Assembly (NCBI RefSeq): GCF_024223415.1
Contig: NZ_CP100501.1
Length of the DNA: 64,000 nucleotides
Source of the DNA: Escherichia coli
GTDB taxonomy: Bacteria; Pseudomonadota; Gammaproteobacteria; Enterobacterales; Enterobacteriaceae
Direction: 5' to 3' (one strand)
Shown here: positions 1-64,000 of the stretch, in pieces
Layout of the letters: the number at the start of each line of letters is the position of its first letter
How positions within the stretch are numbered: position 1 is the stretch's first letter
Translations under genes and position numbers: made by a program
The notes under the pieces: generated by a model
Database searches by the model: none
Told to the model about the DNA's origin: nothing
What the model saw: the letters and a program-made list of their open reading frames with translations, nothing else

Positions 1-873
1 GTGGCGGCCCTGAACCAGACCTCATTTACTGAAAGCACATACCGTCAGGTAAAGAACCCGAATCCGGTGTTCACACCCCGTGAAGATGCCGGAACGCTGA
101 AGTTCTGCGAAAAACTGATGGAAAAGGCCGTGGGCTTCACCTCCCGTTTTGATTTTGCCGCGCATGTGGCGTATGCCCGTTCGCGCGGCCTGCGCCGGCG
201 TATGCCGCCGGTGCTGCGCCGCCGGGCGATTGATGCGCTGCTGCAGGGGCTGTGTTTCCACTATGACCCGCTGGCCAACCGCGTGCAGTGCTCCATCACC
301 ACGCTGGCCATTGAGTGCGGACTGGCGACGGAGTCTGAGGCCGGGAAACTCTCCATCACCCGTGCCACCCGTGCCCTGAAGTTCCTGTCTGAGCTGGGGC
401 TGATAACCTACCAGACGGAATACGACCCGACAATTGGCTGTAACATCCCGACCGACATCACGTTCACGCCGGCACTGTTTGACTCACTCGATATCTCAGA
501 AGAGGCAGTGGCTTCCGCACGCCGCAGCCGCGTGGAATGGGAAAACAGGCTGCGCAAAAAGCAGGGGATGGATGCGCTGGGTATGGATGAACTGATAGCG
601 AGGGCCTGGCGTTTTGTGCGCGAGCGTTTCCGCAGTTATCAGGCAGAGCTTAAGTCCCACGGCATGAAACGTGCCCGTGCGCGCCGCGATGCAGGCAGGA
701 CCCGTCAGGACATTGTCACCCTGGTGAAACGGCAGCTGACACGTGAAATCGCGGAAGGGCGTTTCCGCGGAAGCCTGGAGGCCGTGAAGCGCGAAATCGA
801 CCGTCGCGTGAAGGAACGCATGATAATGTCGCGGAACAACAACTACACACGGCTGGCCACTGCCTCACCCTGA
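1..873 (+). CDS. repA1: IncFII replication initiator RepA1 (start at window edge, possibly 5'-partial)
   Basis: Translation (..[44 protein letters not shown]) closely matches remembered R100/IncFII RepA1; ORF begins at base 1 with GTG. Confidence 0.9.
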
Positions 874-1048
874 GTTTGACCTCATCTGAATAATCCGGCC
901 TGCGCCGGAGGCTTCCGCACGTCTGAAGCCCGGTGACGCACAAAAAAGCAGCACAGCACACAAAAAACAGCCTCATTATCTGCCTTCCGGCTCGCCTTGC
1001 TCCCCCTGTTTTTCACGCAAAACAGGTATCACAGACGGGGAATTCTGT

Positions 1049-1057
1049 TTATCCACA
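1049..1057. promoter_or_regulatory. DnaA box TTATCCACA within IncFII-type oriR region (about 900-1260, AT-rich stretch at 1140-1200)
   Basis: Exact DnaA box consensus about 175 bp downstream of repA1 stop, followed by AT-rich tract; matches IncFII ori organisation. Confidence 0.5.
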
Positions 1058-1486
1058 TTTAACTGCAAGGGACTTCTCCGTAAGGTTACAACCGTTCATG
1101 CTATAAAGCGCCAGCCGCAGGCGTTACAGGGTGCAATGTTTCTTTTAAACCCCAGTAATATATTTCCTTTAAACTACTTAATTACTTCCATTTAAAAAAA
1201 AGACCTGTTCAGTGCCTGTCCTGTGGACAGACAAATATGCACCTCCCACGCTGACGCGCGGGCCCCAAACCTCACCGTTCTGGAACCACAACAAAAAACA
1301 TCAGAAATAAAAACACCACACAAACGCAGCACCGTGCCCACCCCTCATAACTGAAAAGCGAGGCCGCCCCCGCCCGAAGGGCGGGAACAACATCGCTTTT
1401 AATTATGAATGTTGTAACTACATCATCATCGCTGCCAGTCTTCTGGCTGGAAGTCCTCAGTACACGCTCGTAAGCGGCCCTCACGG

Positions 1487-1692
1487 CCCGCTAACGCGGA
1501 GATACGCCCCGACTTCGGGTAAACCCTCGTCGGGACCACTCCGACCGCGCACAGAAGCTCTCTCATGGCTGAAAGCGGGTATGGCTTAGCAGGGTGGGGA
1601 TGGGTAAGGTGAAATCTATCAATCAGTGCCGGCTTACGCCGGGCTTCGGCGGTTTTACTCTTGTGCCATATGTAGCTACATTATGCCGCCTT
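1487..1692. repeat. About 205-bp structured direct repeat, copy A (copy B at 44255-44462)
   Basis: Near-identical to 44255-44462 by direct comparison; contains inverted repeats GTCCCGAC..GTCGGGAC and CCGGC..GCCGG. Confidence 0.85.
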
Positions 1693-1827
1693 CCATGCCG
1701 CTCACGCGGCATCAGAACAATAAAACCAGCATTAAATGTATTTGCAAAAGTATGAGTAATACAGACTTGTTAACCGGTCCTTTCAGAGGTATCTTTAAGA
1801 CTTGTTAAATAGTCTCAAAGGTACGTT

Positions 1828-2079
1828 ATGCCTAACATCATTCTGTCTGACACCAGTGCAAGTGTCAGTGAACTGAAAAAAAATCCTATGGCTACAGTCA
1901 GTGCCGGAGATGGTTATCCTGTCGCCATTCTTAACCGGAATCAGCCGGCATTCTACTGTGTGCCTGCGGAACTCTATGAAAGGATGCTTGATGCGCTGGA
2001 TGACCAGGAACTGGTGAAACTGGTTACTGAACGCAGCAATCAGCCACTGCATGATGTGGACCTGGACAGTTATTTATGA
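1828..2079 (+). CDS. stbD: Phd/YefM-type antitoxin (StbD/RelB-like)
   Basis: 83-aa ORF immediately upstream of and overlapping (ATGA) a RelE-like toxin; small acidic C-terminus typical of antitoxins. Confidence 0.8.
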   Translation: MPNIILSDTSASVSELKKNPMATVSAGDGYPVAILNRNQPAFYCVPAELYERMLDALDDQELVKLVTERSNQPLHDVDLDSYL

Positions 2080-2363
2080 CTTATACAGTAAAATTCAGGG
2101 ATGATGCGCTCAAAGAATGGCTGAAACTGGATAAATCCATTCAACAGCAGTTTGCGAAAAAACTAAAGAAATGCAGCGAAAATCCTCATATTCCTTCCGC
2201 AAAACTGCGTGGATTAAAAGACTGCTACAAAATCAAACTTCGCGCATCGGGGTTTCGTCTGGTCTATCAGGTTATTGATGACATGCTAATTATTGCGGTT
2301 GTCGCGGTAGGTAAACGTGAACGTAGTAACGTTTATAATCTCGCCAGTGAGAGAATGAGATAG
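2076..2363 (+). CDS. stbE: RelE/StbE-family mRNA interferase toxin
   Basis: 95 aa; KLRGLKDCYKIKLRASGFRLVYQV..VGKRERS matches remembered E. coli RelE. Confidence 0.9.
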   Translation: MTYTVKFRDDALKEWLKLDKSIQQQFAKKLKKCSENPHIPSAKLRGLKDCYKIKLRASGFRLVYQVIDDMLIIAVVAVGKRERSNVYNLASERMR

Positions 2364-2466
2364 TTATCTTTAAAGCTGACTGATATTACTTTAAAAGTAT
2401 TTCTGATAGTTATGTTATTTTATTCCACAATACAGAATATTTTCTTTATTCTTTAAGGTCGTTTTT

Positions 2467-3057
2467 ATGATGAAAAATCCATTAGCTTATTTTCATATTG
2501 CCACCTTTTTATTGTCAGGTAAAAGTCGTAATCTGTCAGAATACTGGAAAGCCGAAGTCATCATGCGGGATAAGTTTGTCTTACACCGCCTGATAAGAAA
2601 CGGGTTGCAGAGACAACGAGGCTTTCTGATGTGGTGGCGCCTGGCCAATGAGATGTTTATCTCTGGAAACCAAAAACAAAGGAAATGTGCGATAAAGATA
2701 AAAAATGCACTTATGGAACGGTATGGATGTGATATCGGCCTGGGCGCGCGGATTGGTAAAGGCCTCATGTTACCTCATCATGCAGGAATCGTCATTCATG
2801 GTAATGTTGATATCGGTGAGAATGTCATTATACGGCAGAATACAACCATTGGTGAAAAGGTTCCTGACAGTAAGGAAAACTATATTGTTATTGGCGATAA
2901 TGTCGATATTGGTGCCCATACATGTATTATTGGGTTAAATGTGAAAATCGGAAGTAATGTTAAAATCGGGGCAATGTCTTTTATTATGGAAGATGTACCT
3001 GATAACTGTACTTATGTCACCAGGAAGGAATCCAGAGTGATAATTCGCGAACAGTAA
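2467..3057 (+). CDS. Hexapeptide-repeat (left-handed beta-helix) acyl/acetyltransferase; true start may be internal Met near 2563
   Basis: Repeated [LIV]-G-x-x-x-x hexapeptides (IGENVIIRQNTTIGEKV.., IGDNVDIGAHTCIIGLNVKIGSNVKIG); low GC. Confidence 0.75.
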   Translation: MMKNPLAYFHIATFLLSGKSRNLSEYWKAEVIMRDKFVLHRLIRNGLQRQRGFLMWWRLANEMFISGNQKQRKCAIKIKNALMERYGCDIGLGARIGKGLMLPHHAGIVIHGNVDIGENVIIRQNTTIGEKVPDSKENYIVIGDNVDIGAHTCIIGLNVKIGSNVKIGAMSFIMEDVPDNCTYVTRKESRVIIREQ

Positions 3058-3159
3058 TGAAATACATGTTATCATTCTTCTGTTGGTGACTTTGCCGACT
3101 CAGATATATACTATCTGTATGTCGTGCATTATATATTAACGATACGCAGAGGTGTGTAT

Positions 3160-3825
3160 ATGGGCAGTGTTACAAAGAAACCGTCACCTGTTGTTATTAT
3201 TAAGAAAAAAAGACGAATTCTTTCTCATCAGGATGATGCCGTACAGGCAGTTCCTGATGATATAAAACCAGCGCCAGTAATGGAATTTAAAACCGACTCA
3301 TTACCTCCTGAAATACCAGCCACAGTGGCCGGTTCCCCGGAACAACAGAAAAAAACAGGACGTAAGAAGAAGAAAAAAAAGAAGAACAATAGATGGAATC
3401 ATGAGTTTATCCGACACAGTCTGGACTGTGTTAAAAAAACATTCCCTCAGTTACGGGCTGAAGAGGGGGGATATCATGCATTTAAAATAGGCATCTCAAA
3501 GGATGTCATGGCTTTTATTTCGGCCAGTCCTGAGTGTGGACTAACTGTAAAAGAATGGAATTGTGCTGTAAGGATGATTACTGGCGGTTACAAATATCTG
3601 CAGCGTATATCAGTCGCAGGTACTCCGCGTTATGGTCTGGATGGCAAAGTTCATGGAACTGTAACGGAGGAAGAAGCGCTGTATGCGCAGGCAAAACTTG
3701 AAAAACACACGCAGCGTTATAACGCCAGGATGAAAGAGACAGAAGATGCTCGTTGCAACCAACCATCGAAAACTGTTACACCGGACAGCAATTTGAAGGA
3801 CGCCTGCATTCATAACGGGGCATAA
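3160..3825 (+). CDS. FinO/ProQ-family RNA-binding protein with lysine-rich N-terminal region
   Basis: C-terminal half resembles remembered FinO (ITGGYKYLQRISVAG..GTVTEEEALYAQAKLEKHTQ vs FinO [35 protein letters not shown]); GAGG RBS before ATG 3160. Confidence 0.65.
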   Translation: MGSVTKKPSPVVIIKKKRRILSHQDDAVQAVPDDIKPAPVMEFKTDSLPPEIPATVAGSPEQQKKTGRKKKKKKKNNRWNHEFIRHSLDCVKKTFPQLRAEEGGYHAFKIGISKDVMAFISASPECGLTVKEWNCAVRMITGGYKYLQRISVAGTPRYGLDGKVHGTVTEEEALYAQAKLEKHTQRYNARMKETEDARCNQPSKTVTPDSNLKDACIHNGA

Positions 3826-3879
3826 TTATGTGAAATGCTGTCCCGCTATGGAATCAGAATTGAGTAACGACACGAGGTT

Positions 3880-4197
3880 TTGATGATTACTGTTATTATT
3901 TCTGAGGTGGATGGCTGGCGTGAATGGAAACACCGCGCCCGAACAAAGGATGCACAGACAGCCATCATCCGGGCTATGAATAAACATTTTCCACGATCTT
4001 ACAATTTTATCCCTGATGATATTGATAATGCACCTGTATTATTTGCAGCTGTAACACGTACACCGAACGTGAAAATAACCGGTCATATCTGGAAACCTAT
4101 GTGGAACAGGGGAATTTGCTGGAACGTCAAAGGTCCGCCAGTAATCATCACGCTCATCCAAGGGGCCGCTTGGAATTCGGAAAATAAACCACGTTAA
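3880..4197 (+). CDS. Hypothetical protein (105 aa)
   Basis: ORF only; low-GC context; no recognisable motif. Confidence 0.35.
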   Translation: MMITVIISEVDGWREWKHRARTKDAQTAIIRAMNKHFPRSYNFIPDDIDNAPVLFAAVTRTPNVKITGHIWKPMWNRGICWNVKGPPVIITLIQGAAWNSENKPR

Positions 4198-4202
4198 GAC
4201 TA

Positions 4203-4648
4203 TTTGGGGTTCTAAGCCGAAAACCTAGAAAATTCCGTAACCAAAGCCAGTAATTGACAGATTTGCATGACGTTGAATAGGTGACGGGTTATGTGACGAA
4301 ATCTGATGCAGAAATCGTTGTTTCAGTGACAGTCACTCAATCGGTCGTTTATGTGACAACCCATGCCGTTACTGGTCGCGGAAAAATCCAGGTTTCGGGG
4401 TTTGAGGCTCAGTGGAACAATAACCGCCGTTAAGCGGTCATTTTAAATAGCCAAAAATCAACCAGCCAATTTACATCGTGAATCTGCGTTCTTGGCTATC
4501 TGTTTTGGGGGGGCCAAGTTGGCTTTACTCATCCTGGCCGTTTGCGGAACAAACGACGTTGTTGATCTCAACAGATTGATTTACCTGTTATTGACCATTC
4601 AATTGAACCGCTTAACCGCCTTTTGAGTTCCACTACTCCCCAAACCCC
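4203..4648. mobile_element. Tn3-family terminal inverted-repeat-like motifs (miniature element or transposon-end relics)
   Basis: 4397-4437 GGGGTTTGAGGCTCAGTGGAAC..GTTAAGCGG and its inverted partner at 4608-4648 resemble the Tn3 38-bp IR; a third GGGG..AAAAC motif at 4203. Confidence 0.4.
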
Positions 4649-4849
4649 AAATAGCTGTCTAGCGCGAAAAATCACTGCCCGTAACGTATCATATGGCTGG
4701 TACGAATAAATTCTCACTTACTGCACCATAAACGTACACGTCAAAACCTTCCAAACATGCTTCAAAAATCAACAAATTCGCTGTATCGGAAATTTTGGCG
4801 TTTCCGGCGTACAACCCCGATTAGATATAAATGAATTAACGTGTGTGGT

Positions 4850-5326
4850 TTATTGGTCTCTGCCTTCTCCAGCAATGACGCAAGACTTTGACATACCATC
4901 AAAAAAATGATCGGCGAGCTCCAGAATTCGTGGATTATGAGTTGTAATAATAACGGTAGGGCAATGCTGCCGGATATAGGTAATGATCTTTATCGCGAGT
5001 TCTTCGCCAATAGAGGCCGTGGGTTCATCAAGTACGATAATCTTTTTCTTACGGGCTAGGGCGCGGGCTATGCATAATCGCTGGATCTCTCCACCACTCA
5101 AACCACTACCCAGAGGATTAATATCCCGGTCTAGGAAAGCAAGGAAATGTTCTCCGCAGTCCTCTTTAATTAACCCCAATGAATTCAGGATGCAAAACAG
5201 TTCATCATCGGGAAGAATGTCATCGGTTCCATACAGAATATTATCACGAATAGTTCCCTGCACCAGAACGGCTTTTTGAGGCACAACAGCAACGTCCTCC
5301 AGGATAGACGCACTCAACTCTGTGTT
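4850..5326 (-). pseudogene. 3' fragment of an ABC transporter ATP-binding protein gene, fused in frame to truncated IS2 insD
   Basis: C-terminal 160 aa of the 378-aa ORF carry ABC signature LSGGEIQR, Walker B IIVLDEP and H-loop ITTHN; N-terminal 220 aa are IS2 InsD. Confidence 0.7.
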
Positions 5327-6400
5327 CTTCGGTTCAAGCCCCAACATCCGGGCAAACTGCCGTGTTTCATTAGCCCGGTAGCATGAACCATTATCCGTCA
5401 GCCACTCTACTGGAGACGCCGGAAGCTCGTTGCCGAAGCGGCGTTCAACCGCTCCCAGCATGACGTCCTGTACTGTTTCACTGTCGAAGCCGCCCGTAGT
5501 GACCGCCCAGTACAGTGCCTCACGGTCACAGCAGTCCAGCGCGAACGTGACTCGCAGTTTTTCTCCGTTATCACAGCGGAACTCGAACCCGTCAGAGCAC
5601 CATCGTTGATTGCTTTCTTTCACGGCCACTTTGCCAGTATGTGCCCGCTTCGATGGCGGTACAGCGGTTTTTCGCTCAAGCAACAGCGCATTCTGGCGCA
5701 TGATCCGGTAAACACGTTTGGCATTGATCGCAGGCATACCATCAAGTTCGGCCTGTCTGCGAAGCAGCGCCCATACCCGACGATAACCATACGTGGGCAG
5801 CTCTCCGATAACATGGTGTATACGGAGAAGTACATCCATATTATCGGAGTGACGGCTGCGGCGACCATCTTTCCAGTCATCGGTTCGTCTGAGAATGACG
5901 TGCAACTGCGCACGCGACACCCGGAGACAACGGCTGACTAAGCTTACTCCCCATTCCCGGGCAATAAGGGCGCGTGCGCTATCCACTTTTTTGCACGCCC
6001 ATATTCAACGGCTTCTTTAAGGAGTTCATTTTCCATCGTTTTTTTGCCGAGCAGGCGCTGGAGTTCTTTAATCTGCTTCATGGCAGCAGCAAGTTCAGAG
6101 GCAGGAACGACCTGTTCTCCTGCGGCCACAGCAGTAAGACTTCCCTCCTGGTATTGCTTGCGCCAGAGAAATAGCTGGCTGGCTGCCACACCGTGTTGCC
6201 GGGCTACAAGGGAGACCGTCATTCCCGGTTCAAAACTCTGCTGAACAATAGCGATCTTTTCCTGTGTAGTACGCCGTCTGCGTTTCTCCGGTCCTAAGAC
6301 ATCAATCATCTGCTCTCCAATGACTAGTCTAAAAACTAGTATTAAGACTATCACTTATTTAAGTGATATTGGTTGTCTGGAGATTCAGGGGGCCAGTCTA
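5327..6400 (-). mobile_element. IS2 (IS3 family), truncated copy lacking the right end
   Basis: IRL TAGACTGGCCCCCTGAATCTCCAGACAACC (reverse complement ending at 6400); insC intact, insD broken after LGLEPK by comparison with the complete copy at 30173-33953. Confidence 0.85.
5944..6354 (-). CDS. insC: IS2 InsC (OrfA)
   Basis: 136-aa HTH protein, near-identical to the insC segment of the second IS2 copy (32801-33079). Confidence 0.85.
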
Positions 6401-6442
6401 GCAGATGTTCTTGACCCCTTATCTCCAGACAGGGATTGTATC

Positions 6443-7324
6443 TTAAGTTAACGTTACCCGCTGACGTCGATATTCTCGCGGAGAGCGATAACCCAACGCA
6501 CTGTGCGGATGGTTTTCATTGTAATGCTCGATCGCCACTGCAAGGTTATGCACTGCCGTTCTTACATTCGGTTTCGGCATGAACGCGATGTAGTCTTCCT
6601 TCATCGTTTTCACGAACCGTTCTGCCATTCCATTACTCTGAGGACTGCTGACTGCCGTCGTACAGGGCTCCAGATTCAGCTCTCTGGCGAACTGCCGTGT
6701 TTCATGCGCTCTGTACGCTGAATCGTTATCTGTCAGCCACTGGATCGACTGTTCCGGCACTTTATCGCCAAAGCGTTTTTCTATCGCGCCTAACATCACA
6801 TCCTGCACTGTCGATTTATCGTAACCTCCCGTACTGGCTGCCCAGTCGATAGCTTCACGATCGCAACAGTCCAGGGCGAACGTAACCCGGACTTTTTCGC
6901 CATCATCGCAACCGAACTCAAAGCCATTGGAACACCAACGCTGGTCGCTTTTATTAACCTCTACACGGCCTTTATGTGCCCGCTGAGGTCGTGATGGTTT
7001 GTCATGCAACAACAACAGGCTGTTTTCGCTCATTATCCGGTAAACGCGTTTTGCATTCACGAACGGCAGGCCTTCATTTCGGGACTGCCGTCTGGGTATC
7101 GCCCAGACACGGCGATACCCATATGTTGGCATATCGCCAATGATATCCAGGATGCGCGATAAGACTTCTGCATCCGCAGCCTCATCGCGTCTCTGACGCC
7201 GTTTATCTGTCTTGTTATCAGATGCCTTCATCCGTAATGTTAACTGCGCACGCGACACGCCCAGAACACGGCTTACCGGGGCTATTCCTTGTCCGAAGGT
7301 AACAAGGGCACATGCGCTATCCAT
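6443..7324 (-). CDS. IS3-family transposase OrfB (DDE integrase domain)
   Basis: 293 aa, about 65% identical by eye to IS2 InsD ([19 protein letters not shown]). Confidence 0.8.
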
Positions 7325-7710
7325 TTTCGCGATTGCGCGTACTCCACCGCTTCTTTGAGGAGCTCAACTTCCATTGTTTTCTTGCCCAGTAAACGCTGAA
7401 GCTGATTAATCTGCTTTATCGCAGCGGCCAGTTCAGAAGCAGGAACAACGTCTTCACCCGCAGCCACAGCAGTGAGACTTCCTTCCTGGTATTGTTTTTT
7501 CCACTTAAACAACAGGCTGGGCTGAATTCCATGCAAACGCGCCACGTGAGACACCGTCATGCCTGGCTCCATAGTCTGTTGAATAATTGCGATTTTTTCC
7601 TGAGGTGTTTTACGTTTACGCACCTCTTTTCCTAACAAAACGCCAGCCATCTCAAAATTAGAACTAGTGTTAGACATATATCCAAGCCTACCTCTTATTT
7701 TAAGATACAT
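7282..7710 (-). CDS. IS3-family transposase OrfA
   Basis: 142 aa, homologous to IS2 InsC; overlaps OrfB as expected for -1 frameshift expression. Confidence 0.8.
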
Positions 7711-8075
7711 CTACTGTCTGGTGTTTCAGGGGGCCAGCTCATATATCAATTAATCATTAGTTTAAAAGCTTGTTCAACTGCATACATCATTAGCGTTTAA
7801 GCCAGTGAACAGGAAGTTTACTGGCTTAATTACAGTAATATAGTGTATCGCTATGCTCACTGAGTCTTAGATCTCCACCGTCGGTCTAATATTCGCACTC
7901 CTGCTAACAACCGGTAATCAAATCGTCCTCCGGTATTGAAAGTTAATACACAAATCAGGATGATGGAGGCTCATACTGGTACAGCGCGACCACTTATGCA
8001 GGCGTCTCTGTCAGGTTTGTTGCCCGGATCACCCGCATCAGGGACAGGGCTGTTCAGTTATCCGCAGGAGAAAAT

Positions 8076-9086
8076 ATGTCACTCAAGGCTATCGCCGCCG
8101 AACTCGGGATCTCTGTCACCACAGTCAGCCGGGCGCTTGGCGGATTTTCGGACGTTTCCGCTTCGACCCGTGCACGTGTAGAAGCGGAAGCTCGGCGTCG
8201 TGGTTATCGCCCGAATACCCTGGCAAGACGTCTCAAAACCGGTAAAACCGATGCGGTCGGCCTGGTCTTCCCTGAACATGCTGTACTGTTCAGCAGTAGT
8301 GTGTTTGTGGATATGGTCAGTTGTATCAGCCGGGAACTGGCCCGCCATGATATTGACTTACTGCTGATAGCCGATGATGAACGGGCTGACAGCCACAGCT
8401 ATATGCGTCTGGTCGAAAGCCGCCGGGTTGATGCCCTTATCGTGGCGCACACGCTGGATAATGACCCGCGTCTTACACACCTGCAGGAGGCCGGTATTCC
8501 GTTTCTGGCACTCGGTCAGGTGCCGTCCGGTCTTCCCTGTGCCTGGTTTGACTTTGATAACCATGCAGGAACCTGGCAGGCCACACAGCACCTGATTGCC
8601 CTGGGCCATCAGCGAATTGCCCTGCTGAGTGAGGACAACTCCCGTACCTATGTCACTGCACGACGTCAGGGATGGCGCGATGCCCTGAGTGAACATGGTC
8701 TGCCTGAGACCTGGCTACGCCGGGTCTCTCCCACCCGACGCTCAGGTTTCCAGGCAGTGACTGAGTTAATGTCACTTCCGCTTCCCCCGACGGCCATTAT
8801 TACCGACAGTGACCTGATCGGTGATGGCGCGGCCATGTCGCTGCAGTTATCCGGTCATCTGTCCGGAGAGGATGCCGTCTCTCTTGTGGTTTATGATGGT
8901 CTGCCGCAGGACAGTATTATTGAACAGGATGTGGCTGCAGTTCTTCAGTCAACACGACATCGCGTCGGTCGTCAGGTTGCCGACATGATACGCCAGCTGG
9001 TCACGAATGTTTCACCTGAAATGCTACAAGTACTCTGGCAGCCGGAATTTCATCCTGGCAAGACAACGCTTGCTCCCTCCGCCTGA
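8076..9086 (+). CDS. rafR: LacI-family repressor of the raffinose operon
   Basis: N-terminal HTH (MSLKAIAAELGISVTTVSRAL) plus periplasmic-binding-like domain; located upstream of alpha-galactosidase and permease. Confidence 0.85.
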   Translation: MSLKAIAAELGISVTTVSRALGGFSDVSASTRARVEAEARRRGYRPNTLARRLKTGKTDAVGLVFPEHAVLFSSSVFVDMVSCISRELARHDIDLLLIADDERADSHSYMRLVESRRVDALIVAHTLDNDPRLTHLQEAGIPFLALGQVPSGLPCAWFDFDNHAGTWQATQHLIALGHQRIALLSEDNSRTYVTARRQGWRDALSEHGLPETWLRRVSPTRRSGFQAVTELMSLPLPPTAIITDSDLIGDGAAMSLQLSGHLSGEDAVSLVVYDGLPQDSIIEQDVAAVLQSTRHRVGRQVADMIRQLVTNVSPEMLQVLWQPEFHPGKTTLAPSA

Positions 9087-9105
9087 TTTTTAATCCCGCT
9101 CACAA

Positions 9106-9144
9106 ATCCGAATCGTTTCGGTTGCTATCCGAAACGATTCGGAT
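9106..9144. promoter_or_regulatory. Paired near-palindromic operator sites in the rafA promoter
   Basis: ATCCGAATCGTTTCGG (9106-9121) and its reverse complement CCGAAACGATTCGGAT (9129-9144) between rafR and rafA. Confidence 0.6.
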
Positions 9145-9179
9145 CAACAGTAAGGCATACCCGAAAACGGAGATGTCTT

Positions 9180-43206: not shown

Positions 43207-43396
43207 ATGTGTTCTTGCCCCCTTATTTCCAGACAGGGGTTGTATCTTAAGTTAATGTTACCCGCTGACGTCGATATTCTCGCGGAGAGCGATAACCCAA
43301 CGCACTGTGCGGATGGTTTTCATTGTAATGTTCGATCGCCACTGCAAGATTATGCAATGCCGTTCTTACATTCGGTTTCGGCATGAACGCGATGTA
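43207..43396. mobile_element. Fragment (about 190 bp) of the IS3-family element seen at 6411-7740
   Basis: About 95% identical to 6415-6600 (IS end plus orfB 3' end). Confidence 0.8.
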
Positions 43397-43451
43397 GTCT
43401 TCCTTGGGGTCCGCTTGGAAAACGGAAAATATCCCACGCTAAGACTATTTT

Positions 43452-44042
43452 CTATACAGTAACAGTTTGCTGTTTCGCTCTAACTCTCAGAATTGTTTGC
43501 CGTGTGGTTCGGAATTCCCTGGCAATAGCACTTATACTTGCTCCAGACTTAATGTGTTCGAGTACCTTCTGTTTTTGTTCTTCATTTAATACCGGTGGGC
43601 GACCAAAACGTTTTCCTGCATCCCGTGCTCTTGCTATCCCTGAATAAGTTCGTTCAAGTAAAAGATCTCGTTCAAATTCAGCGACCGCTGAAATCACTTG
43701 CATTGTCATTTTTCCTGCCGGACTGGTCAGATCAACACCACCTAATGCCAGGCAATGTACCCTGATGCCAGATTCGGTCAGTTGCTCCACTGTTTTCCTG
43801 ATATCCATTGCATTACGACCGAGGCGATCCAGTTTTGTGACTATCAATACATCGCCACTTTCCAGACGATCAAGCAACCGGTTAAAACCTGGACGTTCAC
43901 TGGCTGCTACTGATCCACTAATTTGTTCTTCGATTATTCGTTGGGGTCTGACGTTAAAACCCGCGCTTTCGATTTCCCGACGTTGATTTTCGGTCGTCTG
44001 TTCCAGAGTGGAAACCCGACAATAGGCAAAAATTCGAGACAT
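43452..44042 (-). CDS. Serine recombinase (resolvase/invertase family)
   Basis: N-terminal catalytic motif [10 protein letters not shown]-terminal HTH; 196 aa. Confidence 0.85.
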
Positions 44043-44069
44043 AGTGAGATCTTCTGTACGAAATGGGTG

Positions 44070-44180
44070 TACATATTATAATGCATGTCCGAAAGTAATT
44101 TCGCTGACTTTCGGATATATCTGTTTAACAATGTCCGAAACCGGTCGATTTCGGACACCAAAACCACTGTTGTCCCGCCA
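44070..44180. promoter_or_regulatory. res-like recombination site upstream of the serine recombinase gene
   Basis: Inverted repeats TGTCCGAAA..TTTCGGATA and TGTCCGAAACCGGTCGATTTCGGACA resembling resolvase binding half-sites. Confidence 0.5.
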
Positions 44181-44254
44181 TTCTGGCGATTCCTGAAAGC
44201 CCTTTGGCTAAAAAATAGTCTTAACATGGTTTATTTTCCGAATTCCAAACTGAC

Positions 44255-44462
44255 CCCGCTAACGCGGAGATACGTCCCGACTTCGGGTAAACCCTCGTCG
44301 GGACCACTCCGACCGCGCACAGAAGCTCTCTCATGGCTGAAAGCGGGTATGGCTTAGCAGGGCTGGGGATGGGTAAGGTGAAATCTATCAATCAGTACCG
44401 GCTTACGCCGGGCTTCGGCGGTTTTACTCCTGTGCCATATGCAACAACGGAGTGCCGCCTTA
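44255..44462. repeat. About 205-bp structured direct repeat, copy B
   Basis: See copy A at 1487-1692. Confidence 0.85.
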
Positions 44463-44542
44463 CATGCGCTGACGCGCATTATTTGCCTTGTTCCGTCTGA
44501 AACTAATCACTATGATTAAATATGATTAACAACTAATCGGGT

Positions 44543-44827
44543 ATGCAAATGAAAAACAATACCGCACAGGCAACAAAAGTCATTACCGCGCATGTGCCAT
44601 TACCAATGGCTGATAAAGTCGACCAGATGGCCGCCAGACTGGAACGCTCCCGGGGCTGGGTTATCAAACAGGCGCTTTCTGCATGGCTTGCCCAGGAGGA
44701 GGAGCGTAATCGCCTGACGCTGGAAGCCCTGGACGATGTGAAATCCGGACAGGTTATCGACCATCAGGCTGTACAGGCCTGGGCGGACAGCCTCAGTACT
44801 GACAATCCGTTACCGGTGCCACGCTGA
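44543..44827 (+). CDS. RHH (CopG/ParD-like) antitoxin
   Basis: 94 aa; upstream of and contiguous with a ParE/RelE-fold toxin gene. Confidence 0.7.
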   Translation: MQMKNNTAQATKVITAHVPLPMADKVDQMAARLERSRGWVIKQALSAWLAQEEERNRLTLEALDDVKSGQVIDHQAVQAWADSLSTDNPLPVPR

Positions 44828-45102
44828 TGGAACTGAAGTGGACCAGTAAGGCGCTTTCTGATTTGGCGCGGTTATATGATTTTCTGGTGCTGGCCAGTAA
44901 ACCTGCGGCCACCAGAACGGTGCAGTCCCTGACACAGGCACCGGTCATTCTGTTAACTCATCCACGTATGGGAGAACAGTTGTTTCAGTTTGAACCCAGG
45001 GAGGTCAGACGGATTTTTGCTGGCGAGTACGAAATCCGTTACGAACTTAATGGCCAGACTATTTATGTATTGCGCCTGTGGCACACACGAGAAAACAGGT
45101 AG
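44827..45102 (+). CDS. ParE/RelE-superfamily toxin
   Basis: 91 aa; YEIRYELNGQTIYVLRLWHTRE is typical of ParE/RelE C-termini. Confidence 0.75.
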   Translation: MELKWTSKALSDLARLYDFLVLASKPAATRTVQSLTQAPVILLTHPRMGEQLFQFEPREVRRIFAGEYEIRYELNGQTIYVLRLWHTRENR

Positions 45103-45207
45103 ATTGTGTGTGGGGACAACTTAACATAGCCTGCAGATATTAATTCTGGAACATTATTATCAGGCCAGATATTTTTCATTCCATTAAATAATCTTGTAGG
45201 AGATAAA

Positions 45208-45447
45208 ATGAATTACGATGAAATAACGAAAATTACCGCTGAACGTATTAGCGACTACATGACCGAAGCAGTTAATACAGACTCTATAGCCGTTGCGGAA
45301 ATGTTTCATAACGCTGCATGGGGAGTGCGAACATTGTGGTTTGAACTCGTCACAAAAATAGATATGGATATACATAAAAAGAACAGGTATGCGAGTTATG
45401 ATCTTAGAAGGAAAATCGAAATACAGCATGAAGAGTTTCACGTATAG
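45208..45447 (+). CDS. Hypothetical small protein (79 aa)
   Basis: Strong RBS AGGAGA 7 nt before ATG; low GC; no recognisable motif. Confidence 0.45.
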
Positions 45448-45609
45448 GAAATTGAAAAACTAAGCGATACCACTGTCCGCGTCTTATGCCTCGTGCGGTA
45501 AGCTGTTTTTCACATCACGCCGGTGTTTTTTCTCTCTGCGTGGTCGGTTTTTATACTGCGGATGGGGTTTTTTATCCTTTCCCCGGATTGCTGACACACT
45601 TACCCTGTA

Positions 45610-46800
45610 TCAGGCCGGCACATACCTCAGCAGACTGATATCCCGCGCGTTTTTCTTCAGCCCTGATACATTCAGCCCCGCAAGGGCCCGGCGGTATACC
45701 ATCCGGCCGCCACACAGCACGCATTCGAACGGGTCACGACTCAGGAACTGTTTCACCATTTGTGCATAGCACACTTTCGCCACCGGTTCCGGTTTATCCA
45801 TCCCCAGAGCTCGGTACACCTGCGGCAGCTTCTCTCCACACCCCCGGTTGGCAAGGAACCCGAAGTACCTCACCATCTTAAAAAACTTCTCCGGGATGTG
45901 CTGTTTCATCCTCGCGACCAGCTCACGCTGCGTCAGCGTTTCCGTCGCTGTCTCTCCCGTTTTGTGGTCCAGGTAACGGAAGCTCAGGCTCGCCCCTCCG
46001 TTGTAATGTGCCAGCCGGGAAGCCGCTATTGGTGGCTTCTTCAGATAACGACCCAGGTAGCGTGCCGTATTCCGCCCGCCGGCCGTCTTCTTCGACATGT
46101 ACACATGCCAGTATTTTCCGCCGGCTTTCAGCACCAGGCTTCTCCACTGTGATTCCGTCGTGATATGTGACAACGACTCCGGCATCGCCATCCCCTCTGA
46201 CCACGCTTTCAGAAGCAACTGCCGTATATTCCACATCCACCGCGAACGCATTGCGTCTTTCAGGAAGCTCAGCTTTTTCCACTGACCGTGCTTATTCAGC
46301 CCCCCGCAGGTTACTGACACATGTACATGCGGATGCCAGTTGAGACGACGGCCATATGTGTGGATGGCGCAGAAGATACCGGGTTCCAGCCCCCGTTTTC
46401 GGGCGGCATACAGCAGCCAACGGTTGCTTTCGAACACCGGCCACAGCGTGTCCGGCAGGGTGAAGACCAGGTGTACCCAGTCGCAGTCAGGAAGACGATT
46501 CAGCTGTGTCGCTGTCCACAGGTCTGTGGCCTTTTTTCCGCAGGACGGGCAGGCACGGCTGCCACATGAGTTAGTGACGTATCTGACGTGGGGACAGTCA
46601 GGTTTATCGCAGTTGTATTCCTTCACGCCCAGTATCCGCGTGCCGCAGGCCAGCATTTTGGTGACAGCCTCAACCTCGATATCGCGCAGACCGCCCGCAT
46701 CCAGGAAGGACGTCCAGCACTGGTTGGCTGTGAACAGGCGTTTCAGCGGACGGGGCTGAAAATCACCACCACTTCGGGTCATCCATCCTGCACGCTCCAT
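45610..46800 (-). CDS. IS91-family rolling-circle (HUH, Y2) transposase; start uncertain
   Basis: Zinc-binding Cys cluster (CDKPDCPHVRYV..CGSRACPSCGKK), HUH motif HPHVHV, tyrosine motif YLGRYLKKPP. Confidence 0.8.
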   Translation of the reverse strand: MERAGWMTRSGGDFQPRPLKRLFTANQCWTSFLDAGGLRDIEVEAVTKMLACGTRILGVKEYNCDKPDCPHVRYVTNSCGSRACPSCGKKATDLWTATQLNRLPDCDWVHLVFTLPDTLWPVFESNRWLLYAARKRGLEPGIFCAIHTYGRRLNWHPHVHVSVTCGGLNKHGQWKKLSFLKDAMRSRWMWNIRQLLLKAWSEGMAMPESLSHITTESQWRSLVLKAGGKYWHVYMSKKTAGGRNTARYLGRYLKKPPIAASRLAHYNGGASLSFRYLDHKTGETATETLTQRELVARMKQHIPEKFFKMVRYFGFLANRGCGEKLPQVYRALGMDKPEPVAKVCYAQMVKQFLSRDPFECVLCGGRMVYRRALAGLNVSGLKKNARDISLLRYVPA

Positions 46801-47139
46801 CTGATAATGTTCTGACAGGTAAAAATAATATCCCGCATGATTTGTGTGCTCATGATTTCTGATAATATCAGATATGGTTTTATCATCAATGATGAAAATC
46901 ATATCTGATATGATTTTATGTGAATTGCTTAATTAGCATATCATTTGCCCGTTTCCCGCCGTGCAGATCCGGTTTCCGGCGAAGTCGGATCGACCTAATC
47001 TTTGTTTCTGATATGAACATCTCGGAGAGGTGTAAGCAATGGTATAAACGAAATGTATTATGTATCTGCATCACAGCATGCGGGCACATTTTGCGGCAGG
47101 ATATGAATCCCCCCGGAATAACTGGCAAAGGACAGATAA

Positions 47140-49234
47140 ATGGACATTGAAATACGCCACTGCAATAACATCGTACGAGCACATATCACCCTCACTGCCG
47201 ATAAACTGAACATTAAGTTTGCGCCAAATGGTACTGGAAAAAGTACGCTGTCACGGGCCATAAGCTGTGCGGCGCGGGACGACATTCAGGGACTACAGGC
47301 ACTGATGCCCTTCCGGCTGCGCGGAGAAAACCCCGATAGCACCGGGCCCATTGTCATCGGTGCTGACGGGATTGGGGACGTGATGTGCTTCAACGAGGAG
47401 TACGTCAGTCAGTTTACGTTCCAACCGGACGAGCTCATCAGTGACAGCTTTAATATTCTTATCCGCAATCAAGCCCATGCGGAAAGAGAGCGTGAAATAG
47501 AAGAAATGACGCAAAAGATCCGGGCTGTTTTCACGGATCACACTGAGCTGAACTCTCTGATAGACCATCTACAGGAACTCAGTAATGCTTTCAAATCAAC
47601 CAGTTCCGGGATTTCACGTTCTTCAACCGGCATGAGAGGTCTGTCAGGCGGAAATAAAATACACCACATTCCGGCTGGTCTTGAGAACTATCAACCCTAC
47701 ATCCGCAGTGAACGCCGCGTGGAATGGATTGACTGGCAGACAAAGGGACTCGAGTTTTCGCCCCTTTCGGATGGCTGCTGTCCGTTCTGTACCGGTGATA
47801 TCACGGGAAAGGAAGCACAAATTCGCCAAGTCAGAGAGGAATACGATAAATCCACCATTAAAAATGACGGAGAGCGCCAGAGAACGCCTTCTGGCCATTA
47901 CTATGCTTCAGAACGGTCCGGAAGCCGAACATATCGAGTACCTAGTGGCGTTGAAACGCCAGACCGATACGCTGACAGAGAAACTCACTGCGCTGAGAGG
48001 CCTGAATGTTTTCAGCCTGCAGGAACAGCAGAACGTTCGGGAGGTGCTCACTGCCAGGTTGATTGACCTGCAGTTCTTCCCTGATCTGCAATCCGAACTC
48101 ATGCAGGGGATCACCGACAGACTGAACGCGGCCCTTATGGACCTGATAAACCTTGCCGGACCGCTGCAGGGAAAAATTAACCGGCACCGGGACAGCATGA
48201 TCCGGCTGATCGCACAGCACAAAACAAACATCAATAATTTCCTCACTTATGCAGGCTATAAATACAGGGTGGATATAGCCGGCGAGGGAGAGCAGAGAAA
48301 ACTCAGGCTACGACACATAGATTTTGACGGGTACGTCAGCGGCGGTAGCCAGCATCTCAGCTATGGAGAACGGAACGCCTTTGCGATTGTGTTATTCATG
48401 TATGAATGCCTGTCAAAAAACCCGGGACTGATTATCCTTGATGATCCCATATCTTCTTTTGATAAAAACAAGAAGTTTGCCATTCTTGAAATGCTGTTCA
48501 GACGTGCAAGTGGTGAATGCCTGAAGAACCGGACTGTACTTATGCTGACGCATGACGTGGAGCCTGTGATTGACACGCTGAAGTCAGTCAGAAGGTTGTT
48601 CAGTAATCAGGTGACCGCCTCCTGCCTGCGCCTGTCTGCTGGAGTCATAGAAGAATTACCTGTTAACGACGGCGATATCATGACATTCATGCAGATCTGC
48701 AAATCCATCACCGCGTCAGCAGACTGTGAGGAGATCATTAAGCTCATCTATCTTCGTCGCTACTTTGAAATCGTTGACGAACGTGGTGATGCTTATCAGC
48801 TTCTATCCAATCTATTCCATCGACGCGTCGCCCCGCTGGATTATCGCGAGCCTGCCGCTGCGGGCTCGGGCTATCCCAAAATGGCTCCTGAGAAAATTCA
48901 GCAGGCCTTGCGGGATATCCGGGAGTATGTGGACAGTTTTGATTACCCGCGACTTCAGGCTCTCGTCAGCAGCCCAGATGAAATAAAAAACCTGTACCGT
49001 CGCTGTCGTAACGGCTATGAAAAACTGCAGGTATTCCGTTTACTGGAACTGGATCAGGACCATCCGGTAATACGAAAATTCGTTAACGAAACGTACCACA
49101 TTGAAAATGAGTTCATCTGTCAACTAGATCCGTCCAGATTCGATCTCATCCCGGAGTACGTGATTATGGAATGTGACAAGTTCATCGCCCTGCCACCGGC
49201 AGCAAACCAGAGCTCGGTTGCCCGTATCGCTTGA
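47140..49234 (+). CDS. Rad50-like ABC ATPase with CxxC hook and extra C-terminal domain (RloC/PrrC-like candidate); reading frame shifts near 47860-47870
   Basis: Walker A FAPNGTGKSTL, long coiled-coil insert with CPFC, signature LSYGERN, Walker B LIILDDP, H-loop LMLTHD, then about 215 aa; N part in frame 1, C part in frame 2. Confidence 0.55.
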
Positions 49235-49333
49235 GCCACTGTTTTTGCCGCCGGAAGATAGGCTTTAGCTCCCTGATAGTCTGATCTTCGAAGATACCCT
49301 ACAGTTTAGGACCGCTTACTGTAGATATCTGTT

Positions 49334-49360
49334 AAAACAGCCCGTATACGGGCTGTTTCT
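49334..49360. terminator. Bidirectional intrinsic terminator between convergent genes
   Basis: AAAACAGCCCG-TATA-CGGGCTGTTTCTT hairpin with flanking A and T runs. Confidence 0.7.
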
Positions 49361-49395
49361 TGGTGCCCTTATCTCCTGACTTTGAAAAGAGTGTC

Positions 49396-49812
49396 TTACT
49401 TCACCCAGTCTTCCAGCACCAGGTCAGGCACTCGCTCAAATTCTCTTGTATTATTCGTTACCAGTATCGCCCCGGCGGCGATGGCGTGCCCGGCAATCGC
49501 CGTGTCGTTCGGGCCGATCGGCGTCCCGGCCAGCCGCAGTGCCACTTTAATCTTCGTGGTGGCGTCTACTGCGGCGCGATCCCAGGGCAGGATGGCATCG
49601 AGGCGGGCGCAGAATTCATCGACCAGTTGGACGTGACGTGGTGAGGCCTTTGGGCCGGTAGCCCCGAAGCGCATTTCAGAGTAGGTGATGGCCGAGACCA
49701 CTATACGGTGGCCGCGTAGCACCGCCTGCTCCAGACGCTTCAGGACGGCTTCTGGCTGTTCACGCATGATGAACGAGCAGATACAGGTATCAAGCATATA
49801 AGTCTTGTTCAC
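49396..49812 (-). CDS. vapC: PIN-domain toxin VapC
   Basis: 138 aa; N-terminal YMLDTCIC with acidic residue and PIN-like spacing; overlaps the antitoxin gene. Confidence 0.85.
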   Translation of the reverse strand: MNKTYMLDTCICSFIMREQPEAVLKRLEQAVLRGHRIVVSAITYSEMRFGATGPKASPRHVQLVDEFCARLDAILPWDRAAVDATTKIKVALRLAGTPIGPNDTAIAGHAIAAGAILVTNNTREFERVPDLVLEDWVK

Positions 49813-50039
49813 AGGTTAAATCGCCCTTCGTCGCTGACAACATCCTCGCGCTCCGCCATAAAATCTGGATCGGCTTTTTCGTACTCTAGGAATGATCCCC
49901 AGGTTGGCCGGACGGGGCGCAGGATGATGCTGTCCCCTTCCCGGACGATCTCGAGCTCGCTCACCCCCTCAAAATCCAGATCACGAGGCAGACGGATGGC
50001 GCGGTTGTTGCCATTTTTAAATATCGATACGGTTCTCAT
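49809..50039 (-). CDS. vapB: AbrB/SpoVT-type antitoxin VapB
   Basis: 76 aa; MRTVSIFKNGNNRAIRLPRD typical of VapB/MazE swapped-hairpin antitoxins. Confidence 0.85.
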   Translation of the reverse strand: MRTVSIFKNGNNRAIRLPRDLDFEGVSELEIVREGDSIILRPVRPTWGSFLEYEKADPDFMAEREDVVSDEGRFNL

Positions 50040-50049
50040 GTTCTTTCTC

Positions 50050-50180
50050 TCCCGAGCATATGGATATGTGAAACATATCCGGAATATTCAAAGCACCGGG
50101 TGTGTGCATATGTTTAGTATAGGCAGATGTGTGGCATATGTATAGCGGTAGCATATGTAGATGCCATGCATATGTTTAGC
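50050..50180. promoter_or_regulatory. Array of GCATATG(T) repeats upstream of vapBC (operator or iteron-like)
   Basis: At least five copies of the palindromic CATATG core within about 130 bp, plus inverted repeat GGATATGTGAAACATATCC. Confidence 0.5.
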
Positions 50181-50598
50181 ATATCCCTATTTCTTTCTTT
50201 TTTATCGGAGATCCGAAAAAAGGTTGTTCAGGATCTTCCTCTCCCCCCACACAACGCCACCTCCTGTAAGCACAACATGTGGTGCCGGATTCAGCTGCTG
50301 ATGACACTATATGTTGTGTCATCTCCCTGACCTGTGATGCGTCGCGCAGGGGCGGAAAACAGCGATATGATGATTTCCTCAGCGTGGTACACTTCCGGAA
50401 AGTTGTGATATTCTGGAAAGTCGGATCTGACGGAAACGGCTCTCCGGTAATTTAACGGCGTGGTTATATGGATGCTTGTTATCATGGTGATGATGATAAC
50501 GGCATGATGTTATCAGACGGCGTGACGGTAAGGGCAGTGATGATGGATGACGTTATCGCATGACCGTCCCTGCCCGGAAAAGAAAAAAGGAGTCACCC

Positions 50599-51012
50599 AT
50601 GTTTTTTATTAAGAATGAAGGTCAGGCTGTCGCCAGAACGGATTACTGGCAGTCTGTACAGGCGCAGGCCGGATATGTCTACCTCAGCTGGAATGCCGGC
50701 GCAGCCAGGCTGCTTGTCCCGGATGCGGCAAAACATTTACTCAGGGAGATGCGGGGGGCTGAGTACGTCATCATCAGTAAGGGAACGCTGCATGGCCGCG
50801 ATGCGCTGGAACTGATATTTGAAGACGGCAGCGATGCGCCGTTCGTGATCCACATGCTGAGCGAGCAGTGCGATCGCCTGCTCCCCGAAAACAACCAGGG
50901 CGGGGGTTTTGTTGTCACCGTCTGGACGCGTGGCGGTAACCAGCTCCGTTATCCGGGAAAGTACCGTGTTGTGGAAAACCTGCCCGACGTTTCCCCGTGG
51001 AGTGAACACTGA
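50599..51012 (+). CDS. Hypothetical protein, translationally coupled to the tyrosine recombinase
   Basis: ORF with stop (TGA) 1 nt before the recombinase ATG. Confidence 0.5.
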   Translation: MFFIKNEGQAVARTDYWQSVQAQAGYVYLSWNAGAARLLVPDAAKHLLREMRGAEYVIISKGTLHGRDALELIFEDGSDAPFVIHMLSEQCDRLLPENNQGGGFVVTVWTRGGNQLRYPGKYRVVENLPDVSPWSEH

Positions 51013-51013
51013 T

Positions 51014-51799
51014 ATGCAGCACCTGCCGGCACCGATCCACCATGCCCGGGATGTCGCTCAGCTTCCTGTTGCCATCGATTATCCGGCAGCGCTGGCACTC
51101 CGCCAGATGTCGATGGTTCATGATGAACTGCCAAAATACCTGCTGGCCCCTGAAGTGAGCGCCCTGCTCCATTACGTCCCGGATCTGCGCCGCAAGATGC
51201 TGCTGGCCACACTGTGGAACACCGGTGCGCGCATTAATGAAGCACTGGCGCTGACGCGGGGGGATTTTTCGCTTGCGCCCCCGTATCCGTTTGTGCAGCT
51301 GGCCACTCTGAAGCAGCGGACAGAAAAAGCCGCCAGGACGGCAGGAAGAATGCCCGCCGGTCAGCAGACTCACCGGCTGGTTCCGCTTTCCGACACCTGG
51401 TACCTCAGCCAGCTGCAGACGATGGTGGCCACACTGAAAATCCCCATGGAACGGCGTAATAAACGAACAGGCAGGACAGAGAAAGCGCGGATCTGGGAAG
51501 TGACGGACAGAACGGTCAGGACCTGGATTGGGGAGGCGGTTGCCGCCGCTGCCGCTGATGGTGTGACGTTCTCTGTCCCGGTCACGCCACATACGTTCCG
51601 CCATTCCTATGCGATGCACATGCTGTATGCCGGTATACCGCTGAAGGTCCTGCAGAGCCTGATGGGGCATAAGTCCATCAGCTCAACGGAGGTCTACACG
51701 AAGGTGTTTGCACTGGATGTCGCGGCGCGCCATCGTGTGCAGTTCGCTATGCCGGAAGCCGATGCGGTAGCGCTGATAAAACAACTTGAGAGGCGTTAA
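51014..51799 (+). CDS. Tyrosine site-specific recombinase (XerC/XerD-like; probable multimer resolution)
   Basis: Catalytic box II HTFRHSYAMHM..LMGH..EVYTKV. Confidence 0.8.
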   Translation: MQHLPAPIHHARDVAQLPVAIDYPAALALRQMSMVHDELPKYLLAPEVSALLHYVPDLRRKMLLATLWNTGARINEALALTRGDFSLAPPYPFVQLATLKQRTEKAARTAGRMPAGQQTHRLVPLSDTWYLSQLQTMVATLKIPMERRNKRTGRTEKARIWEVTDRTVRTWIGEAVAAAAADGVTFSVPVTPHTFRHSYAMHMLYAGIPLKVLQSLMGHKSISSTEVYTKVFALDVAARHRVQFAMPEADAVALIKQLERR

Positions 51800-52059
51800 A
51801 AAGCCGTATTCGCGGTTCAGTCAAGGGGGAGCTGGTGCATCCATCTGTGGAAGATAGAGCACCAAACTCATAGAGGCCACGTTCTCAGGCCAGAACAGTC
51901 TTATATCTCTGGCGCTGACAACCCATAGTACTTGCCTGGATGGGAAACTCTTCTTGTGCTGAGCGTAAGAGCCATCTGCCGGAACGCTTCCTCGCCAGTT
52001 CGCTCGCTACGCACAGTTACATGGCTGCGGCGAGGGCTGCCTGATTCTAATAATGATAT

Positions 52060-52390
52060 TTCAGCATGATAGCAGCAATAAAATAGATTGCAGCTATCAT
52101 GCTGTACACATACGGCCTAGCGCTCTGCTTATGTTATGCTATCTGCAATCTTGCGGCAATCTTGCTTCATCTGTCGATGCGATTCTGAATGAGGTTTCTT
52201 TTATTGTTAACGTGACACAAGTATTCGGCTGTCAATTCCAGCACTCTGCTAAGTAGCAAGATTTAATCTTGCTACTAGATTTTTTATTGTTGCAATCTTG
52301 CTGCAAGCTGTTATCTTGTTCTGGAAGAGTTACTCTACCTAACCTCAATCTGGTTTATATTGATGTTTGCTGCAAGATAGCAGCAAGTAA
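52060..52390. promoter_or_regulatory. Centromere-like repeat array upstream of parA (GCAATCTTGC / GCAAGAT palindromic units)
   Basis: Multiple ATCTTGC..GCAAGAT units in the promoter region; similar units recur at 53410-53480. Confidence 0.55.
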
Positions 52391-52400
52391 AGGGGGCTAA

Positions 52401-53033
52401 ATGGCCTGGATAGTTGGTTTTATTTCTCAGAAAGGTGGTGTGGGCAAAAGCACTAAAGCGAGAGCGTTAGCGCGTGAAGCATCCGCCTGTGGTATCAAAA
52501 CAAAATTAGCTGATCTCGACTTGGAACAGGCAACGAGTGCTGAGTGGCATCGTAGACGTCTGTCAGCTGGTTTGTCACCGGTTGCTTCAGTTGAAGTGTT
52601 TTCAACAGCAAAGCAGGCGATAGAATCTGCCGGCGATTTTGACCTTCTGATTCTTGATGGCCCTGCTCGTGCAAGTAAAGGTACTTCAGAAATTGCTAAG
52701 GTCGCCGACCTTATCGTCCAGCCAACGGGGGCCTCCCTTGACGATCTTGTCCCGGCAATTAAAGTTTTCAACGCGTTGGTAAAAGAAGGTATACCACGTT
52801 CAAAACTGGTCTTCGCTTTAAGCCGGGTAGGTACCGAAGCGGAAGAGCTGGATGCTCGTGCATATATCAGTGAAGCAGGTTATGAAACTTTATCTGGATG
52901 CCTTTTTGAGAAGCCAGCATACAGAAAAGCGATGAATTCAGGACTCGCTGTGACAGAAACACGTTATAAAGGTTTAAACGAGAGAGCTGATGAACTTATC
53001 CAGGCACTCATCGATAAGATTGGAGAAGAGTAA
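52401..53033 (+). CDS. parA: ParA-family partition ATPase (small, type Ib)
   Basis: Deviant Walker A SQKGGVGKST; 210 aa. Confidence 0.85.
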   Translation: MAWIVGFISQKGGVGKSTKARALAREASACGIKTKLADLDLEQATSAEWHRRRLSAGLSPVASVEVFSTAKQAIESAGDFDLLILDGPARASKGTSEIAKVADLIVQPTGASLDDLVPAIKVFNALVKEGIPRSKLVFALSRVGTEAEELDARAYISEAGYETLSGCLFEKPAYRKAMNSGLAVTETRYKGLNERADELIQALIDKIGEE

Positions 53034-53407
53034 TGGCTGATGCGTCAAAACTTAGAACTAAAAGAACCCGTAGTGGGTTGGGGGTACCCCCGGGCCCCGA
53101 CGAAGTGGCTACCAGCTTGAATGCGCCTGAGATAGCTCCGGCTGTCGCTGCCACTGATGTTCAGAGACAACAGGCAGACTCATCGCCAGTGCACCATGAG
53201 CCTGTGGTTACGCAAACTGTGACCGAGGTATATACCCGCCGCGATGGCCGTTCTGCCAGAAAAACAAACAGGACGCTGGCATTTGCAACACGTGTCACAC
53301 CTGCTTTCGACCAAGAGATCCGGGATATCGCAGAGCGTGAGGGGTTGAAACTGGTGGAAGTTCTGGAAAAAGCAGTTGAGGCATATAAGGAAAAACAGGG
53401 CTATTAA
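53033..53407 (+). CDS. Partition centromere-binding protein (ParG/ParB-like partner of ParA)
   Basis: 124 aa, immediately downstream of and overlapping parA; basic N-terminus. Confidence 0.55.
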   Translation: MADASKLRTKRTRSGLGVPPGPDEVATSLNAPEIAPAVAATDVQRQQADSSPVHHEPVVTQTVTEVYTRRDGRSARKTNRTLAFATRVTPAFDQEIRDIAEREGLKLVEVLEKAVEAYKEKQGY

Positions 53408-53409
53408 TC

Positions 53410-53620
53410 CGGGATGCAGCAATCTTGCTGCATTCTTTTTTTGTGTGCAATCTTGCAGCAAGATTTATGCTAGATAAATGCTAGATTGCTGCAAGATAAA
53501 TGATATAATGCTCAAATTGAGTAGTTAACTGCCCCAGGTAAGTACGCAGCTTGAGTACTTACCTGTGGTTTATGAACGTATTTACTTAATGTGAGTAGTT
53601 ATTGGGTGAAGATTAATACT
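53410..53620. promoter_or_regulatory. Second repeat array (GCAATCTTGC units followed by TGAGTA-containing repeats) upstream of parM/stbA
   Basis: Direct and inverted repeats CTCAAATTGAGTA / CTTGAGTACTTAC / TGTGAGTAGTT / ACTCAAATTGAGTAT. Confidence 0.5.
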
Positions 53621-53645
53621 CAAATTGAGTATAAATGGAGATGGT

Positions 53646-54620
53646 ATGAGAATTTTTTGCGATGATGGTTCTACAAATGTGAAACTTGCCTGGTTTGAAG
53701 GCAAGACGCTGAAAAGTGCGGTATCAGTGAACTCTTTTCGCCATAACTGGAAAGTCGAGGGCTTAGGCAGCAGTCGTACCTATAACTATTTGCTTGATGG
53801 CCGTAAATATACCTACGACCCGGTCAGCGAAGATGCGATCAGCACGACTCATATTGAGTATCAGTACTCTGATACAAATGTGTTGGCAGTTCACCACGCA
53901 TTACTGAACAGTGGAATTGAACCCCAGGAGATCGATCTCACCGTTACGTTACCTATCAGCGAGTTTTACACGGCCGACTGCCAGAAAAATACGCTTAACA
54001 TTGAGAGAAAAATTCGCAACCTGATGCGGGAAGTCACCCTGAACAAAGGGGGAACTTTTACCATTAAAAGCGTTGAAGTGATGCCTGAATCACTCCCGGC
54101 TGTATTTACTCGCCTAGTTGCTGACAATGTTGGTCAGTACGAAAAATCATTGGTTATCGATCTCGGTGGTACAACTCTGGATGTCGGGGTTATTGTTGGC
54201 CAGTTTGAGGATGTTTCGGCTGTACATGGTAATCCTGATATTGGTGTATCAATGGTCACGAAAGCCACGCTCACTGCACTGAAAATGGCCAGCAGTGATA
54301 CCAGTCCAATGATTGCTGACGAGTTGATCAAAAACAGGAAGAACCTGGATTTTGTGGGGCAGGTTGTAAATGAGGTTTCTAAACTAAATCTGGTGCTGGA
54401 TACCATTGATACAGCGATAAATAAACTGGGCGAGCTAGTTGTTGATGATTTGCTGCAGTATCGAAACGTAAACCGCGTATATATTGTCGGAGGCGGGGCT
54501 GCACTCATTGCTGATGCTGTTCGTAAGGCATGGAACCACCTTGGCGAAAAGGTGGTTCTTATGGATGAACCTCAGACAGCGCTGGTCCAGGCTATTGCAC
54601 GCTTCAAAGCGGAGGAGTAA
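53646..54620 (+). CDS. stbA: Actin-like partition ATPase ParM/StbA (type II)
   Basis: N-terminal DDGSTNVK phosphate-1 motif, DLGGTTLD, YIVGGGA motifs of actin/ParM fold. Confidence 0.85.
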   Translation: MRIFCDDGSTNVKLAWFEGKTLKSAVSVNSFRHNWKVEGLGSSRTYNYLLDGRKYTYDPVSEDAISTTHIEYQYSDTNVLAVHHALLNSGIEPQEIDLTVTLPISEFYTADCQKNTLNIERKIRNLMREVTLNKGGTFTIKSVEVMPESLPAVFTRLVADNVGQYEKSLVIDLGGTTLDVGVIVGQFEDVSAVHGNPDIGVSMVTKATLTALKMASSDTSPMIADELIKNRKNLDFVGQVVNEVSKLNLVLDTIDTAINKLGELVVDDLLQYRNVNRVYIVGGGAALIADAVRKAWNHLGEKVVLMDEPQTALVQAIARFKAEE

Positions 54621-54623
54621 TCG

Positions 54624-55016
54624 ATGTACGACGGCGAAGAAAGGAAAAAACTTTCACTCTACCTTCACCCGGAGGACTCTGCCGATTGTCTTGCACTGGC
54701 TGAAATCGAAACTGTTCCCCGGAAAAAACGGGGGGAGTTATATCGGCAGGCTTTGATAACCGGCCTGATAATGCATCAGCTTGATGAGAGAATTCCCGCC
54801 GTGTTAACCGCGCTATTCACCAGAGAACTGAATGCGGATGAGGTCATTAGTCAGATTGCCAGGATAACAGGCTGGAAACCCTCCTCCGGTGATTTAAAAG
54901 AGGTACTGAAGGCGTTGGGAGGGCTTCAGAGTACAGTTTCACCAGAACTCTCTCAGGATGACGGTGAACAGGCCCGTCTGAAAGCGGCTAGGGTGAAGAT
55001 GCAAAAGCTAATCTAA
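54624..55016 (+). CDS. stbB: ParR/StbB partition adaptor
   Basis: 130 aa downstream of parM; operon context. Confidence 0.7.
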   Translation: MYDGEERKKLSLYLHPEDSADCLALAEIETVPRKKRGELYRQALITGLIMHQLDERIPAVLTALFTRELNADEVISQIARITGWKPSSGDLKEVLKALGGLQSTVSPELSQDDGEQARLKAARVKMQKLI

Positions 55017-55672
55017 AAAAGTCTCGCTCCGTGAAACCTGCAAAATTTCTCGGGGTGTGCGGCTTAATTTTTAGATTTCCGCGTTTCCCGTCATTTGAGT
55101 CAATGGAGTGCTGGTTGACAGCTCCCTGCTCTGAAGGACGGGGATTCCCACATATGCAGCCAGATTTCCGGCTAGTGTGGTTTCAGACGTTGTTCGATTT
55201 CATTCTGTAGCGCCTGAAGTGTGCCTGATTTGAGGTTTTTTGTGCTCTGGCGGTCGAAAAGAATTTCAATGCGGATCATGTTCTCATCTCCCTTTTATTT
55301 TACTGTGTATATATACAGTATTCTAATAACTGAATCCACACACAGTCAAATGTCATTGTTGTGACTAAAAAACGCTCAATTCTCTGAGAGTGTGGCTGTA
55401 TGCCTGCTGTGGACTGCTGTGTCCAGCTTATCCACAGCATTTTGTGCACGGTTCTGTGGACAAAATACCTGGTTACCCAGGCCGTGCCGGCACGTTAACC
55501 GGGCTGCATCCGATGCAAGTGTGTCGCTGTCGCCGGCCTTCTCACCCGGTCACGTTTCGTCGTTCCTCCTCCACGAGCTGCGGCTTCGGGGCCGCACCTG
55601 CATTCGTATGCGGTCGCCCGGTTACAGGTGCGGCACGGCCTGATGGAGGCCGCATGTGAGAGGAGAATTCCC

Positions 55673-56599
55673 ATGCCAAACTGGTGCTCAAATCGTATGT
55701 ATTTTTCTGGTGAACCGGCACAGATTGCTGAGATTAAACGACTGGCCAGCGGTGCAGTCACACCGTTTTATCGCCGCGCCACAAATGAAGGTATTCAGCT
55801 GTTTCTGGCCGGAAGTGCCGGACTTCTGCAGACCACTGAAGATGTGCGGTTTGAACCATGTCCCGGACTGACGGCTGCCGGACGTGGCGTTGTATCGCCG
55901 GAGAATATCGCGTTCACCCGCTGGCTGACATACCTGCAGGACGGTGTACTGCTGGATGAGCAAAACTGCCTGATGCTGCATGAACTCTGGCTGCAGAGCG
56001 GTACTGGACAGCGTCGCTGGGAAGGATTACCGGACGATGTCAGGGATACCATCACCGCACTTTTCACCGCAAAAAGAGGTGACTGGTGTGGCTTCTGGAG
56101 TAACGAAGATGTATCGGTGTGGTGGAACCGTCTGTGTGACAACGTACTGCCGGAAAAAACCATGCCGTTTGACCTGCTGACGGTTCTGCCCACCCGCCTG
56201 GATGTTGAAGTGAATGGCTTTAACGGTGGTGTTCTGAACGGTGTTCCTTCTGCATATCACTGGTATACGGAACGGTATGGCGTGAAGTGGCCTGTGGGGT
56301 ATGAGGTGAATATCAGTAATCAGGGAGACAACTTCATTAAGGTGGATTTCGACACGCCGTGGTGTCAGCCGGAAAGCGACGTTATTGCAGAATTAAGCCG
56401 CCGTTTCAGCTGCACGCTGGAGCACTGGTATGCCGAACAGGGCTGTGATTTCTGTGGCTGGCAGTTGTATGAGCGCGGAGAGCTCGTTGATGTGCTGTGG
56501 GGGGAACTGGAATGGTCTTCCCCGACAGATGACGATGAGCTGCCGGAAGTCACCGGACCTGCGTGGATAGTCGACAATGTGGCGCATTATGGCGGATGA
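55673..56599 (+). CDS. Leading-region hypothetical protein (308 aa)
   Basis: GAGGAG RBS; Cys/Trp-rich; no confident family assignment. Confidence 0.55.
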   Translation: MPNWCSNRMYFSGEPAQIAEIKRLASGAVTPFYRRATNEGIQLFLAGSAGLLQTTEDVRFEPCPGLTAAGRGVVSPENIAFTRWLTYLQDGVLLDEQNCLMLHELWLQSGTGQRRWEGLPDDVRDTITALFTAKRGDWCGFWSNEDVSVWWNRLCDNVLPEKTMPFDLLTVLPTRLDVEVNGFNGGVLNGVPSAYHWYTERYGVKWPVGYEVNISNQGDNFIKVDFDTPWCQPESDVIAELSRRFSCTLEHWYAEQGCDFCGWQLYERGELVDVLWGELEWSSPTDDDELPEVTGPAWIVDNVAHYGG

Positions 56600-56981
56600 A
56601 GTATGACGGAGACGGGCGGGCAACTGCCCGTTTCTTTTCCGGTAAAGGATGTCGCCATGCTCCTCTTTTTACTGCGCCGGCTGACGCGGCGCGGCATAAA
56701 CGCTGCCTGTGGTCAGTGTCCCGCGTCCGGTGGGCACGGGACGGGCGCTTTTACCGCTCCCGGCTGGCGTCGGTGACAGTGTACGCCAGCCTGTCGCCCT
56801 TTTCTGATGAACGCCCTTCAAGCCGCTTTCGCGGCATAACCTTGCCGTCAAACAGACGACGGCTGCGGTATTCCACGGTCGGCCTGACCCGTTACCGGAC
56901 GCGGTGAACAGCCCACAGGCAGCGGGGAACGGGCACCACAGGGGTGCCCTCCCGGTGCCCCCTGTAAGAGAAGGAGCTGTT

Positions 56982-57665
56982 ATGTCCCGTTTTATCCTGG
57001 GTGACTGCGTGCGTGTTATGGCCACGATTCCTGATAACGCCATTGATTTCATATTAACCGATCCGCCATATCTCGTCGGTTTCCGTGACCGTTCCGGGCG
57101 CACCATTGCCGGTGACGTTAATGATGACTGGCTGCAACCGGCCTGTAATGAGATGTACCGCGTACTCAAAAAAGACGCGCTGATGGTCAGCTTCTACGGC
57201 TGGCACCGTATTGACCGCTTTATGGCGGCCTGGAAACGCGCCGGATTCAGCGTGGTTGGCCACCTGGTCTTCACCAAAAACTACACATCCAAATCTGCGT
57301 ATGTCGCGTACCGCCACGAATGCGCTTACATCCTGGCAAAGGGCAGTCCGGCCCGGCCCCGTAACCCGCTGCCGGATGTGCTGGGCTGGAAATATTCGGG
57401 CAACCGCCATCACCCGACGGAAAAGCCCGTTACCAGCCTGCAACCGCTGATTGAGAGCTTCACACATCCGAACGCGATTGTGCTGGATCCGTTTGCAGGC
57501 AGCGGTTCAACCTGCGTGGCCGCCCTTCAGTCCGGACGCCGGTATATCGGTATCGAGCTGCTTGAACAGTATCACCGTGCCGGACAGCAACGACTGGCCG
57601 CCGTGCAACGGGCCATGCAGCAGGGGGCCGCGAATGATAACTGGTTTATGCCGGAGGCTGCGTAA
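56982..57665 (+). CDS. Orphan N6-adenine DNA methyltransferase
   Basis: DPPY catalytic motif (ILTDPPYLVGF) and FxGxG AdoMet motif (LDPFAGSGST); AAGGAG RBS; no adjacent restriction enzyme gene. Confidence 0.85.
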   Translation: MSRFILGDCVRVMATIPDNAIDFILTDPPYLVGFRDRSGRTIAGDVNDDWLQPACNEMYRVLKKDALMVSFYGWHRIDRFMAAWKRAGFSVVGHLVFTKNYTSKSAYVAYRHECAYILAKGSPARPRNPLPDVLGWKYSGNRHHPTEKPVTSLQPLIESFTHPNAIVLDPFAGSGSTCVAALQSGRRYIGIELLEQYHRAGQQRLAAVQRAMQQGAANDNWFMPEAA

Positions 57666-57887
57666 ATGAACTATGCCGGACACGAAAAACTTCGCGCCGA
57701 CGTGGCGGAGGTGGCCAATGCCATGTGCGACCTGCGTACAACCATGAATGAGATGGAGCGGCGGTACAGCTTTAATGCTGACACCCTGCCGGAACGTCTG
57801 GTGCGTCAGACGTTGTTTCGCGCAAACCGCCTCCTGATGGAGGCATATACCGAAATTCTGGAACTGGATTCCTGCTTCAAAGATTGA
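57666..57887 (+). CDS. Hypothetical small protein (73 aa)
   Basis: ORF starting directly after the methyltransferase stop. Confidence 0.45.
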   Translation: MNYAGHEKLRADVAEVANAMCDLRTTMNEMERRYSFNADTLPERLVRQTLFRANRLLMEAYTEILELDSCFKD

Positions 57888-57900
57888 GAAGGAGACGAGA

Positions 57901-58335
57901 ATGTACGGAACATGCGAAACGCTATGCCGGGCGCTGGCAGCAAAGTATCCGGGAGATACGCCGCTGATGCTGGTTATCTGGTCCCCGGAAGAAATTCAGG
58001 CCCTCGCTGACGGAATGGATATTTCCCTGTCCGATCATGAAATCAGGACTGTCCTGGCGCGGCTGGCGGACATCCCGGAAGACCAGCGGACTGAGTCCGG
58101 TATTTCTTCCGGCGTGGCGATGGAGATTATCAGCAACGTGAGCGAAAACCGCCAGGTGACCGTCCCGGCTGAACTGCTGGCGTCCCTGATTCAGACCGCC
58201 GAACAGGCACTGTGGAAACGTGAATGGGCCGCCCGTGATTACGGCCTCGCCGTCCCGGAATGCGTCACCCGCCGTCAGGCGGTGGTTAATCAGGCCCGCA
58301 TCCTGCTGAAAAACAACCCACACGAAAACGACTGA
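57901..58335 (+). CDS. Leading-region protein, paralog of 60037-60456 (DUF1380-like)
   Basis: Shared motifs with 60037-60456 (..LSD.E..TV..RL.D.. and ..VTVPA.LL..). Confidence 0.6.
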   Translation: MYGTCETLCRALAAKYPGDTPLMLVIWSPEEIQALADGMDISLSDHEIRTVLARLADIPEDQRTESGISSGVAMEIISNVSENRQVTVPAELLASLIQTAEQALWKREWAARDYGLAVPECVTRRQAVVNQARILLKNNPHEND

Positions 58336-58379
58336 TGTTATCGCCGCCTTCGGGCGGCGATTCAGGGAGACCATGAATC

Positions 58380-59150
58380 ATGAACAAAACGCTGAATGCA
58401 CTGGTTTGTCACCACGCCCGTAACCTGCTGCTGGCGCAGGGCTGGCCGGAAGAGACGGATGTTGACCAGCGTAACCCGAAGTATCCGGGCTGGATCAGCA
58501 TTTATGTTCTGCTGGATGCGCCCCGGCTGGCGACGTTACTTATCAACCGTCACGGCGGCGTACTGCCGCCGCTCCTGGCCTCCGCCATTCACAAACTGAC
58601 CGGAACCGGGGCGGAAGTTGTACTGTCCGGCAGTCAGTGGCAGTCGCTGCCGGTACTTCCGGCAGACGGAACGCAGGTGTCTTTCCCGTATGCCGGAGAA
58701 TGGCTGACCGAAGACGAAATCAGGGCAGTTCTTGATGCAGTGCGCGATGCGGTACGCAGTGTCAGTTGCCGGGTGACAGAAGATGCGCGGCGTATCAGGG
58801 CGGCGCTGACCACAACCGGTCAGACGTTGCTGACCCGCCAGACGCGGCGCTTTCGCCTGGTTGTGAAGGAAAGCGATCACCCCTGCTGGCTCGATGAAGA
58901 CGACGAAAACCTGCCCGTGGTGCTCGATGCCATCCTGAACCGGGGCGCTCGTTTTTCTTCGGTGGAAATGTATCTGGTCAGTGAGTGTGTGGAGCATATC
59001 CTGTCCAGTGGGCTGGCCTGCGATGTGCTGCGTATACCGGATGAACCGCCCCGCCGGTGGTTTGACCGTGGTGTTCTGCGGGAGGTGGTCCGGGAAGCCC
59101 GGGCCGAAATCCGCAGCATGGCGGATGCCCTGGCAAAAATCCGGAAATGA
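58380..59150 (+). CDS. Leading-region hypothetical protein (256 aa)
   Basis: ORF with RBS; preceded by hairpin TCGCCGCC-TTCG-GGCGGCGA. Confidence 0.5.
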
Positions 59151-59564
59151 TGACGCTGGCGGGGAAAAATCTCCGCCTTTTCCAGCCGGTCCCCGGAAAG
59201 AGCAAAAGGATGTCGCCGCAGGCTCCGCTTTACTCGGCCATGCGGGGCATGGCCTTGTGGGTTTTCAGTTATGTGGCCTCAGCGTCGTGTGCGGGCTGTG
59301 CCGTGCCTCCATCGTAGCCGGGCTTCTGCGGGCGGGTTGCAAGGTAAGGTGAACCGCTGCGGTCACCCGGTCCCTCCTTCCCGTCTGCCGTGATTTTCCG
59401 GTCGTTCACCCGCTCAGATTTCGCGGTCTCACCCTCCAACTCCCGCCAGCCGTGTGCGTCAGGCTGCGGCTTCCCTTGCGCCCTTGCAACCCTGCAGGCC
59501 CGGCAAAGATGGAGGCACGGCACCGCCCGGTGTCGCGGAATATGTGAACAACGGAGGAAATCCC

Positions 59565-59990
59565 ATGCAGTATGCGAAACCTGTCACCCTGAACGTTGAA
59601 GAGTGCGACCGCCTTTCTTTTCTGCCTTACCTGTTTGGCAACGATTTTCTGTATGCCGAGGCGTATGTGTACGCGCTGGCGCAAAAAATGATGCCGGAAT
59701 ATCAGGGAGGCTTCTGGCATTTCATCCGCCTGCCGGACGGTGGCGGTTACATGATGCCGGATGGCGACCGTTTTCATCTGGTCAACGGTGAAAACTGGTT
59801 TGACCGCACTGTGAGTGCTGATGCCGCAGGCATCATTGTTACGTCTCTTGTGATTAACCGCCAGTTGTGGCTGTACCACGACAGCGGGGATGCGGGACTG
59901 ACACACCTGTACCGGATGCGTGATGCGCAGTTGTGGCGTCACATCGAATTTCACCCCGAATGCAACGCGATTTACGCGGCACTGGACTGA
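59565..59990 (+). CDS. klcA: Antirestriction protein KlcA/ArdB family
   Basis: Similarity to remembered KlcA (..GG.W.F...NGG.YM.PD.D..WHL.NG.N....S..AAGI..) ; GGAGGA RBS. Confidence 0.8.
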   Translation: MQYAKPVTLNVEECDRLSFLPYLFGNDFLYAEAYVYALAQKMMPEYQGGFWHFIRLPDGGGYMMPDGDRFHLVNGENWFDRTVSADAAGIIVTSLVINRQLWLYHDSGDAGLTHLYRMRDAQLWRHIEFHPECNAIYAALD

Positions 59991-60036
59991 TTAACGGACG
60001 GGGCGGCAATGCCGCCCCTGTAAAGGAGACGAGAAC

Positions 60037-60456
60037 ATGTACTGTACTGTTAAAGAAATTATCCGCGAAGTGCTGAATACAGACGTGCCGGACAGTGAAT
60101 GTGTTTTTGCCGTGGTGCTGACCCGCGGGGATGTGCGCCACATAGCCCGGGACTGGAACCTGTCAGACGATGAGCTGGAAACCGTCATGCAGCGGCTGGA
60201 CGATGCTTTTGTATATGGCGCATGTGACAGAGTTGTTTCCGATATTGTCAATGAACTGATGGAGGAAAAGCGCGTAAACCGTCTTGTAACAGTTCCTGCG
60301 GTGCTGCTGGAAAAAGTGATGGTGATGGCTGGTAGTGAAATTTATCGCCTCCATGCTGTAGGGAGCGAGAACGGGGGCGACGGTGACGCATTTGTCAGGG
60401 AAGAACGTGAGATTATGCGGGTAATGCGTCAGGCGCTGGACGGGGAGAACGGGTAA
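60037..60456 (+). CDS. Leading-region protein, paralog of 57901-58335 (DUF1380-like)
   Basis: See 57901-58335. Confidence 0.6.
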   Translation: MYCTVKEIIREVLNTDVPDSECVFAVVLTRGDVRHIARDWNLSDDELETVMQRLDDAFVYGACDRVVSDIVNELMEEKRVNRLVTVPAVLLEKVMVMAGSEIYRLHAVGSENGGDGDAFVREEREIMRVMRQALDGENG

Positions 60457-60647
60457 TGAATATCAGCACGGAAACCCGCGAAATTCTGCGTAATTACAGG
60501 GCCGTGATTAATGCGCGGCGTCGTGAAATGGGGCAGAAACCGCTCACCACCGCGCAGATTGTTGATGAAATCTGTGATTTTGTGGCGAATCAGCAGGCGG
60601 TTTTCCTCGGTGGTCACTATATCCTTCAGGGCAGCAGGCACAGGTGA
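60456..60647 (+). CDS. Hypothetical small protein (63 aa)
   Basis: ORF overlapping the previous stop (ATGA). Confidence 0.4.
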   Translation: MNISTETREILRNYRAVINARRREMGQKPLTTAQIVDEICDFVANQQAVFLGGHYILQGSRHR

Positions 60648-60649
60648 TA

Positions 60650-61390
60650 CAGGGGCAGGCGGTGGAGGCCGCCTGTCAGCCCGCGCGAAAACCCCTGGCA
60701 GGCTGGCGCCTGCCGGAAGGGATGCGGGCCACGCTGGCGCGTCGCCCGTTACCCTTCCTGTTGGTGACAGGCGTTGTTTCAGGAAGTACCTGTTACAGAC
60801 CTGTCGTTAAAGAACCTTCTTACACATGCGCCCCTTCGGCTCCCGGCTGCCTGGCGGCATCCGGTCGTCAGGCCCGACTCCGACAGGCAGCTGCTGGCGC
60901 ACCCGCCAGTCTCCGCCGAACCCGCTGGCGCGGTTTCGGGCTGTCGCTACGGTCCGATGCGTGAAAACCCGGGCTTGCAGCGACCGTTCCGGTCGCGCCG
61001 CCTCTGTCGCGCCGTGACCTGCGCTCCCTGCACACCTGACGGTGTGTGAGGAAACTGCGCCTGATGGCGCAGCAGTCCTCCCTCCTGCCGCCACCTCTGC
61101 GGCCTGTTTCCCGCTGTGGACTTTCCGGGGGGCAGACGTAACCCCCTCCCGTTCCATCTGTCCAGGGTGAGATGCACCGGCCACAAAATTTTTAGCCATG
61201 AACCCGGCAAAAAATTTTGCGTCCGCCCCCGGACAGCTGCCCCGTGAGGCGGTAAACGGGCCCCCATCGGAAAGGTCCACTGCGGGGAGAAACCCCTGTG
61301 AAGTGGACGGCAGGAGGAGCTTTCGCTCCTCTGAAGGGGCACATGAACGTCCCGTCGCCGGTATCCGGTTTATCTCACATCTTTCAGTCA
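60650..61390 (+). promoter_or_regulatory. GC-rich structured non-coding region upstream of ssb (candidate ssi/Frpo-type single-strand promoter)
   Basis: About 740 bp without a credible ORF, many inverted repeats, directly 5' of plasmid ssb as in IncF leading regions. Confidence 0.45.
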
Positions 61391-61400
61391 GGAGGTTCTT

Positions 61401-61922
61401 ATGAGTGCACGTGGTATCAACAAGGTCATCCTCGTCGGGCGTCTGGGCAATGATCCGGAAGTCTGTTACATCCCCAACGGGGGCGCAGTGGCAAACCTGC
61501 AGGTCGCCACGTCAGAAAGCTGGCGCGACAAACAGACGGGGGAGATGCGGGAGCAGACGGAATGGCACCGCGTGGTGCTGTTCGGCAAGCTCGCGGAAGT
61601 GGCTGGTGAATATCTGCGCAAGGGCGCGCAGGTCTACATCGAGGGGCAACTCCGTACCCGTAGCTGGGAGGATAACGGTATCACCCGTTACGTCACTGAA
61701 ATTCTTGTTAAGACCACGGGCACCATGCAGATGCTGGGGAGTGCACCACAGCAGAACGCTCAGGCGCAACCGAAGCCTCAGCAGAATGGGCAGCCACAGA
61801 GTGCTGACGCGACGAAAAAAGGTGGCGCGAAAACGAAAGGCCGTGGACGTAAGGCCGCGCAGCCGGAGCCTCAGCAGCCGTCTGAACCCGCGTATGACTT
61901 CGATGACGACATTCCGTTCTAA
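61401..61922 (+). CDS. ssb: Plasmid single-stranded DNA-binding protein
   Basis: OB-fold N-terminus ([14 protein letters not shown]..), Gln/Pro-rich linker, acidic tail [17 protein letters not shown]. Confidence 0.95.
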
Positions 61923-61977
61923 CGAAAGACAGTGACAACCGCCCCGTCCAGTGCGGGGCATCACCGGAGAGATGAGG

Positions 61978-62211
61978 ATGAGCGAATATTTCAGAATACT
62001 TCAGGGACTGCCTGACGGTCCTTTTACCCGCAAACATGCCGAAGCCGTTGCCGCACAGTACCGGAATGTCTTTATCGAGGATGATCAGGGAACGCATTTT
62101 CGCCTGGTTGTCCGCAATAACAGTGGCCTGGTCTGGCGTACCTGGAATTTTGAGGACGGTGCCGGGTACTGGATGAACCATGCCATCCGTGATTTCGGCA
62201 TTCTTAAGTAA
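61978..62211 (+). CDS. Hypothetical small protein downstream of ssb
   Basis: 77 aa starting MSEYFRILQ; conserved position between ssb and ParB-like gene. Confidence 0.5.
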
Positions 62212-62274
62212 GAGAGGTGCCGGACGGGAACGCGTCCGGCAGACATACAACCATCCCGGTCAAAGGAGAAATAT

Positions 62275-64000: not shown

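Follow-up and report, generated by a model that had tools for sequence, protein, structure and literature searches.

A duplicated plasmid repeat that probably corresponds to the single-strand priming region of IncFII/IncI-type replicons

A sequence that occurs twice on one plasmid, each time ahead of a different toxin–antitoxin operon, raises the question of which of its neighbours it serves. We examined such a repeat in a 64,000-nucleotide stretch of Escherichia coli DNA (contig NZ_CP100501.1; hereafter the window), whose source plasmid is typed in PLSDB as IncK2/Z. A sequence-only reading had described a 205-bp structured direct repeat, tied it to the two operons and offered several functions for it: a single-strand initiation site, a small RNA, a shared regulatory leader or a recombination target. 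Our analysis supports the first of these, on the grounds of position, family, structure and a G4-like layout. The repeat is probably the single-strand initiation (priming) region of IncFII/IncI-type theta replicons, the 'G site' that lies in the old 'repA4' region of R1/R100.

Two direct copies of about 95% identity had been claimed, and both were recovered. Copy A (1487–1712) and copy B (44255–44480) share an orientation and are ~94% identical; blastn gives 93.4% over 227 nt between 1487–1712 and 44255–44479. The repeat search resolves this into a 97% identical left part (1487–1599 against 44255–44367) and a 90% identical right part (1592–1698 against 44361–44467), with a single 1-nt indel between the copies near 1595. 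Since the matches reach 1712 and 44479, the repeat is ~225 bp long and not 205 bp. A profile built from a 20-member family finds only two matches in the 64-kb window, one at 1459–1713 (E 9e-69) and one at 44255–44479 (E 1e-58, profile positions 30–253), and no further piece of the repeat longer than 13 nt occurs in the window besides copies A and B. PLSDB lists a third place for NZ_CP127318.1, a record that is not identical to the window (93.5% at the far end); it was found neither in that record's 94 kb outside the window nor in the window. Strong inverted repeats, also noted earlier, are present in both copies: CCGGCTTACGCCGG lies at 1629–1642 in copy A and at 44398–44411 in copy B, and GTCCCGAC..GTCGGGAC, perfect in copy B, has the copy A counterpart GCCCCGAC..GTCGGGAC. 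Small open reading frames overlap the repeat, but the family alignment is dominated by non-triplet indels and compensatory stem changes. These count against a protein-coding role and agree with the earlier view that no protein ORF is conserved.

Copy A sits in an IncFII-family replicon. The initiator gene repA (1–873, plus strand) matches NCBIfam TIGR03474 (incFII_RepA) with 563 bits, and its product is 87% identical to R100 RepA1. The oriR region (1049–1240, plus strand) starts with the DnaA box TTATCCACA at 1049–1057 and is 84% identical to the repA-ori-downstream region of R100; we drew its extent from the 188-bp oriR of R1, which we take to apply here. A G+C-rich hairpin followed by a T-run at 1363–1391 on the minus strand was picked up by a terminator scan and shows compensatory arm changes relative to pTA108. 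Next comes a Ter (Tus-binding) consensus, GAATGTTGTAACTA, at 1407–1420 on the plus strand, the sole match to GNRNGTTGTAAYKA in 64 kb, where 0.02 were expected; copy B is without a Ter site. At the family level the element spans ~1461–1712 and forms the right-hand part of a conserved module covering 1241–1712. A Phd/YefM antitoxin and RelE/StbE toxin pair resembling stbDE (1828–2363, plus strand; RefSeq annotation of an identical region and TIGR02385 RelE_StbE) follows outside the element, with stbD starting at 1828. Copy A thus lies between oriR and the stbDE-like pair, and copy B before an RHH/ParE operon, as had been reported. The repeats end 63–115 bp before the antitoxin start codons.

Searching other plasmids showed that the element follows the replicon and not the toxin–antitoxin genes. 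It is present in at least 5000 PLSDB plasmids, typically 1481–1695 bp from the repA start, and of 28 diverse Enterobacterales IncFII-type loci, nearly all carry it downstream of repA. In R100 it occupies 90263–90518, between oriR and tir, where 239 of 256 positions are identical (93%; profile E 2e-70). The distance from oriR is ~230–480 bp and the order of parts is alike in R100, pTA108, R64 and 28 other loci. What comes next differs between plasmids: stbDE here, RHH/ParE in pTA108, tir in R100 and a regulator in R64. Homology among plasmids of different cargo stops at the element's right edge. The earlier framing, in which the element belonged to toxin–antitoxin operons, therefore does not hold. 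IncI1 plasmids extend the pattern beyond one initiator class. R64 carries the same 474-bp block, comprising terminator hairpin, Ter and both domains of the element described below, at 93.9% identity to window positions 1241–1712 and ~370–850 bp downstream of repZ. In contrast, the initiator and origin proper of ColIb-P9/R64 are unrelated, RepZ sharing only 24% local identity with the RepA encoded here. To judge from these alignments, conservation of the putative priming region exceeds that of both initiator gene and origin, and the region is common to replicons with unrelated initiators.

The element consists of two domains that fold separately and whose pairing is conserved. Across the family, 96.4% of instances of 41 predicted pairs are paired, and ten pairs are changed on both sides compared with 2.0 +/- 1.3 in shuffles (0 of 500 reach ten); controls with a slid register gave 28–51% pairing. 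After the register of stem I was corrected, 12 of 48 pairs were compensatory. The left domain of copy A (1464–1550, minus strand) is a three-way junction supported by its single-stranded DNA fold, pair counts and double changes. It comprises a closing stem (1464–1467/1547–1550), hairpin P4 (1469–1496) and hairpin P2/P3 (1497–1543), and is the best-conserved stretch of the whole replicon: in 30-nt windows, mean pairwise identity at 1471–1500 is 0.93, above every repA or oriR window. A small linker hairpin, M2 (1567–1577, minus strand), has two of its four pairs changed on both sides across the family. The two domains are separable, as profile searches found several replicons that hold only the left one and some plasmids that duplicate only the right one.

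The right domain (1629–1712) contains three stem-loops, each backed by compensatory changes, followed on the minus strand by CACTG in copy A and TACTG in copy B. Stem-loop I (1629–1642, minus strand; CCGGC-GTAA-GCCGG) is 100% paired in 20 sequences, with two of five pairs compensatory. Its minus-strand loop has the form G-N-A or G-N-N-A in all 20 sequences (GAA, GTA, GCA, GGA or GTAA), with N taking all four bases, so that a GCGNAGC or GCGNNAGC mini-hairpin is formed in every member; the heptamer by itself is not rare, with 31 occurrences in the window against 43 expected. Stem-loop II (1648–1690, minus strand) has a GGCG/CGCC closing stem, 100% paired and changed from C-G to U-A in three sequences, around a variable, internally paired insert. 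Stem-loop III (1695–1712, minus strand; ATGCCGC-GTGA-GCGGCAT) has three of seven pairs changed on both sides, and its end is the right edge of the conserved element, as conservation collapses past ~1715. Minus-strand folds of 1612–1716 and 44381–44485 each gave three hairpins (z -2.8 and -3.1). Two nucleotides 3' of stem-loop I lies a CTG (1624–1626, minus strand; ...CCGGCGTAAGCCGGCACTG), ~390 bp past the right end of oriR, from which a primer is predicted to start opposite T1625 and run rightwards in the plus sense. This CTG is found in both window copies, R100, R64 and pTA108, that is, in E. coli/Shigella/Salmonella-type copies, and in Hafnia locus L018, and in no other sampled genus. An alternative candidate primase start is the CTG at 1590–1592 (minus strand), whose alignment columns (C125, T126, G127) are fixed in 20 of 20 family members.

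Loop signatures and folding energies point to the minus strand as the active one. The consensus fold scores -48.4 on the minus strand and -38.6 on the plus strand, and the left domain reaches -28.3 kcal/mol (z -4.07) as minus-strand single-stranded DNA compared with -19.9 (z -2.0) as plus strand. Two nearly fixed positions form G.T pairs on the minus strand only, being C.A on the plus strand; one of them is Watson–Crick in L018 and copy B. The P4 loop on the minus strand reads G-T-N-A with N free. Right-domain energies are alike on both strands, and folds of the whole element do not stand out from shuffles (z -1.2 and -0.3); only the domains folded separately do. We take the minus strand to be the leading-strand template because replication of R1/R100 presumably runs rightward and unidirectionally.

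The layout of the right domain recalls a well-described priming site. The oric of phage G4 consists of three stem-loops followed by a CTG, starts synthesis at the T and requires only primase and SSB (PMC6783573), and a mini-hairpin motif has been reported in its hairpin I (PMC13037366). Here too three stem-loops lie within ~90–110 nt on one strand, stem-loop I is capped by a GCG(N)NAGC-type mini-hairpin, and a CTG follows a few nucleotides 3' of it, in the context (C/T)ACTG where G4 has CTACTG. The two also differ. Stems are shorter in the plasmid element (5 bp in stem I versus 8 in G4), the CTG by stem I is not kept outside E. coli-type copies and Hafnia L018, and the element resides in a double-stranded theta replicon, in which exposure by DnaB is needed. 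G4 lacks an equivalent of the left domain, a larger and better-conserved three-way junction located on the template 3' of the predicted start; the analogy therefore covers only ~40% of the element. The family profile had no match, and no significant sequence similarity, at the G4 locus. A 9-nt plus-strand match to G4, CGGAGATAC, is expected ~0.2 times by chance and was set aside.

From these features we propose the following mechanism. RepA and DnaA would open oriR, and DnaB would unwind rightwards and expose the minus strand, the leading-strand template. The right domain would then fold into its three stem-loops and keep SSB off, allowing DnaG primase to begin an RNA primer at the CTG just 3' of stem-loop I (T1625) or at the invariant CTG (1592–1590). 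From this primer Pol III would synthesise the leading strand to the right. As for the left domain, it is most likely part of the same host-factor assembly, through SSB phasing or as a second priming or primosome signal. Taken as a whole, block 1241–1712, with its terminator hairpin, Ter and left and right domains, would serve as a start/terminus cassette using host proteins, and for that reason could remain ~94% identical across replicons with unrelated initiators.

The finding is real but already known and ordinary, in that the element is the repA4/leading-strand-start region of R100. Masai and Arai (1989) reportedly placed the G site ~400 bp downstream of oriR and found it to act with primase alone, Bernander et al. 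(1992) are said to have located the in vivo start, and Jiang et al. (1993) is a further reference on the R1/R100 G site. A segment of R64 is likewise said to have been characterised as a G4-type ssi by Tanaka et al. (1992). Copy A occupies the same place as the R1/R100 (NR1) G site, past oriR, after Ter and before the first accessory gene; it is orthologous, lies in an IncFII-family replicon and shows no substantive difference. Copy B does differ, being detached from repA and oriR and without the first ~26 nt. The sequence-only reading had named membership of a known element as what would undo its proposal, and this is effectively what we find: the element matches, at 93% identity, the repA4 region of R100 described in PMC4398462. 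That region is said to hold ter sites in R100-type replicons and is reported as needed for stable maintenance, with a TraDIS requirement for 'repA4' in pEC958 (PMC4398462).

Why, then, does the window hold a second copy? Homology begins abruptly at 44255, at profile position 30. The left domain is truncated (44255–44311, minus strand), with P2/P3 (44265–44311) intact and the closing stem and half of P4 missing, and it folds weakly (-15.9, z -1.9). The right domain is complete (44393–44479, minus strand; -22.3 kcal/mol as single-stranded DNA, z -3.08), with TACTG (CTG at 44393–44395) and stem-loops I (44398–44411), II (44417–44459) and III (44464–44479). Copy B has no repA or oriR upstream and is flanked within 43452–45102 by a serine recombinase gene (43452–44042, minus strand) and by genes for an RHH antitoxin and RelE/ParE toxin (44543–45102, plus strand), as annotated in a 99.8% identical region of NZ_CP032263.1. 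Together with this toxin–antitoxin pair it is collinear with what lies to the right of oriR in pTA108; the homology starts at 44255 and extends across the RHH gene, but leaves out the left flank, which is unrelated. The recombinase junction is common to only 95 of the 5000 best-scoring PLSDB records. The last ~109 bp of the left flank recur near colicin immunity genes in other plasmids, and we looked for a transposon end or res crossover that would explain the junction and identified none. Orphan copies lacking repA also occur in two other loci, L043 and L045. By these comparisons, copy B appears to be an orphan relic. It would stem from another IncFII-type replicon (pO157/pTA108 type), of which the right part survives together with the RHH/ParE module; repA, oriR and Ter, along with the first ~26 nt of the element, would have gone when this piece joined the serine-recombinase segment. 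With an intact right domain on the strand that conjugation is predicted to transfer, copy B could still prime.

The F plasmid offers a further setting for detached domains. Signals of the ssi type were reportedly described there by Nomura et al. (1991). Blastn against F found no match, and only weak, split profile matches were obtained (E 9e-6 and 9e-10): a right-domain relative at 65396–65528, next to oriT, whose minus strand is the transferred strand, and a degenerate left-domain relative at 40689–40786. Stem I is there a bare GCGAAGC mini-hairpin with no adjacent CTG.

Other readings of the element deserve weighing against the priming region. One would make the left domain, perhaps the whole element, a phiX174-type PriA-dependent primosome assembly site that acts on the plus strand, the lagging-strand template, and loads DnaB and primase, leaving the right domain alone as the G site. 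AAGCGG has been described as a consensus of n' (PriA) recognition sites, and it occurs twice on the plus strand (1472–1477 and 1573–1578), the first occurrence being invariant in the family; this lead, however, was noticed after the fact. In hairpin P4, four G.T pairs at helix ends are compatible with the plus strand alone and favour it, but on the minus strand the left domain gains 8 kcal/mol in stability, and the minus-strand G.T positions and G-T-N-A loop also speak against a plus-strand site. Two ssi signals were reportedly found in an R1 derivative by Bahk et al. (1988), although to our knowledge R1 replication does not need the PriA/DnaT primosome. Also in favour are the separability of the domains, seen in left-only replicons, right-only duplications and the F plasmid with each alone, and the label 'ssiA (primosome assembly site)' given to a part of the R1 replicon in a miniR1 design paper (PMC10989972). 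We regard this reading as improbable. It seems very unlikely that the element specifies a structured RNA, be it a small RNA or a 5' leader common to both toxin–antitoxin operons. In favour of one, covarying hairpins suit RNA as well as single-stranded DNA, the terminator-like minus-strand hairpin (1391–1363) is situated downstream, and a plus-strand hairpin with a T-run is found at 1637–1651. That plus-strand T-run, however, is absent outside E. coli-type copies, and a terminator scan around both copies found no conserved terminator in the element. Rfam returned no match to the element at the gathering threshold over the whole window, and noise only (E >1) when 1350–1850 was searched at E up to 10. 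No promoter-like hexamer pair lies within 1461–1712 or 44255–44480, nor adjoining them, on either strand, and neither copy holds a hexamer pair of the Frpo type, in which a hairpin of single-stranded DNA rebuilds -35 and -10 sites. The promoter-like sites near the copies all lie outside the repeat, either within stbD or in the interval that separates copy B from the RHH gene. Conservation stops at 1712, ahead of the toxin–antitoxin promoters; the downstream genes differ, being unrelated to toxin–antitoxin systems in R100 and R64; and the position is fixed relative to oriR and to no gene.

That the repeat is primarily a recombination substrate, a hinge for cargo exchange or for deletion of the 42.7-kb interval, we consider just as hard to credit. 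Direct copies of ~225 bp and 94% identity could support RecA-dependent deletion, the product of which, repA-oriR-element-RHH/ParE, is the pTA108 arrangement; cross-plasmid homology with different cargo ends at the element's right edge; and the 5000 best-scoring PLSDB records contain 5547 places, ~10% more places than records. Yet the element yielded neither a recombinase core site nor a crossover motif, copy B breaks off on its left within a hairpin and not at an element boundary, and the adjacent serine recombinase has its own upstream region, unrelated to the element. Strong purifying selection, compensatory changes and the fixed distance from oriR would also be left unexplained. Recombination between the copies, as suggested earlier, is thus possible but would be a by-product. 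We give still less weight to the idea that a protein of the host or plasmid, acting for instance in termination, partition or copy control, binds the conserved blocks as duplex DNA and that the hairpins are incidental palindromes. Long invariant unpaired runs (GCTAACGCGGAGATAC and CCACTCCGAC) and the adjoining Tus/Ter site would fit it, but compensatory double changes keep pairing and not sequence, and the hairpins are asymmetric, with bulges and G.T pairs, unlike dyad-symmetric operators. A Rep-specific site is excluded, as the element is common to replicons with unrelated initiators.

A priming region thus remains our preferred reading of the element. A tentative variant, which we think unlikely but less so than the alternatives above, concerns the left domain, which might be a distinct, uncharacterised single-stranded DNA element outside the classical G site, recognised by a host factor and exchangeable among replicons with unrelated initiators within the 474-bp start/terminus cassette. 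Its ultra-conserved junction would then sit on the template of the leading strand, with the Ter site on one side and the leading-strand start on the other. The host factor might, for instance, serve to complete gaps, to restart replication or to terminate it when a round ends.

Our results leave the current understanding of these replicons unchanged and sharpen an old picture: the region has two separable domains, only one of which is G4 oric-like, and the function of the left domain is now a cleanly testable question. Thousands of plasmid records leave this ~250-bp block without annotation or mislabel it as 'hypothetical protein' or repA4. The block is a marker for where IncF/IncI replication starts and ends, so that its recognition keeps orphan copies from being misread as new regulatory RNAs or elements linked to toxin–antitoxin systems.

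The two copies noticed in the sequence-only reading are real and lie in the same orientation, copy A from 1487 to ~1712 and copy B from 44255 to ~44480. A repeat search returned them as two adjoining blocks, 97% and 90% identical, blastn aligned them at 93.4% identity over 227 nt, and a profile of 20 relatives matched the 64-kb window in exactly two places, 1459-1713 and 44255-44479; no further piece longer than 13 nt matches elsewhere in the window. The profile match to copy B begins only at profile position 30 and, because the family-level element starts at ~1461, copy B lacks its first ~26 nt. The quoted inverted repeats and the proposed neighbours were also found: copy A has repA, a DnaA box and oriR upstream and a Phd/YefM-RelE pair downstream, copy B lies between a serine recombinase and an RHH-RelE/ParE pair, and the element contains no conserved ORF, as had been said. 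Other direct repeats in the window are 20603-20738/29291-29426 (98% identical), 5904-6182/7242-7520 (74%) and 6406-6601/43210-43405 (96%), the last ending ~250 bp before copy B's recombinase. Matches to the ALIL pseudoknot (RF01497; + strand, 19142-19258 and 38132-38218) fall inside ~0.7-kb direct repeats (18803-19534/37792-38504, 92-97% identical), presumably two related insertion-sequence copies.

The element is an already known component of IncF/IncI replication. A 214-nt query matched at least 5000 records of a plasmid collection at 90-95% identity, those listed being mostly from Escherichia, Klebsiella, Salmonella and Shigella; in matched records opening at repA, it typically lies 1481-1695 bp from the record start. 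RepA in the window belongs to the IncFII family of initiators and shares 87% identity with R100 RepA1; R100 also carries the element, at 93% identity, between oriR and tir (90263-90518). Despite this RepA, the near-identical plasmid NZ_CP127318.1 (93.5% over the last 2 kb of the window) is typed IncK2/Z in PLSDB; neither the window nor the remainder of that plasmid yielded a RepZ-like gene. Of 28 loci that RepA searches brought up in other Enterobacterales species, nearly all have the element downstream of repA at the same distance, with 70-80% identity. Across these replicons, the best-conserved 30-nt windows of the repA-ori-downstream region fall at 1471-1560 (mean pairwise identity 0.93-0.82), above every repA or oriR window, and conservation of the element ends at ~1715. 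A tie to toxin-antitoxin (TA) operons was not supported, the element's neighbour being tir in R100 and a regulator in R64. Both copies precede TA operons because TA modules commonly adjoin the basic replicon and copy B travelled with its own.

Comparison of the relatives supports a defined fold. The left domain (1464-1550) is a three-way junction of a closing stem (1464-1467 with 1547-1550), hairpin P4 (1469-1496) and hairpin P2/P3 (1497-1543); the right domain (1629-1712) comprises stem-loops I (1629-1642), II (1648-1690) and III (1695-1712). In the - strand alignment, the 41 proposed pairs were 96.4% paired and 10 showed changes in both partners; 500 shuffles gave 2.0 +/- 1.3 such pairs and never reached 10. 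Sliding the partners by 1-3 columns gave 28-51% pairing and 1-4 such pairs. In its correct register, stem I pairs fully (100%) and includes two compensatory pairs, bringing the total to 12 of 48; hairpin P2 is invariant and uninformative either way. The two domains are separable. Four loci (L010, L024, L029 and L032) keep the left domain with a different right part, two carry a ~160 bp insert between the domains (L007, 4735-4900; L015, 4751-4911), and two have the right domain alone in tandem duplicate (L017, 4791-4892; L026, 4805-4881). In the F plasmid, a degenerate relative of the left domain lies at 40.7 kb near RepFIB/pif (L005, 40689-40786), and a relative of the right domain adjoins oriT (65396-65528; L034, 15396-15528), with its - strand on the transferred strand.

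Among the functions proposed from the sequence, single-strand initiation (ssi) is the one our results support. The phage G4 origin consists of three stem-loops, and primase, helped only by SSB, initiates at the T of a CTG 3' of them (PMC6783573). In the G4 record (primer 3970-3997, origin 3998), stem-loop I on the viral strand is followed by CTACTG; likewise, on the window's - strand the order is III-II-I and then CACTG (copy A) or TACTG (copy B). The family profile, however, detects no similarity in sequence between the element and G4, and the resemblance is architectural only. On this layout, a + sense primer would begin opposite T1625, ~390 bp past oriR's right end, and be extended to the right, leaving oriR behind. 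Masai and Arai reportedly located the R1 G site ~400 bp downstream of oriR in 1989, with primase alone priming the leading strand, and Bernander et al. reportedly confirmed this start in vivo in 1992; together with the identity to R100, these findings support a putative R1-type G site. A CTG beside stem I is limited to the E. coli-type copies and a single plasmid from Hafnia; the CTG at 1592-1590 (- strand) is invariant in 20 of 20 sequences, and either may be the true start. The small-RNA and regulatory-leader options gained no footing, as no Rfam family matches the element and it contains neither a promoter nor a conserved terminator, and the recombination-target option is unlikely, no recombinase site having been found.

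The - strand is the more likely active strand, short of proof. For the left domain as single-stranded DNA, the folding energy is -28.3 kcal/mol on the - strand (z -4.1) versus -19.9 on the + strand (z -2.0), and for the family consensus -48.4 versus -38.6. At two almost invariant positions that depart from Watson-Crick pairing, the - strand has G.T where the + strand has C.A; one of these becomes Watson-Crick in copy B and, with an adjacent compensatory change, in the comparison locus L018. On the - strand, the P4 loop reads G-T-N-A and the stem I loop G-N-A or G-N-N-A in 20 of 20 sequences, N taking every base; GCGNAGC/GCGNNAGC is a very stable DNA mini-hairpin described for G4 origin hairpin I (PMC13037366). 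The + strand, on the other hand, is the only one compatible with four G.T pairs at helix ends in P4, and for the right domain the two strands fold about equally well. The left domain could instead act on the + strand as a candidate PriA-type assembly site, since AAGCGG, a motif of n' sites, occurs there twice. The left domain is the most conserved part of the replicon. The repA4 region is reported to be necessary for the plasmid to be inherited stably, and a transposon-insertion screen scored it as required (PMC4398462). A perfect match to the Ter (Tus-binding) consensus GAATGTTGTAACTA, the only one in the window against 0.02 expected, separates oriR from the element at 1407-1420 (+ strand). 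If its non-permissive face is towards oriR, as we take it to be, a fork that has circled the plasmid would be halted at Ter, shortly ahead of the leading-strand start. The left domain sits between Ter and the predicted start, and so in the stretch of leading-strand template that is single-stranded longest; it may phase SSB for primase, provide a second priming signal or serve gap completion.

Copy B is a fragment of another IncFII-type replicon carried with its TA module, and the duplication is a mosaic relic. Rightwards it is continuous with the RHH/ParE module, both matching the post-oriR segment of the pO157-like pTA108; leftwards, homology stops abruptly at 44255, inside hairpin P4. The recombinase-element junction occurs in 95 of the best 5000 records. 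The ~109 bp directly left of copy B (44146-44254) recur without the recombinase in ColV/ColBM-type plasmids by colicin immunity genes, so the junction region is itself mosaic. The contigs L043 (where it follows an IS66 element) and L045 likewise hold an orphan copy lacking repA, and among the plasmid-collection matches listed, places exceed records by about a tenth. In copy B the right domain is intact. The + strand carries the leading-region genes (62-64 kb), and in F and ColIb-P9 such genes are transcribed from the entering strand; if that applies here, the - strand is transferred and both copies could prime complementary-strand synthesis in the recipient. Their shared orientation, with n=2, carries no statistical weight.

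Copy A belongs to a larger unit, a 474-bp block (1241-1712) that is 93.9% identical to R64 (IncI1; L039, 1856-2329), whose RepZ shows only 24% local identity to the window's RepA. Within it, a G+C-rich, terminator-like hairpin with a T-run (1391-1363, - strand), the arms of which show compensatory changes in pTA108, lies between oriR and Ter and might shield oriR against leftward transcription; Ter, the left domain and then the right domain complete the block. Because such identity spans replicons with unrelated initiators, it is best explained by a block that would rely on host proteins, not the plasmid's own Rep. The block behaves as a putative start/terminus cassette exchangeable between IncFII-type and IncI1 replicons.

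Follow-up and report, generated by a model that had tools for sequence, protein, structure and literature searches.

FopA and PcnR provide some plasmids with a protein layer over antisense-RNA copy control, a layer that makes resistance plasmids less costly and more persistent. The RNA bound by FopA is Inc of pCol1B9: binding occurs in vivo, and the pairing of Inc with repZ is accelerated in vitro (PMC7491321). Inc makes up ~80% of FopA-bound RNA (PMC9977716), and chromosomal RNAs are bound as well (PMC7491321). PcnR represses RepA; its deletion raises the copy number of IncI2 plasmids ~10-fold and changes transfer frequency 8-fold (PMC8053102). The characteristic ligands of FinO domains are terminator-like hairpins with 3′ U tails (PMC9674577). 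The FinO-like gene described here is a divergent addition to the known FopA/PcnR family and does not constitute a new system.

The window, i.e., the whole stretch of 64,000 nt of Escherichia coli DNA that was analyzed (GCF_024223415.1, contig NZ_CP100501.1), holds three real plasmid genes on the plus strand between positions 2467 and 4197 (Table 1). They encode an acetyltransferase, a FinO/ProQ-domain protein, and a 104-aa protein (orf105); in near-identical plasmids, NCBI annotates the three ORFs as serine acetyltransferase, ProQ/FINO family protein, and hypothetical protein. The original prediction had called all three, had placed them downstream of repA, the origin region, and a Phd/RelE toxin-antitoxin pair, and had described the block as low in GC, all of which was borne out: GC content is 0.42 for the block compared with 0.60 for repA and 0.52 for the window (0.40, 0.43, and 0.44 for the acetyltransferase, FinO-like, and small genes, respectively). 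For the FinO-like gene, the most probable start is ATG 3160 (221 aa) and not GTG 3124 (233-aa ORF), because the former is preceded by an AGAGG Shine-Dalgarno sequence, is shared by all homologues, and is the annotated start. The smallest gene, predicted at 105 aa, proved to be real and to lack any family match in Pfam, NCBIfam, PHROGs, and PADLOC, with its start moved to ATG 3883. In distant comparisons, dN/dS was 0.06 for the acetyltransferase (against the pDETEC33 copy), ~0.2 for the FinO-like gene (with dS saturated), and 0.15-0.29 for orf105 (against 67-74% identical homologues that have no FinO-like neighbor); these low values indicate that the three genes are more than chance ORFs. A defense-system role was dropped after a PADLOC search gave no matches.

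Table 1. Features of the replicon-proximal region (positions count from the first nucleotide of the window)
Feature	Coordinates	Strand	Basis
repA, IncFII-family initiator, IncZ-type hybrid origin	1..873	+	RepA and nucleotide comparisons
Origin-proximal region, common to I-complex plasmids	1239..1712		Nucleotide identity
Phd/YefM antitoxin (1828-2079) and RelE/StbE-family toxin (2076-2363)	1828..2363	+	NCBIfam
Short hexapeptide-repeat (left-handed beta-helix) O-acetyltransferase, CysE/EpsC/WcaB branch	2467..3057	+	NCBIfam, PDB, PHROG
FopA/PcnR-clade FinO-domain RNA-binding protein (predicted), 221 aa	3160..3825	+	Pfam, AlphaFold, Foldseek, NJ tree
Clade-defining N-terminal motif KKPSPVVIIKKKRR	3178..3216	+	Comparison of 11 diverse FopA/PcnR-clade proteins
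Second basic stretch KKTGRKKKKKKKNN	3349..3390	+	Encoded by A7 and A8 runs
Codons for conserved RNA-pocket residues Tyr146 and Arg157	3595..3630	+	Family alignment, ProQ alignment
104-aa protein (orf105)	3883..4197	+	GAGG ribosome-binding site upstream

The adjacent repA encodes a RepA1-type initiator annotated as IncFII-family RepA, and the replicon was originally taken to be IncFII. That assignment stands for the initiator from ~nt 40 onward, where thousands of typical IncFII plasmids align at ~91% nucleotide identity, but not for the control region: nt 1-45 of the window do not align with a true IncFII/FIC replicon, and relatives carry a PK-repZ leader rather than CopA/tap. RepA is 100% identical to that of the IncK2/Z plasmid pDETEC33, and positions 1-5000 are 99.78% identical to pCh101. 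Upstream of repA in pCh101, the CopA model scores 35 bits (threshold 60) and PK-repZ (RF01087) scores 167 bits; PK-repZ also lies directly upstream of the same repA at 167 bits in pGF60-A, and homologous leaders occur in three further plasmids. This I-complex leader was found in all six sampled plasmids that share this repA and block, complete in five and cut by the record start in pECOED; five of the six have MOB-suite typing on record, as IncK2/Z, MOBP, MPF_I. The leader of the window itself lies outside it except for the last 13 nt, the tail of a 29-codon RepY-like leader ORF (stop codon TGA at 11-13) that in pCh101 ends 13 nt into repA; we infer the remainder from plasmids 98-99.8% identical over repA and the block. 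As these near-identical plasmids carry the I-complex repZ leader and pseudoknot, our comparisons and the summary of IncZ replicons in PMC5466382 point to an IncZ-type hybrid and not classical IncFII. The expected proximity of the FinO-like gene to an antisense-RNA-controlled replicon agrees with this leader.

The plasmid backbone is I-type. The origin-proximal region matches the sequence that follows repZ in an IncI-gamma/K1 plasmid at 93% identity, and an IncI2 plasmid at 86%. Next to it, the toxin scores 35.3 bits with NCBIfam RelE_StbE (cutoff 27.9) and the antitoxin is YafN-like (1.5e-10); the pair forms the left part of a mobile cassette that continues with the acetyltransferase, the FinO-like gene, and orf105, and an unrelated yacAB pair occupies that position in pDETEC33. 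The FinO-like protein had been described as a second one, which could not be verified in the window: tblastn of the 64 kb with an approximate FinO query, a weak negative, gave no finO, no tra genes appeared among the 20 larger ORFs scanned, and neither FinP nor traJ was found in the window.

Assignment of the central protein to the FinO/ProQ domain family, as predicted, was supported by a profile search and by the predicted fold. Pfam PF04352 matches at E=5.5e-13 over model positions 7-108 of 109 (residues 99-204 of the 233-aa ORF). The AlphaFold model has a pLDDT of 82.8 overall and >95 for residues 81-200, and the top 27 Foldseek matches in the PDB are all FinO-domain structures (FinO, RocC, Lpp1663, NMB1681, and the ProQ N-terminal domain), with target-normalized TM scores up to 0.85 and an rmsd of ~2.3 Å; the best is FinO (1DVO, E=1.7e-6). 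A disordered, basic N-terminal region of 80 residues precedes the FinO domain (81-200), which is followed by an unconstrained C-terminal tail that exists in two alternative reading frames among copies. Tyr146 and Arg157 each recur in at least 90% of the sequences of a 78-member family alignment and align with the RNA 3′-end pocket pair (Tyr/Arg) of ProQ; the FopA counterpart is given as Tyr146/Arg157. Across 11 diverse FopA/PcnR-clade proteins, the N-terminal motif shows no variation at P10, K16, and R18 and keeps K15 in at least 90%; many database relatives contain the motif too. FopA has been described with two positively charged N-terminal stretches (PMC7491321), both of which are present in the window protein. 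The gene contains four A7-A8 runs (3205, 3349, 3373, and 3433) that are frameshift hot spots: pO145 and the plasmid of strain 2015C-3121 carry alleles frameshifted at such runs. The lysine count of the second basic stretch also varies in frame (seven in the window, six in pECOED).

Sequence comparisons place the protein on a deep branch of the FopA/PcnR clade, as neither FinO nor ProQ. It lies inside this clade and apart from FinO and ProQ in an NJ tree of 167 trimmed columns, calculated without bootstrap. A word-index protein search gave only close relatives, and an exhaustive search was used for distant ones. Identity to FopA and PcnR ranges from 31 to 38%, including 34% over the full length to FopA of pCol1B9 (E=3e-35) and ~31% to an IncI2 PcnR-type protein; pairwise E-values with clade members range from 1e-26 to 1e-45. 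The nearest sampled relative (44%) is encoded on an IncFII plasmid of S. diarizonae, and FopA is not a closer relative of the window type than the other branches are. Close copies are common, with 104 plasmid records at least 99% identical, 122 of 128 copies covering at least 80% of the protein, and 806 sequences in its 90% cluster; many database entries are fragmentary. In seven of nine sampled contexts, a clade member is found at a distance of 0.8-4.2 kb from a rep gene under antisense-RNA and leader-peptide control; these contexts comprise IncI-gamma/K1, IncI2, IncK2/Z, S. diarizonae IncFII (true CopA), Klebsiella IncFII (copB, tap), and the window type, in which the FinO-like gene starts 2.3 kb downstream of repA.

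By analogy with FopA and PcnR, we favor with moderate confidence a role as a plasmid RNA chaperone that would bind the replicon antisense RNA, repress RepA, and hold copy number low. The most likely target would be an antisense hairpin of the RNAI/CopA class, or the repA leader, with repression of RepA synthesis as the outcome. In near-identical plasmids, the antisense (RNAI) hairpin folds stably (z = -4.3), its pairing is kept by compensatory changes at five pairs, and it shares an identical lower stem and UUUUCCUUU tail with Inc of pCol1B9. An avian E. coli plasmid has this cassette next to a CopA whose stem-loop II is built in the same way. We envision the FinO domain holding on to the antisense RNA by its G/C-rich lower stem and U-rich 3′ tail; this RNA would be the Inc/RNAI hairpin in IncZ-type plasmids and the homologous CopA stem-loop II in IncFII/FIC plasmids with the same cassette. 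The basic, disordered N-terminal region may then aid antisense pairing with the repA leader mRNA. Such pairing would keep the short leader ORF from being translated and the activating pseudoknot from forming; RepA output would fall, keeping copy number and plasmid cost low. The acetyltransferase and 104-aa protein would stand outside this mechanism as neighboring backbone or cargo genes. An influence on copy number, as raised in the original prediction, would be in line with the publications on PcnR and FopA. Differing upper stems in pCh101 and pDETEC33 had suggested that FopA type covaries with the RNAI specificity region, which was rejected upon finding at least three different upper stems among plasmids with the same window-type protein.

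Several observations temper the proposed control of RepA. The target cannot be transferred by homology, because identity is only 31-38% and the mechanisms of FopA and PcnR differ. Plasmids with an identical RepA run with classical FopA instead, and the window protein is therefore not specifically required by the replicon. The original IncFII setting does exist elsewhere: the same cassette, 97-100% identical, follows I-complex (RNAI) as well as IncFII/FIC (CopA) control regions, the latter being true CopA-controlled IncFII replicons of avian E. coli plasmids. This leaves two options: the protein accepts both RNAs, or its function does not depend on a particular control system. IS elements have displaced the FinO-like gene from the replicon in avian E. 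coli IncF plasmids, yet it is intact there; this counts against the mechanism, as do the frameshifted alleles. A junction query meant to count replicon-adjacent versus IS-displaced copies could not tell the two apart, its IS1 part being too short. The pO145 plasmid has lost most of repA and carries the FinO-like gene as a frameshifted pseudogene, an anecdote that fits the mechanism.

An unlikely alternative is that RepA is repressed by direct binding of a repA leader stem-loop near the start of the leader ORF, with no need for the antisense RNA. Terminator-like hairpins with 3′ U tails are preferred by FinO domains (PMC9674577) and the RNAI hairpin has exactly that form, invariant in the relevant parts; moreover, the same protein accompanies PK-repZ and tap/CopA leaders, between which the antisense hairpin varies less than the mRNA leader. 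In favor of leader binding, PcnR belongs to the same clade and acts in this manner (PMC8053102), and the position of the window type and its 44% relative provides no special link to FopA. To the same low degree, the main targets may be other RNAs, such as transfer or pilus mRNAs, transcripts of the adjacent toxin-antitoxin pair or acetyltransferase, or host sRNAs. Binding of chromosomal RNAs by FopA (PMC7491321) and the altered transfer upon PcnR deletion (PMC8053102) are consistent with such targets, as are the association of the cassette with two replicon control types, its distance from the replicon after IS rearrangement, and the absence of covariation between RNAI upper stems and protein type. 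These points are weighed against the predominance of Inc among FopA-bound RNAs (PMC9977716), the recurrence of replicon proximity in at least five plasmid groups, and a search of window positions 1-5000 that yielded no Rfam RNA family, even at E up to 1.

Our preferred reading, the RepA-repressing chaperone, could also be broadened. The occurrence of the cassette at 97-100% identity behind both RNAI and CopA control regions invites the quite unlikely reading that the protein, beyond substituting for FopA, is a generalist chaperone of CopA/RNAI-class hairpins that couples or cross-regulates the copy numbers of co-resident IncF and IncI/K/Z plasmids and is switchable by slippage at the A7-A8 runs. 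It is doubtful at best that the gene is a dispensable, slowly decaying passenger with no significant role in this plasmid. A passenger might be expected from the A-run frameshifts in pO145 and the strain 2015C-3121 plasmid, the fragmentary database entries, the two reading frames of the C-terminal tail, and the sister IncK2/Z plasmids that lack this allele; however, the numerous near-identical and largely full-length copies, the retention of RNA-pocket residues and N-terminal motif across a clade diverged to ~30% identity, and a dN/dS well below 1 argue otherwise.

The original prediction treated the three genes as one block, a view not upheld by their separate occurrence in other plasmids; these comparisons point to a mosaic rather than a functional unit. 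The first gene, predicted to encode a hexapeptide acyltransferase, could be placed in the hexapeptide acetyltransferase superfamily (NCBIfam, 1e-24 to 1e-15), by sequence a member without an assignable substrate. Its NCBIfam matches, EpsC (1.9e-24; 86 bits, cutoff 150), CysE (4.6e-21; 75 bits, cutoff 211), and WcaB (2.7e-15; 56 bits, cutoff 195), all fall short of the equivalog cutoffs. PHROG 2154 matches at 2.7e-63, and solved serine acetyltransferases match at 2e-18 only over the C-terminal catalytic beta-helix part; CysE itself also possesses an N-terminal SATase helical domain. IncK2/Z plasmids with an oppositely oriented gene for classical FopA share the acetyltransferase (86% amino acid identity), and tblastn of the block proteins against the IncI-gamma and IncI2 loci gave no counterpart, leaving no YafA or acetyltransferase equivalent near FopA or PcnR there. 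orf105 is present in 149 plasmid records, and an obligate partnership with the FinO-like gene was ruled out by its 67-74% identical homologues, which stand alone beside cysS or an IncR rep gene. That the genes make up a single operon serving one purpose, such as a pathway on which both the acetyltransferase and the RNA chaperone act, is highly improbable and appears already largely refuted by comparative contexts: the three genes share a strand with gaps of 102 and 57 nt and no convincing terminator in either, and the acetyltransferase also neighbors classical fopA in pDETEC33, but there the two genes converge and so cannot form an operon, clade members of IncI1, IncI2, and IncFII plasmids have neither an acetyltransferase nor an orf105 neighbor, homologues of orf105 stand alone, and the acetyltransferase is interrupted by an IS in avian E. 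coli plasmids that keep the FinO-like gene and orf105 intact.

As it stands, the FinO-like gene represents a sound annotation and a testable hypothesis, with no surprise. It extends the family to IncZ-type plasmids and, via the shared cassette, to CopA-controlled IncF plasmids, whose members include virulence plasmids of avian pathogenic E. coli and the O145 EHEC plasmid with its decayed copy of the gene. If control of RepA is true, the protein would offer a way of influencing copy number and stability in these plasmids and a test case for how a FinO domain chooses between closely related antisense hairpins.

Among described systems, FopA (YafB) of the IncI1/IncI-gamma plasmid pCol1B9 of Salmonella SL1344 (PMC7491321) shares with the window protein a FinO domain with a conserved Tyr/Arg pocket, an N-terminal PV(I/V)VVKKxR motif (PVVIIKKKRR in the window protein), and a lysine-rich stretch; both lack the ProQ C-terminal domain and the FinO-type N-terminal helix. 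Each is plasmid-borne within a few kilobases of a replicon under antisense-RNA and leader-peptide control, and the putative ligand, the RNAI hairpin, shares lower stem, loop, and tail with Inc. The two differ in that fopA has yafA and yagA as flanking genes and is convergent with repZ, whereas the window gene is co-directional with repA and adjoins an IncFII-like RepA; the window protein, whose RNA binding is predicted only, is 34% identical to FopA, occupies its own deep branch, and has a longer unconstrained C-terminal tail. PcnR of IncI2 mcr-1 plasmids (PMC8053102) belongs to the same clade and has the same N-terminal motif; pcnR is likewise co-directional and ~2 kb downstream of repA, and the proposed outcome, repression of RepA and copy number, would be the same. 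At ~31% identity, PcnR differs in itself binding a leader mRNA stem-loop independently of antisense RNA. FinO of F-like plasmids (FinOP fertility inhibition) shares the domain fold and the logic of antisense-RNA chaperoning, but the window protein scores 34.7 bits with NCBIfam FinO (cutoff 136), its N-terminal region differs, and its gene is not the last of a tra operon. ProQ is set apart by an NCBIfam score of 36.9 bits (cutoff 127), the lack in the model of a C-terminal domain, which in ProQ is Tudor-like and follows a linker, and the plasmid location of the gene, proQ being chromosomal. S. diarizonae pCFSAN030538 and Klebsiella IncFII KPC plasmids also have a FopA-family gene 0.8-1.2 kb downstream of rep, which is preceded by tap together with CopA (S. 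diarizonae) or copB (Klebsiella); these IncFII-linked genes belong to other branches of the clade (29-44% identity) and have other neighbors, such as DUF2913.

The original prediction described a low-GC block of three genes beside the replicon, and that description held. All three ORFs were found (see table), the same genes are annotated by NCBI in near-identical plasmids, and GC content is 0.40–0.44 in the three genes versus 0.60 in repA and 0.52 in the window. GTG 3124 was rejected as the start of the FinO-like gene in favor of an ATG with a ribosome-binding site, and the start of the small ORF (orf105) was corrected. In distant comparisons, dN/dS was 0.06 for the acetyltransferase, ~0.2 for the FinO-like gene, and 0.15–0.29 for orf105, indicating purifying selection on all three.

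Features of the window (window coordinates)
Feature	Coordinates	Strand	Remark
repA	1-873	+	
Origin region	between repA and toxin-antitoxin pair		within 1-4200
Phd/YefM-RelE toxin-antitoxin pair	1828-2363	+	
Hexapeptide acetyltransferase	2467-3057	+	196 aa
FinO-domain protein	3160-3825	+	221 aa; start ATG 3160; AGAGG ribosome-binding site
Small ORF (orf105)	3883-4197	+	start ATG 3883
Chimeric ORF	4850-5986	-	378 aa
Alpha-galactosidase, porin and sugar-use cluster	within 8000-44000		
fdrA/carbamate kinase cluster	within 8000-44000		
IS66 and IS91 elements	within 8000-44000		
ALIL pseudoknot	19142-19258		Rfam, 116 bits
AIDA-I-type autotransporter	34207-37704		
ALIL pseudoknot	38132-38218		Rfam, 64 bits
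eitA siderophore ABC transporter cluster	about 39137-43097		

The replicon, initially taken for IncFII, is not of the classical IncFII type. Window 1–5000 is 99.78% identical to plasmid pCh101 and 98.3% to pECOED, and its RepA matches the pDETEC33 protein exactly; these three and three further sampled plasmids are typed as IncK2/Z, MOBP, MPF_I, and pGF60-A, which is absent from PLSDB, has no recorded MOB-suite type. In these plasmids repA is immediately preceded by the I-complex regulatory leader: Rfam PK-repZ scores 167 bits in both pCh101 and pGF60-A and 161 in pDETEC33, and the three further plasmids have homologous leaders. A RepY-like leader ORF of 29 codons ends 13 nt into repA, its stop codon corresponding to window 11–13. 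Ordinary IncFII plasmids align with the window repA only from ~nt 40, at ~91%, and a true IncFII/FIC replicon only from nt 46; downstream of repA, identity to an IncI-gamma/K1 plasmid is 93%. The window replicon is probably an IncZ-type chimera, in which an I-complex repZ-type leader, pseudoknot, and 29-codon ORF lying mostly upstream of the window (compare L001, 4238–4413) would be joined to an IncFII-like RepA within its first ~40 nt; the origin-proximal region downstream is I-complex-like again. Mosaics between IncFII and IncB/K/Z replicons are already known (PMC5466382, citing Praszkier et al. 1991). At its far end, the window resembles I-complex maintenance regions. A tblastn search of the 64 kb with a FinO query sequence found no finO (a weak negative), and no tra genes appeared among the 20 larger ORFs scanned; a "second" FinO is therefore unconfirmed for this plasmid.

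The predicted FinO/ProQ domain was borne out. The protein matches PF04352 over nearly the entire model (E=5.5e-13), AlphaFold (78-sequence alignment) gave pLDDT >95 for residues 81–200, with predicted disorder in the N-terminal 80 and last ~20 residues, and the top 27 Foldseek matches in the PDB were all FinO-domain structures (FinO 1DVO, RocC, Lpp1663, NMB1681, and the ProQ N-terminal domain). FinO proper (34.7 bits versus an NCBIfam cutoff of 136) and ProQ (36.9 versus 127) were rejected as identities. The protein carries an N-terminal PV(I/V)VVKKxR motif (here KKPSPVVIIKKKRR), a second lysine-rich stretch, and the conserved pocket residues Tyr146 and Arg157 in its FinO domain, an architecture common in full to FopA of pCol1B9 (34% identity, E=3e-35) and the IncI2 PcnR-type protein (31%); this Tyr/Arg pair and an N-terminal region of just this kind have been described for FopA (PMC7491321). 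A neighbor-joining tree places the protein on its own deep branch within the FopA/PcnR clade; it is nearly certainly a FinO-domain protein of that clade. Family members are few: when 1.84 billion cluster representatives were screened exhaustively, 127 matched at E<1e-3, 30 of them at E<1e-10. Among 72,556 plasmid records, ~128 hold a close copy (80% identity or more), and ~3,060 others hold different branches of the clade.

A candidate RNA partner lies on the antisense strand of leader stem-loop I, which forms a long hairpin ending in a U-rich tail (−31.9 kcal/mol, z = −4.3); compensatory changes at 5 of its 22 pairs preserve the hairpin across four replicon variants. The G/C-rich lower stem, the loop, and the UUUUCCUUU tail match those of Inc, the pCol1B9 antisense RNA that makes up ~80% of the RNA bound by FopA (PMC7491321, PMC9977716). 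Because upper stems vary among plasmids with the same window-type protein, the upper stem is probably not read, consistent with the way FinO domains recognize terminator hairpins by structure (PMC9674577). Judging from homology, synteny (a rep gene lies 0.8–4.2 kb away in seven of the nine clade-member contexts sampled), and RNA shape, we infer, at slightly better than an even chance, that the protein acts as a FopA-like chaperone bringing the antisense RNA and the repA leader together, which would reduce RepA synthesis and lower copy number. Direct binding of the leader mRNA, as by PcnR, is an unlikely alternative for this clade member. Main targets outside replication are comparably unlikely.

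The FinO-like gene could instead be a passenger in decay, which we consider improbable given the dN/dS values. Its 666 nt contain four A7–A8 runs (3205–3211, 3349–3355, 3373–3380, and 3433–3439; window-wide rate, 0.22 per kb). Both pO145 and the strain 2015C-3121 plasmid have independent frameshift alleles at these runs, and plasmids differ in frame in their lysine count. The runs may represent a mutational hot spot or permit slippage-based on/off switching, and some database fragments could be sequencing errors; such frameshift-prone tracts are of moderate interest. The last ~20 codons (~3770–3825) occur in two alternative reading frames, ...NQPSKTVTPDSNLKDACIHNGA and ...NQPSTNCHTGQQFEGRLHS, among plasmids otherwise 99% identical, and the C-terminal tail is evidently unconstrained.

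A three-gene operon with a joint function is very improbable: comparative contexts identify the block as a mosaic of separable genes. pDETEC33 has the same RepA and an origin region 91–100% identical, yet its toxin-antitoxin pair is yacAB (7072–7633 in its sequence), unrelated to the Phd/RelE pair at the same site in the window. Beyond an acetyltransferase 86% identical to the window copy, it carries a classical fopA in the opposite orientation (91% identical to IncI-gamma FopA), then yagA. FopA and the window-type paralogue can therefore replace each other on one replicon, an exchange of moderate interest. Window ~1490–2787, which spans the toxin-antitoxin pair and the acetyltransferase's N-terminal half, recurs at 97–100% identity in an IncFIB/FIC plasmid of avian pathogenic E. 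coli, behind a genuine copB-CopA-tap-repA replicon (CopA, 93.6 bits). In such plasmids an IS splits the acetyltransferase, and the FinO-like gene and orf105 sit elsewhere (99.3% identical). pO145 retains copB and only the last 30 repA codons, with phd and the FinO-like gene frameshifted and relE still open. CopA stem-loop II of the avian plasmid has the same design as the antisense hairpin (CCCCGGUAAUCUU...AAGAUUAUCGGGG, a CGCCAA loop, and a U-rich tail), and one window-type protein may plausibly serve both CopA and RNAI control systems. That the same cassette accompanies CopA-type as well as RNAI-type replicons is likewise of moderate interest.

Homologues of orf105 (67–74% identity) stand alone in other plasmids; one (72% at the amino-acid level), on an MPF_I plasmid of Salmonella Waycross (CP034708.1, 3482–5324 of L012), directly follows a cysteine-tRNA ligase gene, a setting that points to no function. 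Neither orf105 nor the acetyltransferase was found beside FopA, PcnR, or IncFII-linked relatives in the contexts examined. The acetyltransferase strongly matches phage family PHROG 2154 (2.7e-63), and remoter copies (35–38%) adjoin tail-fibre assembly genes in phage-like plasmids, hinting at a role in surface polysaccharide or phage-receptor modification. Beyond the block, the chimeric ORF combines an N-terminal IS3-family transposase with a C-terminal ABC-transporter ATP-binding domain, annotated separately in pCh101; an exporter gene appears to have been truncated by IS insertion. The corresponding site in pECOED holds a lysis gene along with remnants resembling colicin E5. The two ALIL pseudoknot matches are programmed-frameshift signals of IS3-family elements, and the 8000–44000 region carries cargo typical of poultry-associated E. 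coli plasmids.

Relatives also adjoin other replicons. The nearest sampled one, an uncharacterised protein at 44% identity, is encoded 0.8 kb downstream of an apparently two-part rep gene with true CopA (90.7 bits) and tap in a Salmonella diarizonae IncFIB/IncFII plasmid (CP075145.1, 2397–5477 of L009). In a Klebsiella IncFIB/IncFII KPC plasmid with Tn4401 (NZ_CP049601.1, 2906–6958 of L016), a FopA-clade gene overlapping a DUF2913 gene lies 1.16 kb downstream of copB-tap-repA; such plasmids are medically important, and their FopA-clade protein seems unstudied. The window protein is a new, uncharacterised addition to this clade, and FopA and PcnR are already known to perform essentially the function first guessed for it.

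Follow-up and report, generated by a model that had tools for sequence, protein, structure and literature searches.

The stretch of DNA analysed here, referred to as the window, comprises the first 64 kb (64,000 nucleotides) of a virulence-type Escherichia coli plasmid (IncFII, ColV-type). The gene order before the locus of interest is repA, a Phd/RelE pair, a serine acetyltransferase gene, finO and a hypothetical CDS of 104 aa (3883-4197). Just downstream of finO, positions 4161-4818 hold four nested miniature elements derived from the Tn3 family, designated R, C, D and E (Table 1). A query covering 3800-5000 is matched end to end, at 99.3-99.8% identity, by pGF60-A and some 70 further large plasmids of E. 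coli, and no annotation lies under D in any record listed in the plasmid and complete E. coli genome searches. As the sequence-only reading of this DNA had stated, the repeats are not accompanied by a transposase: tblastn with Tn3-family TnpA detects none in the 64-kb window, which has no transposase-sized ORF.

Table 1. Coordinates of the four miniature elements in the window and of the parts of D (IR, terminal inverted repeat).
Feature	Position	Strand	Description
Relic R	4161-4205	+	left 45 bp (38-bp IR 4161-4198 and 7 subterminal bp); Tn21/MITESen1 class
Element C	4206-4396	+	191 of 204 bp, 3'-truncated; left IR 4206-4243; last 14 bp of right IR absent
Element D	4397-4648	+	complete 252-bp Tn3-derived inverted-repeat miniature element (TIME)
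D, left terminal IR	4397-4434	+	38 bp, GGGGTTTGAGGCTCAGTGGAACAATAACCGCCGTTAAG; 30/38 to gamma-delta-type and Cedecea IRs
D, interior	4435-4539	+	presumed res/resolvase-binding region; colinear with the whole IRL-tnpR intergenic region of the parent type
D, right terminal IR	4611-4648	-	38 bp, GGGGTTTGGGGAGTAGTGGAACTCAAAAGGCGGTTAAG; end of the 74-bp colinear block
Relic E	4649-4818	+	right 170 bp of a 264-bp family; right IR ~4781-4818; left 94 bp absent

Both sides of the nest bear traces of insertion. The 104-aa CDS, for which Pfam gives no hit, owes its last ~11 codons and its stop to the Tn3-type IR of R; its annotated end is thus the product of a transposon insertion, and the same fusion is present in plasmid pECOED and in the metagenomic contig L205. 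On the far side, a 378-aa chimeric ORF (4850-6354, minus strand) combines an N-terminal IS3-type integrase (HTH_21 and rve) with a C-terminal ABC-transporter ATPase. L205 carries an uninterrupted version of the ATPase gene (411 aa) and is homologous to the window up to 5326. It therefore appears that the ABC gene was interrupted by an IS3-family element, and this accounts for records annotating the ORF either as 'ABC' or as 'IS3 transposase, frameshifted'.

Two 41-nt arms in inverted orientation had been reported at 4397-4437 and 4608-4648. Their positions and orientation are correct, 31 of the 41 positions match, and the gap between them is 170 nt, as claimed. Over the canonical 38 nt the arms agree with each other at 28 positions, and a repeat search lengthens them to 64 nt at 70% complementarity. 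The proposed resemblance to Tn3-family terminal repeats is well above chance: the left arm matches at 30/38 both a gamma-delta-type IR adjoining a tnpA (L035) and the IR of a Cedecea transposon, compared with a mean of 12.6±2.8 against the reference IRs for the 407 GGGG-starting 38-mers of the window, among which the two D arms are the top two scorers against every reference IR. It might be argued that GGGG...TAAG arms merely look like Tn3 ends, given that the loose pattern GGGG-N27-31-YTAAG alone is not significant (6 matches vs 3.4 expected in the window); this possibility is nevertheless refuted, and its probability is practically nil, in view of the 30/38 score against that null, the dispersed D family and the colinearity of D with a real transposon. 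A third partial motif noted at 4203 is a real IR, but it starts at 4206 and belongs to another element, C, with an IR of another class (14/38 to the arm at 4397). The choice offered between a non-autonomous miniature element and leftover ends is answered by the presence of both, D being a complete element and the motif near 4203 a leftover end. Two further Tn3-type ends within 660 bp, at 4161-4198 (+) and 4781-4818 (-), had gone unmentioned. The nest is ordinary mobile-DNA debris, richer than first described.

A search for the pattern GGGGTTTGRGGNNYANYGGAAC, with each species represented by one genome, was used to examine the class of the D repeats and returned at least 120 loci. Nearly all of the 120 loci listed continue to ...TAAG at positions 35-38, and a Tn3-family tnpA is present at at least 32 (32 of the 120 listed); as a rule the gene reads outward and its end lies a few dozen bp from the IR. 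These continuations, together with the adjoining tnpA genes, indicate that the D-type IR represents a real class of Tn3-family terminal IR, and a widespread one. Among the loci listed, the IR closest to the D family is that of a Cedecea element, to which other D copies match at 36/38; the 224 aa adjoining it correspond to a Tn3-transposase DDE domain (7e-81), and this fragment recurs at 89-99% identity on plasmids of Klebsiella, Salmonella, Serratia, E. coli, Yersinia, Arsenophonus and Xenorhabdus.

An intact transposon of the parent type is carried by the Salmonella Poona plasmid pATCCBAA1673_02 (NZ_CP019191.1, ~9411-13281; L261:3936-7806). Over 3,871 bp it consists of IRL, a 112-bp intergenic region, the genes of a 207-aa serine resolvase (tnpR) and a 996-aa transposase (tnpA; domains DUF4158 and DDE_Tnp_Tn3), and IRR, with the 6-bp repeat TTCAAA on both sides. 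The D IRs match its IRs at 30-32/38. In the alignment, positions 1-143 of D are colinear with IRL and the whole IRL-tnpR intergenic region, ending 8 bp before the tnpR ATG (BLAST: D 1-142 vs L261:3936-4077), and positions 179-252 are colinear with the last 74 bp of the transposon. Furthermore, the D copy L014 from E. coli hardly differs from the left end of the Salmonella transposon. The two colinear blocks indicate that D is an internal-deletion derivative in which tnpR and tnpA were lost and both ends and the presumed res were kept. Intact parent-type copies are rare in E. coli, and the copy in L262 is disrupted. Naming the parent-type transposon as Tn5403 or ISYps3 was considered and dropped, the descriptions consulted being without sequences to compare. 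A Tn3-family transposon 1.1 kb from a D copy in pFHI_NMBU_11_01 was ruled out as a partner by its different IR type, and no tnpA was found near the partial D matches in Serratia, Pantoea and Citrobacter plasmids.

The D unit is widely distributed on plasmids. Matches at 80-100% identity are found in 294 plasmid records, at least 141 of them near full length, with hosts that include Escherichia, Shigella, Salmonella, Klebsiella, Enterobacter and Serratia. Among 5426 complete E. coli genomes, 165 contain D, at 167 plasmid places and 7 chromosomal ones. The fact that 110 of 167 E. coli records are at least 99% identical points to clonal inheritance and, like the colinearity of D with both ends of a full transposon and the missing target duplication of the window copy, would suit a local scar, left when a full Tn3-family transposon at this site lost its interior, rather than a mobile family. 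Such an origin in place is largely refuted by the multiple contexts of D, and we regard it as very improbable: the unit with the same deletion endpoints (252-255 bp) recurs at 80-97% identity in at least six unrelated flanking contexts and in different genera, including Serratia and Klebsiella; copies at 97, 96, 84, 82 and 81% identity have unrelated flanks; and homology among the copies stops exactly at the GGGG/CCCC tips.

The other argument against a local scar is a composite in which two D copies are flanked by a direct repeat. On the 7.3-kb plasmid pRHB33-C12_4 (L017, CP057197.1; 2768-4205), two inverted 252-bp copies surround an HTH-regulator gene, with the 6-bp repeat AATATA on both sides, in the manner of a TIME-COMP. 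The inverted identity runs 59 bp past each D copy, and no empty site for this composite is found in PLSDB. The search for a 5-bp target duplication, suggested by the sequence-only reading, gave none at the window copy (GTTTC / AAATA) nor at five other single copies examined (including L012, L013, L014 and L016); the mobility of D rests on the varied contexts and on the one composite. In the Klebsiella plasmid pKPN1482-5, a D copy is itself broken near position 34, where a Tn3-family transposon with IRs of a different class has inserted.

Regarding the interior of D, five GCCAA motifs in both orientations lie at 4449-4524, where 0.42 are expected and none of 2000 shuffles reaches five. Judging from the gene order and from these repeats, the interior presumably works as res. 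Across the D family the mean pairwise identity of the interior blocks is 0.88-0.96, vs 0.54-0.81 for the IRs. Conservation equal to or above that of the IRs and the clustering of the GCCAA motifs could also mean that the plasmid keeps the interior as a recombination, multimer-resolution or regulatory site, with the IRs incidental; most D copies are without a target duplication, as expected if copies recombine together. We consider such domestication unlikely. The window encodes a single resolvase (43452-44042), which shares 30% identity with the parent TnpR, the D sequence has no Rfam hit and gives no promoter or terminator signal above shuffles, and its conservation is equally explained by a recent origin from the parent transposon. 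The strong fold of D DNA (z = -3.9) arises because the IRs pair. On the minus strand, AATCAATCTGTTG at 4569-4581 matches the IHF core consensus, WATCAANNNNTTR; this putative site lies inside D, ~30 bp from the right IR, and is largely kept across the D family. In gamma-delta, IHF sites are located beside the IRs.

The neighbours of D belong to other IR classes. For relic R, the complete mini-element is ~287 bp long with a res-like core, and a copy is present in L205:2378-2664. Its IR, which also occurs in pECOED, has A instead of G as first base and matches the window's IRs at 44257 and 43406 at 34/38 and 32/38, respectively, and those of MITESen1, TIME244 and IMU at ~24-30/38. A one-base deletion in the IR at 4162 was ruled out, as L205 shows that the first G has mutated to A and that the IR spans 4161-4198. 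The R interior, complete in L205, has its res in common with the resolvase element of the window (z = 43) and is unrelated to the MITESen1 interior (z = -1.2).

For element C, matches in 218 plasmid records start exactly at 4206. Complete copies, such as that of pColZ (NZ_MK599282, L005:714-917), measure 204 bp, with IRs GGGGTTCTAAGCCGGAAACCCAGAAAATTCCG and an interior containing a repeated TTATGTGAC motif and a GTGACAGTCAC palindrome; in the window, the missing end of the right IR is replaced by the left tip of D. Clean target duplications are seen at 4 of the 15 C copies inspected (AGGAT(G), TTCTA, ATAAA and TAGAA). For E, query positions 1-170 are matched in many plasmids, the flank-only matches H154 and H156 begin at 4819, and complete copies are present in pECOED, pSC-KP585-1 and metagenomic contigs including L205 (3943-4206). 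The E IRs are related to those of C (26/38), and the two are separate families, each with its own target duplications. In a metagenome scan their IR class is represented by at least 120 loci, at least 34 of them with tnpA; several carry a full-length Tn3-family tnpA ~41-44 bp from the tip, and one 5.7-kb element is flanked by the 5-bp duplication ATGAG. The C/E class is a Tn3-family class.

The positions of some C copies deserve a separate remark. Of the 15 inspected, three are found on the inner side of Tn21-class IRs, at distances of 7, 1 and 19 bp from the inner end; the three IRs differ, and the relative orientation is always the same (window 4161-4205; pColZ, L005, ~675-713; pSTEC640_3, L264, ~1145-1200). 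A rough estimate of what chance would give is ~0.01-0.03. Additional C copies are located within or next to other TIMEs, and other TIMEs adjoin or interrupt one another (L008, L019, L003 and L202). It is conceivable, though doubtful, that the C-family transposase class homes to the inner side of other Tn3-family terminal repeats; survivorship could be the cause instead. If such homing were true, nests would reflect IR-proximal targeting rather than chance, and res-bearing TIMEs would seed transposon pile-ups and plasmid mosaicism.

The history of the nest can be approached through two records of the same backbone. Contig L205 matches the window at 99-99.7% over 1774-4205 and 4649-5326, and in place of C and D it has 1,614 bp. 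This segment completes both relics, R to its full 287 bp and E by its left 94 bp, and also contains a phd/doc-like pair. The phd/doc-like pair (L205 2799-3457; ORFs of 91 and 128 aa, between R and E) is gone from the window together with this segment. Comparison of the sequences suggests that L205 represents an earlier state of the window backbone. Plasmid pECOED shows a third state. There, a ~283-bp hybrid mini-element (L018, NC_011754.1; 1334-1616) consists of an R-class IR, the start of the res-like region and IS101-like sequence, its far end being an IS101/gamma-delta-type IR; beyond the hybrid lie a colicin E5 remnant and a complete E element. A res-by-res crossover as the origin of this R/IS101-like hybrid was dropped because the junction lies inside the IS101-type IR.

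From these end states alone we infer, as the simplest path, an order of events running from C to D to a deletion. Element C would first have entered R at TATTT, 7 bp inward of the IR of this resident Tn21-class mini-element, and D would then have inserted into the right IR of C. A deletion next to the right end of D, or an equivalent recombination, would finally have joined D to AAATA inside E, removing the rest of C, the rest of R, the phd/doc module and the left 94 bp of E; deletions of this kind are made by replicative transposons through intramolecular transposition.

A single insertion could be imagined instead, in which the 443 bp from 4206 to 4648 (truncated C plus D) moved as one hybrid unit through the left IR of C and the right IR of D. 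It would draw on the outer junctions CTATTT/GGGGTT and AACCCC/AAATAG, which form a 12-nt perfect inverted repeat (CTATTTGGGGTT / AACCCCAAATAG). The flanks CTATTT and AAATAG are, however, reverse complements and not direct repeats, and both are native sequence of R and E, uninterrupted in L205 and pECOED. Taking into account that both IR classes begin with GGGGTT, the 12-nt match follows from these native flanks and is not the signature of a single event. The C and D IRs belong to different classes (13-14/38), so that one transposase is unlikely to use both, and in the searches made the pair was seen only on plasmids with this same context. A joint movement is thus extremely improbable.

The best explanation overall, to which we assign a probability of about 0.85, is a nest of four TIMEs in which D is an internal-deletion derivative of a compact Tn3-family transposon with the layout IRL-res-tnpR-tnpA-IRR, predicted to be moved in trans. 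On the model of IS101/gamma-delta and TIME244/Tn21, D would depend on a cognate TnpA provided in trans, which would bind both its IRs and transpose it replicatively, through cointegrates, into AT-rich targets, duplicating 5-6 bp. The res-like region of D would then allow the cognate TnpR, or else RecA, to resolve cointegrates and to recombine copies. The mobilising enzyme would be a Tn3-family transposase, and the parent-type transposon is a candidate partner. Since the window has no such transposase and most D copies are inherited clonally with their plasmid, the copy in the window is probably a silent passenger.

With respect to earlier descriptions, a 2026 survey lists only MITEKpn1, MITESen1, MITEEc1 and MITEEc2 as ISfinder entries for Enterobacteriaceae, alongside earlier reports of IS101 and IMU (PMC13367494). 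Searching the literature for the IR strings gave no match to D, C or E; it returned a gamma-delta-like IR (Tn6454) and a 34-bp IR of the C/E class in Pseudomonas plasmids. Judged by the ISfinder list of the survey and by this search, no name seems to have been given to the D, C and E TIME families. D (252 bp), C (204 bp) and E (264 bp) represent three enterobacterial families distinct from the four published elements IS101, MITESen1, TIME244 and IMU. Such elements are routinely missed by annotation, yet as TIME-COMPs they can bracket and move genes, and on virulence and resistance plasmids they can give rise to deletions and recombination. The locus ties D explicitly to a parent-type transposon and offers a worked example of nested insertion and deletion on a ColV-type backbone. 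Its use lies in mobile-element annotation and in the reconstruction of plasmid history; no concept is changed.

Among known systems, the Pseudomonas TIME1-4 and the 262-263-bp MITEs with Tn5563a-type IRs share the IR class of D. Their IRs (GGGGTTTGGGGAGCAAYGGAAC...) match those of D at 25-29/38 and those of the parent-type transposon at 27-32/38, the copies compared being those of pMRVIM0812 and P. moorei and not the TIME1-4 records. Like D, these TIMEs are of similar size and often without direct repeats (PMC4133298), which were present at only 4 of 18 database TIMEs (Szuplewska et al., PMC4133298). In contrast, the hosts differ, and the similarity of the MITE interiors to D is not significant (scores of 26 and 16 vs shuffles of ~17±2, maximum 26-27).

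TIME244 (MITEEc2, with a Tn21-type res) resembles D as a plasmid TIME of ~250 bp in enterobacteria that keeps the res region of its parent and forms composites of inverted copies (PMC13367494). Its IRs, unlike those of D, are of the Tn21 class (18-19/38 to D), its interior is unrelated, and it is closer to relic R (26-29/38). The MITESen1 IRs are of the class of R (24-27/38) and of the transposon that interrupts D in pKPN1482-5. With respect to D, the IRs of MITESen1, TIME244 and IMU reach 17-21/38, and the interiors of D, C and E compare with these three at or near shuffle level (largest z 3.6, C vs IMU, below the best shuffle). An identity of D, C, E or R with IS101, MITESen1, TIME244 or IMU was ruled out on both IRs and interiors.

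Outside the locus, the window contains a further element of this general kind, an 852-bp unit at 43406-44257 with Tn21/MITESen1-class IRs (43406-43443, +; 44220-44257, -). Its sole gene encodes a 196-aa serine resolvase (43452-44042, minus strand; Pfam Resolvase 1e-38 and HTH_7), its res-like region carries TGTCCGAAA repeats, and no target duplication flanks it (TCCTT / GCTAA). It follows the plan of TIME-RES (Szuplewska 2014), a portable resolution system, with a single serine resolvase gene and a res-like region between Tn3-type IRs but without a transposase, and differs from it in length (852 vs 1186 bp), IR class and resolvase.

The best functional analogue of D is IS101 (TIME_IS101 of pSC101), which is mobilised by gamma-delta/Tn1000 (PMC13367494, PMC4133298). 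Both elements are transposase-less, with 38-bp IRs of the Tn3/gamma-delta class and an internal res-type region, so that their transposition and resolution depend on proteins supplied in trans. Compared with the IS101 sequence of Table S2 in PMC13367494, D is longer (252 vs 209 bp), the IRs match at 22-26/38 and the interiors are unrelated (local score 17 vs shuffles 16.6±1.9). An identity of D with IS101 is ruled out by the length, the IRs and this shuffle-level interior; the two elements, alike in the way they would move, derive from different parent transposons.

Follow-up and report, generated by a model that had tools for sequence, protein, structure and literature searches.

Structure of the chimeric reading frame

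The window that we analyzed is a stretch of 64,000 nucleotides (64 kb) from Escherichia coli (NZ_CP100501.1). On its minus strand, at positions 4850 to 5986, lies a chimeric open reading frame of 378 amino acids in which residues 1 to 222 of IS2 InsD are fused in frame to residues 417 to 574 of an ABC exporter. According to the ORF finder, the start codon is GTG. An earlier note on this DNA had described a minus-strand frame of 378 residues that starts as IS2 InsD, and both the ORF finder and the NCBIfam model PRK09409 ("IS2 transposase TnpB"; 505 bits, profile positions 1 to 227 of 301) bear this out. The switch, which the note had placed after about 220 residues, proved to be exact: InsD runs to residue 222, and the exporter sequence that follows comprises its residues 417 to 574. 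Residue mapping shows that N221 and T222 of the chimera are common to InsD and the parent exporter.

Pfam domains follow the same division. In the IS2 half, HTH_21 is found at residues 50 to 103 and rve at residues 124 to 222 (E = 1.6e-18). In the other half, ABC_tran is found at residues 227 to 324 (E = 4.2e-11), with a score of 44 bits against a gathering cutoff of 25, so that the ABC portion passed the formal search on which the earlier note had staked its reading. In addition, residues 227 to 361 match ABC exporter models in NCBIfam, including CydD and LssB. Because the ABC_tran match covers only profile positions 56 to 137 of 137, the reading frame contains just the C-terminal part of a nucleotide-binding domain. 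This part has the signature, Walker B, and H-loop motifs that had been noted before, and a Q-loop as well. In the numbering of the parent protein, these are VPQ431 (Q-loop), LSGG492 (signature), IIVLDE512 (Walker B), and TTH544 (H-loop). Walker A is absent; in the parent, it reads SAPSGFGKST and sits within residues 1 to 416. Also missing is the entire transmembrane domain, with only parent residues 417 to 574 being present. Because it has neither Walker A nor a membrane domain, the fragment would be unable to bind ATP or to carry out transport.

The IS2 part of the chimera has a GC content of 0.53 and the coding ABC remnant one of 0.45, compared with 0.52 for the whole window. The parent exporter gene (0.42) and the cluster to which it belongs (0.40) have lower values, in agreement with the low GC content that had been attributed to the ABC gene. 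A chance open reading frame is ruled out because both halves match real genes at 95 to 100% DNA identity.

In RefSeq, the annotation pipeline (PGAP) treats the two halves as adjoining pseudogenes. The first is an "IS3 family transposase" that is incomplete and missing its C-terminus, and the second is an "ATP-binding cassette domain-containing protein" that is incomplete and missing its N-terminus. In some records, PGAP calls an "ATP-binding cassette domain-containing protein" of 165 aa from an internal Met within the IS2 part. The scar differs from other IS-associated truncation pseudogenes of PGAP in that its fragments lie in one continuous frame and in that the join falls inside the insertion sequence, not at its terminus. 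In kind, it is nevertheless an ordinary object, and RefSeq had flagged its fragments as pseudogenes earlier. Promoter and terminator scans of positions 4300 to 6500 returned nothing above the shuffled expectation.

An argument can be made that the fusion has been domesticated. Under such a scenario, selection would preserve the DNA-binding and partial catalytic region of OrfAB together with the C-terminal ABC subdomain, and the fusion might, for instance, regulate IS2 or plasmid genes. The frame is unbroken and in phase, the upstream insA gene and frameshift site are intact, and the open reading frame is 99.5 to 100% identical across more than 100 plasmids. Yet recent descent alone yields such identity. 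Given how recently the copies diverged, near-complete conservation speaks neither for nor against selection, and the ABC-coding part, which is 100% identical to the parent gene, is too young to carry a signal. Furthermore, the fusion would combine a nucleotide-binding fragment without Walker A and a transposase without its catalytic Glu, one join in three would be in frame by chance, and PGAP labels both halves as pseudogenes. We consider domestication very unlikely, and the missing motifs point instead to a nonfunctional scar.

The IS2 remnant

IS2-unique sequence occupies positions 5327 to 6400 on the minus strand and aligns to IS2A of E. coli K-12 with 95% DNA identity. As in IS2A, there is a left inverted repeat (TAGACTGGCCCCCTGAATCTCC...), whose outer base is at position 6400, along with insA, the A6G motif, and InsD residues 1 to 222 with both aspartates. 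The remnant extends from this repeat to approximately nucleotide 1074 of 1331. In contrast to IS2A, it is without the last ~252 bp of the element, its sequence ending at 5322 to 5327, and without the right inverted repeat and InsD residues 223 to 301, including E234. Only one right inverted repeat exists in the window; it ends at 33953 and is part of a different IS2 copy. The two retained aspartates are found in WCSDGFEF and WLTD198NGS. The glutamate E234 (motif NGIAESF, or NGIAE234SF with its number) would lie beyond the join at residue 222, 36 residues past D198. From general knowledge of the IS3 family, we take these aspartates and E234 to be the catalytic residues of a DD(35)E triad. Lacking both a right inverted repeat and the E234 of its triad, this copy of IS2 is immobile.

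The other open reading frame of the element fared better. The insA gene (insC; orfA) is intact at positions 5944 to 6309 on the minus strand, with 120 of its 121 residues identical to those of K-12 InsA. Also intact is the A6G motif for −1 programmed frameshifting (AAAAAAG), at positions 5986 to 5992 on the minus strand. In IS2, orfB is normally expressed solely via this −1 frameshift. Given that insA and the motif are intact, the predicted product of normal IS2 expression is a 486-aa OrfAB'::ABC' fusion. Such a product is possibly translated, in which case it might have some DNA-binding or dominant-negative activity. The 121-aa InsA repressor is the only IS2 protein to survive intact at the scar.

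Since IS2 here adjoins a disrupted gene, one might suppose that the element simply inserted into the ABC gene and inactivated it, with no deletion. However, the join lies 252 bp inside IS2, a right inverted repeat is missing, and the target is not duplicated. Moreover, neither the far side of IS2 nor any other part of the 64-kb window contains the first 1.25 kb of the gene. We regard a simple insertion as extremely improbable.

Six base pairs beyond the left end of the remnant, there is a complete IS2-group (IS3-family) element (6407 to 7741, minus strand), which takes the place of the flank found in most other scar-bearing plasmids. A second IS2 in the window, at 30173 to 33953, is interrupted by an IS66-family element. 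Here, the flank of the type seen in plasmid pSA186_2 (cytochrome b562 and the fdrA/arcC region) adjoins this second copy, which carries the same left flank as the scar IS2 of pSA186_2. The shared flank points to rearrangement by IS2 or another insertion sequence in plasmids of this lineage.

The recombination junction

We placed the junction by a three-way alignment of the window, K-12 IS2A, and the intact parent gene of plasmid pVR50B. It consists of a 5-bp microhomology at positions 5322 to 5326 (unstranded), which reads GTGTT on the plus strand and AACAC on the coding strand and which is common to IS2 (CCGAAGAACACGGCGG) and the parent gene (GGATTAACACAGAGTT). On the coding strand at the join, IS2 reads ...CTTGAACCGAAGAACACGGCGGTG..., the parent gene reads ...CCGGATTAACACAGAGTTGAGT..., and the window reads ...CTTGAACCGAAGAACACAGAGTTGAGT.... 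From the alignment of these three sequences, the crossover falls within the common AACAC. When the window's second IS2 was used for comparison, there was an apparent 1-bp ambiguity in the junction, which we rejected; that copy has AGC where IS2A has AAC.

The position of the junction bears on how it was formed. Because it lies inside insD at a 5-bp microhomology and not at an end of IS2, the join arose by illegitimate recombination and was not mediated by transposase. A deletion of adjacent DNA mediated by an IS end was likewise considered and ruled out, the junction being internal to IS2.

The parent exporter gene

The ABC portion of the chimera (4850 to 5326, minus strand) corresponds to the 3' fragment of a lasso-cluster ABC exporter gene, D, comprising codons 417 to 574 and the stop codon, and is 100% identical to pVR50B. 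It is followed by 201 bp of the native 3' flank of the parent gene (4649 to 4849, minus strand), with two SNPs relative to pVR50B. The parent-derived block is thus 678 bp in length (4649 to 5326) and is 99.7% identical to intact genes on other plasmids. In plasmids such as pVR50B and CP077326.1, it matches the 3' end and the 201-bp downstream flank of a 574-aa gene annotated as "ABC transporter ATP-binding protein/permease." Homology to the parent breaks off sharply at both ends of the block.

In a BLAST search of the whole 64-kb window, no part of the lasso cluster was found beyond the 678-bp block. For this reason, we rejected an inversion in place of a deletion, as the missing part of the cluster is nowhere in the window. 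The view put forward earlier, that a deletion joined IS2 to a once-complete exporter gene, holds up when widened to a deletion or a replacement: the 574-aa gene is intact elsewhere, and the rest of it is absent from the window. Further along, the window at 46779 to 46979 and 51056 to 51784 matches the region between the cluster and RepFIB in the parent plasmids, with order and orientation kept. Because of these matches, it appears that the scar occupies the former site of the cluster on a shared backbone.

The scar-bearing plasmids are of the ColV/APEC type and come from avian and extraintestinal E. coli, a setting in which the ABC fragment might derive from one of the known ColV-plasmid exporters encoded by cvaB, iroC, or etsB and not from a lasso cluster. 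However, the fragment and its 201-bp flank are 99.7 to 100% identical to the 574-aa lasso-cluster gene. In at least 23 plasmids, that gene is translationally coupled to lasso gene B. In addition, the 574-aa parent exporter contains no C39 peptidase domain. An origin in cvaB, iroC, or etsB therefore has very little probability.

A lasso peptide cluster outside the window

The earlier note had left the exporter with an unknown cargo and had called for a database check for the intact parent and its neighbors. Both were found, and the parent turned out to be D of a lasso cluster. In NZ_CP146683.1 (record coordinates 76023 to 80134), D closes a run of four translationally coupled genes that all point the same way, in the order A-C-B-D.

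Gene A is a 62-aa open reading frame made up of MKKQSKEVKTSGSEHREIMIEIDASKSTN followed by GTGGGSIIEGSYTVYRCDGGSVPSRPFGPPFCP. On inspection, carried out without a profile, this precursor (...ASKSTN/GTGGGSIIE9G..., where the slash precedes residue 1) has a Thr at position −2, Gly1, Glu9, and two Cys residues, the first three of these features forming the canonical signature of lasso precursors. The predicted core of 33 aa, GTGGGSIIEGSYTVYRCDGGSVPSRPFGPPFCP, would have a Gly1-Glu9 ring and one disulfide. A mature lasso product of this core, with the disulfide formed and one H2O lost, would have a monoisotopic mass of 3296.50 Da, or 3298.52 Da if reduced.

Gene C encodes a 462-aa "asparagine synthase-related protein." It matches PF00733 (Asn_synthase) with 26.8 bits (cutoff, 21) over profile positions 22 to 333 of 354, and its score of 57.9 bits against the macrolactam cyclase model NF033561 is under the subfamily cutoff of 300. 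Gene B encodes a 227-aa "lasso peptide biosynthesis B2 protein" with 82.4 bits against NF033537 (lasso_biosyn_B2; cutoff, 33). As a transglutaminase-like leader peptidase, it also matches PF13471 (60.3 bits; cutoff, 26). Residues 1 to 100 of B had no Pfam match even at E < 5, including to leader-recognition domains (RRE or PqqD-like, B1). In the microcin J25 system, McjB is a fused protein with an RRE; by analogy, the N-terminal ~100 aa of B could be a divergent RRE.

Comparison with other species suggests that the cluster has been maintained by selection. On a plasmid of Salmonella salamae, the cluster is 87% identical to that of E. coli, and its precursor is identical at 57 of 62 positions, with the ring, both Cys residues, and the TN/G...E9 pattern kept. 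A gene-by-gene comparison of the E. coli and Salmonella clusters gave dN/dS values of 0.12 (A), 0.18 (B), and 0.16 (C), the last computed on a protein-guided alignment. From these values of 0.12 to 0.18, we conclude that the cluster is under purifying selection. Beyond E. coli and Salmonella, the closest homologue of B is found in Pantoea agglomerans, with 40% identity and the same C-B-D arrangement. Upstream of C-B-D in that species is a 54-aa open reading frame (...ASVATN/GNGSGSLVEGRRRVYRCSSSSGIGFSVC) that keeps TN before G at the same boundary, E9, VYRC, and the C-terminal Cys. Some copies that might be counted as intact show decay; specifically, pVR50B has a frameshift in C, and the Salmonella plasmid has one in D.

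The gene content of the cluster and the features of its precursor give good support to a lasso peptide as the probable cargo of the parent exporter. By analogy with McjD for microcin J25, D would serve as the exporter and immunity pump of the cluster.

Comparison with known lasso systems

In the microcin J25 cluster, mcjABCD, export and self-immunity are provided by the ABC transporter McjD (PDB 4PL0). The parent protein resembles it in role, as judged by context. It is a 574-aa half-transporter with an N-terminal membrane domain and a C-terminal nucleotide-binding domain, and its gene is the last in an enterobacterial plasmid lasso operon, right after B. A more specific kinship of D with McjD was rejected, since the membrane domain of D (residues 1 to 340) had no match to McjD at E < 1 when searched against all PDB chains. 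In the PDB, this domain is closest to Atm1-type exporters, and McjD is not among the best 60 matches of the whole D protein. The clusters also differ in their arrangement. All four parent genes lie on one strand in the order A-C-B-D; in the microcin J25 cluster, mcjA runs in the opposite direction to mcjBCD.

The parent cluster shares with the capistruin-, klebsidin-, and citrocin-type clusters of Proteobacteria a Thr at position −2, Gly1, an acidic residue at core position 9, a B2 protein, a C protein, and a D exporter. It differs from enterobacterial lasso peptides in its predicted core, which at 33 aa with two conserved Cys residues is much longer. The enterobacterial lasso peptides that target RNA polymerase are ~19 to 21 aa in length. 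Furthermore, no relative outside E. coli and Salmonella exceeds 40% identity to the parent B protein. To our knowledge, E. coli has been credited with very few lasso peptides, namely, microcin J25 and the related microcin Y. We found no papers on the scar or on the parent cluster in the searchable literature, which omits most subscription journals.

Prevalence and hosts

In PLSDB, the whole remnant and IS2 stretch occurs in at least 71 plasmids. The ABC fragment occurs in 97 plasmids, and at least 80% of the 4.5-kb cluster is present in 23. Every remnant-bearing record listed has an identical 678-bp block. We also searched 5,426 complete E. coli genomes with two 200-bp probes. The one spanning the junction was found whole in 105 genomes, and the one spanning the same point of the unbroken D gene was found whole in 25. 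All D-gene DNA in these genomes is plasmid borne.

These counts also speak to the quality of the sequence. Copies of insertion sequences are common sites of misassembly, and IS2 reads could in principle have been joined to an unrelated contig. Yet the identical junction recurs in 105 complete genomes that were assembled independently, which leaves an assembly artifact with a negligible probability, the smallest that we assign to any alternative.

The scar is carried by plasmids of 150 to 290 kb, of the IncFIB/FIC types and of the ColV/APEC type, in hosts that are mostly poultry isolates and, in some cases, human extraintestinal isolates. Strains with the scar include APEC O2-211 and IMT5155. 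About 0.5% of complete E. coli genomes have the intact cluster, which resides on plasmids of ~40 to 130 kb with IncF (FIA/FIB/FIC) or IncK2/Z replicons.

Origin and implications of the scar

The scar was very probably created by a single illegitimate recombination at a microhomology that connected an internal site of IS2 with one of D, the result being a nonfunctional fusion that is still in frame. The starting point would have been an IncF-type plasmid with a complete lasso operon in the order A, C, B, D and with IS2 upstream in the same orientation. Recombination at AACAC would then have joined IS2 nucleotide ~1079 (InsD codon 222) to D codon 417. Lost in the process would have been the right end of IS2, all of A, C, and B, and D up to codon 416. 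That the join is in frame would be a matter of luck, with a 1-in-3 chance, and as a consequence insD would read through to the stop codon of D. The plasmid would have lost lasso peptide production together with exporter-based immunity, and the scar would then have spread with ColV-type and APEC-type plasmids.

We infer one event because the 678-bp block and the junction are identical in every copy examined. The expected intermediate, a full-length IS2 beside an intact cluster, was not seen among the 23 plasmids with a full cluster, a set that is not exhaustive. Because no intermediate plasmid was found, we infer from the end product both how large the deletion was and in what order the events took place. 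The genes may also have been lost through replacement during recombination between plasmids instead of through a simple deletion.

On the broader question, we see about an even chance that the remnant is the fossil of an uncharacterized plasmid lasso system of the class I microcin-like kind and that one IS2-linked event deprived the ColV/APEC-type backbone of production as well as immunity. The scar itself is of little weight, and the identification of the lost cargo is of more value. If true, this identification would add a second, unrelated, and widespread lasso cluster to the plasmids of E. coli, one with a long core and a disulfide that is worth testing for expression and activity. It would also raise a question for plasmid ecology, that is, what the loss of a lasso system means in avian-pathogenic plasmid lineages. 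As an exact clonal marker, with one junction and one 678-bp block, the scar defines a large group of ColV/APEC-type plasmids. Furthermore, it ties their backbone to plasmids that still carry the intact cluster near RepFIB.

A miniature element at the other boundary

The other boundary of the ABC remnant (4648/4649), 201 bp past the stop codon, is formed by a miniature element. This element is 252 bp long (4397 to 4648; unstranded) and has 38-bp terminal inverted repeats (GGGGTTTG...TGGAAC...GTTAAG), with GGGGTTTGAGGCTCAGTGGAACAATAACCGCCGTTAAG and GGGGTTTGGGGAGTAGTGGAACTCAAAAGGCGGTTAAG at its ends. From the known GGGG...TAAG consensus, we take these ends to be 38-bp repeats of the Tn3 family. 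There is no target-site duplication around the element (GTTTC versus AAATA), and because its two flanks differ, it did not arrive by a simple insertion. This boundary, along with IS2 left flanks that differ among plasmids, indicates that further rearrangements have occurred. Full-length copies of the miniature element are present in 141 plasmids from several genera, and it is annotated in none of them.

IS2 copies and their neighbors

Besides the remnant in the scar, which is the chimeric reading frame that joins IS2 InsD to the end of a lasso-peptide exporter, the window carries a second IS2 (30173-33953, plus strand) that has kept both of its ends and is 96% identical to the remnant. This copy is interrupted at 30281-32722 by an IS66-family element, which is flanked by an 8-bp target duplication (GTCTTAGG). 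The left flank of the second IS2 (GCAGAT/TATGGTGCGC...) matches that of the scar's IS2 in pSA186_2, another plasmid carrying the scar, and no 5-bp IS2 target duplication was found around 30173-33953. The shared flank and the missing duplication suggest that IS2 copies have recombined with each other in the plasmid lineage of the window. The second IS2 is directly followed, past its right end, by an open reading frame of 1165 amino acids (34207-37704, plus strand), which has the look of an autotransporter, with N-terminal glycine-rich repeats and a C-terminal beta-barrel-like region.

Only 6 bp separate the left end of the remnant from the right end of a complete IS2-group element of the IS3 family (6407-7741, minus strand), and the two are arranged head to tail. 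This element, whose nucleotide identity to IS2 is 68%, contains InsC-like (7282-7710) and InsD-like (6443-7324) reading frames, and part of a second copy lies at about 43210-43405. Directly past the complete element is a raffinose-utilization-type block (8076-17778) with a LacI-type regulator, an alpha-galactosidase, an MFS transporter, a GH32 hydrolase, and a carbohydrate porin; the block is 99.8% identical to pLH10-b-1-A, a plasmid of poultry E. coli.

The exporter remnant is bordered by a miniature element of 252 bp (4397-4648). Its terminal inverted repeats are 38 bp long and have the form of those in the Tn3 family, and no target duplication flanks it. In PLSDB, 141 plasmids, from hosts that include E. 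coli, Salmonella, and Enterobacter, carry the element at full length (76 to 100% identity), and it is annotated in none of them. It looks like a nonautonomous Tn3-derived element. Upstream of it is a ProQ/FinO-family gene (3124-3825, plus strand; PF04352, E = 5.5e-13); pMS1718-3 has a ProQ/FinO-family gene as well, just downstream of its intact exporter gene.

The intact cluster and its decay

The A-C-B-D lasso-peptide cluster is intact in another record, NZ_CP146683.1 (record positions 76023-80134; 3202-7313 in the extract analyzed), with a predicted precursor core of 33 amino acids including two cysteines and a predicted mature mass of 3296.50 Da. Against its Salmonella salamae homolog, dN/dS is 0.12 to 0.18. 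A relative is present in Pantoea agglomerans, and our search of literature readable without subscription found no published description of the cluster. Some clusters that are otherwise complete are frameshifted, either in the cyclase gene (pVR50B, 12409-13904 in the extract analyzed) or in the exporter gene (S. salamae plasmid CP053317.1, 5968-7679 in the extract analyzed). In several lineages the cluster is thus decaying through routes separate from the IS2 scar.

Follow-up and report, generated by a model that had tools for sequence, protein, structure and literature searches.

What kind of site do the paired repeats just upstream of the small serine resolvase gene in this Escherichia coli DNA form, and can the resolvase still act on it? 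The window analysed here, a single stretch of 64 kb, carries these repeats between the gene and a toxin-antitoxin pair. We propose that positions 44055-44157 are very probably a genuine Tn3-family res site of the adjacent TnpR, at which this protein would resolve plasmid multimers and repress tnpR, or would have done so until recently. As judged from sequence comparison, res and tnpR together are a remnant, on an E. coli virulence plasmid, of a Tn3-family transposon that lost its transposase. The features to which we refer are as follows.

43406-43443, plus strand: IR-L, a 38-bp Tn3-family terminal inverted repeat, GGGGTCCGCTTGGAAAACGGAAAATATCCCACGCTAAG, 8 bp beyond the tnpR stop codon.
43452-44042, minus strand: tnpR, a 196-residue small serine resolvase with an intact reading frame (Pfam Resolvase, 1e-38; HTH_7, 3e-9).
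44055-44076, minus strand: site III, gene-adjacent, two direct-repeat arms 13 bp apart.
44055-44063: strong arm of site III, TGTACGAAA.
44068-44076: inner arm of site III, TGTACATAT, weak in the window copy (position weight matrix score 1.7).
44075-44080, minus strand: TATAAT between sites II and III, the putative −10 element of the tnpR promoter, read from the sequence.
44086-44117, no strand assigned: site II, a 32-bp inverted repeat, TGTCCGAAA-14 bp-TTTCGGATA.
44118-44131, no strand assigned: the I-II spacer, 14 bp, unconserved (0.33 bits), its length invariant in 14 sequences.
44132-44157, no strand assigned: site I, the putative crossover site, a 26-bp inverted repeat with perfect 9-bp arms, TGTCCGAAA-ccggtcga-TTTCGGACA.
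44146-44257, minus strand: the distal half of site I, a 62-bp linker and IR-R, apparently derived from a miniature repeat-res-repeat element.
44220-44257, minus strand: IR-R, a 38-bp terminal repeat, GGGGTCAGTTTGGAATTCGGAAAATAAACCATGTTAAG, identical to IR-L at 30 of 38 positions.
Positions 2327-2612 of locus L001 (plasmid pMS1718-3, NZ_CP097714.1, IncK2/Z), and also in loci L021 and L022: a 286-bp gene-less repeat-res-repeat element.

An earlier note on this DNA had described two inverted-repeat units upstream of a serine recombinase gene and had read them as a multimer- or cointegrate-resolution site. Both units are real and have the sequence described (44132-44157 and 44086-44117), and the repeats lie 13-115 bp before the start codon at 44042 on the minus strand. 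The reading as a res site stands; the count of two subsites does not. We find three, the third of which (44055-44076) lies partly outside the range that the note had given and was absent from it, as were the Tn3-type terminal inverted repeats around the whole unit. Read outward from the gene, site III starts 13 bp from the ATG, site II follows and site I is most distal.

The dinucleotide in the middle of site I reads GT on the plus strand (44144-44145) and is non-palindromic, and in the 14-sequence alignment described below the CGnnCG core around it is conserved in site I and is not shared by sites II and III. The centres of sites I and II are 43 bp apart, or about 4.1 helical turns, and this distance is invariant across the relatives. 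Site II has a mismatch in one arm of the window copy; its 32-bp length and both arms are kept in all of the relatives, with 1.5-1.6 bits in the arms vs 0.7 in the centre. The inner TTTCG of the window's site II was also considered as a true arm and rejected, since it is not conserved. The two arms of site III have the same orientation, at offsets 9 and 22, in 14 of 14 sequences when scored with a matrix built from the site I and site II arms only, and their information content is 1.3-1.5 bits. Because TGTACA is itself palindromic, we considered that site III might be a 19-bp inverted repeat (TGTAC...GTACA); this reading is ruled out by the relatives with GGACA arms, which show one shared orientation. 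Dyad symmetry is present in sites I and II and absent from site III, a departure from the canonical layout of a Tn3-family res. The weak arm of site III and the mismatched arm of site II could impair the accessory function of the window copy.

Could the repeats have come together by chance? All three exact matches to TGTCCGAAA in the 64-kb window fall within 44055-44157. When up to one mismatch is allowed, the window contains 16 matches, and 5 of them lie in this interval of 103 bp. In 300 block shuffles the largest cluster per 110 bp was 2, vs the 5 observed. Similarly, when a position weight matrix was built from 12 relatives with the window excluded, the top four hits among 128,000 window positions lay inside the site. 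The shuffles and this leave-one-out matrix rule out a chance origin.

Conservation of the site was assessed at homologous loci. Searching the plasmid collection with tblastn showed that 1,893 records encode relatives of the resolvase. From these relatives we retrieved 13 homologous loci with 62-86% amino-acid identity to the window resolvase, in Gamma- and Alphaproteobacteria (Citrobacter, Salmonella, Klebsiella, Yersinia, Erwinia, Providencia, Vibrio, Arsenophonus, Sinorhizobium, Methylobacterium, Agrobacterium and Pseudosulfitobacter). The 130 bp before the start codons were aligned in 14 sequences, almost without gaps; the Sinorhizobium locus, in which site I is disrupted, was left out. The alignment contains six conserved 9-bp arms, arranged in three pairs at fixed spacing, with the consensus TGT[A/C]CGAAA. 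The arms carry 1.3-1.6 bits vs 0.2-0.7 bits in the spacers (Mann-Whitney p = 7e-16), and conservation is poor between sites I and II (0.33 bits), in the flank past site I (0.20) and in the leader (0.66). The conservation of arms and spacing upstream of homologous resolvase genes in two proteobacterial classes supports the interpretation of the repeats as a res-type resolution site.

The context of the site in its relatives points the same way. At the Vibrio locus the divergent neighbour is annotated as a Tn3 family transposase, and at the Citrobacter, Salmonella, Klebsiella and Yersinia loci an open reading frame beginning MPRRQILSSEE starts about 47 bp beyond site I and matches DUF4158, which we take to be the N-terminal domain of Tn3-family transposases. 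A divergent Tn3-family tnpA thus begins some 47 bp past site I in five relatives, and likewise in a 98%-identical copy on pECOED. The placement of the site between divergent tnpR and tnpA genes, as in Tn3, again favours the res reading and supports an origin as the cointegrate-resolution site of a transposon. In the window itself, 38-bp repeats of the form GGGG...TAAG bracket an 852-bp unit that consists of tnpR and res without tnpA; the Yersinia locus (L006) has a terminal repeat with one mismatch. Since the unit encodes no transposase, cointegrates of its own transposition are not available for resolution, which leaves plasmid multimers or recombination with a related res. Of the two functions that had been suggested for the site, cointegrate resolution therefore survives as its origin and not as a present role in resolving its own cointegrates. 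We looked for a 5-bp target duplication at the ends of the unit and did not find one (the flanks are tcctt and gctaa). Approximately 94 plasmids cover at least 80% of the unit with its 50-bp flanks; the best 30 of these, pAPEC-O1-ColBM among them, match across both flanks. A third, solitary Tn3-type terminal repeat of 38 bp with 5 mismatches lies elsewhere in the window, at 4161-4198 on the plus strand, downstream of the RepA and Phd-RelE region, and is probably another remnant of the same element family.

How did the unit come to have this form? IR-L, tnpR and res are also present, at 98% identity, in the pECOED locus (L019, NC_011754.1), whose res differs from that of the window at positions 3 and 10 of site I. 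The similarity starts exactly at the outer end of IR-L (43405/6), where the flanking DNA differs, and stops 9 bp past site I, after which pECOED continues into its divergent tnpA. From position 3840 downward, L019 has the arrangement of a parent-type transposon, in which IR-L, tnpR and res are followed by a divergent tnpA. The frame of this tnpA is open for 572 codons only and an IS600-family element lies upstream, and the pECOED copy is probably also defective. To the right of the site I centre, the window is about 97% identical to the 286-bp element of L001; to the left the identity is about 60%. Matches to the segment 44146-44257 occur in thousands of plasmids without a resolvase gene next to it. 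When the three sequences are aligned, the window agrees with the miniature element as far as TGTCCGAAATCG and with pECOED from ACCGGTTTCGGACA onward, and the switch in parentage falls between 44143 and 44146, within 2 bp of the centre of site I and touching the predicted cleavage dinucleotide. An identity switch at the site I centre is a reported signature of resolvase-mediated exchange between Tn3-family transposons (PMC7157771), and the joint in the window's site I, a further point in favour of a res and the closest that the comparison comes to functional evidence, looks like a past resolvase crossover. The central dinucleotide is TA in each of the four miniature-element copies that we examined, and GT/AC in the window and pECOED. 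If exactly these parents had undergone a clean exchange by a serine recombinase, the overlaps would be mismatched, and the TA centre of all four copies means that none of them is the actual parent.

The miniature element combines Tn3-type terminal repeats with a complete three-subsite res of the window resolvase's family. It matches 1,843 plasmids of IncF, IncI and IncK types, and in 563 of these the match spans 80% or more of the element; its flanks differ between plasmids, and no 5-bp duplication was seen. Plasmid pMS1718-3 encodes no resolvase of the window family, and its res is therefore an orphan. At L001 the yacA antitoxin gene follows directly after the element. We considered IS101, TIME244, IMU and MITESen1 as possible identities for it and rejected each of them: the sequences differ, and only the first 14 nucleotides of the MITESen1 terminal repeat match. 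The literature that we consulted on TIMEs (the class of miniature elements to which we return below) yielded no name for it.

Do tnpR and res persist merely as an inactive relic? On this explanation they would be a fragment of a decaying transposon that has lost recombination, and the repeats would be preserved through recent common descent. The lack of tnpA and of a target duplication, the degenerate arm of site III and the shared flanks of the best-matching plasmids, which give no sign of recent mobility, are what such a history would leave. We nevertheless regard it as unlikely. The tnpR frame is intact with all of its catalytic and interface motifs, and its conservation is 98-100% in more than 150 plasmids and on about 1,000 contigs. 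Four of the six window arms fit the family consensus perfectly or nearly so, and the pECOED copy, which shares sites II and III with the window, keeps its tnpA.

The enzyme itself bears on whether the site serves resolution or inversion. Public sources name the protein generically, as a 'recombinase family protein'. It has the catalytic Ser11 in an RVST motif, Arg9, a DRLGR motif and a C-terminal HTH_7 domain, and is 34% identical to a Tn3-type TnpR (L017). The crossover sites of invertases, hix and gix, are 26 bp long with a non-palindromic centre, and site I resembles them in both respects; likewise, the best match of TnpR in the PDB is the invertase Gin (7e-30), ahead of gamma-delta resolvase (7e-25) and Tn3 resolvase (3e-24). 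However, window residues Arg3, Arg35, Arg59 and Glu61 align with the R-interface residues Arg2, Arg32, Lys54 and Glu56 of Tn3 resolvase, and the equivalent of Arg2 is absent from Gin, whose N-terminus aligns as LIGY. In Tn3 resolvase, the residues of this R (2-3') interface are used for synapsis of the accessory sites (PMC9943657). Their conservation speaks for a resolvase and against an invertase, despite the marginally better score of Gin. In addition, a second paired-arm site with at most 4 mismatches is found on neither strand within the 64 kb, three adjacent subsites at conserved spacing are typical of resolvases, and the relatives are linked to a Tn3-family tnpA. We thus consider it very improbable that site I is a hix- or gix-like invertase crossover site.

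We propose that the res site would work as follows. TnpR dimers would bind the three subsites, with the C-terminal helix-turn-helix recognizing the 9-bp arms TGT[A/C]CGAAA. At site I, strand exchange would follow cleavage of both strands by Ser11 at the central dinucleotide (44144-45). By analogy with Tn3 and gamma-delta, the accessory sites II and III would intertwine two directly repeated res sites and so limit the reaction to intramolecular resolution. The layout also suggests autoregulation. Sites II and III cover the promoter region of tnpR, and TnpR should therefore repress its own gene. TATAAT or a close variant occupies the same alignment column in the enterobacterial relatives; the corresponding −35 position would fall inside site II and the transcript start within site III. 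A consensus promoter scan made no call on the gene strand, owing to the weak −35. It is scarcely credible that the arms play no part in recombination and serve purely as an operator in transcription, through which either the resolvase, as a repressor, or the RHH antitoxin encoded nearby would act: the arms do overlap the conserved −10 element, and an RHH/ParE pair lies 390 bp away, but in the relatives the motif stays with the resolvase gene whatever its other neighbours (chrA, ars, phage terminase and others), and site I sits 50-100 bp upstream of the promoter with its own CGnnCG core and the recombinant joint at its centre.

The surrounding DNA fits a ColV/ColBM-type IncF virulence plasmid. 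The window starts inside an IncFII-family repA; the coordinates of pAPEC-O1-ColBM are not co-linear with the window's left end, and the context there was read directly from the window's open reading frames. To the left of tnpR, at 39137-43097, an operon encodes an ABC iron transporter and an MFS transporter, with generic annotation in the record; we take it to be eitABCD. On the right side, an IS91-family transposase lies at 45610-46902, and at 47140-49234 an AAA-ATPase gene is split into two overlapping reading frames of 308 and 517 residues where pAPEC-O1-ColBM has a single 2,139-bp coding sequence, which may reflect a frameshift or a sequence difference. The repeat noted earlier as 205 bp long, whose copy B had been placed about 75 bp beyond 44180, does start there, at 44255, abutting the outer end of IR-R. 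It is 223 bp long, and its copies at 1487-1708 and 44255-44476 are 93.7% identical. A type II toxin-antitoxin pair lies a short way downstream of either copy, Phd/RelE-like at 1828-2363 and RHH/ParE at 44543-45102. The repeat matches thousands of IncF, IncI and IncK plasmids, and its single-stranded DNA fold has a modest z-score of −2.3. Rfam gave no match to it, nor to any part of 43300-45200. The RHH antitoxin and ParE toxin genes are on the site I side of res and are transcribed away from it. Toxin-antitoxin pairs inside Tn3-family transposons have been reported at that position, on the site I side (PMC7157771); the window pair lies outside IR-R, beyond the 223-bp repeat.

What does the site add? 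This kind of system is thoroughly known, and the general picture of Tn3-family resolution is unchanged. In the searchable literature we found no description of the window res site or of its resolvase family, and nothing relevant on the arm sequences, on the core sequence of Tn3 site I or on an eit operon together with a resolvase. The analysis provides a precise annotation (three subsites, crossover position and terminal repeats) for a gene present on about 1,000 contigs and on at least 150 ColV/ColBM-type and related plasmids. It also identifies a stretch of virulence plasmid backbone that appears to have been assembled by site-specific recombination at res, with a Tn3-family transposon as one partner and a widespread miniature element as the other. 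With its conserved direct-repeat site III and its uniformly shortened sites, the res is a natural variant that could inform models of the accessory sites in the synaptosome. Two further ideas are offered tentatively, and we hold them to be less probable than not. First, the res might have an architecture intermediate between those of Tn3 and Sin, with inverted-repeat sites I and II and a gene-proximal direct-repeat accessory site. The study of Sin put forward the idea that site III of Tn3 corresponds in function to Sin site II (PMC2428073), and an intermediate of this kind would be a natural test of that hypothesis. Second, and separately, the 286-bp element might be a still-active orphan res for resolvases supplied in trans. 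Such resolvases could then swap segments of plasmid backbone via the element, as has apparently happened in the window.

Finally, how does the site compare with known systems? Like Tn3 and gamma-delta (Tn1000), the window system has three subsites upstream of tnpR, with site III gene-adjacent and site I distal, and in its relatives tnpA is divergent; this order, with site III next to the gene, is that described for Tn3 (PMC7157771, PMC12217951). It further resembles Tn3 in its 38-bp GGGG...TAAG repeats, in its R-interface residues and in having a whole number of helical turns between sites I and II. A centre distance of 4-7 turns has been reported for the Tn3 family (PMC12217951), and the value of about 4 in the window is within this range. 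As a Tn3-type reference from the same data set, we used the res of L017, located between a gene annotated 'Tn3 family transposase' and tnpR. Its sites, with boundaries that we assigned from what we take to be the Tn3 arrangement, are 28, 34 and 25 bp long, with centre distances of 53 and 34.5 bp. The L017 arms CGTACGAAAT and TGTCCGATA closely resemble those of the window, and the distance between sites II and III, 36 bp in the window, is kept. However, sites I and II of the window are each 2 bp shorter (26 and 32 bp vs 28 and 34), and the I-II distance of 43 bp vs 53 is one turn less. The core of site I is G+C-rich with a non-palindromic centre (CGACCG), whereas that of Tn3 is TTATAA. The arms of site III are direct rather than inverted, the protein is only 34% identical, and the window has no tnpA.

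The direct-repeat site III has a parallel in Sin resH, and also in the six site of the beta recombinase: the gene-proximal accessory site of resH, Sin site II, likewise contains two direct-repeat motifs (PMC2428073). In contrast to the Sin and beta systems, which have only two recombinase-binding sites with an HU/IHF site between them, the window has three resolvase-type subsites, no evident site for an architectural protein, an inverted-repeat site II where Sin uses HU/IHF, and a Tn3-family context.

Miniature elements of the TIME type resemble the window unit in that Tn3-type terminal repeats enclose a res without a transposase, which is exactly the organization of the 286-bp element of L001. 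TIMEs are 50-500 bp long, carry no genes and are flanked by a 5-bp duplication; the window unit differs in its length of 852 bp, in encoding tnpR and in lacking the duplication. The L001 element agrees with TIMEs in its size, repeats and absence of genes, and lacks the duplication. IS101, TIME244, IMU and MITESen1 differ in sequence from the window unit as well as from the 286-bp element. The change of parental identity at the centre of site I is similar to the inter-transposon recombination described for Tn5501.12 and TnTsp1 (PMC7157771). Unlike in those cases, one of the window's parents is a miniature element rather than a full transposon, and the central dinucleotides of the surviving parents mismatch.

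The res/Res system of SGI1 has arm sequences of its own and a different spacing (sites of 28, 30 and 25 bp, with a I-II distance of 51 bp), and it has been demonstrated by EMSA and recombination assays, whereas the window system is known from its sequence. It shares with the window a Tn3-like, three-subsite res that lies upstream of a small serine resolvase outside a functional transposon (PMC12217951). The site I centre of SGI1 res is non-palindromic (AC), box II is shortened and box III is only weakly symmetric, and SGI1 Res represents a restored Tn3-like resolution system that removes multimers (PMC12217951).

Follow-up and report, generated by a model that had tools for sequence, protein, structure and literature searches.

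A plasmid-borne candidate defence gene with a Rad50/RloC-like ATPase and a family-specific C-terminal domain, split by a 44-bp deletion in one copy

RloC is a Rad50-like, zinc-hook anticodon nuclease (Davidov and Kaufmann 2008, PMC2610378), and its C-terminal ACNase triad has the form Arg-x3-Glu-x36-52-His, often with a Ser before the His (PMC2610378). ABC-HEPN proteins have been described (Anantharaman et al. 2013, PMC3710099) from prophages and from restriction-modification operons that include RhuM. PDC-S06 is a single-gene phage defence candidate covering a heterogeneous set of proteins (bioRxiv 10.1101/2024.01.29.577857); the PDC systems were derived by guilt-by-embedding and are candidates according to Payne et al. 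(bioRxiv 10.1101/2024.01.29.577857). PDC-S06 lies outside the set of systems assayed in PMC11514479, and a literature search found no functional study of WP_000350635 or PDC-S06.

We analysed a 64,000-nucleotide stretch of Escherichia coli DNA (the window), which carries a split copy of the WP_000350635.1 gene on the plus strand. A sequence-only reading had proposed this copy as a frameshifted defence gene of the RloC/PrrC type. Intact, the gene is 2139 bp long and encodes a 712-aa protein, annotated only as "AAA family ATPase". Among plasmid records of Escherichia, Salmonella, Klebsiella and Shigella, 786 contain it, 659 of them with a near-full-length copy, and so do 724 of 5,426 complete E. 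coli genomes. Of the near-full-length rows, 33 were sampled over the whole ranking and every one aligned in a single piece of 2131-2139 bp; in related plasmids the gene is one uninterrupted open reading frame (ORF). The distribution is patchy and horizontally transferred, extending across phyla at ~55% identity. Promoter and terminator scans around the gene gave sites no more numerous than in shuffled sequence. Intact, it is a single-gene defence candidate with a wide presence on IncF-type plasmids.

In the window, the gene is divided between overlapping ORFs in different frames, at 47140-48066 (308 aa) and 47681-49234. Alignment with the intact gene, as found in pAPEC-O1-ColBM and in hundreds of further plasmids, showed that 44 bp (CCTGACCGCTATCATCAGACTGGTGGAAAACCTCGGTAATTACC) are missing, with the gap starting directly after base 47864, the last A of an A5 run (47860-47866, junction between 47864 and 47865); these 44 bp are present in all other copies. 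The homologous frame switches exactly there, which sharpens the earlier placement of the switch near 47860-47866. The 5' part (47140-47864, frame a) holds codons 1-242 of the 712-codon ancestral ORF at 100% identity to positions 6001-6725 of the pAPEC-O1-ColBM locus (L001), and its translation runs on out of frame for 66 unrelated residues and a stop (47865-48066). The 3' part (47865-49234, frame b) begins with the last two bases of codon 257, continues through codons 258-712 to the stop, and equals L001:6770-8139 except for one single-nucleotide polymorphism (SNP), C to T at 49181 (L696F), the sole further difference from the pAPEC-O1-ColBM gene. The deletion thus removes codons 243-256 and shifts the frame, and the junction generates an ATG at 47864-47866 in frame b. 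The loss after codon 242 leaves the Walker A motif and the hook on one side and the signature, Walker B, H-loop and effector domain on the other, so this allele is not expected to yield a functional protein.

The deletion and its uniqueness are direct observations: a 50-nt probe spanning the junction matched none of the 72,556 plasmids and none of the 5,426 complete E. coli genomes. An A5-run slip or a recoding event, both raised by the sequence-only reading, is ruled out by the 44-bp deletion relative to pAPEC-O1-ColBM and by the absence of the junction elsewhere; the same reading's suggestion that the gene is inactivated stood. Since the remainder of the gene is pristine, with a single SNP relative to pAPEC-O1-ColBM, the alignment identifies the window copy as a recent pseudogene or an assembly error, not a case of recoding. 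Two ACCTGAC repeats flank the deletion 42 bp apart, so simple repeat-mediated slippage would take 42 bp and keep the frame, and does not account for the 44 bp that the window lacks.

That the frameshift is a sequencing or assembly artefact, and that the real plasmid carries an intact 2139-bp gene, is a less likely alternative. The uniqueness of the junction among all searched records, the pristine remainder of the gene and the lack of clean microhomology for a 44-bp loss are all consistent with an artefact. However, the loss of 44 bp of complex sequence is not what homopolymer-type errors produce, and other disrupted alleles occur naturally in plasmids, namely 5' truncations adjoining IS66 and IS600 and one 2138-bp-spanning copy without an annotated gene.

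Conservation was read directly across 34 diverse relatives (28-53% identity), and each motif of the ATPase named in the sequence-only reading, as well as the ~215-aa C-terminal region, was found in its place. The Walker A motif or P-loop APNGTGKST (aa 28-36, 47221-47247) has N30 and K34 invariant and G31 and G33 nearly so. It is followed by CPFC (aa 214-217, 47779-47790), a zinc-hook-like CxxC in a helical insert, with C214 and C217 invariant and helices on both sides in the AF2 model. The ABC signature LSYGERN (aa 421-427, 48356-48376; L421, S422 and N427 invariant) lies inside the stretch matched by Pfam AAA_13, by the PADLOC PrrC model and by hhalign against RloC-like proteins. The Walker B motif LIILDDP (48428-48448) opens the Walker B and D-loop segment LIILDDPISSFD (aa 445-456, 48428-48463), which is of the AAA_13-type DDPxSSxD form, with D449, D450, P451, S453, S454 and D456 invariant. 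The H-loop LTHD (aa 484-487, 48545-48556) has an invariant H486.

Profile and fold comparisons agreed with this architecture. Pfam AAA_13, the family that had been named for checking, matched both ATPase halves partially (6e-9 and 1e-4), and hhalign against RloC-like proteins aligned residues 417-497 with E = 1e-24. NCBIfam searches returned sub-threshold ABC-transporter matches only, and PDB sequence searches only weak matches to ABC ATPases. By fold comparison of the AF2 model, the full predicted structure resembles SMC, Rad50, RecN and RecF heads, coiled-coil stubs included. The previously proposed Rad50/RloC-like layout, an ABC head interrupted by a helical insert that bears an invariant CxxC, is therefore supported.

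The repaired or intact sequence matched the PADLOC model PDLC04889 (PDC-S06) with E = 3e-286, residues 1-698 aligning to profile positions 1-688 of 693; the window allele itself is in two pieces. Divergent family members matched the same model, and the LmuB model matched with E = 7.5e-14. PDC-S06 comprises 13 models, of which at least six others describe RloC-like proteins with a different C-terminal domain. RloC-like controls matched six PDC-S06 models over their full length and PDLC04889 only in the ATPase; conversely, the WP_000350635.1-type protein matched the RloC-like models in the ATPase only.

Assignment to RloC or PrrC as a family was not supported. Against the WP_000350635.1-type protein the PADLOC PrrC model reached E = 3.3e-4 over residues 421-473 only, compared with 1.8e-147 for genuine PrrC, and one RloC-like control matched the PrrC model through its C-terminal domain (6.6e-15). 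Since PrrC and RloC-like models match the ATPase only, whereas RloC-like controls match through the nuclease domain, the WP_000350635.1 family is by sequence not a member of PrrC or RloC. In hhalign comparisons, the top local alignment of the C-terminal domain with PrrC paired the R-x3-E motifs (P = 0.12, not significant) and that with RloC-like C-terminal domains paired the His motifs (P = 0.09, not significant), while the control comparison of PrrC with RloC-like C-terminal domains gave P = 6e-4. A spliced profile aligned both motifs collinearly with P = 0.0037, a value that is post hoc and the best of 18 trials. The RloC triad spacing was absent too: no conserved His lies 36-52 residues after E558, and H575 (x16) is H or K.

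In the family-specific C-terminal domain (aa 497-712, 48584-49231), a two-strand beta-hairpin followed by ~10 helices is predicted, and the domain is possibly HEPN-like; its model gave weak fold matches that were enriched for HEPN RNases. R554, K643, H668 and N671 are invariant in it, and R555, E558, R648, K661 and E670 nearly so. Two family motifs stand out, LRRxxE and KF[IV]NETYH. The first (R554-R555-x-x-E558, LRRYFE, 48755-48769) is a candidate equivalent of PrrC R320-x3-E324, with R554 in 34 of 34 relatives and position 558 occupied by E in 29, D in 4 and N in 1. The second (K661-F-V-N-E-T-Y-H668-I-E-N671, 49076-49108) lies in the segment containing RKFVNETYHIENE and is a candidate equivalent of the catalytic His motif, RFINKYSH in RloC-like proteins and RIINFTSH356 in PrrC. 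RKFVNETYH, already flagged from the sequence, proved to be the best-conserved portion of the domain (H668 and N671 both in 34 of 34). Position 661 is K in 33 relatives and R in one, then x6-H668, and residue 660 varies and can be Arg, as in the window protein, so that some members have R-x7-H. The likeness at the motif level extends to order, as LLRNLYE precedes RIINFTSH in PrrC and RKLLE precedes RFINKYSH in RloC-like proteins; a ~75-residue insert separates the two motifs in the present family.

A second alternative accepts a defence-type ABC ATPase and takes its C-terminal domain for a sensor, oligomerisation or partner-binding module, not a nuclease; such a protein would bind or bridge DNA, consume ATP, or recruit a host or plasmid effector in trans. 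Pfam searches of the domain with the window-type sequence gave no match even at E = 10, PDB sequence searches gave none, and Foldseek against AFDB50 returned family members for all of the top 50 with no outside link. The Pfam and PDB results, together with the non-significant profile alignments to the PrrC and RloC nuclease domains, the Lys in place of the Arg of an R-x4-6-H motif, and one homologue that is followed by SbcD and SbcC-like genes, are in keeping with a non-nuclease role. Against it, the invariant residues are mostly polar (R554, K643, H668 and N671, with E670 nearly so), as is typical of a catalytic site, and the motifs mirror the catalytic motifs of RloC and PrrC. The domain was also found only fused to the ABC ATPase of the PDLC04889 family, and the gene often stands alone without a conserved partner. 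We regard a non-nuclease domain as rather improbable.

The window region is 99.9% collinear with annotated pAPEC-O1-ColBM, and the neighbours are those that had been read from the sequence: a ribbon-helix-helix antitoxin with a RelE/ParE-family toxin (44543-45102, plus strand; the ParDE-like module), an IS91-family transposase (45610-46902, minus strand) and a VapC and VapB toxin-antitoxin pair (49396-50039, minus strand). Copies on IncF plasmids have no restriction-modification partner. The genomic contexts of relatives, likewise observed directly, included a position between hsdS and hsdR of a type I restriction-modification system, one inside a type III-like restriction-modification operon also carrying RhuM, and one straight after a methylase and a ResIII gene, with a 4-bp overlap with the latter. 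Another relative lay beside Mrr, Abi_2 and OLD-TOPRIM genes and a further one beside a TIR gene. Relatives were present on 23 IMG/VR viral contigs (prophage contigs) and the family matched phrog_2801; a tblastn search of 50,697 phage records gave no match. With the full-length PDC-S06 match, these restriction-modification and prophage settings bear out the earlier proposal of a defence candidate.

They also weigh against a housekeeping role on the plasmid, in which the intact protein would be an SMC/Rad50-like factor serving DNA repair, partition or stability. The resemblance of the head to SMC, Rad50, RecN and RecF and the position of the gene amid plasmid stability modules (ParE-like, VapBC) on IncF plasmids fit such a role, but relatives recur within restriction-modification operons, defence islands and prophage contigs, and the spread across phyla is patchy. 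No Mre11/SbcD-type nuclease partner is adjacent in the window or in most other contexts, and the gene is often truncated in plasmids and therefore dispensable; a housekeeping function is accordingly very unlikely. Hardest of all to credit is a bridging of the two frames through programmed ribosomal frameshifting or transcriptional slippage at the A5 run, or an arrangement of two genes that each function independently. The junction does contain the A5 run, and an in-frame ATG for the downstream part arises from the deletion, but no Shine-Dalgarno-like sequence was seen ahead of that ATG, an ABC head requires the Walker A and signature/Walker B lobes in one fold, the frames differ by missing sequence that includes 14 conserved codons and not by a conserved slippery site, and the two-frame layout is absent from related plasmids, which have one ORF.

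We hold with moderate confidence, as the best explanation, that the window carries an inactivated or mis-assembled copy of a gene for an RloC-like abortive-infection RNase. We infer that the C-terminal domain, with its R-x3-E and K-x6-H motifs and the invariant K643 and N671, is an enlarged HEPN-like, metal-independent RNase; the suggested RNA target, trigger and defence phenotype are drawn by analogy with RloC. The hooked ATPase would hold the RNase silent until a phage-linked cue (DNA damage or DNA ends, lost restriction activity, or a phage protein) frees it, and the freed RNase would cleave tRNA or other RNA, so that translation halts and infection aborts. More tentatively, the PDLC04889 family may be a distinct single-protein abortive-infection enzyme, a Rad50-like hooked ATPase with an enlarged and atypical HEPN-like domain whose RNA target and trigger are unlike those of RloC and PrrC. 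Since ~10% of complete E. coli genomes have intact copies, carried on IncF virulence and resistance plasmids, it could then be a common factor, borne on plasmids, that determines phage sensitivity or plasmid competition.

The lesion is ordinary: either it is an assembly error, or a recent deletion private to this copy has inactivated the gene. The gene itself is of more interest. If it does encode an RloC-like RNase with a new effector domain, it would add a common plasmid-borne immune gene, with a bearing on phage therapy and IncF plasmid ecology, and would offer a natural variant for studying how hooked ABC ATPases gate HEPN-type nucleases. It would also show that RloC-like proteins and one or more families with another C-terminal domain are pooled under the PDC-S06 label.

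Among the closest described systems is RloC. As a tRNase, RloC excises the wobble nucleotide under the control of zinc, ATP and DNA. It is likewise a single polypeptide, of ~700-800 aa, with an AAA_13-type ABC head (Walker A, LSxGE-like signature, DDPxSSxD and H-loop) split by a helical CxxC insert, and its C-terminal effector domain opens with L-R-[RK]-x-x-E and carries [RK]-F-I-N-x-x-x-H. Both are mostly stand-alone and at times linked to restriction-modification, and both fall under PDC-S06. In contrast to RloC, the window family has a shorter coiled coil and a C-terminal domain without homology detectable by HMM or profile comparison. Its invariant H668 lies 109 residues past E558, against 36-52 in RloC; Lys takes the place of the motif Arg, and Tyr or Phe that of the Ser before the His. 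The window family further conserves K643, R648 and N671.

PrrC, the tRNA-Lys anticodon nuclease of the EcoprrI locus, shares the AAA_13-type motifs NGTGK[ST] and DDP[IV]SS[FL]D (FIDDPVSSLD in PrrC at the Walker B and D-loop) and the pattern of R-x3-E and R/K-x6-H motifs, and the relative found between hsdS and hsdR, a distant one, is placed as prrC is. However, PrrC has ~396 aa with neither hook nor coiled coil, whereas the window family has 712 aa with an insert and no counterpart of the PrrC tRNA-recognition peptide KYGDSNKSFSY, and the window gene lies outside any restriction-modification locus. With HEPN RNases and ABC-HEPN fusions, the family has in common a C-terminal domain that is helical and joined to an SbcC/Rad50-like ABC ATPase, and relatives of the window gene share their settings in a RhuM-containing restriction-modification operon and on prophage contigs. 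It differs in lacking a strict R-x4-6-H, which is replaced by K-x6-H or, in some members, R-x7-H, and its domain is about twice the minimal HEPN size. The Rad50/SbcC and SMC-like immune ATPases, Lamassu LmuB and Wadjet JetC, have the same head fold, coiled-coil insert and CxxC hook. Unlike those systems, the window gene has no separate nuclease or kleisin partner and a much shorter coiled coil, and the effector-like domain of its family is fused in cis.

The disrupted gene at 47140-49234 (+) is covered by two overlapping open reading frames (ORFs), 47140-48066 (308 aa) and 47681-49234. The upstream ORF holds the Walker A motif (APNGTGKST, 47221-47247) and CPFC (47779-47790), and the downstream frame holds the ABC signature (LSYGERN, 48356-48376), Walker B (LIILDDP, 48428-48448), the H-loop (LTHD, 48545-48556) and the RKFVNETYHIENE segment (about 49073-49111). 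We checked these six window coordinates, and every motif named in the sequence-only reading was in its place. Its ParDE-like, VapBC and IS91-family neighbours were likewise recovered from the annotation of pAPEC-O1-ColBM, with which window 41139-50482 is collinear (99.2–99.9%): a ribbon-helix-helix protein with a RelE/ParE toxin, an IS91-family transposase and VapBC. That finding is therefore real and was read well at the motif level, but its frameshift mechanism needs correcting.

Direct comparison with the intact pAPEC-O1-ColBM gene (NC_009837; product WP_000350635.1, 712 aa) showed that 44 bp (CCTGACCGCTATCATCAGACTGGTGGAAAACCTCGGTAATTACC) are missing directly after base 47864, so that codons 243-256 (LTAIIRLVENLGNY) are gone and the frame is shifted. 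Past the junction, the upstream frame reads 66 unrelated codons before it reaches a stop at 48064-48066. The junction also yields an ATG (47864-47866) in the downstream frame, whose product would be M followed by residues 258-712 (456 aa); its expression is doubtful, as no Shine-Dalgarno-like sequence was found 5′ of it. Deletion aside, the gene differs from the reference by a single SNP, C to T at 49181 (L696F). A search with 50 nt centred on this junction, whose flanks were too short for seeding on intact copies, had zero matches in 72,556 plasmids and the E. coli genome set (5,426 complete genomes). With a private junction and only one further SNP, the lesion is private and recent, or else an assembly error.

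The window copy is thus a pseudogene unless the deletion is an assembly error, in keeping with the proposal that the gene was inactivated or mis-sequenced; an assembly artefact is the main rival explanation for the lesion. The frame switch and its position at the A5 run were confirmed, but its cause is the loss of 44 bp, and a change in A-run length is rejected. At the deletion site, the reference (L001:6725-6775) carries a 7-bp direct repeat, ACCTGAC, with copies 42 bp apart, yet slippage between them would delete 42 bp in frame rather than 44. Recoding and a split into two independently conserved genes, both raised earlier, are ruled out because the two-frame arrangement is absent from relatives and sampled near-full-length copies in related plasmids are in one piece.

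By megablast, the 2095-bp region matched 786 plasmid records and 724 of the 5,426 complete E. coli genomes, the best matches all being two-piece alignments spanning 2139 bp. When the intact gene was the query, a near-full-length copy turned up in 659 of the 786 plasmid records, and all 33 such copies sampled over the whole ranking spanned 2131–2139 bp in a single piece. The other records held small fragments or 5′-truncated remnants, some adjoining IS66 or IS600 elements. Remnants in plasmid records H117-H122 begin at gene positions 693, 1249, 1446, 1589 and 1839; in two of these, the match coincides with annotated IS66 or IS600 genes. One full-length plasmid copy (2138-bp span) has no annotated gene. 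As about 16% of carrier plasmids have no near-full-length copy, loss of the gene is frequent.

The surrounding backbone is a mosaic, since collinearity with pAPEC-O1-ColBM stops at window 50482 and the sequence from 50483 onward carries an integrase and a ParA/ParM-type region, as in pE24377A-type plasmids, not the colicin M/B cluster. Upstream of the gene, the alignment to the reference has one gap. The IS91-family transposase ORF (45610-46902, −) encodes 430 aa, and the matching RefSeq CDS in pAPEC-O1-ColBM, at 1172 bp, does not divide into whole codons. A 403-bp stretch (45038-45440) between the ParE-like gene and the IS91 element takes in most of a 79-aa ORF (45208-45447); a second, 98.8% identical copy sits beyond the colicin B immunity gene of pAPEC-O1-ColBM (L001:13732-14134), ~9.8 kb away, and the repeat may be IS91-associated or recombination-prone. 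Two Rfam ALIL pseudoknot matches (19142-19258 and 38132-38218, +; 116 and 64 bits), frameshift-stimulating elements of IS3-family insertion sequences, point to at least two IS3-family copies in the window.

The intact protein matches PADLOC model PDLC04889 (label PDC-S06) over residues 1-698 (E = 3e-286). The suggested Pfam AAA_13 relationship held for both ATPase halves, but as partial matches only; NCBIfam and PDB sequence searches gave no specific match. Its family is large (3,643 matches) and conservation is very strong, with full-length relatives of ~700 aa and ~55% identity in Alphaproteobacteria, Desulfobulbaceae, Kiritimatiellae, Cyanobacteria and others. Across 34 relatives (28–53% identity), invariant residues include P-loop N30 and K34, hook cysteines C214 and C217, signature L421, S422 and N427, Walker B/D-loop D449, D450, P451, S453, S454 and D456, and switch His H486. 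In an AF2 model (pLDDT 78), long helices interrupt the ABC head, and Foldseek matched it to SMC, Rad50, RecN and RecF heads. The Rad50-like layout with a CxxC hook is thereby borne out.

The C-terminal domain (aa 497-712) has no Pfam match. A search with its profile in 1.84 billion representative proteins gave 530; among the 150 matches listed, every full-length protein (~640–850 aa) has the domain at ~430–730 and the remainder are shorter fragments, so it is seen in no other architecture among them. R554, K643, H668, N671 and P686 are invariant in the 34 relatives, and R555, E558 (29 E, 4 D, 1 N), R648, K661 (33 K, 1 R), E665, E670, Q676 and C693 nearly so.

Relatives occur in varied settings. 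One in a Kiritimatiellae genome is flanked by hsdS and hsdR of a type I restriction-modification system; another, on a metagenomic contig, has SNF2, DUF4391, methylase, RhuM and Res genes before it and SbcD and SbcC-like genes after it. A Desulfobulbaceae copy shares 4 bp with the end of a ResIII gene and has an integrase downstream. On an Enterobacter hormaechei contig whose gene content is plasmid-like, the gene lies among Mrr, Abi_2, OLD-TOPRIM and PIN/MazE genes, and in Serratia it is near a TIR-domain gene. Several metagenome contigs share one locus in which the gene is a lone insertion amid metabolic genes. Full-length relatives were found on 23 IMG/VR viral contigs, and phrog_2801 matches at E = 4.5e-104. 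These contexts match the nomination of PDC systems by guilt-by-embedding, whose authors call them untested (bioRxiv 10.1101/2024.01.29.577857); we found no functional study of the family in the literature searched.

For comparison, genuine PrrC genes were recovered by a genome scan for the LARP peptide KYGDSNKSFSY (PMC1950546); they matched the PADLOC PrrC model (E = 1.8e-147), and close relatives bear the name 'anticodon nuclease' in their sources. RloC-like proteins (610–810 aa) were taken from viral contigs; they have CxxC at about residue 280–299 in full-length members and R-x3-E followed ~40 residues on by S-H, the features that, with CxxC, define RloC (PMC2610378). The motif order is common to PrrC (LLR320NLYE324, R349IINFTSH356), RloC-like proteins ([AS]R[KR]L[LVM]E, [YR][RK]FIN[KE]YSH) and the PDLC04889 family (LR554RxxE558, K661F[IV]NETYH668). 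Glu-to-His spacing, however, is 31 residues in PrrC, about 40 in RloC-like proteins (36–52 for RloC) and 109 in the PDLC04889 family. By hhalign, the C-terminal domain matched neither PrrC (P = 0.12) nor RloC-like C-domains (P = 0.09) significantly, whereas PrrC against RloC-like C-domains, run as a positive control, gave P = 6e-4. The top local alignments were the R-x3-E pairing with PrrC and the His-motif pairing with RloC-like domains, and a profile without residues 576-649 aligned both motifs collinearly (P = 0.0037, best of 18 splices). A link between these domains is statistically not established, and the proposed RloC/PrrC-type membership fails for the effector domain in both spacing and model matches. 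The intact protein matches the RloC-like PDC-S06 models and the PrrC model in the ATPase only. RloC-like proteins match PDLC04889 in the ATPase only and six other PDC-S06 models along their full length; one of them also hits the PrrC model, by way of its C-domain (6.6e-15). The IMG/VR contigs encoding them (L072-L087) are viral or prophage. Since RloC-like proteins match PDC-S06 models, and no RloC model came up in PADLOC for either PrrC or these proteins, most of what the PDC-S06 label covers is RloC-like. These model-level controls are clear: PDC-S06 is in practice a RloC-like clan, with PDLC04889 an outlier that has its own C-domain.

Beside the lesion, architecture, conservation and genomic contexts observed directly here, we infer RNase activity, its target, trigger and phage protection from analogy, together with weak evidence from fold and motifs. 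The window gene is most likely an inactivated copy of a RloC-like single-protein abortive-infection system, in which a cue linked to phage would be detected by the hooked ABC ATPase, which would in turn control a HEPN-like RNase at the C-terminus. As to function, the chief alternative is that the C-domain is non-catalytic. Its high frequency on IncF plasmids makes the family a reasonable choice for experiments. By analogy, we have moderate confidence that it works like RloC. The Kiritimatiellae relative occupies the same place as prrC in its own locus, and, like ABC-HEPN proteins, which have been described from prophages and from restriction-modification operons containing RhuM (PMC3710099), PDLC04889 relatives are found in comparable RhuM/restriction-modification and prophage settings.

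Follow-up and report, generated by a model that had tools for sequence, protein, structure and literature searches.

A 17-bp repeat array upstream of a vagCD-type vapBC operon is probably an expanded multi-site autoregulatory operator

In the structure of C. crescentus VapBC1 bound to DNA, one VapB4C4 hetero-octamer contacts two palindromic half-sites ~10 nt apart through a pair of AbrB domains, which enter adjacent major grooves from one side, with Asn13 and Arg21 of VapB as the base- and phosphate-contacting residues (PMC5389673). The characterised enteric VapBC promoters carry two sites, and the Salmonella and Shigella complexes place a VapB4C4 octamer on each site and autoregulate by conditional cooperativity (PMC3378870, PMC3384007, PMC11796401). 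Salmonella LT2 VapBC footprints two inverted repeats, and VapC first enhances this binding and then induces release (PMC3378870); Shigella VapBC shifts 30-mers bearing GATATAC-N6-CATATCC and TATATCC-N6-CATATCC, which overlap the -10 and the -35 (PMC3384007). In the F-plasmid ccdAB system, the operator spans 113 bp and holds eight short palindromic sites, a multiplicity that provides avidity and a switch-like, ratio-dependent repression (PMC5389731). Both multi-site toxin-antitoxin (TA) operators, as in ccdAB, and well-characterised two-site VapBC operators are already known. The vagCD-type vapBC operon ranks with the most common addiction systems of Enterobacterales plasmids. Its carriers include many resistance and virulence plasmids from Klebsiella, E. 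coli and Salmonella, and it has been assumed to be regulated through the two-operator arrangement of Shigella and Salmonella. Here we describe a locus of this type whose sequence argues for a ccdAB-like multivalent operator with a number of sites that varies between plasmids.

The locus lies in the window, by which we mean the whole 64-kb stretch of DNA that was analysed, and its features are collected in Table 1. The vapB and vapC genes are both encoded on the minus strand and overlap by 4 bp. VapC matched the NCBIfam models for tRNA(fMet)-specific endonuclease VapC below their curated cut-offs, and VapB scored 95.5 bits against TA_anti_VapB (cut-off of 60). VapB has a DNA-binding fold, and its relatives in the PDB are the VapB chains of 6IFM, 5K8J/5L6L/5L6M and 3TND. 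Asn11 and Arg19 of the window VapB align with the DNA-contacting Asn13 and Arg21 of C. crescentus VapB, and Shigella VapB is a distant relative (phmmer E about 2e-5).

A preliminary description of this DNA had reported at least five GCATATG copies with a palindromic core in the vapBC promoter region, together with a longer inverted repeat. Its coordinates proved essentially right: exact GCATATG occurs on the plus strand at 50056, 50106, 50134, 50151 and 50168, so that half of the ten matches in the window fall within 119 bp. The shuffle-derived background of 10.33 per 64 kb gives an expectation of 0.019 per 119-bp span, and thus a Poisson probability of 2e-11 for five or more copies (~1e-6 when corrected for all start positions). 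GCATATGT accounts for four of the five exact copies, GCATATC at 50179 is a sixth copy, and degenerate copies occupy further positions in a regular lattice (GCAGATG at 50123, GTATAGG at 50117, GTATAGC at 50140 and GTAGATG at 50157). A repeat finder recovered the longer inverted repeat as 21-nt arms at 50058-50078 and 50170-50190 that are 86% complementary, as well as a perfect palindrome at 50062-50080 and repeat families spaced 17 bp within the array.

The array extends from 50057 to 50185 and starts 18 nt from the vapB start codon, which ends at 50039. CATATG-like hexamers start at 50057, 50063 and 50074 in a proximal group and at 50107, 50118, 50124, 50135, 50141, 50152, 50158, 50169 and 50180 in the main group, where the successive spacings of 11, 6, 11, 6, 11, 6, 11 and 11 form a 17-bp lattice. 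The best parsing of this lattice is into abutting hexamer-N5-hexamer 17-mers, the unit being a pair of hexamers 11 bp apart. Neither the 17-bp period nor the hexamer pair had been remarked on in the preliminary description. We scanned for operator-like sites as CATATG-N5-CATATG with at most three mismatches and half-sites 11 bp apart from centre to centre, and found six in-lattice 17-mers in the array region versus 0.11 sites per region in shuffled sequences. Five imperfect 17-bp copies run head to tail at 50107-50185 (S1 to S5) and a sixth lies apart from them (SP). Of the two arms of the 21-nt inverted repeat, the distal one is S5 and the other is in SP. The SP site falls in the predicted 5' UTR, at about +30 to +52, and is found in a subset of homologous loci at an equal distance from the ATG. 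Outside the array, the window holds one isolated 17-mer with at most two mismatches, inside the recombinase gene. The array is, as the preliminary description had judged, more extensive than a typical VapB operator.

Table 1. Positions of the vapBC genes, predicted promoter hexamers, candidate operator sites and rfsF in the window
Feature	Position	Strand	Basis or description
vapC, vagD-type PIN-domain toxin, 138 aa	49396-49812	-	ORF; Pfam PIN 2.8e-15
vapB, vagC-type antitoxin, 76 aa, AbrB/MazE/SpoVT DNA-binding N-domain	49809-50039	-	ORF; Pfam MazE_antitoxin 3.2e-9
SP, candidate promoter-proximal operator	50057-50080; 17-mer 50063-50079		CATATG abutting palindrome GGATATGT-gaa-ACATATCC; 2 mismatches
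S1, candidate operator site	50107-50123		CATATG-tttag-TATAGG; 2 mismatches; covers -10 and predicted transcription start
S2, candidate operator site	50124-50140		CAGATG-tgtgg-CATATG; 1 mismatch; in -35/-10 spacer
S3, candidate operator site	50141-50157		TATAGC-ggtag-CATATG; 3 mismatches (weak match); overlaps -35 hexamer
S4, candidate operator site	50158-50174		TAGATG-ccatg-CATATG; 2 mismatches; upstream of -35
S5, candidate operator site	50169-50185		CATATG-tttag-CATATC; 1 mismatch; one hexamer common to S4
Predicted -35 hexamer TATACA, PvapBC	50144-50139	-	sigma-70 match
Predicted -10 hexamer TATACT, PvapBC	50121-50116	-	sigma-70 match; 17-nt spacer to -35
rfsF, 30-bp inverted repeat, site of the neighbouring ResD/Rsd tyrosine recombinase	50208-50237		GAGATCCGAAA-AAAGGTTG-TTCAGGATCTT; module homology breakpoint

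The placement of the repeats in the vapBC promoter region was likewise confirmed. The array lies directly upstream of vapB, and TATACA-N17-TATACT, which is embedded in the lattice, is the only sigma-70-like match on either strand of 49950-50650. Transcription is predicted to start near 50109 on the minus strand. The corresponding pattern TAYAYA-N17-TATAHT is present in 47 of 71 homologous loci, with both hexamers at ~2 bits, and the promoter hexamers are kept in two loci (L056 and L059) where the hexamers between them are lost. S3, S2 and S1 cover the -35, the spacer and the -10/+1, with S4 and S5 upstream, so occupancy of S1 to S3 should exclude RNA polymerase. Other candidate signals around the array were rejected. 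A second, vapB-proximal promoter (TTGAAT at 50091-50086) has no acceptable -10, and its -35 is not conserved in L005-L007. A structured 5' UTR RNA was predicted to fold no better than shuffles (z = -1.09), and an Rfam search of 49300-51100 returned no matches. No intrinsic terminator was predicted at the inverted repeat 50209-50236, which proved to be rfsF.

A 2.4-kb query across the locus, compared with a plasmid collection, resolved into two separable modules. The first consists of vapBC and the array (49396 to ~50225) and the second of orf137 and a tyrosine recombinase gene (~50208-51768), and either was found without the other. The array region matched 3329 plasmid records, and the array abutted vapB in every sampled record inspected (pCoo, Klebsiella IncF/IncR-type and virulence plasmids, an IncK2/Z plasmid, an IncF plasmid and an Erwinia plasmid). 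The neighbours on the far side of the array were unrelated to one another, and comprised hypothetical genes, an AAA ATPase, cytochrome b562, an HTH regulator and ccdAB-rsd. In the S. Dublin virulence plasmid, the same array (TRF period of 17; seven contiguous sites and one proximal site) lies between vagC and the ccdAB-rsd operon. Array-bearing replicons include IncF, IncK2/Z, IncR-type, IncFIB and untyped plasmids as well as contigs of up to 5 Mb, and a VapB of the window type is encoded by at least 5000 of the 72,556 PLSDB records. In this stretch, the window differs from pCoo at two positions (50164 and 50186), both outside the hexamers.

We then turned to more distant relatives. A scan of one genome per species yielded 76 loci encoding VapB homologues. 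CATATG occurred 2.4 times per 200 nt upstream of these genes (70 distinct upstream regions) versus 0.026 times in the flanks, an enrichment of ~90-fold, and the distances between hexamers in the same 70 regions were almost only 6, 11, 17, 23, 28, 34, 40, 45, 51 and 57. An absence of the repeats from homologous vapBC loci would have contradicted the preliminary description, but this is not what was found: at least one operator-like 17-mer was present in 65 of 71 loci and at least four in 36 of 71, with a range of 0 to 10 sites per locus. When 46 distinct sequences were aligned on the promoter alone, the upstream 12-mers carried 1.10, 0.67, 0.52 and 0.33 bits per column versus 0.29, 0.16, 0.20 and 0.07 for the spacers, and S1 was conserved as CATATACTnnnCATATG.

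Among distant homologues (Shewanella, Oceanospirillaceae, Spongiibacter, Azoarcus and beta-proteobacterial MAGs), VapB is 64-76% identical and its N-terminal DNA-binding segment is near-identical, with just one or two CATATG-N5/6-CATATG sites over a recognisable -35/-10. This is the two-operator layout of the characterised VapBC systems, and the -10 operator of the Shewanella homologue (L072), CATATACTAAGCATATG, is the counterpart of S1. A divergent homologue (L078) combines a changed hexamer, GTACAY-N5-GTACAT, with a changed VapB recognition loop, and is the single informative locus for such covariation. In another locus (L037), a 34-bp double unit is repeated 3.7 times at 93% identity, which shows that the array grows by tandem duplication. 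Known plasmids carry more sites (6-9) than contigs of at least 400 kb that are likely chromosomal (median of 2; Mann-Whitney p = 1e-4), a comparison confounded by phylogeny and by the assignment of replicon class from size.

Together, these features are those of an autoregulatory operator of a type II TA system: the array directly precedes the antitoxin gene, whose promoter it overlaps, its palindromic half-sites are about one helical turn apart, the antitoxin has a DNA-binding domain, and the sites are co-inherited with the TA genes across contexts and homologues. We conclude, with a probability of roughly 80%, that the repeats are an expanded multi-site operator (vapO) through which the vagCD-type vapBC operon regulates itself. 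The binding of VapB or VapBC, its stoichiometry and its regulatory outcome we infer by analogy with the systems described above. The elementary site would be 17 bp long and consist of two palindromic CATATG-like hexamers with centres 11 bp apart. Each hexamer would be a half-site read by one AbrB-type domain of a VapB dimer, and one VapB4C4 hetero-octamer would span the hexamer pair from one face of the helix. Occupied S1 to S3 would keep RNA polymerase out; the most plausible effect of the extra sites, S4, S5 and SP, would be added avidity and a sharper response, as in the ccdAB operator. Excess VapC would release the complex through conditional cooperativity, as in Salmonella and Shigella VapBC. 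An ancestral arrangement of one or two sites over the -35/-10 would have multiplied in tandem in this plasmid lineage. The spacing of neighbouring 17-bp sites may leave too little room for octamers of 90-100 kDa to fill them at once. Each site is turned by ~223 degrees from the one before, and this might or might not ease such a clash.

The best-placed alternative comes from the far side of the array, where rfsF follows after 22 nt. Under this alternative, the 17-bp repeats would be accessory (architectural) sequences of rfsF/crs for the ResD/Rsd recombinase (51014-51799), instead of or besides a vapBC operator. With rfsF and a ResD/Rsd-type recombinase gene beside the array, the locus has features in common with the multimer-resolution systems rfsF/ResD (F, R64, IncR) and crs/Rsd (Salmonella virulence plasmids), and the one-sided layout resembles that of the accessory sequences of cer/psi-type resolution sites. 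The S. Dublin array with its 7 + 1 sites between vagC and ccdAB-rsd fits the same picture, and the crs of the S. Dublin plasmid pSDL2 is said to have been described by Krause and Guiney in 1991 as containing eight incomplete 17-bp direct repeats. Moreover, in the loci sampled, every array of at least four sites has the left arm of rfsF at 23-25 nt from its outermost site, whatever the number of units, whereas loci with at most three sites lack this arm, so that linkage taken by itself leaves some probability for a link to recombination.

However, the two elements come apart in both directions. In an IncK plasmid and an F-like plasmid, no operator-like site was found up to 1.5 kb from the rfsF-resD module, whose homology to the window starts exactly at rfsF. 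The same inverted repeat is found in R64, beginning at nt 43,620, the published coordinate of rfsF (PMC8004404), and the sequence to its left holds no such array. Thus rfsF-resD occurs without the array (L084, L085 and R64) and, within the flanks examined, the array occurs without resD (L002-L006), which assigns the array to the vapBC module. The hexamer pair also lies over vapBC promoters that have no rfsF, including those on multi-megabase, presumably chromosomal contigs and in distant bacteria, and the co-occurrence with recombinase gene and core site that marks an accessory sequence does not hold across these loci, even though the array-proximal rfsF arm accompanies all expanded arrays. 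The linkage is instead accounted for by a vagCD-rfsF backbone of common descent, disseminated through recombination at this site; the IncR backbone has been described with 'vagCD next to rfsF', and rfsF itself as a junction for plasmid mosaicism (PMC9412624). We therefore regard an accessory-site role as improbable. The rfsF repeat, which appears to parse as 11-8-11, is the boundary of the vapBC module and lies outside the operator. Two adjacent features of the stability regions of Salmonella virulence plasmids are thereby separated, the 17-bp repeats belonging to vapBC and the 30-bp inverted repeat being rfsF. It is conceivable that an array coated with VapBC, 22 nt from rfsF, doubles as an architectural element for multimer resolution by ResD/Rsd, and it would then couple two plasmid stability functions.

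The preliminary description had left the choice between a multi-site operator and an iteron-like array, possibly a remnant of another replicon. The former is upheld by co-inheritance with vapBC, by the overlap with the promoter and by the distant homologues; the latter, in which the repeats would be Rep-bound iterons, or what remains of them, from a replication origin that neighbours vapBC by coincidence, is excluded for practical purposes. Like plasmid iterons (~17-22 bp), the array is made of tandem direct repeats of roughly that length on a plasmid, and its copy number varies between relatives. Yet no rep gene adjoins it in the window, pCoo, Klebsiella, IncK, Erwinia or S. Dublin loci, whereas iterons stand at an origin beside their cognate rep gene. 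In classical iterons the repeats are asymmetric and follow one another at about two helical turns, unlike the palindromic hexamer pairs with a 17-bp period seen here. The array is instead tied to vapB, at a fixed position relative to its start and with a conserved vapBC promoter inside, and at two or fewer mismatches the motif recurs in the 64-kb window only as the isolated match in the recombinase gene. Nor is the array restricted to one incompatibility type: it occurs on the several plasmid types named above, and sites of this kind also precede vapBC on contigs that measure 0.4-5 Mb. The iterons of IncR are 36 bp long (PMC9412624). That chance or slippage simply generated the array as a low-complexity repeat devoid of sequence-specific function is scarcely credible, for although tandem duplication does operate in it, as the double units of L037 attest, its hexamers are conserved three- to four-fold better than its spacers in the 46 distinct sequences, both differences from pCoo spare the hexamers, and CATATG is enriched 90-fold upstream of homologues in distant taxa.

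Returning to the expanded operator, we found, as far as could be traced, no earlier description of a VapBC operator tandemly multiplied to 6-10 sites, and a promoter built from repeat units with a site number that varies between plasmids appears to be new. A search of the accessible literature returned no binding, footprint or transcription-start work on a vagCD-type operator. Variation in the number of sites should alter the tightness of repression, the toxin:antitoxin ratio at which the system switches and perhaps how efficient post-segregational killing is. Shigella VapB is protected from cleavage by Lon when promoter DNA is present (PMC11796401), and expansion to 6-10 sites might be adaptive for plasmid life if the array were a plasmid-borne depot in which VapBC complexes stay on the DNA and VapB is shielded from Lon, which would serve as a sensor of copy number or of plasmid presence. 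We consider this unlikely, if less so than a role as accessory sequences; were it true, plasmid loss would remove the depot, hasten VapB decay and sharpen the release of VapC.

Compared with described systems, the window array resembles the ccdAB operator in being an unusually long operator at a plasmid TA promoter. The proteins differ, as CcdA is a ribbon-helix-helix protein and forms open alternating CcdA2-CcdB2 chains that spiral around DNA, whereas VapBC forms closed octamers with two DNA-binding heads, and cooperation between sites may differ accordingly. C. crescentus VapBC1 has in common with the window an AbrB-fold VapB, half-sites about one helical turn apart and the conserved Asn/Arg contacts; it differs in having a single operator over the -10/+1, other half-site sequences and no tandem multiplication. 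Also related are vapO1/vapO2 of Salmonella LT2 and OS1/OS2 of Shigella pINV mvpAT, in which an AbrB-type VapB is likewise paired with sites over the -10 and -35 and with half-sites that have an ATAT core. The Salmonella and Shigella operators comprise two sites each, and in the oligonucleotides used for Shigella the half-sites are separated by 13 bp, whereas the window has six sites in a 17-bp lattice, half-sites spaced at 11 bp, and additional sites both upstream of the -35 and in the 5' UTR.

At the border of the vapBC module, a 30-bp inverted repeat lies beyond the tandem CATATG-N5-CATATG array (predicted VapB operator), and homology between the vapBC module and the module made up of orf137 and the recombinase gene breaks exactly at this repeat. 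The R64 copy of this repeat begins at nt 43,620, which is the published coordinate of the R64 rfsF site (PMC8004404). Judged by this coordinate match and the homology breakpoint, the repeat is identified as rfsF of the adjacent ResD/Rsd-type recombinase. Its central 8 bp vary from plasmid to plasmid, and in several loci it is reduced to the array-proximal half only. Upstream of vapB in the comparison loci (L001-L007 and L008-L083), the array-proximal arm, TTTTTTCGGATCT on the vapB strand, was found 23-25 nt past the most distal site in all loci with at least four operator sites, a distance that does not depend on how many sites there are; the arm was missing from loci with no more than three sites. 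The largest array, with 10 sites (L037), includes 3.7 copies of a 34-bp double unit that are 93% identical (L037:1302-1459), and this repetition indicates a recent tandem duplication.

Features of the vapBC-recombinase region and of one Klebsiella plasmid locus (L002)
Feature	Coordinates	Remarks
Overlapping long ORFs	47140-48066; 47681-49234	308 aa; 517 aa; different frames
rfsF, 30-bp inverted repeat GAGATCCGAAA-AAAGGTTG-TTCAGGATCTT	50208-50237	R64 coordinate match, homology breakpoint
Additional repeats	50270-50320; 50477-50557	rfsF-orf137 interval
Inverted repeat CACAACATGTGGTG / CACTATATGTTGTG		rfsF-orf137 interval
GTGATGATG		2 copies, rfsF-orf137 interval
ATGAYGTTATC		2 copies, rfsF-orf137 interval
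Inverted repeat GTTATCAT/ATGATAAC		rfsF-orf137 interval
orf137, 137 aa	50599-51012	directly 5' of recombinase gene, 1-nt gap
11-bp repeat GCAATCTTGCG	within 52145-52320	x1.9
29-bp repeat	within 52145-52320	x1.9
WP_014343465.1, 153-aa "hypothetical protein"	L002:2434-2895 (NZ_CP023942.1)	strand opposite vapB; RefSeq annotation

The overlapping ORF pair at 47140-49234 carries a P-loop in its N-terminus and looks like a frameshifted AAA-family ATPase gene; its equivalent in the Klebsiella plasmid pVIR1078 is annotated as a single AAA ATPase gene. The ORF of WP_014343465.1, found again in many Klebsiella plasmid records, spans the vapB start and the entire operator array in L002, and is probably a spurious call over regulatory DNA.

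On the far side of the recombinase gene, the 11-bp and 29-bp repeats lie a short distance ahead of the ParA gene, located at 52401, and are probably the partition operator or centromere. Several further repeats occupy the interval between rfsF and orf137 and may be regulatory or accessory sites for ResD. Searches of orf137 against Pfam and NCBIfam returned no match. This ORF is conserved alongside the recombinase in pCoo, R64 and one IncK plasmid. In R64 and in IncK plasmids, the rfsF-orf137 interval is conserved together with the recombinase module.

Follow-up and report, generated by a model that had tools for sequence, protein, structure and literature searches.

Do two adjacent partition systems of different types mark a plasmid backbone that was put together from two or more ancestral plasmids, or can such a pair be inherited as a single unit? 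This question is raised by a locus of an Escherichia coli plasmid in which, according to a first-pass annotation, a small ParA and its partner protein (type Ib) are followed directly by ParM and ParR (type II). The whole stretch of DNA analysed, referred to here as the window, is 64 kb long. Comparison of its par region with related loci indicates with good confidence that this is a double partition locus with co-directional operons, passed on as one four-gene module, which combines a type Ib system with a type II ParMRC system and has a putative function in partition.

Organization of the par locus

Four intact ORFs are arranged on the + strand in the order parA-parB-parM-parR (52401-55016, Table 1). 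All four genes are under purifying selection, with pN/pS well below 1; for instance, pN/pS is 0.009/0.225 for parA when compared with the Klebsiella copy and 0.21/0.81 for parM when compared with Pectobacterium. The stop codon of parA overlaps the start of the 124-aa parB-like ORF in the sequence TAATG, which suggests translational coupling. For parM, a 331-aa ORF with a TTG start at 53625 was discarded as a mechanical artefact, the annotated start being the ATG at 53646, preceded by a good Shine-Dalgarno sequence. A search of Rfam revealed no known RNA within the par region.

The surroundings of the locus contain the two site-specific recombinases and the three toxin-antitoxin modules that had been listed in the first-pass annotation. 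The tyrosine recombinase is 100% identical to the integrase of pGF60-A, and the left side of the par slot is conserved in this respect, a ResD-like integrase of this kind being present also in R64, pB171-like and pAA plasmids. Leading-region genes border the par locus.

Table 1. Positions of the par genes, of the putative cis elements and of neighbouring features in the window
Feature	Position	Strand	Description
RelE homologue	2076-2357		toxin-antitoxin
Serine recombinase	43455-44042		
CopG/RelE-ParE	44543-45099		toxin-antitoxin
VapBC	49399-50039		toxin-antitoxin
Tyrosine recombinase	51014-51799	+	ResD-like site-specific integrase; Pfam Phage_integrase 3.8e-18
Putative upstream centromere/operator-like array, type Ib	52062-52391	.	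repeat and palindrome units
Palindrome	52062-52104		18-nt arms; upstream array
Two direct units	52145-52165		11 bp apart; upstream array
Perfect palindrome AGTAGCAAGATT-T-AATCTTGCTACT	52252-52276		followed by a T-run; upstream array
Three units	52292-52319		upstream array
Inverted pair TTGCTGCAAGATAGCAGCAAG	52367-52391		immediately 5' of the parA Shine-Dalgarno
parA	52401-53033	+	210 aa, small Walker-type partition ATPase
parB-like	53033-53407	+	124 aa, putative centromere-binding protein
Hairpin, probable terminator	53411-53443	+	inverted pair of the candidate centromere unit, TGCAGCAA-TC-TTGCTGCA, at 53415-53432, then T-run; terminator scan
Downstream centromere-like array	53446-53501	.	inverted pair 53446-53464, continuing as four direct 11-bp units
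Direct 11-bp units GCAAGATTTAT / GCTAGATAAAT / GCTAGATTGCT / GCAAGATAAAT	starts 53458, 53469, 53480, 53491		
Predicted extended -10 element TGATATAAT	53501-53509	+	candidate parMR promoter, from reading of the sequence
Putative parC-like array, type II	53509-53631	.	four 15-bp palindromic sites of the type TACTCA-N3-TGAGTA
parC-like site 1	53509-53523		TGCTCA-AAT-TGAGTA
parC-like site 2	53543-53557		TACGCA-GCT-TGAGTA
parC-like site 3	53583-53597		TACTTA-ATG-TGAGTA
parC-like site 4	53617-53631		TACTCA-AAT-TGAGTA
parM	53646-54620	+	324 aa from ATG, actin-like segregation ATPase
parR	54624-55016	+	130 aa, type II adaptor, putatively centromere-binding

The type Ib pair, ParA and its 124-aa partner

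ParA carries a deviant Walker A box (KGGVGKST, residues 11-18) and is devoid of an N-terminal DNA-binding domain. It matches P-loop families of the CbiA/MipZ type in Pfam, and its best PDB match is ParF, the ParA of TP228 (E 5e-7). Its score against the NCBIfam model ParA_partition, 93.6 bits, lies under the equivalog cutoff of 180 bits. The gene of the 124-aa partner is located directly 3' of parA in the same operon, and this pairing is kept in every related locus. Together with the coupled ORF and the flanking repeats, these matches corroborate the assignment to type Ib.

The putative centromere-binding partner, referred to below as ParB, is annotated merely as hypothetical, and our literature search found no experimental study of the lineage formed by this parA and its partner. 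No Pfam or NCBIfam family was assigned to the protein, none of its homologues (0/243) has a Pfam domain, and a PDB sequence search returned noise alone. Sequence-profile searches yielded no ribbon-helix-helix family at significance; when Pfam matches up to E 10 were considered, just scattered single-member matches to ribbon-helix-helix families appeared. Sequence and profile comparisons with ParB of pB171 and with the R64 partner likewise detected no similarity. Within the lineage, the conserved parts of ParB are a basic N-terminal peptide (MADASKLK.KR...LG.PPGP) and the C-terminal domain, while the linker between them is variable (alignment A1). The AlphaFold model of the 124 residues has a mean pLDDT of 66, with block means of 87-91 over residues 91-120, which correspond to the C-terminal helix pair. 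Ribbon-helix-helix proteins (CopG, Arc, ParG) account for nearly all of the top Foldseek matches of this model, with non-significant E values of 2-9 and with a target-normalised TM score of 0.6-0.7 and an rmsd of about 1 Å over ~32 residues. Judging from the model, the C-terminal domain of ParB is probably a ribbon-helix-helix.

Repeat arrays on both sides of parAB

GCAAGAT occurs 15 times in the 64-kb window, and 10 of these copies are concentrated in 52148-52378 and 53422-53497, on both flanks of parAB. By simple arithmetic from the shuffle mean of 9.45 copies per 64 kb, about 0.07 copies would be expected in these ~460 bp. The placement of such units on either side of the operon, as described in the first-pass annotation, thus held, but the accompanying GCAATCTTGC, found 5 times across both arrays, turned out to be only a near-palindrome, with GCAA/TTGC arms around an asymmetric TC centre. 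The 10-bp unit GCTGCAAGAT is found in 8/8 operon flanks when four loci are compared, their ParB proteins sharing just 56-67% identity, and the downstream array is conserved in related loci. This pattern points to GCTGCAAGAT and its variants, direct or inverted, as the likely centromere unit of the type Ib lineage.

Downstream of parB, the region 53411-53443 folds at the RNA level into a hairpin of -16.2 kcal/mol (z -4.5). Pectobacterium, Providencia and Enterobacter have an equivalent hairpin, with a U-run, 3' of their parB stop, and Klebsiella has almost the same sequence at this place; hairpin and U-run are present in four folded loci. The hairpin is therefore a probable intrinsic terminator of parAB and could, at the same time, provide the first downstream ParB site. 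At the other end of the operon, a consensus promoter scan gave no convincing parA promoter.

ParM, ParR and the palindromes upstream of parM

The identity of the second operon is clear. ParM matches StbA_N (2e-68) and ParM_N (4e-43) in Pfam as well as R1 ParM in the PDB (E 2.6e-82), and its sequence contains the phosphate-binding motifs DDGST and DLGGTT. ParR matches Plasmid_stab_B (3e-28) and, over residues 2-129, PDB entry 2JD3, which is named StbB protein and represents the structure of pB171 ParR (E 1.3e-34). A type II system directly after parAB, as had been proposed, is thereby confirmed.

The TGAGTA repeats noted upstream of parM are also real: 5 of the 22 copies in the window fall within the 114 bp of 53518-53631, and they contribute to four inverted pairs, the parC-like sites, spaced 34, 40 and 34 bp from centre to centre. 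Palindromes of this ParR type also precede parM elsewhere; Pectobacterium has four of them, Providencia three and the pB171-like locus two. The predicted extended -10 element TGATATAAT separates the last ParB unit from the first ParR palindrome. The consensus promoter scan did not report a parM promoter, since TGATATAAT has no -35 match; counterpart elements occur at the same place in Providencia (TG-n-TATAAG) and in the pB171-like locus (TATGAT).

Comparison with other partition loci

The double par locus of pB171, reportedly described by Ebersbach and Gerdes in 2001 and by Ringgaard et al. in 2007, is said to consist of par1, a type II parMRC, and par2, a type Ib parABC. In pB171, the repeats double as operator and centromere. 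The locus of the window has a similar organization, with adjacent type Ib and type II systems, one shared intergenic cis region and a type Ib operon placed between two repeat arrays, which are parC1 and parC2 in pB171 (parC1-parA-parB-parC2; PMC4270457). Furthermore, ParM and ParR of the pB171 type are 67% and about 47% identical to those of the window, and the pB171-like locus has the TACTCA-N3-TGAGTA palindrome 5' of parM and a ResD-like integrase as neighbour. On the other hand, the two operons diverge from a shared parC1 there (in L011, parA/parB are on the opposite strand), whereas they are co-directional here, so that the array adjoining parM is the downstream one and not the promoter-bearing one. 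The two loci also differ in ParA (29-30% identical), in the partner proteins, which lack detectable similarity, in the repeat unit and in the number of ParR-type palindromes, four here versus two there. The locus is thus related to the pB171 double par locus but has both operons in the same direction.

R64 (IncI1) and pAA-EA11 share with the window the parA-parB-parM-parR order, its orientation and its neighbours, the left-hand one being the integrase and the right-hand ones DUF1281/leading-region genes. Their proteins, however, are far apart from those of the window (ParA 23-26%, ParM 38-39% and ParR 27-30% identical, ParB without similarity), and the R64 tandem represents a different allele of the module in its entirety. 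We found no experimental study of the R64-type tandem in the literature.

In TP228 ParF/ParG and pSM19035 delta/omega, as here, the ATPase is small and of the ParA type; its partner there has a flexible tail at the N-terminus and, at the C-terminus, a ribbon-helix-helix domain, the fold predicted for ParB of the window. Their sequence similarity to the window's system is just marginal. The repeat units of TP228 and pSM19035 presumably differ from that of the window.

The IncI plasmid pESBL occupies the same general backbone slot with a small ParA containing a Walker A box, accompanied by a partner of ~100 aa that belongs to no recognisable family; its ParB-bound repeat arrays flank the type Ib operon on both sides and serve as operator and centromere (PMC7602700). 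It differs from the window in ParA (26% identical), in its repeat, an octamer (GATAACAA) that the arrays described here lack, and in its operon, which is inverted and has neither parMR nor an integrase annotated beside it. The idea that pESBL carries the R64-type allele was rejected, since R64 is devoid of GATAACAA arrays and the pESBL cassette is different, single and inverted.

Distribution and co-inheritance of the four genes

Identical or almost identical copies of the four-gene block occur in IncI1 and IncI-gamma/K plasmids (e.g. pCoo and pETEC_73) and in cointegrate plasmids. The same gene order is found in Pectobacterium and Providencia plasmids, with identities of 77-82% for ParA, 56-59% for ParB, 66-70% for ParM and 43-53% for ParR. 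In PLSDB, the lineage is carried by about 380 plasmids from E. coli, Salmonella and Klebsiella, among them many conjugative resistance or virulence plasmids. At megablast sensitivity, every substantial PLSDB match to the parMR allele also covers parAB (372 records, 301 of them complete), and 71 of the 372 records have parAB but no complete parMR. In two Klebsiella examples that were inspected, parMR is cut by IS3 or IS5 and parAB is kept. An apparent abundance of the parMR allele without parAB, suggested by 4,163 plasmid matches, was dismissed after a narrower query; the surplus came from a ~115-bp repeated element at 51938-52052.

These data bear directly on the question of origin. It is very unlikely that the two systems come from different ancestral plasmids and were joined as the mosaic backbone formed. 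The window is indeed mosaic, with many IS elements and blocks common to different plasmid groups, including an IncI-type block within an IncF-like virulence plasmid. Moreover, the type Ib cassette beside the recombinase varies by family (another tandem allele in R64/pAA, a divergent one in pB171-like plasmids, a single inverted one in pESBL), indicating that cassette exchange happened at some time. Yet the exact four-gene block is common to many IncI-complex plasmids, the tandem persists in other bacterial families with all four proteins diverged, and megablast does not find the parMR allele apart from parAB, so that any joining is ancient and uninformative on this plasmid's own history. The double par locus is not evidence for plasmid mosaicism, and the earlier reading of the pair as a sign of a multi-ancestor backbone is unsupported, one block being found across IncI plasmids, Pectobacterium and Providencia. 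There is also little likelihood that the GCAAGAT repeats are transcription signals only, i.e. operators and terminator hairpins, and no centromere. Two of the palindromes do resemble terminator hairpins with T-runs, and the promoter-proximal pair is placed where a repressor would act; however, terminators need neither the 10-mer as direct 11-bp units (53458-53501) nor the unit on both flanks of four diverged loci, and the characterised type Ib repeats of pESBL are operator and centromere at once (PMC7602700).

It could also be that the type Ib system alone matters for partition, parMR being a dispensable passenger or having another role, such as aiding conjugative transfer. We consider this rather unlikely, even if several observations agree with it. 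The IS3 or IS5 insertions in Klebsiella plasmids that retained parAB and the 71 records without complete parMR suggest that the type II half may contribute little. pESBL, the one IncI plasmid tested by Tn-seq, has type Ib alone, and deletion of its par leads to mis-segregation; a hierarchy of a dominant and a minor partition system has been reported for SCP1 (PMC13245405). As for transfer, the locus adjoins leading-region genes, and a role of the R1 Par proteins (ParM/ParR) in this process is cited in PMC8406263. Against this, parM and parR are intact, and across a long divergence their pN/pS is far less than 1. The parC-like palindromes are conserved too, the full tandem is kept in 301 of the 372 records, and both systems are functional in R27 and Shigella pINV (PMC13245405).

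A possible coordination of the two systems

If both halves of the module act in partition, ParB would bind the arrays of ~10-bp units on both sides of its operon via the probable C-terminal ribbon-helix-helix, and the conserved basic peptide at the ParB N-terminus would stimulate ParA, so that plasmid copies become spaced over the nucleoid, like with pB171 par2 and pESBL par. Binding to the promoter-proximal units (52367-52391) could result in autorepression of parAB, and the inverted unit pair with its T-run right after parB would end the parAB transcript. ParR, in turn, would bind the four palindromes 5' of parM and repress its own promoter; it would also cap ParM filaments, which push sister plasmids apart. 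Regulatory cross-talk between the partition systems of pB171 has reportedly been observed. Here, the last ParB unit reaches as far as the predicted -10 of parM and, by analogy, ParB likely modulates parMR expression too. More tentatively, the 225-bp parB-parM region might constitute a single integrated control and centromere region, in which ParB, bound to the four direct units leading up to the predicted parM -10 element, sets type II expression and the first ParB site doubles as parAB terminator. The two systems would then form a hierarchically wired pair and not independent back-ups, a possibility that we hold to be the less probable side of the matter. Such wiring, if true, would explain the constant joint inheritance of the four par genes.

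Significance of the locus

Combinations of ribbon-helix-helix type I and type II systems are present in about 970 PLSDB plasmids (PMC13245405). Since such combinations are so numerous and the pB171 locus has already been dissected, the locus adds no new principle: the tandem double par is a known, common and ordinary arrangement. Its practical value is that it names a widespread type Ib lineage, the likely centromere unit of this lineage and a parMR allele that travels with it as a four-gene block. This may benefit plasmid annotation and help to predict partition-based incompatibility. Furthermore, the locus offers a clean natural system for the coordination of two partition machines on one plasmid.

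Gene content of the par locus

ORF reading of the window placed four genes with one shared direction in the par locus, 52401-55016 (see the table). The TTG at 53625, from which a mechanical listing derives a 331-aa ORF, was rejected as the parM start, the annotated start being different. Pfam and NCBIfam searches assigned the first protein to the ParA/MinD-type P-loop ATPases and recognized ParM (StbA_N, 2e-68; ParM_N, 4e-43) and ParR (Plasmid_stab_B, 3e-28); neither database gave a family match for the 124-aa protein. Compared with solved structures, ParA shows a weak relationship to TP228 ParF (5e-7) and ParM a strong one to R1 ParM (2.6e-82), and ParR is matched over its full length by chain 2JD3 (1.3e-34; entry named "StbB protein"). 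We take this chain to be ParR of pB171, and its sequence recurs at 99% identity in a protein of a pB171-type plasmid. In all four genes pN/pS is far below 1 (against Klebsiella, parA 0.009/0.225 and parB 0.029/0.194; against Pectobacterium, parM 0.21/0.81), and none of them looks decayed.

The 124-aa partner protein is annotated as hypothetical only. None of its 243 homologues carries a Pfam domain, and a few are labelled "stability/partitioning determinant" in UniRef. Alignment of 28 of them revealed a basic, invariant peptide at the N-terminus (MADASKLK.KR...LG.PPGPDEVATSLNAPEIAP), a linker that varies in both length and composition, and at the C-terminus a block of high conservation (Y.RRDGRSARKTNRTLAFATRVTP.FD.EIRDIAEREGLKLVEVLE.A..AYKEK.GY). 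In the AlphaFold model, the last ~35 residues form two helices (block-mean pLDDT 87-91) and the remainder is of low confidence (mean pLDDT 66). The top Foldseek matches in the PDB are almost all ribbon-helix-helix (CopG, Arc, StnY, the MatP ribbon-helix-helix domain, CdbA, NikA, ParG), with a target-normalised TM of 0.6-0.7 and an rmsd of ~1 Å over ~32 residues at E-values of only 2-9; sequence-profile searches with the protein gave no significant link. On these models, a ribbon-helix-helix DNA-binding domain is likely, if unproven, and we interpret the protein as the centromere-binding partner of a type Ib system, whose flexible tail would stimulate ParA. Sequence-level tests identify the locus as type II and, with the partner's ribbon-helix-helix fold likely but unproven, as type Ib.

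Repeat arrays and their conservation

Within the 64-kb window, 10 of the 15 copies of the GCAAGAT heptamer fall in 52148-52378 and 53422-53497; since ~0.07 copies are expected in those ~460 bp (shuffle mean 9.45 per window), a chance origin of the clustering is excluded. The TGAGTA hexamer occurs 22 times, five of them within 53518-53631. The genes and both counts confirm the coordinates and the description of systems and repeats in the first-pass annotation. Its GCAAGAT units do lie on both sides of parAB, but GCAATCTTGC, described there as palindromic, is a near-palindrome. The hairpin at 52252-52276, upstream of parA, is terminator-like (-14.7 kcal/mol, z -4.7) and might shield the par promoter from read-through out of the integrase gene.

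Genes and repeats of the par locus, in window coordinates
Feature	Coordinates	Remarks
Long palindrome	52062-52104	upstream GCAAGAT-type array
Two direct units	52145-52165	upstream array; 11 bp apart
Perfect palindrome of two GCAAGAT units, then T-run	52252-52276	upstream array
Three units	52292-52319	upstream array
Inverted unit pair	52367-52391	upstream array; directly 5' of parA ribosome-binding site
parA	52401-53033	210 aa
parB (124-aa ORF)	53033-53407	ATG overlaps parA stop codon (TAATG)
Inverted unit pair with T-run	53415-53432	downstream of 124-aa gene
Second inverted pair, then four exactly phased 11-bp direct units	starts 53458, 53469, 53480, 53491	downstream of 124-aa gene
Four 15-bp palindromic sites	53509-23, 53543-57, 53583-97, 53617-31	TACTCA-N3-TGAGTA type
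parM	53646-54620	324 aa, from ATG after GGAG Shine-Dalgarno
parR	54624-55016	130 aa

Related parAB pairs were compared from four plasmids, of Enterobacter (ParA 96%, ParB 67% identical to those of the window), Klebsiella (98%, 94%), Pectobacterium (82%, 59%) and Providencia (77%, 56%). Their flanking DNA is otherwise dissimilar. The 10-mer GCTGCAAGAT is kept in 8/8 flanks of the four diverged loci (17 copies in total), which fits the near-invariance of the partner's C-terminal domain, and the comparison provides evidence that the repeats may be functional. Right after the parB stop, an inverted unit pair with a U-run forms a stable hairpin on folding (-16 to -19 kcal/mol, z -4.2 to -6.5) in the window, Pectobacterium, Providencia and Enterobacter, and the Klebsiella sequence differs little from that of the window, suggesting a terminator made from centromere units. 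Upstream of parM, TACTCA-N3-TGAGTA occurs four times in Pectobacterium, three times in Providencia and twice in a pB171-type plasmid (GCTCAAATTGAGTA, TACTCAGATTGAGTA).

Proposed mechanism and coupling

The par locus would contain two standard partition machines. By analogy with pB171 par2, pESBL and TP228, dimers of the type Ib ParB would coat both arrays, its N-terminal peptide would activate nucleoid-bound ParA-ATP so that plasmids become equi-positioned, and promoter-proximal units would serve autorepression. In the type II system, ParR bound to the four palindromes would repress parMR and nucleate ParM filaments. Between the last ParB-type unit and the first ParR-type palindrome, directly adjoining both, TGATATAAT (53501-53509) reads as a perfect extended -10 match, with counterparts in Providencia (TG-n-TATAAG) and the pB171-type locus (TATGAT); a consensus promoter scan of the region made no call for a parM promoter there. 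If TGATATAAT is the parM promoter, ParB occupying the direct units, four in number, would sit across the -35/spacer region and could regulate the type II operon; from this arrangement we infer possible ParB control of parMR. Such coupling would be a co-directional version of the cross-talk between the pB171 par systems, reportedly described by Ringgaard et al. in 2007. That both systems are hierarchically wired through the shared 225-bp region is a tentative proposal, which we consider rather unlikely.

Inheritance of the four-gene module

The window is an IS-rich mosaic that most resembles APEC-type IncF virulence plasmids and includes an IncI-type par block. Two ALIL pseudoknots (Rfam RF01497; 19142-19258 and 38132-38218), frameshift signals of IS3-family transposases, are consistent with such a plasmid. 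Far from the par region, a RelE homologue (2076-2357), which shares 54% identity with RelE of E. coli K-12, is the third of the three toxin-antitoxin modules proposed at first pass. The identical block (99.7%) is found in IncI1, IncI-gamma/K and cointegrate plasmids, e.g. pCoo, pETEC_73 and a chicken IncI1 plasmid, between constant neighbours: a ResD-like integrase on one side and DUF1281/methylase/ardA/ssb/psiB genes on the other. Here, the DUF1281/Api92-like gene (55628-56599) directly downstream opens a block (methylase, DUF1380, antirestriction protein) common to IncI-complex plasmids.

In PLSDB, the parAB pair is present in 382 records, and a megablast query from the parA 3' end to parR matched 372, 301 of them complete. 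Every substantial match starts in the parA/parB part, so that at megablast sensitivity PLSDB gave no case of this parMR allele separated from its parAB. The two incomplete records inspected are both Klebsiella IncFIA-type plasmids in which parMR was destroyed independently, parAB and the arrays being intact: an IS3 cuts parMR inside the ParR palindrome array in NZ_CP023918 (4170-4240), and an IS5 follows 25 codons of parM in NZ_MH909338 (2881-3953). Plasmids of Pectobacteriaceae and Morganellaceae keep the tandem order too, each of the four proteins having diverged, which argues that the four par genes are an old, co-inherited unit. The first-pass annotation had taken the pair, together with two site-specific recombinases and three toxin-antitoxin modules, as a sign of a backbone assembled from more than one ancestral plasmid; an old unit, in tandem in other families, speaks against this.

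Two side elements flank the module. At 55152-55200, a 49-bp stretch matches the DinI-like impC gene at 96% identity and, with impCAB/umuDC missing beside it, seems to be what a deletion left behind; in R64 impC comes after parR, in pESBL after the par locus, and pCoo-type plasmids annotate a 59-aa minus-strand ORF spanning the stretch (about 55100-55279). Between the integrase gene and the arrays lies a ~115-bp element (51938-52052; inverted repeat CCTCGCC...GGCGAGG). Copies of it stand beside repE of Klebsiella plasmids in either orientation, and pAA-EA11 has a weak match near RepB. The element is probably behind most of the 4,163 plasmid matches of a wider par-region query, and it may resemble the region for primosome assembly (single-strand initiation) close to the ColE1/pBR322 origin.

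Other cassettes at the integrase slot

Adjacent partition systems of different types have long been known (pB171, R27, Shigella pINV), and a 2026 census counted 971 PLSDB plasmids combining a ribbon-helix-helix type I with a type II system (PMC13245405). Our literature search found no experimental study of the type Ib lineage of the window, which is fixed in tandem with a pB171-par1-like parMR. The locus lacks two defining pB171 features, divergent orientation and par2 homology. In pB171-type plasmids, a related parMR (ParM 67% identical) lies beside a type Ib pair that is unrelated and opposite in orientation. R64 and the IncF virulence plasmid pAA-EA11 also have tandem parA-parB-parM-parR but a quite different allele (ParA 23-26%, ParB unrelated, ParM 38-39%, ParR 27-30%). 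In pAA-EA11 (NC_018666, 27380-27688), the 102-aa partner of the R64-type ParA bears the RefSeq label 'molecular chaperone GroEL', almost certainly a mis-annotated small centromere-binding protein. pESBL has a type Ib cassette only, of a third lineage and inverted, with no parMR or integrase annotated beside it; experiments established it as a partition locus, flanked on either side by GATAACAA octamers to which ParB binds (PMC7602700). Exchange of par cassettes at the slot beside the ResD-like integrase clearly happened during evolution and is not a feature of this plasmid's assembly.

Follow-up and report, generated by a model that had tools for sequence, protein, structure and literature searches.

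Organisation of a conserved plasmid leading region in Escherichia coli and candidate roles of its seven uncharacterized ORFs

Leading regions of F, pESBL and related elements

The closest described systems are the leading regions of F and of the IncI1 plasmid pESBL. Six pESBL operons show induction of up to ~500-fold in transconjugants, with transcription start sites located at intergenic hairpins (class 3 mapped by 5' RACE), and the methyltransferase (MTase) and klcA operons of F are induced too (PMC12672017). The F hairpin ssp2 acts as a promoter and, in addition, as a UvrD-resolved roadblock to complementary-strand synthesis (PMC12672017; bioRxiv 10.64898/2026.01.09.698686); without ssp2, transfer of F into non-isogenic strains is lower, 36-fold with EcoGIII and 5-fold with EcoKI (bioRxiv 10.64898/2026.01.09.698686). 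Without Frpo2, transfer of F between K-12 strains is unchanged, and YfjA, the F orthologue of the DUF905 protein listed below, is expressed from Frpo2 for a short time in transconjugants, as seen with YfjA-sfGFP (PMC9849209). The MTase M.EcoGIX of pESBL guards against EcoGIII and EcoRI, up to ~1000-fold (PMC4288162), and its target is the single strand as it enters the recipient (PMC7736820). In Suppl. Table 1 of Samuel et al. 2024 (PMC11541004), the 'uncharacterized' families at the top for enrichment in leading regions include #2 (DUF905), #6, #7 (DUF1380), #10 (YchA), #11, #14 and #27 (DUF1281).

The analysed window comprised 64,000 nt of E. coli contig NZ_CP100501.1 (GCF_024223415.1). Its positions 55673-62211 represent an island that is already known, the leading region found very widely on conjugative E. 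coli plasmids of the F and IncI types. The original prediction, which had placed anti-restriction and establishment genes of a leading region here with uncharacterized ORFs between them, had thus recognised the locus correctly. A probability of about 75% was assigned to the explanation as a whole, namely that the segment makes up the oriT-distal half of a leading region conserved between IncF and IncI-complex plasmids, organised in ssDNA-promoter units and serving establishment. The region was 100% identical in pGF60-A, was matched by at least 5000 plasmid records and, among 5426 complete E. coli genomes, by 4039; the best PLSDB match of the backbone was IncK2/Z, MOBP, MPF_I.

Gene order was as in F, with protein identities of 77-98%. 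The arrangements ssp3-yfeA...yffB, ssp2-yfgB... and Frpo2-ssb-yfjA-yfjB-psiB were shared in order and orientation, all three ssDNA promoter classes of F were homologous to those here (88-95%), and oriT and traM of F are positioned downstream, along the direction of transcription. Unlike in F, where the DUF1281 copy is frameshifted, the gene is intact here; the IncK2/Z-like backbone also differs, and divergence from F is mosaic (e.g. 77% identity for the 73-aa ORF vs 94% for DUF1380 paralog a). Gene order likewise followed pESBL (protein identity 80-97%), in one-to-one correspondence with Hp8, M.EcoGIX, Hp9-Hp11, KlcA/ArdB, Hp12-Hp13, Ssb and Hp14 and with intergenic promoter regions 88-98% identical, but the left neighbour is impCAB in pESBL and a ParA/ParM/StbB partition block here. 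As in the anti-defence islands defined by Samuel et al. 2024, T-strand-templated genes follow Frpo-type promoters, and MTase, SSB, KlcA and Psi genes are mixed with enriched uncharacterized families. A partial resemblance was also seen to CP4-6 of E. coli K-12, in which DUF905 (YkfF) adjoins the KlcA-like YafX near the DUF932 protein YafZ, and to CP4-57, in which a KlcA-like protein and DUF932 are present and DUF905 is absent; both elements, unlike the island, are chromosomal and lack MTase, DUF1380, YchA and SSB.

Genes and intergenic hairpins of the island

All seven predicted ORFs were found on the plus strand, co-oriented with the MTase, KlcA/ArdB, SSB and ParB-like genes. The features are as follows.

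55471-55645, minus strand (transferred/template strand): class-2-like ssDNA hairpin, 27 nt upstream of the DUF1281 start (covariance model)
55673-56599, plus strand: DUF1281/Api92-like protein, 308 aa counted from the ATG, pI 4.4, net charge -23 (Pfam; pESBL Hp8; Samuel family #27, YubB/YfdA names)
56697-56924, minus strand: putative class 3 ssDNA promoter hairpin (ssp3 of F) upstream of the MTase operon (homology and fold)
56982-57665, plus strand: orphan adenine MTase, orthologue of the ssDNA-specific M.EcoGIX (F YfeA; NCBIfam PRK13699, 489 bits)
57666-57887, plus strand: 73-aa protein (pESBL Hp9; Samuel family #11; phrog_4830, unknown function)
57901-58335, plus strand: DUF1380 paralog a, 144 aa, acidic (pESBL Hp10; Samuel family #7, YcgB/YubF; Pfam DUF1380 1.3e-50)
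58380-59150, plus strand: YchA/YubG/NgrC-family protein, 256 aa, last gene of the MTase operon (F yffB; pESBL Hp11; Samuel family #10)
59290-59531, minus strand: putative class 2 ssDNA promoter hairpin (ssp2 of F) upstream of klcA (homology, fold, covariance model)
59565-59990, plus strand: KlcA/ArdB anti-restriction protein (F YfgB; PDB 2KMG E=1.9e-18, 2WJ9 E=1.7e-8)
60037-60456, plus strand: DUF1380 paralog b, 139 aa, net charge -12 (BLASTP to paralog a; pESBL Hp12; Samuel family #14, YcgC/YubJ)
60456-60647, plus strand: 63-aa basic protein, pI 9.8, start overlapping the paralog b stop by 1 nt (pESBL Hp13)
60833-61331, minus strand: putative class 1 ssDNA promoter (Frpo2/ssi family) upstream of ssb, core hairpin ~61081-61317
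[quoted passage not shown]
61978-62211, plus strand: DUF905/YkfF-like protein, 77 aa (F YfjA/YubL; pESBL Hp14; Samuel family #2; Pfam DUF905 6.5e-31; PDB 2HJJ E=2.6e-21)
~62275-64000, plus strand: ParB-like gene (F YfjB = HerB), cut by the window end (annotated in RefSeq for p1106 and for the 100%-identical pGF60-A)

Gene identity, synteny, selection and the homology and structure of the hairpins were read directly from the window and its relatives. In every intergenic gap, folding was much stronger than in shuffled controls (z -5.2 to -9.5), strong structure was nearly confined to these gaps in a sliding scan, and each gap was homologous to its F/pESBL counterpart (class 3 98%, class 2 88%, class 1 91%). 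By homology to the elements mapped in pESBL and F, three operons would stand under ssDNA-promoter hairpins: class 3 upstream of the M.EcoGIX-type MTase, the 73-aa ORF, DUF1380a and YchA/YffB; class 2 upstream of KlcA/ArdB, DUF1380b and the 63-aa ORF; and class 1/Frpo upstream of SSB, DUF905 and the ParB-like HerB, continuing to psiB past the window end. Ahead of the DUF1281 gene lies a fourth, shorter class-2-like hairpin. The minus strand of the window would be the strand transferred in conjugation and the template for all these genes; on it, the long intergenic hairpins are expected to rebuild promoter duplexes, and transcription of the incoming single strand in the recipient would therefore precede complementary-strand synthesis and end when the DNA becomes double-stranded. 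The seven ORF products, soluble and mostly acidic, would be made briefly in the new transconjugant. Such early transcription, and the functions of MTase and KlcA, are presumed here from experiments on near-identical F/pESBL elements.

For the MTase operon, the intergenic region 56600-56981 was 98% identical to the pESBL region upstream of M.EcoGIX and 95% to F, with a minus-strand fold of -105 kcal/mol (z=-5.8). The MTase itself was 95.6% identical to M.EcoGIX of pESBL and 91.6% to F, and no endonuclease gene was found near 56982-57665. Its stop directly abuts the start of the 73-aa ORF (TAA-ATG, zero spacer), which gave no match in the Pfam release searched or in PDB (dN/dS 0.13-0.28); in newer precomputed Pfam labels, PF27407 lies on gene calls fusing this ORF to DUF1380. 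DUF1380 paralog a belongs to a family of 513 clusters, found only on enterobacterial plasmids, and its AF2 model was poor (pLDDT 65) and all-helical (dN/dS 0.20-0.41). The YchA/YffB model was confident (pLDDT 91), and a structural search with it returned no informative relative. Even YchA homologues of 25-31% identity keep a place immediately before KlcA or ArdA in other leading regions, and each is preceded by a class-2-like hairpin of its own.

The class 2 hairpin upstream of klcA was 88% identical to F ssp2 and to the pESBL element upstream of klcA, and 87% to that upstream of ardA in pESBL (dG -76 kcal/mol; 196 bits with covariance model R1). KlcA/ArdB shared 97.9% identity with its F counterpart and 97.2% with that of pESBL. 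The predicted paralogy of 57901-58335 and 60037-60456 was confirmed by BLASTP (29% identity, E=3e-8), both being DUF1380, although paralog b scored only 0.1 in Pfam, vs 1.3e-50 for paralog a (phrog_9024 2.2e-4; dN/dS 0.26-0.32). The 63-aa protein is probably Samuel family #6, 'plasmid protein' (199 clusters, without Pfam label), and its dN/dS of 0.06-0.09 was the lowest range among the seven ORFs. In the ssb operon, the class 1 element was 91% identical to pESBL upstream of ssb, with two further copies in pESBL, and matched both Frpo copies of F; the 753-nt gap holding it folded at -225 kcal/mol (z=-9.5).

The DUF1281 protein (Pfam DUF1281 3.5e-48, DUF1281_C 3.5e-14; PDB 2IJR E=8e-51) was 95.8% identical to pESBL Hp8, and its start at 55673 is supported because the 2IJR alignment begins at residue 3. 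Its dN/dS was 0.13-0.23 in informative comparisons and 0.69 against a 99%-identical copy. The gene lies outside the six induced operons named for pESBL (PMC12672017). Using a covariance model trained solely on class-2 elements upstream of klcA, ardA, YchA-like genes and a 156-aa ORF, its upstream hairpin was matched at full length on the minus strand (66.2 bits, E=1.5e-14; plus strand 25 bits). The class-2 invariant blocks were present together with a 37-pair hairpin with 16 compensatory pairs; the fold (dG -50.5 kcal/mol) was weaker than that of other hairpins (about -71 to -79), with z=-5.7 for the intergenic region. On these sequence features the element is a candidate fourth ssDNA promoter, and no naming of it was found in the literature consulted.

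Candidate roles of the seven ORFs

That the ORFs lack a recognisable function, as had been predicted, held in so far as none of NCBIfam, PADLOC, PHROGs, Pfam and PDB gave a functional match; it did not hold for family membership, since Pfam places four of them in DUF families (DUF1281 with DUF1281_C, DUF1380 twice, DUF905) and homologues of two, themselves without a known function, have solved structures (api92 2IJR, YkfF 2HJJ). The proposed comparison with catalogues and structures showed none of the seven to resemble a known anti-defence protein by sequence or profile or, for YchA, by fold. Likewise, DIAMOND/Foldseek gave no match to anti-CRISPR structures in any of the seven families, and anti-restriction matches inside families #10 and #14 were few, 10 ArdA and about 31 ArdB (Samuel et al. 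2024, PMC11541004); these look like mis-clustered neighbouring genes.

Most likely, the seven ORFs assist plasmid establishment in foreign hosts. The likeliest role of the five that would be co-transcribed with MTase or KlcA is that of accessory factors or extra inhibitors in the escape from restriction or related DNA-targeting defences, and an anti-defence role is plausible for all seven. The tight or overlapping junctions MTase/73-aa ORF and DUF1380b/63-aa ORF count in favour of the explanation as a whole. Anti-defence candidacy is reasonable, yet it is an already published hypothesis (Samuel et al. 2024, PMC11541004). Transposon insertions in pESBL Hp8-Hp14 left maintenance and transfer to E. 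coli K-12 unaffected (PMC4288162 Table 2), which fits a role only in defended or foreign hosts and equally fits non-defence roles. The neighbouring 'unknown' solved so far, YfjB/HerB, acts on host transcription, an observation that runs against anti-defence; it reprograms the host, blocks no defence system and offsets the acquisition cost (PMC13370423).

A tentative alternative is that the seven proteins are establishment factors whose targets are the host or the processing of plasmid DNA and not defence systems, possibly by tuning ss-to-ds conversion (PolI, UvrD, primosome partners), damping stress responses or rewiring the host. It would place DUF905 with HerB, its partner in the Frpo2 operon, and agrees with the link of M.EcoGIX activity to DNA polymerase I (PMC7736820), with the UvrD-dependent timing of conversion through which ssp2 acts, with SSB and PsiB of the region targeting ssDNA and SOS instead of defence nucleases, and with the dispensability of the ORFs in K-12 to K-12 matings (PMC4288162, PMC9849209). 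It accounts less well for the placement of five of the seven ORFs specifically in the operons of two anti-restriction genes, for YchA-like genes remaining beside KlcA or ArdA even at 25-31% identity, and for the statistical enrichment of anti-defence genes in leading regions.

More doubtful is that the ORFs are accessory subunits or regulators of their known neighbours without an independent target; the 73-aa protein could act with the MTase, and DUF1380b or the 63-aa protein with KlcA. The zero-spacer and 1-nt-overlap couplings and the occurrence of one DUF1380 paralog in each of the two anti-restriction operons would suit such pairing. Serfiotis-Mitsa et al. are said to have found in 2010 that KlcA and ArdB are active in vivo and not in vitro, a pattern compatible with the absence of a partner. 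Against this, the 73-aa and 63-aa proteins proved unrelated when compared, two loci (L010 and L012) have KlcA, ArdA and YchA-like genes without DUF1380 or small ORFs, and M.EcoGIX, cloned alone, methylates in vivo (PMC7736820).

That the seven are chance or decaying frames in a recombination-prone region is very improbable: spurious ORFs on the hairpins are likewise called by RefSeq and the DUF1281 copy of F is frameshifted, but dN/dS was 0.06-0.41 for all seven (vs F, p1106 and two other plasmids), indicating purifying selection, against 0.84-5.2, where computable, for RefSeq-called ORFs on the hairpins, so that the seven are genes and not chance ORFs; conserved clusters of each family number in the hundreds, YchA gave a confident model, structures have been solved for two of the families, and transconjugants produce YfjA-sfGFP. 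Non-functionality was refuted by this conservation pattern.

Gene content and family assignment

Seven ORFs of no recognisable function had been predicted between a DNA methyltransferase (MTase), KlcA, SSB and a ParB-like gene. All of them were present in the ORF list, every one on the plus strand, and the four known neighbours were borne out by family searches and by the annotation of identical DNA. The features are as follows.

55673-56599, +, DUF1281 protein
56982-57665, +, DNA methyltransferase (NCBIfam PRK13699, 489 bits)
57666-57887, +, 73-aa protein
57901-58335, +, DUF1380 protein (DUF1380a)
58380-59150, +, 256-aa YchA/YffB protein
59565-59990, +, KlcA/ArdB (PDB 2KMG, E = 1.9e-18; ArdB 2WJ9, E = 1.7e-8)
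60037-60456, +, divergent DUF1380 protein (DUF1380b)
60456-60647, +, 63-aa protein
61401-61922, +, plasmid SSB (PRK13732, 367 bits)
61978-62211, +, DUF905 protein
from ~62275, past the window end, +, ParB-like gene (annotation of identical DNA)

All seven ORFs are genes; dN/dS was 0.06-0.41 across the set in comparisons with F, the related plasmid p1106 and two further plasmids. RefSeq additionally carries two "hypothetical protein" calls over hairpins in the related plasmid pGF60-A, in pESBL (the plasmid of E. coli O104:H4) and in F, one on the class 3 hairpin (56563-56907) and one on the structured gap directly upstream of the class 1 element (60644-60964). For these, dN/dS was 0.84-5.2 where computable, and at values of ~0.8-5 they are almost certainly not genes.

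Pfam was run on a concatenate of the seven ORFs, and DUF families were the sole matches. ORF 55673-56599 matched DUF1281 (3.5e-48, N-terminal) and DUF1281_C (3.5e-14, C-terminal ferredoxin-like), and aligned over residues 3-274 with api92 (PDB 2IJR, a solved structure of unknown function; E = 8e-51). Since this alignment begins at residue 3, the start at 55673 was preferred over the RefSeq start at 55697. ORF 57901-58335 was assigned to DUF1380 (PF07128, 1.3e-50). The predicted paralogy of two ORFs was recovered between this one and 60037-60456 (29% identity, E = 3e-8); the latter reached DUF1380 in Pfam just at E = 0.1 and phrog_9024 at 2.2e-4, and it was classed on these three values as a divergent DUF1380 member. 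ORF 61978-62211 matched DUF905 (UPF0401, 6.5e-31) and the NMR structure of E. coli YkfF (PDB 2HJJ, 2.6e-21). The 73-aa, 256-aa and 63-aa proteins had no Pfam family in the release searched and no PDB relative, and PDB sequence and profile searches returned nothing for DUF1380, YchA or the 73-aa and 63-aa proteins. The last two were also compared with each other and rejected as relatives, there being no similarity.

The MTase was 95.6% identical over 227 aa to M.EcoGIX of pESBL, an ssDNA-specific SAY m6A methyltransferase that guards the entering strand (PMC7736820) and protects up to ~1000-fold against EcoGIII or EcoRI (PMC4288162). No cognate endonuclease was found, the adjacent genes in the ORF list and the pGF60-A annotation not being nucleases, and the enzyme is predicted to be an M.EcoGIX-type ssDNA-specific adenine methyltransferase, orthologous and without cognate endonuclease. 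Its TAA stop abuts the ATG of the 73-aa ORF, and the DUF1380b stop and the 63-aa start share one base. By predicted properties, all seven ORF products are soluble; the 63-aa protein is basic, and the acidic ones include DUF1281 (net charge -23) and both DUF1380 proteins (-8 and -12).

YchA/YffB is a narrow family: at 50% identity it makes up 183 clusters out of 1.84 billion representatives, every one either ~255-270 aa long or a fragment, and fusions were absent. The AlphaFold model from a 16-sequence alignment (pLDDT 91.1, pTM 0.84) predicts a long helix linking two alpha+beta modules. A fold search with this model returned YchA/NgrC/YubG proteins of Enterobacterales alone in AFDB50 and nothing significant in BFVD. 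In other islands that resemble leading regions, homologues at 25-31% identity immediately precede KlcA or ArdA, and a pol III theta homologue, DUF1281 and DUF905 are found near them; from this adjacency, the link between YchA and anti-restriction genes is family-wide and independent of the MTase. In F, the 256-aa gene is named yffB (the site of the primer "yffB up F" from the literature falls within it), KlcA is yfgB (bioRxiv 10.64898/2026.01.09.698686) and the DUF905 gene is yfjA (PMC9849209). An echo of the plasmid leading-region gene set was seen in the CP4-6 element of E. coli K-12, where the DUF905 protein YkfF adjoins the KlcA-like YafX with DUF932 close by. YpjJ of CP4-57 was rejected as a DUF905 member, as it belongs to DUF987.

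DUF1380 was confined to enterobacterial plasmids. The AF2 model (19 sequences, two subfamilies) was poor (pLDDT 65, pTM 0.38) and was not taken to a fold search. A contig scan for distant relatives yielded six near-identical copies alone, several of them in obviously contaminated MAG contigs, and added no diversity or context.

Predicted operons and ssDNA promoter hairpins

In F, the homologous block is directed toward oriT and traM, ~8-13 kb downstream; the window itself does not include oriT, and in pGF60-A and p1106 psiB, psiA and ardA come next in the same direction. Going by F, the window genes would thus be directed toward oriT, and the minus strand of the window would be the one that is transferred and serves as template. 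Structure of the gaps was scored as ssDNA folding against shuffled sequence (z-score).

55017-55672, gap upstream of DUF1281, folding z -5.7
56600-56981, gap upstream of the MTase, folding z -5.8
59151-59564, gap upstream of klcA, folding z -5.2
60648-61400, gap upstream of ssb, folding z -9.5

A sliding scan of 52.4-63.9 kb found strong structure nearly limited to these four gaps. Every gap had a homologous counterpart in F and in pESBL. The gap upstream of the MTase was 98% identical to its pESBL counterpart; that upstream of klcA was 88% identical to its pESBL counterpart and 87% to the one preceding ardA in pESBL; that upstream of ssb was 91% identical to pESBL, with two further pESBL copies and matches to both F Frpo copies. 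On this similarity the three gaps correspond to the class 3, class 2 (ssp2) and class 1 (Frpo) ssDNA promoters of Wen et al. (PMC12672017), respectively. In that study, six operons were up by at most ~500-fold in fresh pESBL transconjugants, with start sites mapped by 5' RACE, and the MTase and klcA operons of F were likewise induced. YfjA (DUF905) is made transiently in transconjugants from Frpo2 (PMC9849209). By homology to pESBL and F, six of the seven ORFs would therefore lie in three zygotically induced operons. None of the gaps showed a canonical -35/-10 pair when scanned with the sigma-70 consensus, so the promoters were assigned by homology to the mapped elements and not by promoter boxes; Rfam returned no family within 52-64 kb.

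Three further structured stretches were noted. The first ~390 nt of the ssb-upstream gap (60648-61040), outside the core Frpo hairpin, were strongly structured (z -6 to -7) and were repeated just in part at the other pESBL class 1 copies. The gap upstream of parM (53360-53760) was strongly structured as ssDNA and by inverted repeats, with z as low as -8.3, and probably represents the parC-type centromere/promoter that serves ParM partition. Within the ParB-like CDS, 240-nt windows of the minus strand at 62960-63360 showed unusually strong folding (z -4.1 to -6.2); inverted repeats of at least 12 nt were looked for and not found, and there was no Rfam match.

The gap before DUF1281 contains a 175-nt hairpin (55471-55645, minus strand) that ends 27 nt before the gene. 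It aligned with the class 2 elements of the window, F and pESBL, and with hairpins before DUF1281, YchA-like, KlcA, ArdA and a 156-aa ORF at two distant loci. Blocks common to these class-2-like hairpins were GCCGTGCC, GAAGCCGCAGC, GA(A/C)CGGGTGA, CTTGC, GCCCGG(C/T)TAnnnT and GGCACGG. The consensus hairpin had 37 pairs, with compensatory changes in 16; 94% of its cells were paired (82% in shuffles) and the covariation score was 0.303 (0.109 in shuffles), neither value being reached in any of 500 shuffles, and slid controls stayed at or below 0.064. A covariance model built without any DUF1281-upstream sequence found the hairpin at full length with 66.2 bits (E = 1.5e-14; opposite strand 25 bits) and the klcA class 2 element with 196 bits, these being its only two matches in the 64-kb window; the same DUF1281-upstream element was found in F, pESBL, p1106 and L010, a distant leading-region-like contig. 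We read 55471-55645 as a structural homologue, of reduced length, of class 2 ssDNA promoters (ssp2 type) on the transferred strand.

The hairpin lacks the ~70-nt central insert and is weaker, at -50.5 kcal/mol versus -76 for the klcA element and -71 to -79 for mapped promoters. It thereby falls short of the threshold of < -75 kcal/mol used for ssDNA promoter mining by Wen et al. (PMC12672017), which may be why it does not appear in their list. Nor is Hp8, the pESBL orthologue of the DUF1281 protein, mentioned in the available text of that paper among the six induced operons. The hairpin is listed here as a candidate ssDNA promoter, on structural homology, beyond the six named for pESBL in the text available.

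At L010 2803-6361 and at 3392-5513 of L012, a second such contig, DUF1281, YchA-like, KlcA, ArdA and the 156-aa ORF each stood behind their own class-2-like hairpin. This layout suggests that cassettes of one hairpin promoter and a single ORF are the unit shuffled between plasmids; were the DUF1281 hairpin functional, such cassettes would be the modular unit exchanged between leading regions. The L012 match at 5327-5513 falls where an ArdA gene call of 236 aa begins, and the N-terminus of this call is probably extended too far.

Possible anti-defence role of the seven families

The original prediction proposed the seven ORFs as candidates for new anti-defence genes. This is a published hypothesis, as Samuel et al. 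(PMC11541004) already argue that such families are likely anti-defence genes. The families are among the largest leading-region-enriched ones in their Supplementary Table 1, where they are labelled uncharacterized: DUF905/YubL (no. 2), "plasmid protein" (no. 6), DUF1380 YcgB/YubF (no. 7), YchA/YubG (no. 10), YfcA (no. 11), YcgC/YubJ (no. 14) and DUF1281 (no. 27). That table gives an anti-CRISPR match for none of the seven; the few ArdA/ArdB matches, to 10 members of family no. 10 and ~31 of no. 14, look like mis-clustered neighbours. In pESBL the orthologues are Hp8, Hp9, Hp10, Hp11 (YchA), Hp12, Hp13 and Hp14 (Yamaichi et al., PMC4288162, Table 2), and TnSeq covering maintenance and transfer into K-12 recipients only scored Hp8-Hp13 as "non-essential" at 1.00 and Hp14 at 0.95 (PMC4288162).

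No characterised anti-defence family was found for the seven ORFs in NCBIfam, PHROGs, Pfam or PDB, in which the matches were to DUF or unknown-function families alone; PADLOC, a defence-system catalogue, predicted none of them as a defence component, and the fold search with the YchA/YffB model showed no likeness to a known anti-defence protein. Across all ten proteins, NCBIfam, PADLOC and PHROGs returned known genes and phage families of unknown function, and nothing else. An anti-defence role is plausible on circumstantial grounds, because of the predicted co-transcription with two anti-restriction genes, the conserved adjacency, the early expression and the dispensability in undefended matings. 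Non-defence roles are realistic as well, given the precedent of the ParB-like YfjB of F, which is HerB, a reprogrammer of host transcription (PMC13370423). The reading that one or more of the seven act as an anti-defence factor of a new kind, with the smaller claim that the DUF1281 hairpin is a functional, so far unlisted ssDNA promoter, was given a probability of about 0.3.

Among the seven, the DUF1380b/63-aa pair is the best lead. To our knowledge, KlcA/ArdB is active solely against type I systems; protection against the type II system EcoGIII may therefore be supplied by DUF1380b or the 63-aa protein, and not by KlcA. Such protection of F depends 36-fold on transcription from ssp2, the driver of klcA-DUF1380b-63aa, since without ssp2 F is transferred less well into non-isogenic hosts, by 36-fold with EcoGIII and by 5-fold with EcoKI; ssp2, which lies upstream of yfgB, doubles as a roadblock to complementary-strand synthesis that UvrD resolves (Fraikin et al., bioRxiv 10.64898/2026.01.09.698686).

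Distribution and synteny

The gene order of both F and pESBL is identical to that of the window (in F: MTase, 73 aa, DUF1380, 258 aa, antirestriction, DUF1380, 63 aa, ssb, DUF905, ParB-like, psiB), with protein identities of 77-98% overall and 80-97% for pESBL. Judged by this synteny, the island belongs to the conserved leading region of IncF/IncI plasmids. The PHROG matches do not point to a phage origin: the one match in the phage collection was a 1.9-kb unannotated record and no real copy of the island.

In PLSDB, at least 5000 plasmids matched at 90-95%, and in at least 2054 of these the match covered 80% or more of the query, the best among the matches listed being an IncK2/Z, MOBP, MPF_I plasmid; 4039 of 5426 complete E. 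coli genomes had a match. The region is thus an ordinary, extremely common copy of an already known system, and what it contributes is not new gene content but a tidier list of parts and, before DUF1281, one further candidate ssDNA promoter. Thousands of plasmids with resistance or virulence genes in E. coli, Klebsiella and Salmonella carry these families, which come on within the first minutes of plasmid arrival in a new cell; their roles, already pursued by several groups, could explain how plasmids cross strain barriers.

Divergence from F was mosaic across 55673-62211 (identity 77% for the 73-aa ORF, 82% for DUF1380b, 94% for DUF1380a and 98% for KlcA), which suggests that leading regions often recombine with one another. 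Over the 9 kb around the island, the sequence was 100% identical to pGF60-A, a plasmid of E. coli from Swiss chicken meat, the sole difference being a group II intron (ltrA) in pGF60-A at the 5' end of ssb, at about codon 13 (uninterrupted in the window at 61401-61440). Group II introns or IS elements were also present in this region of several related plasmids.
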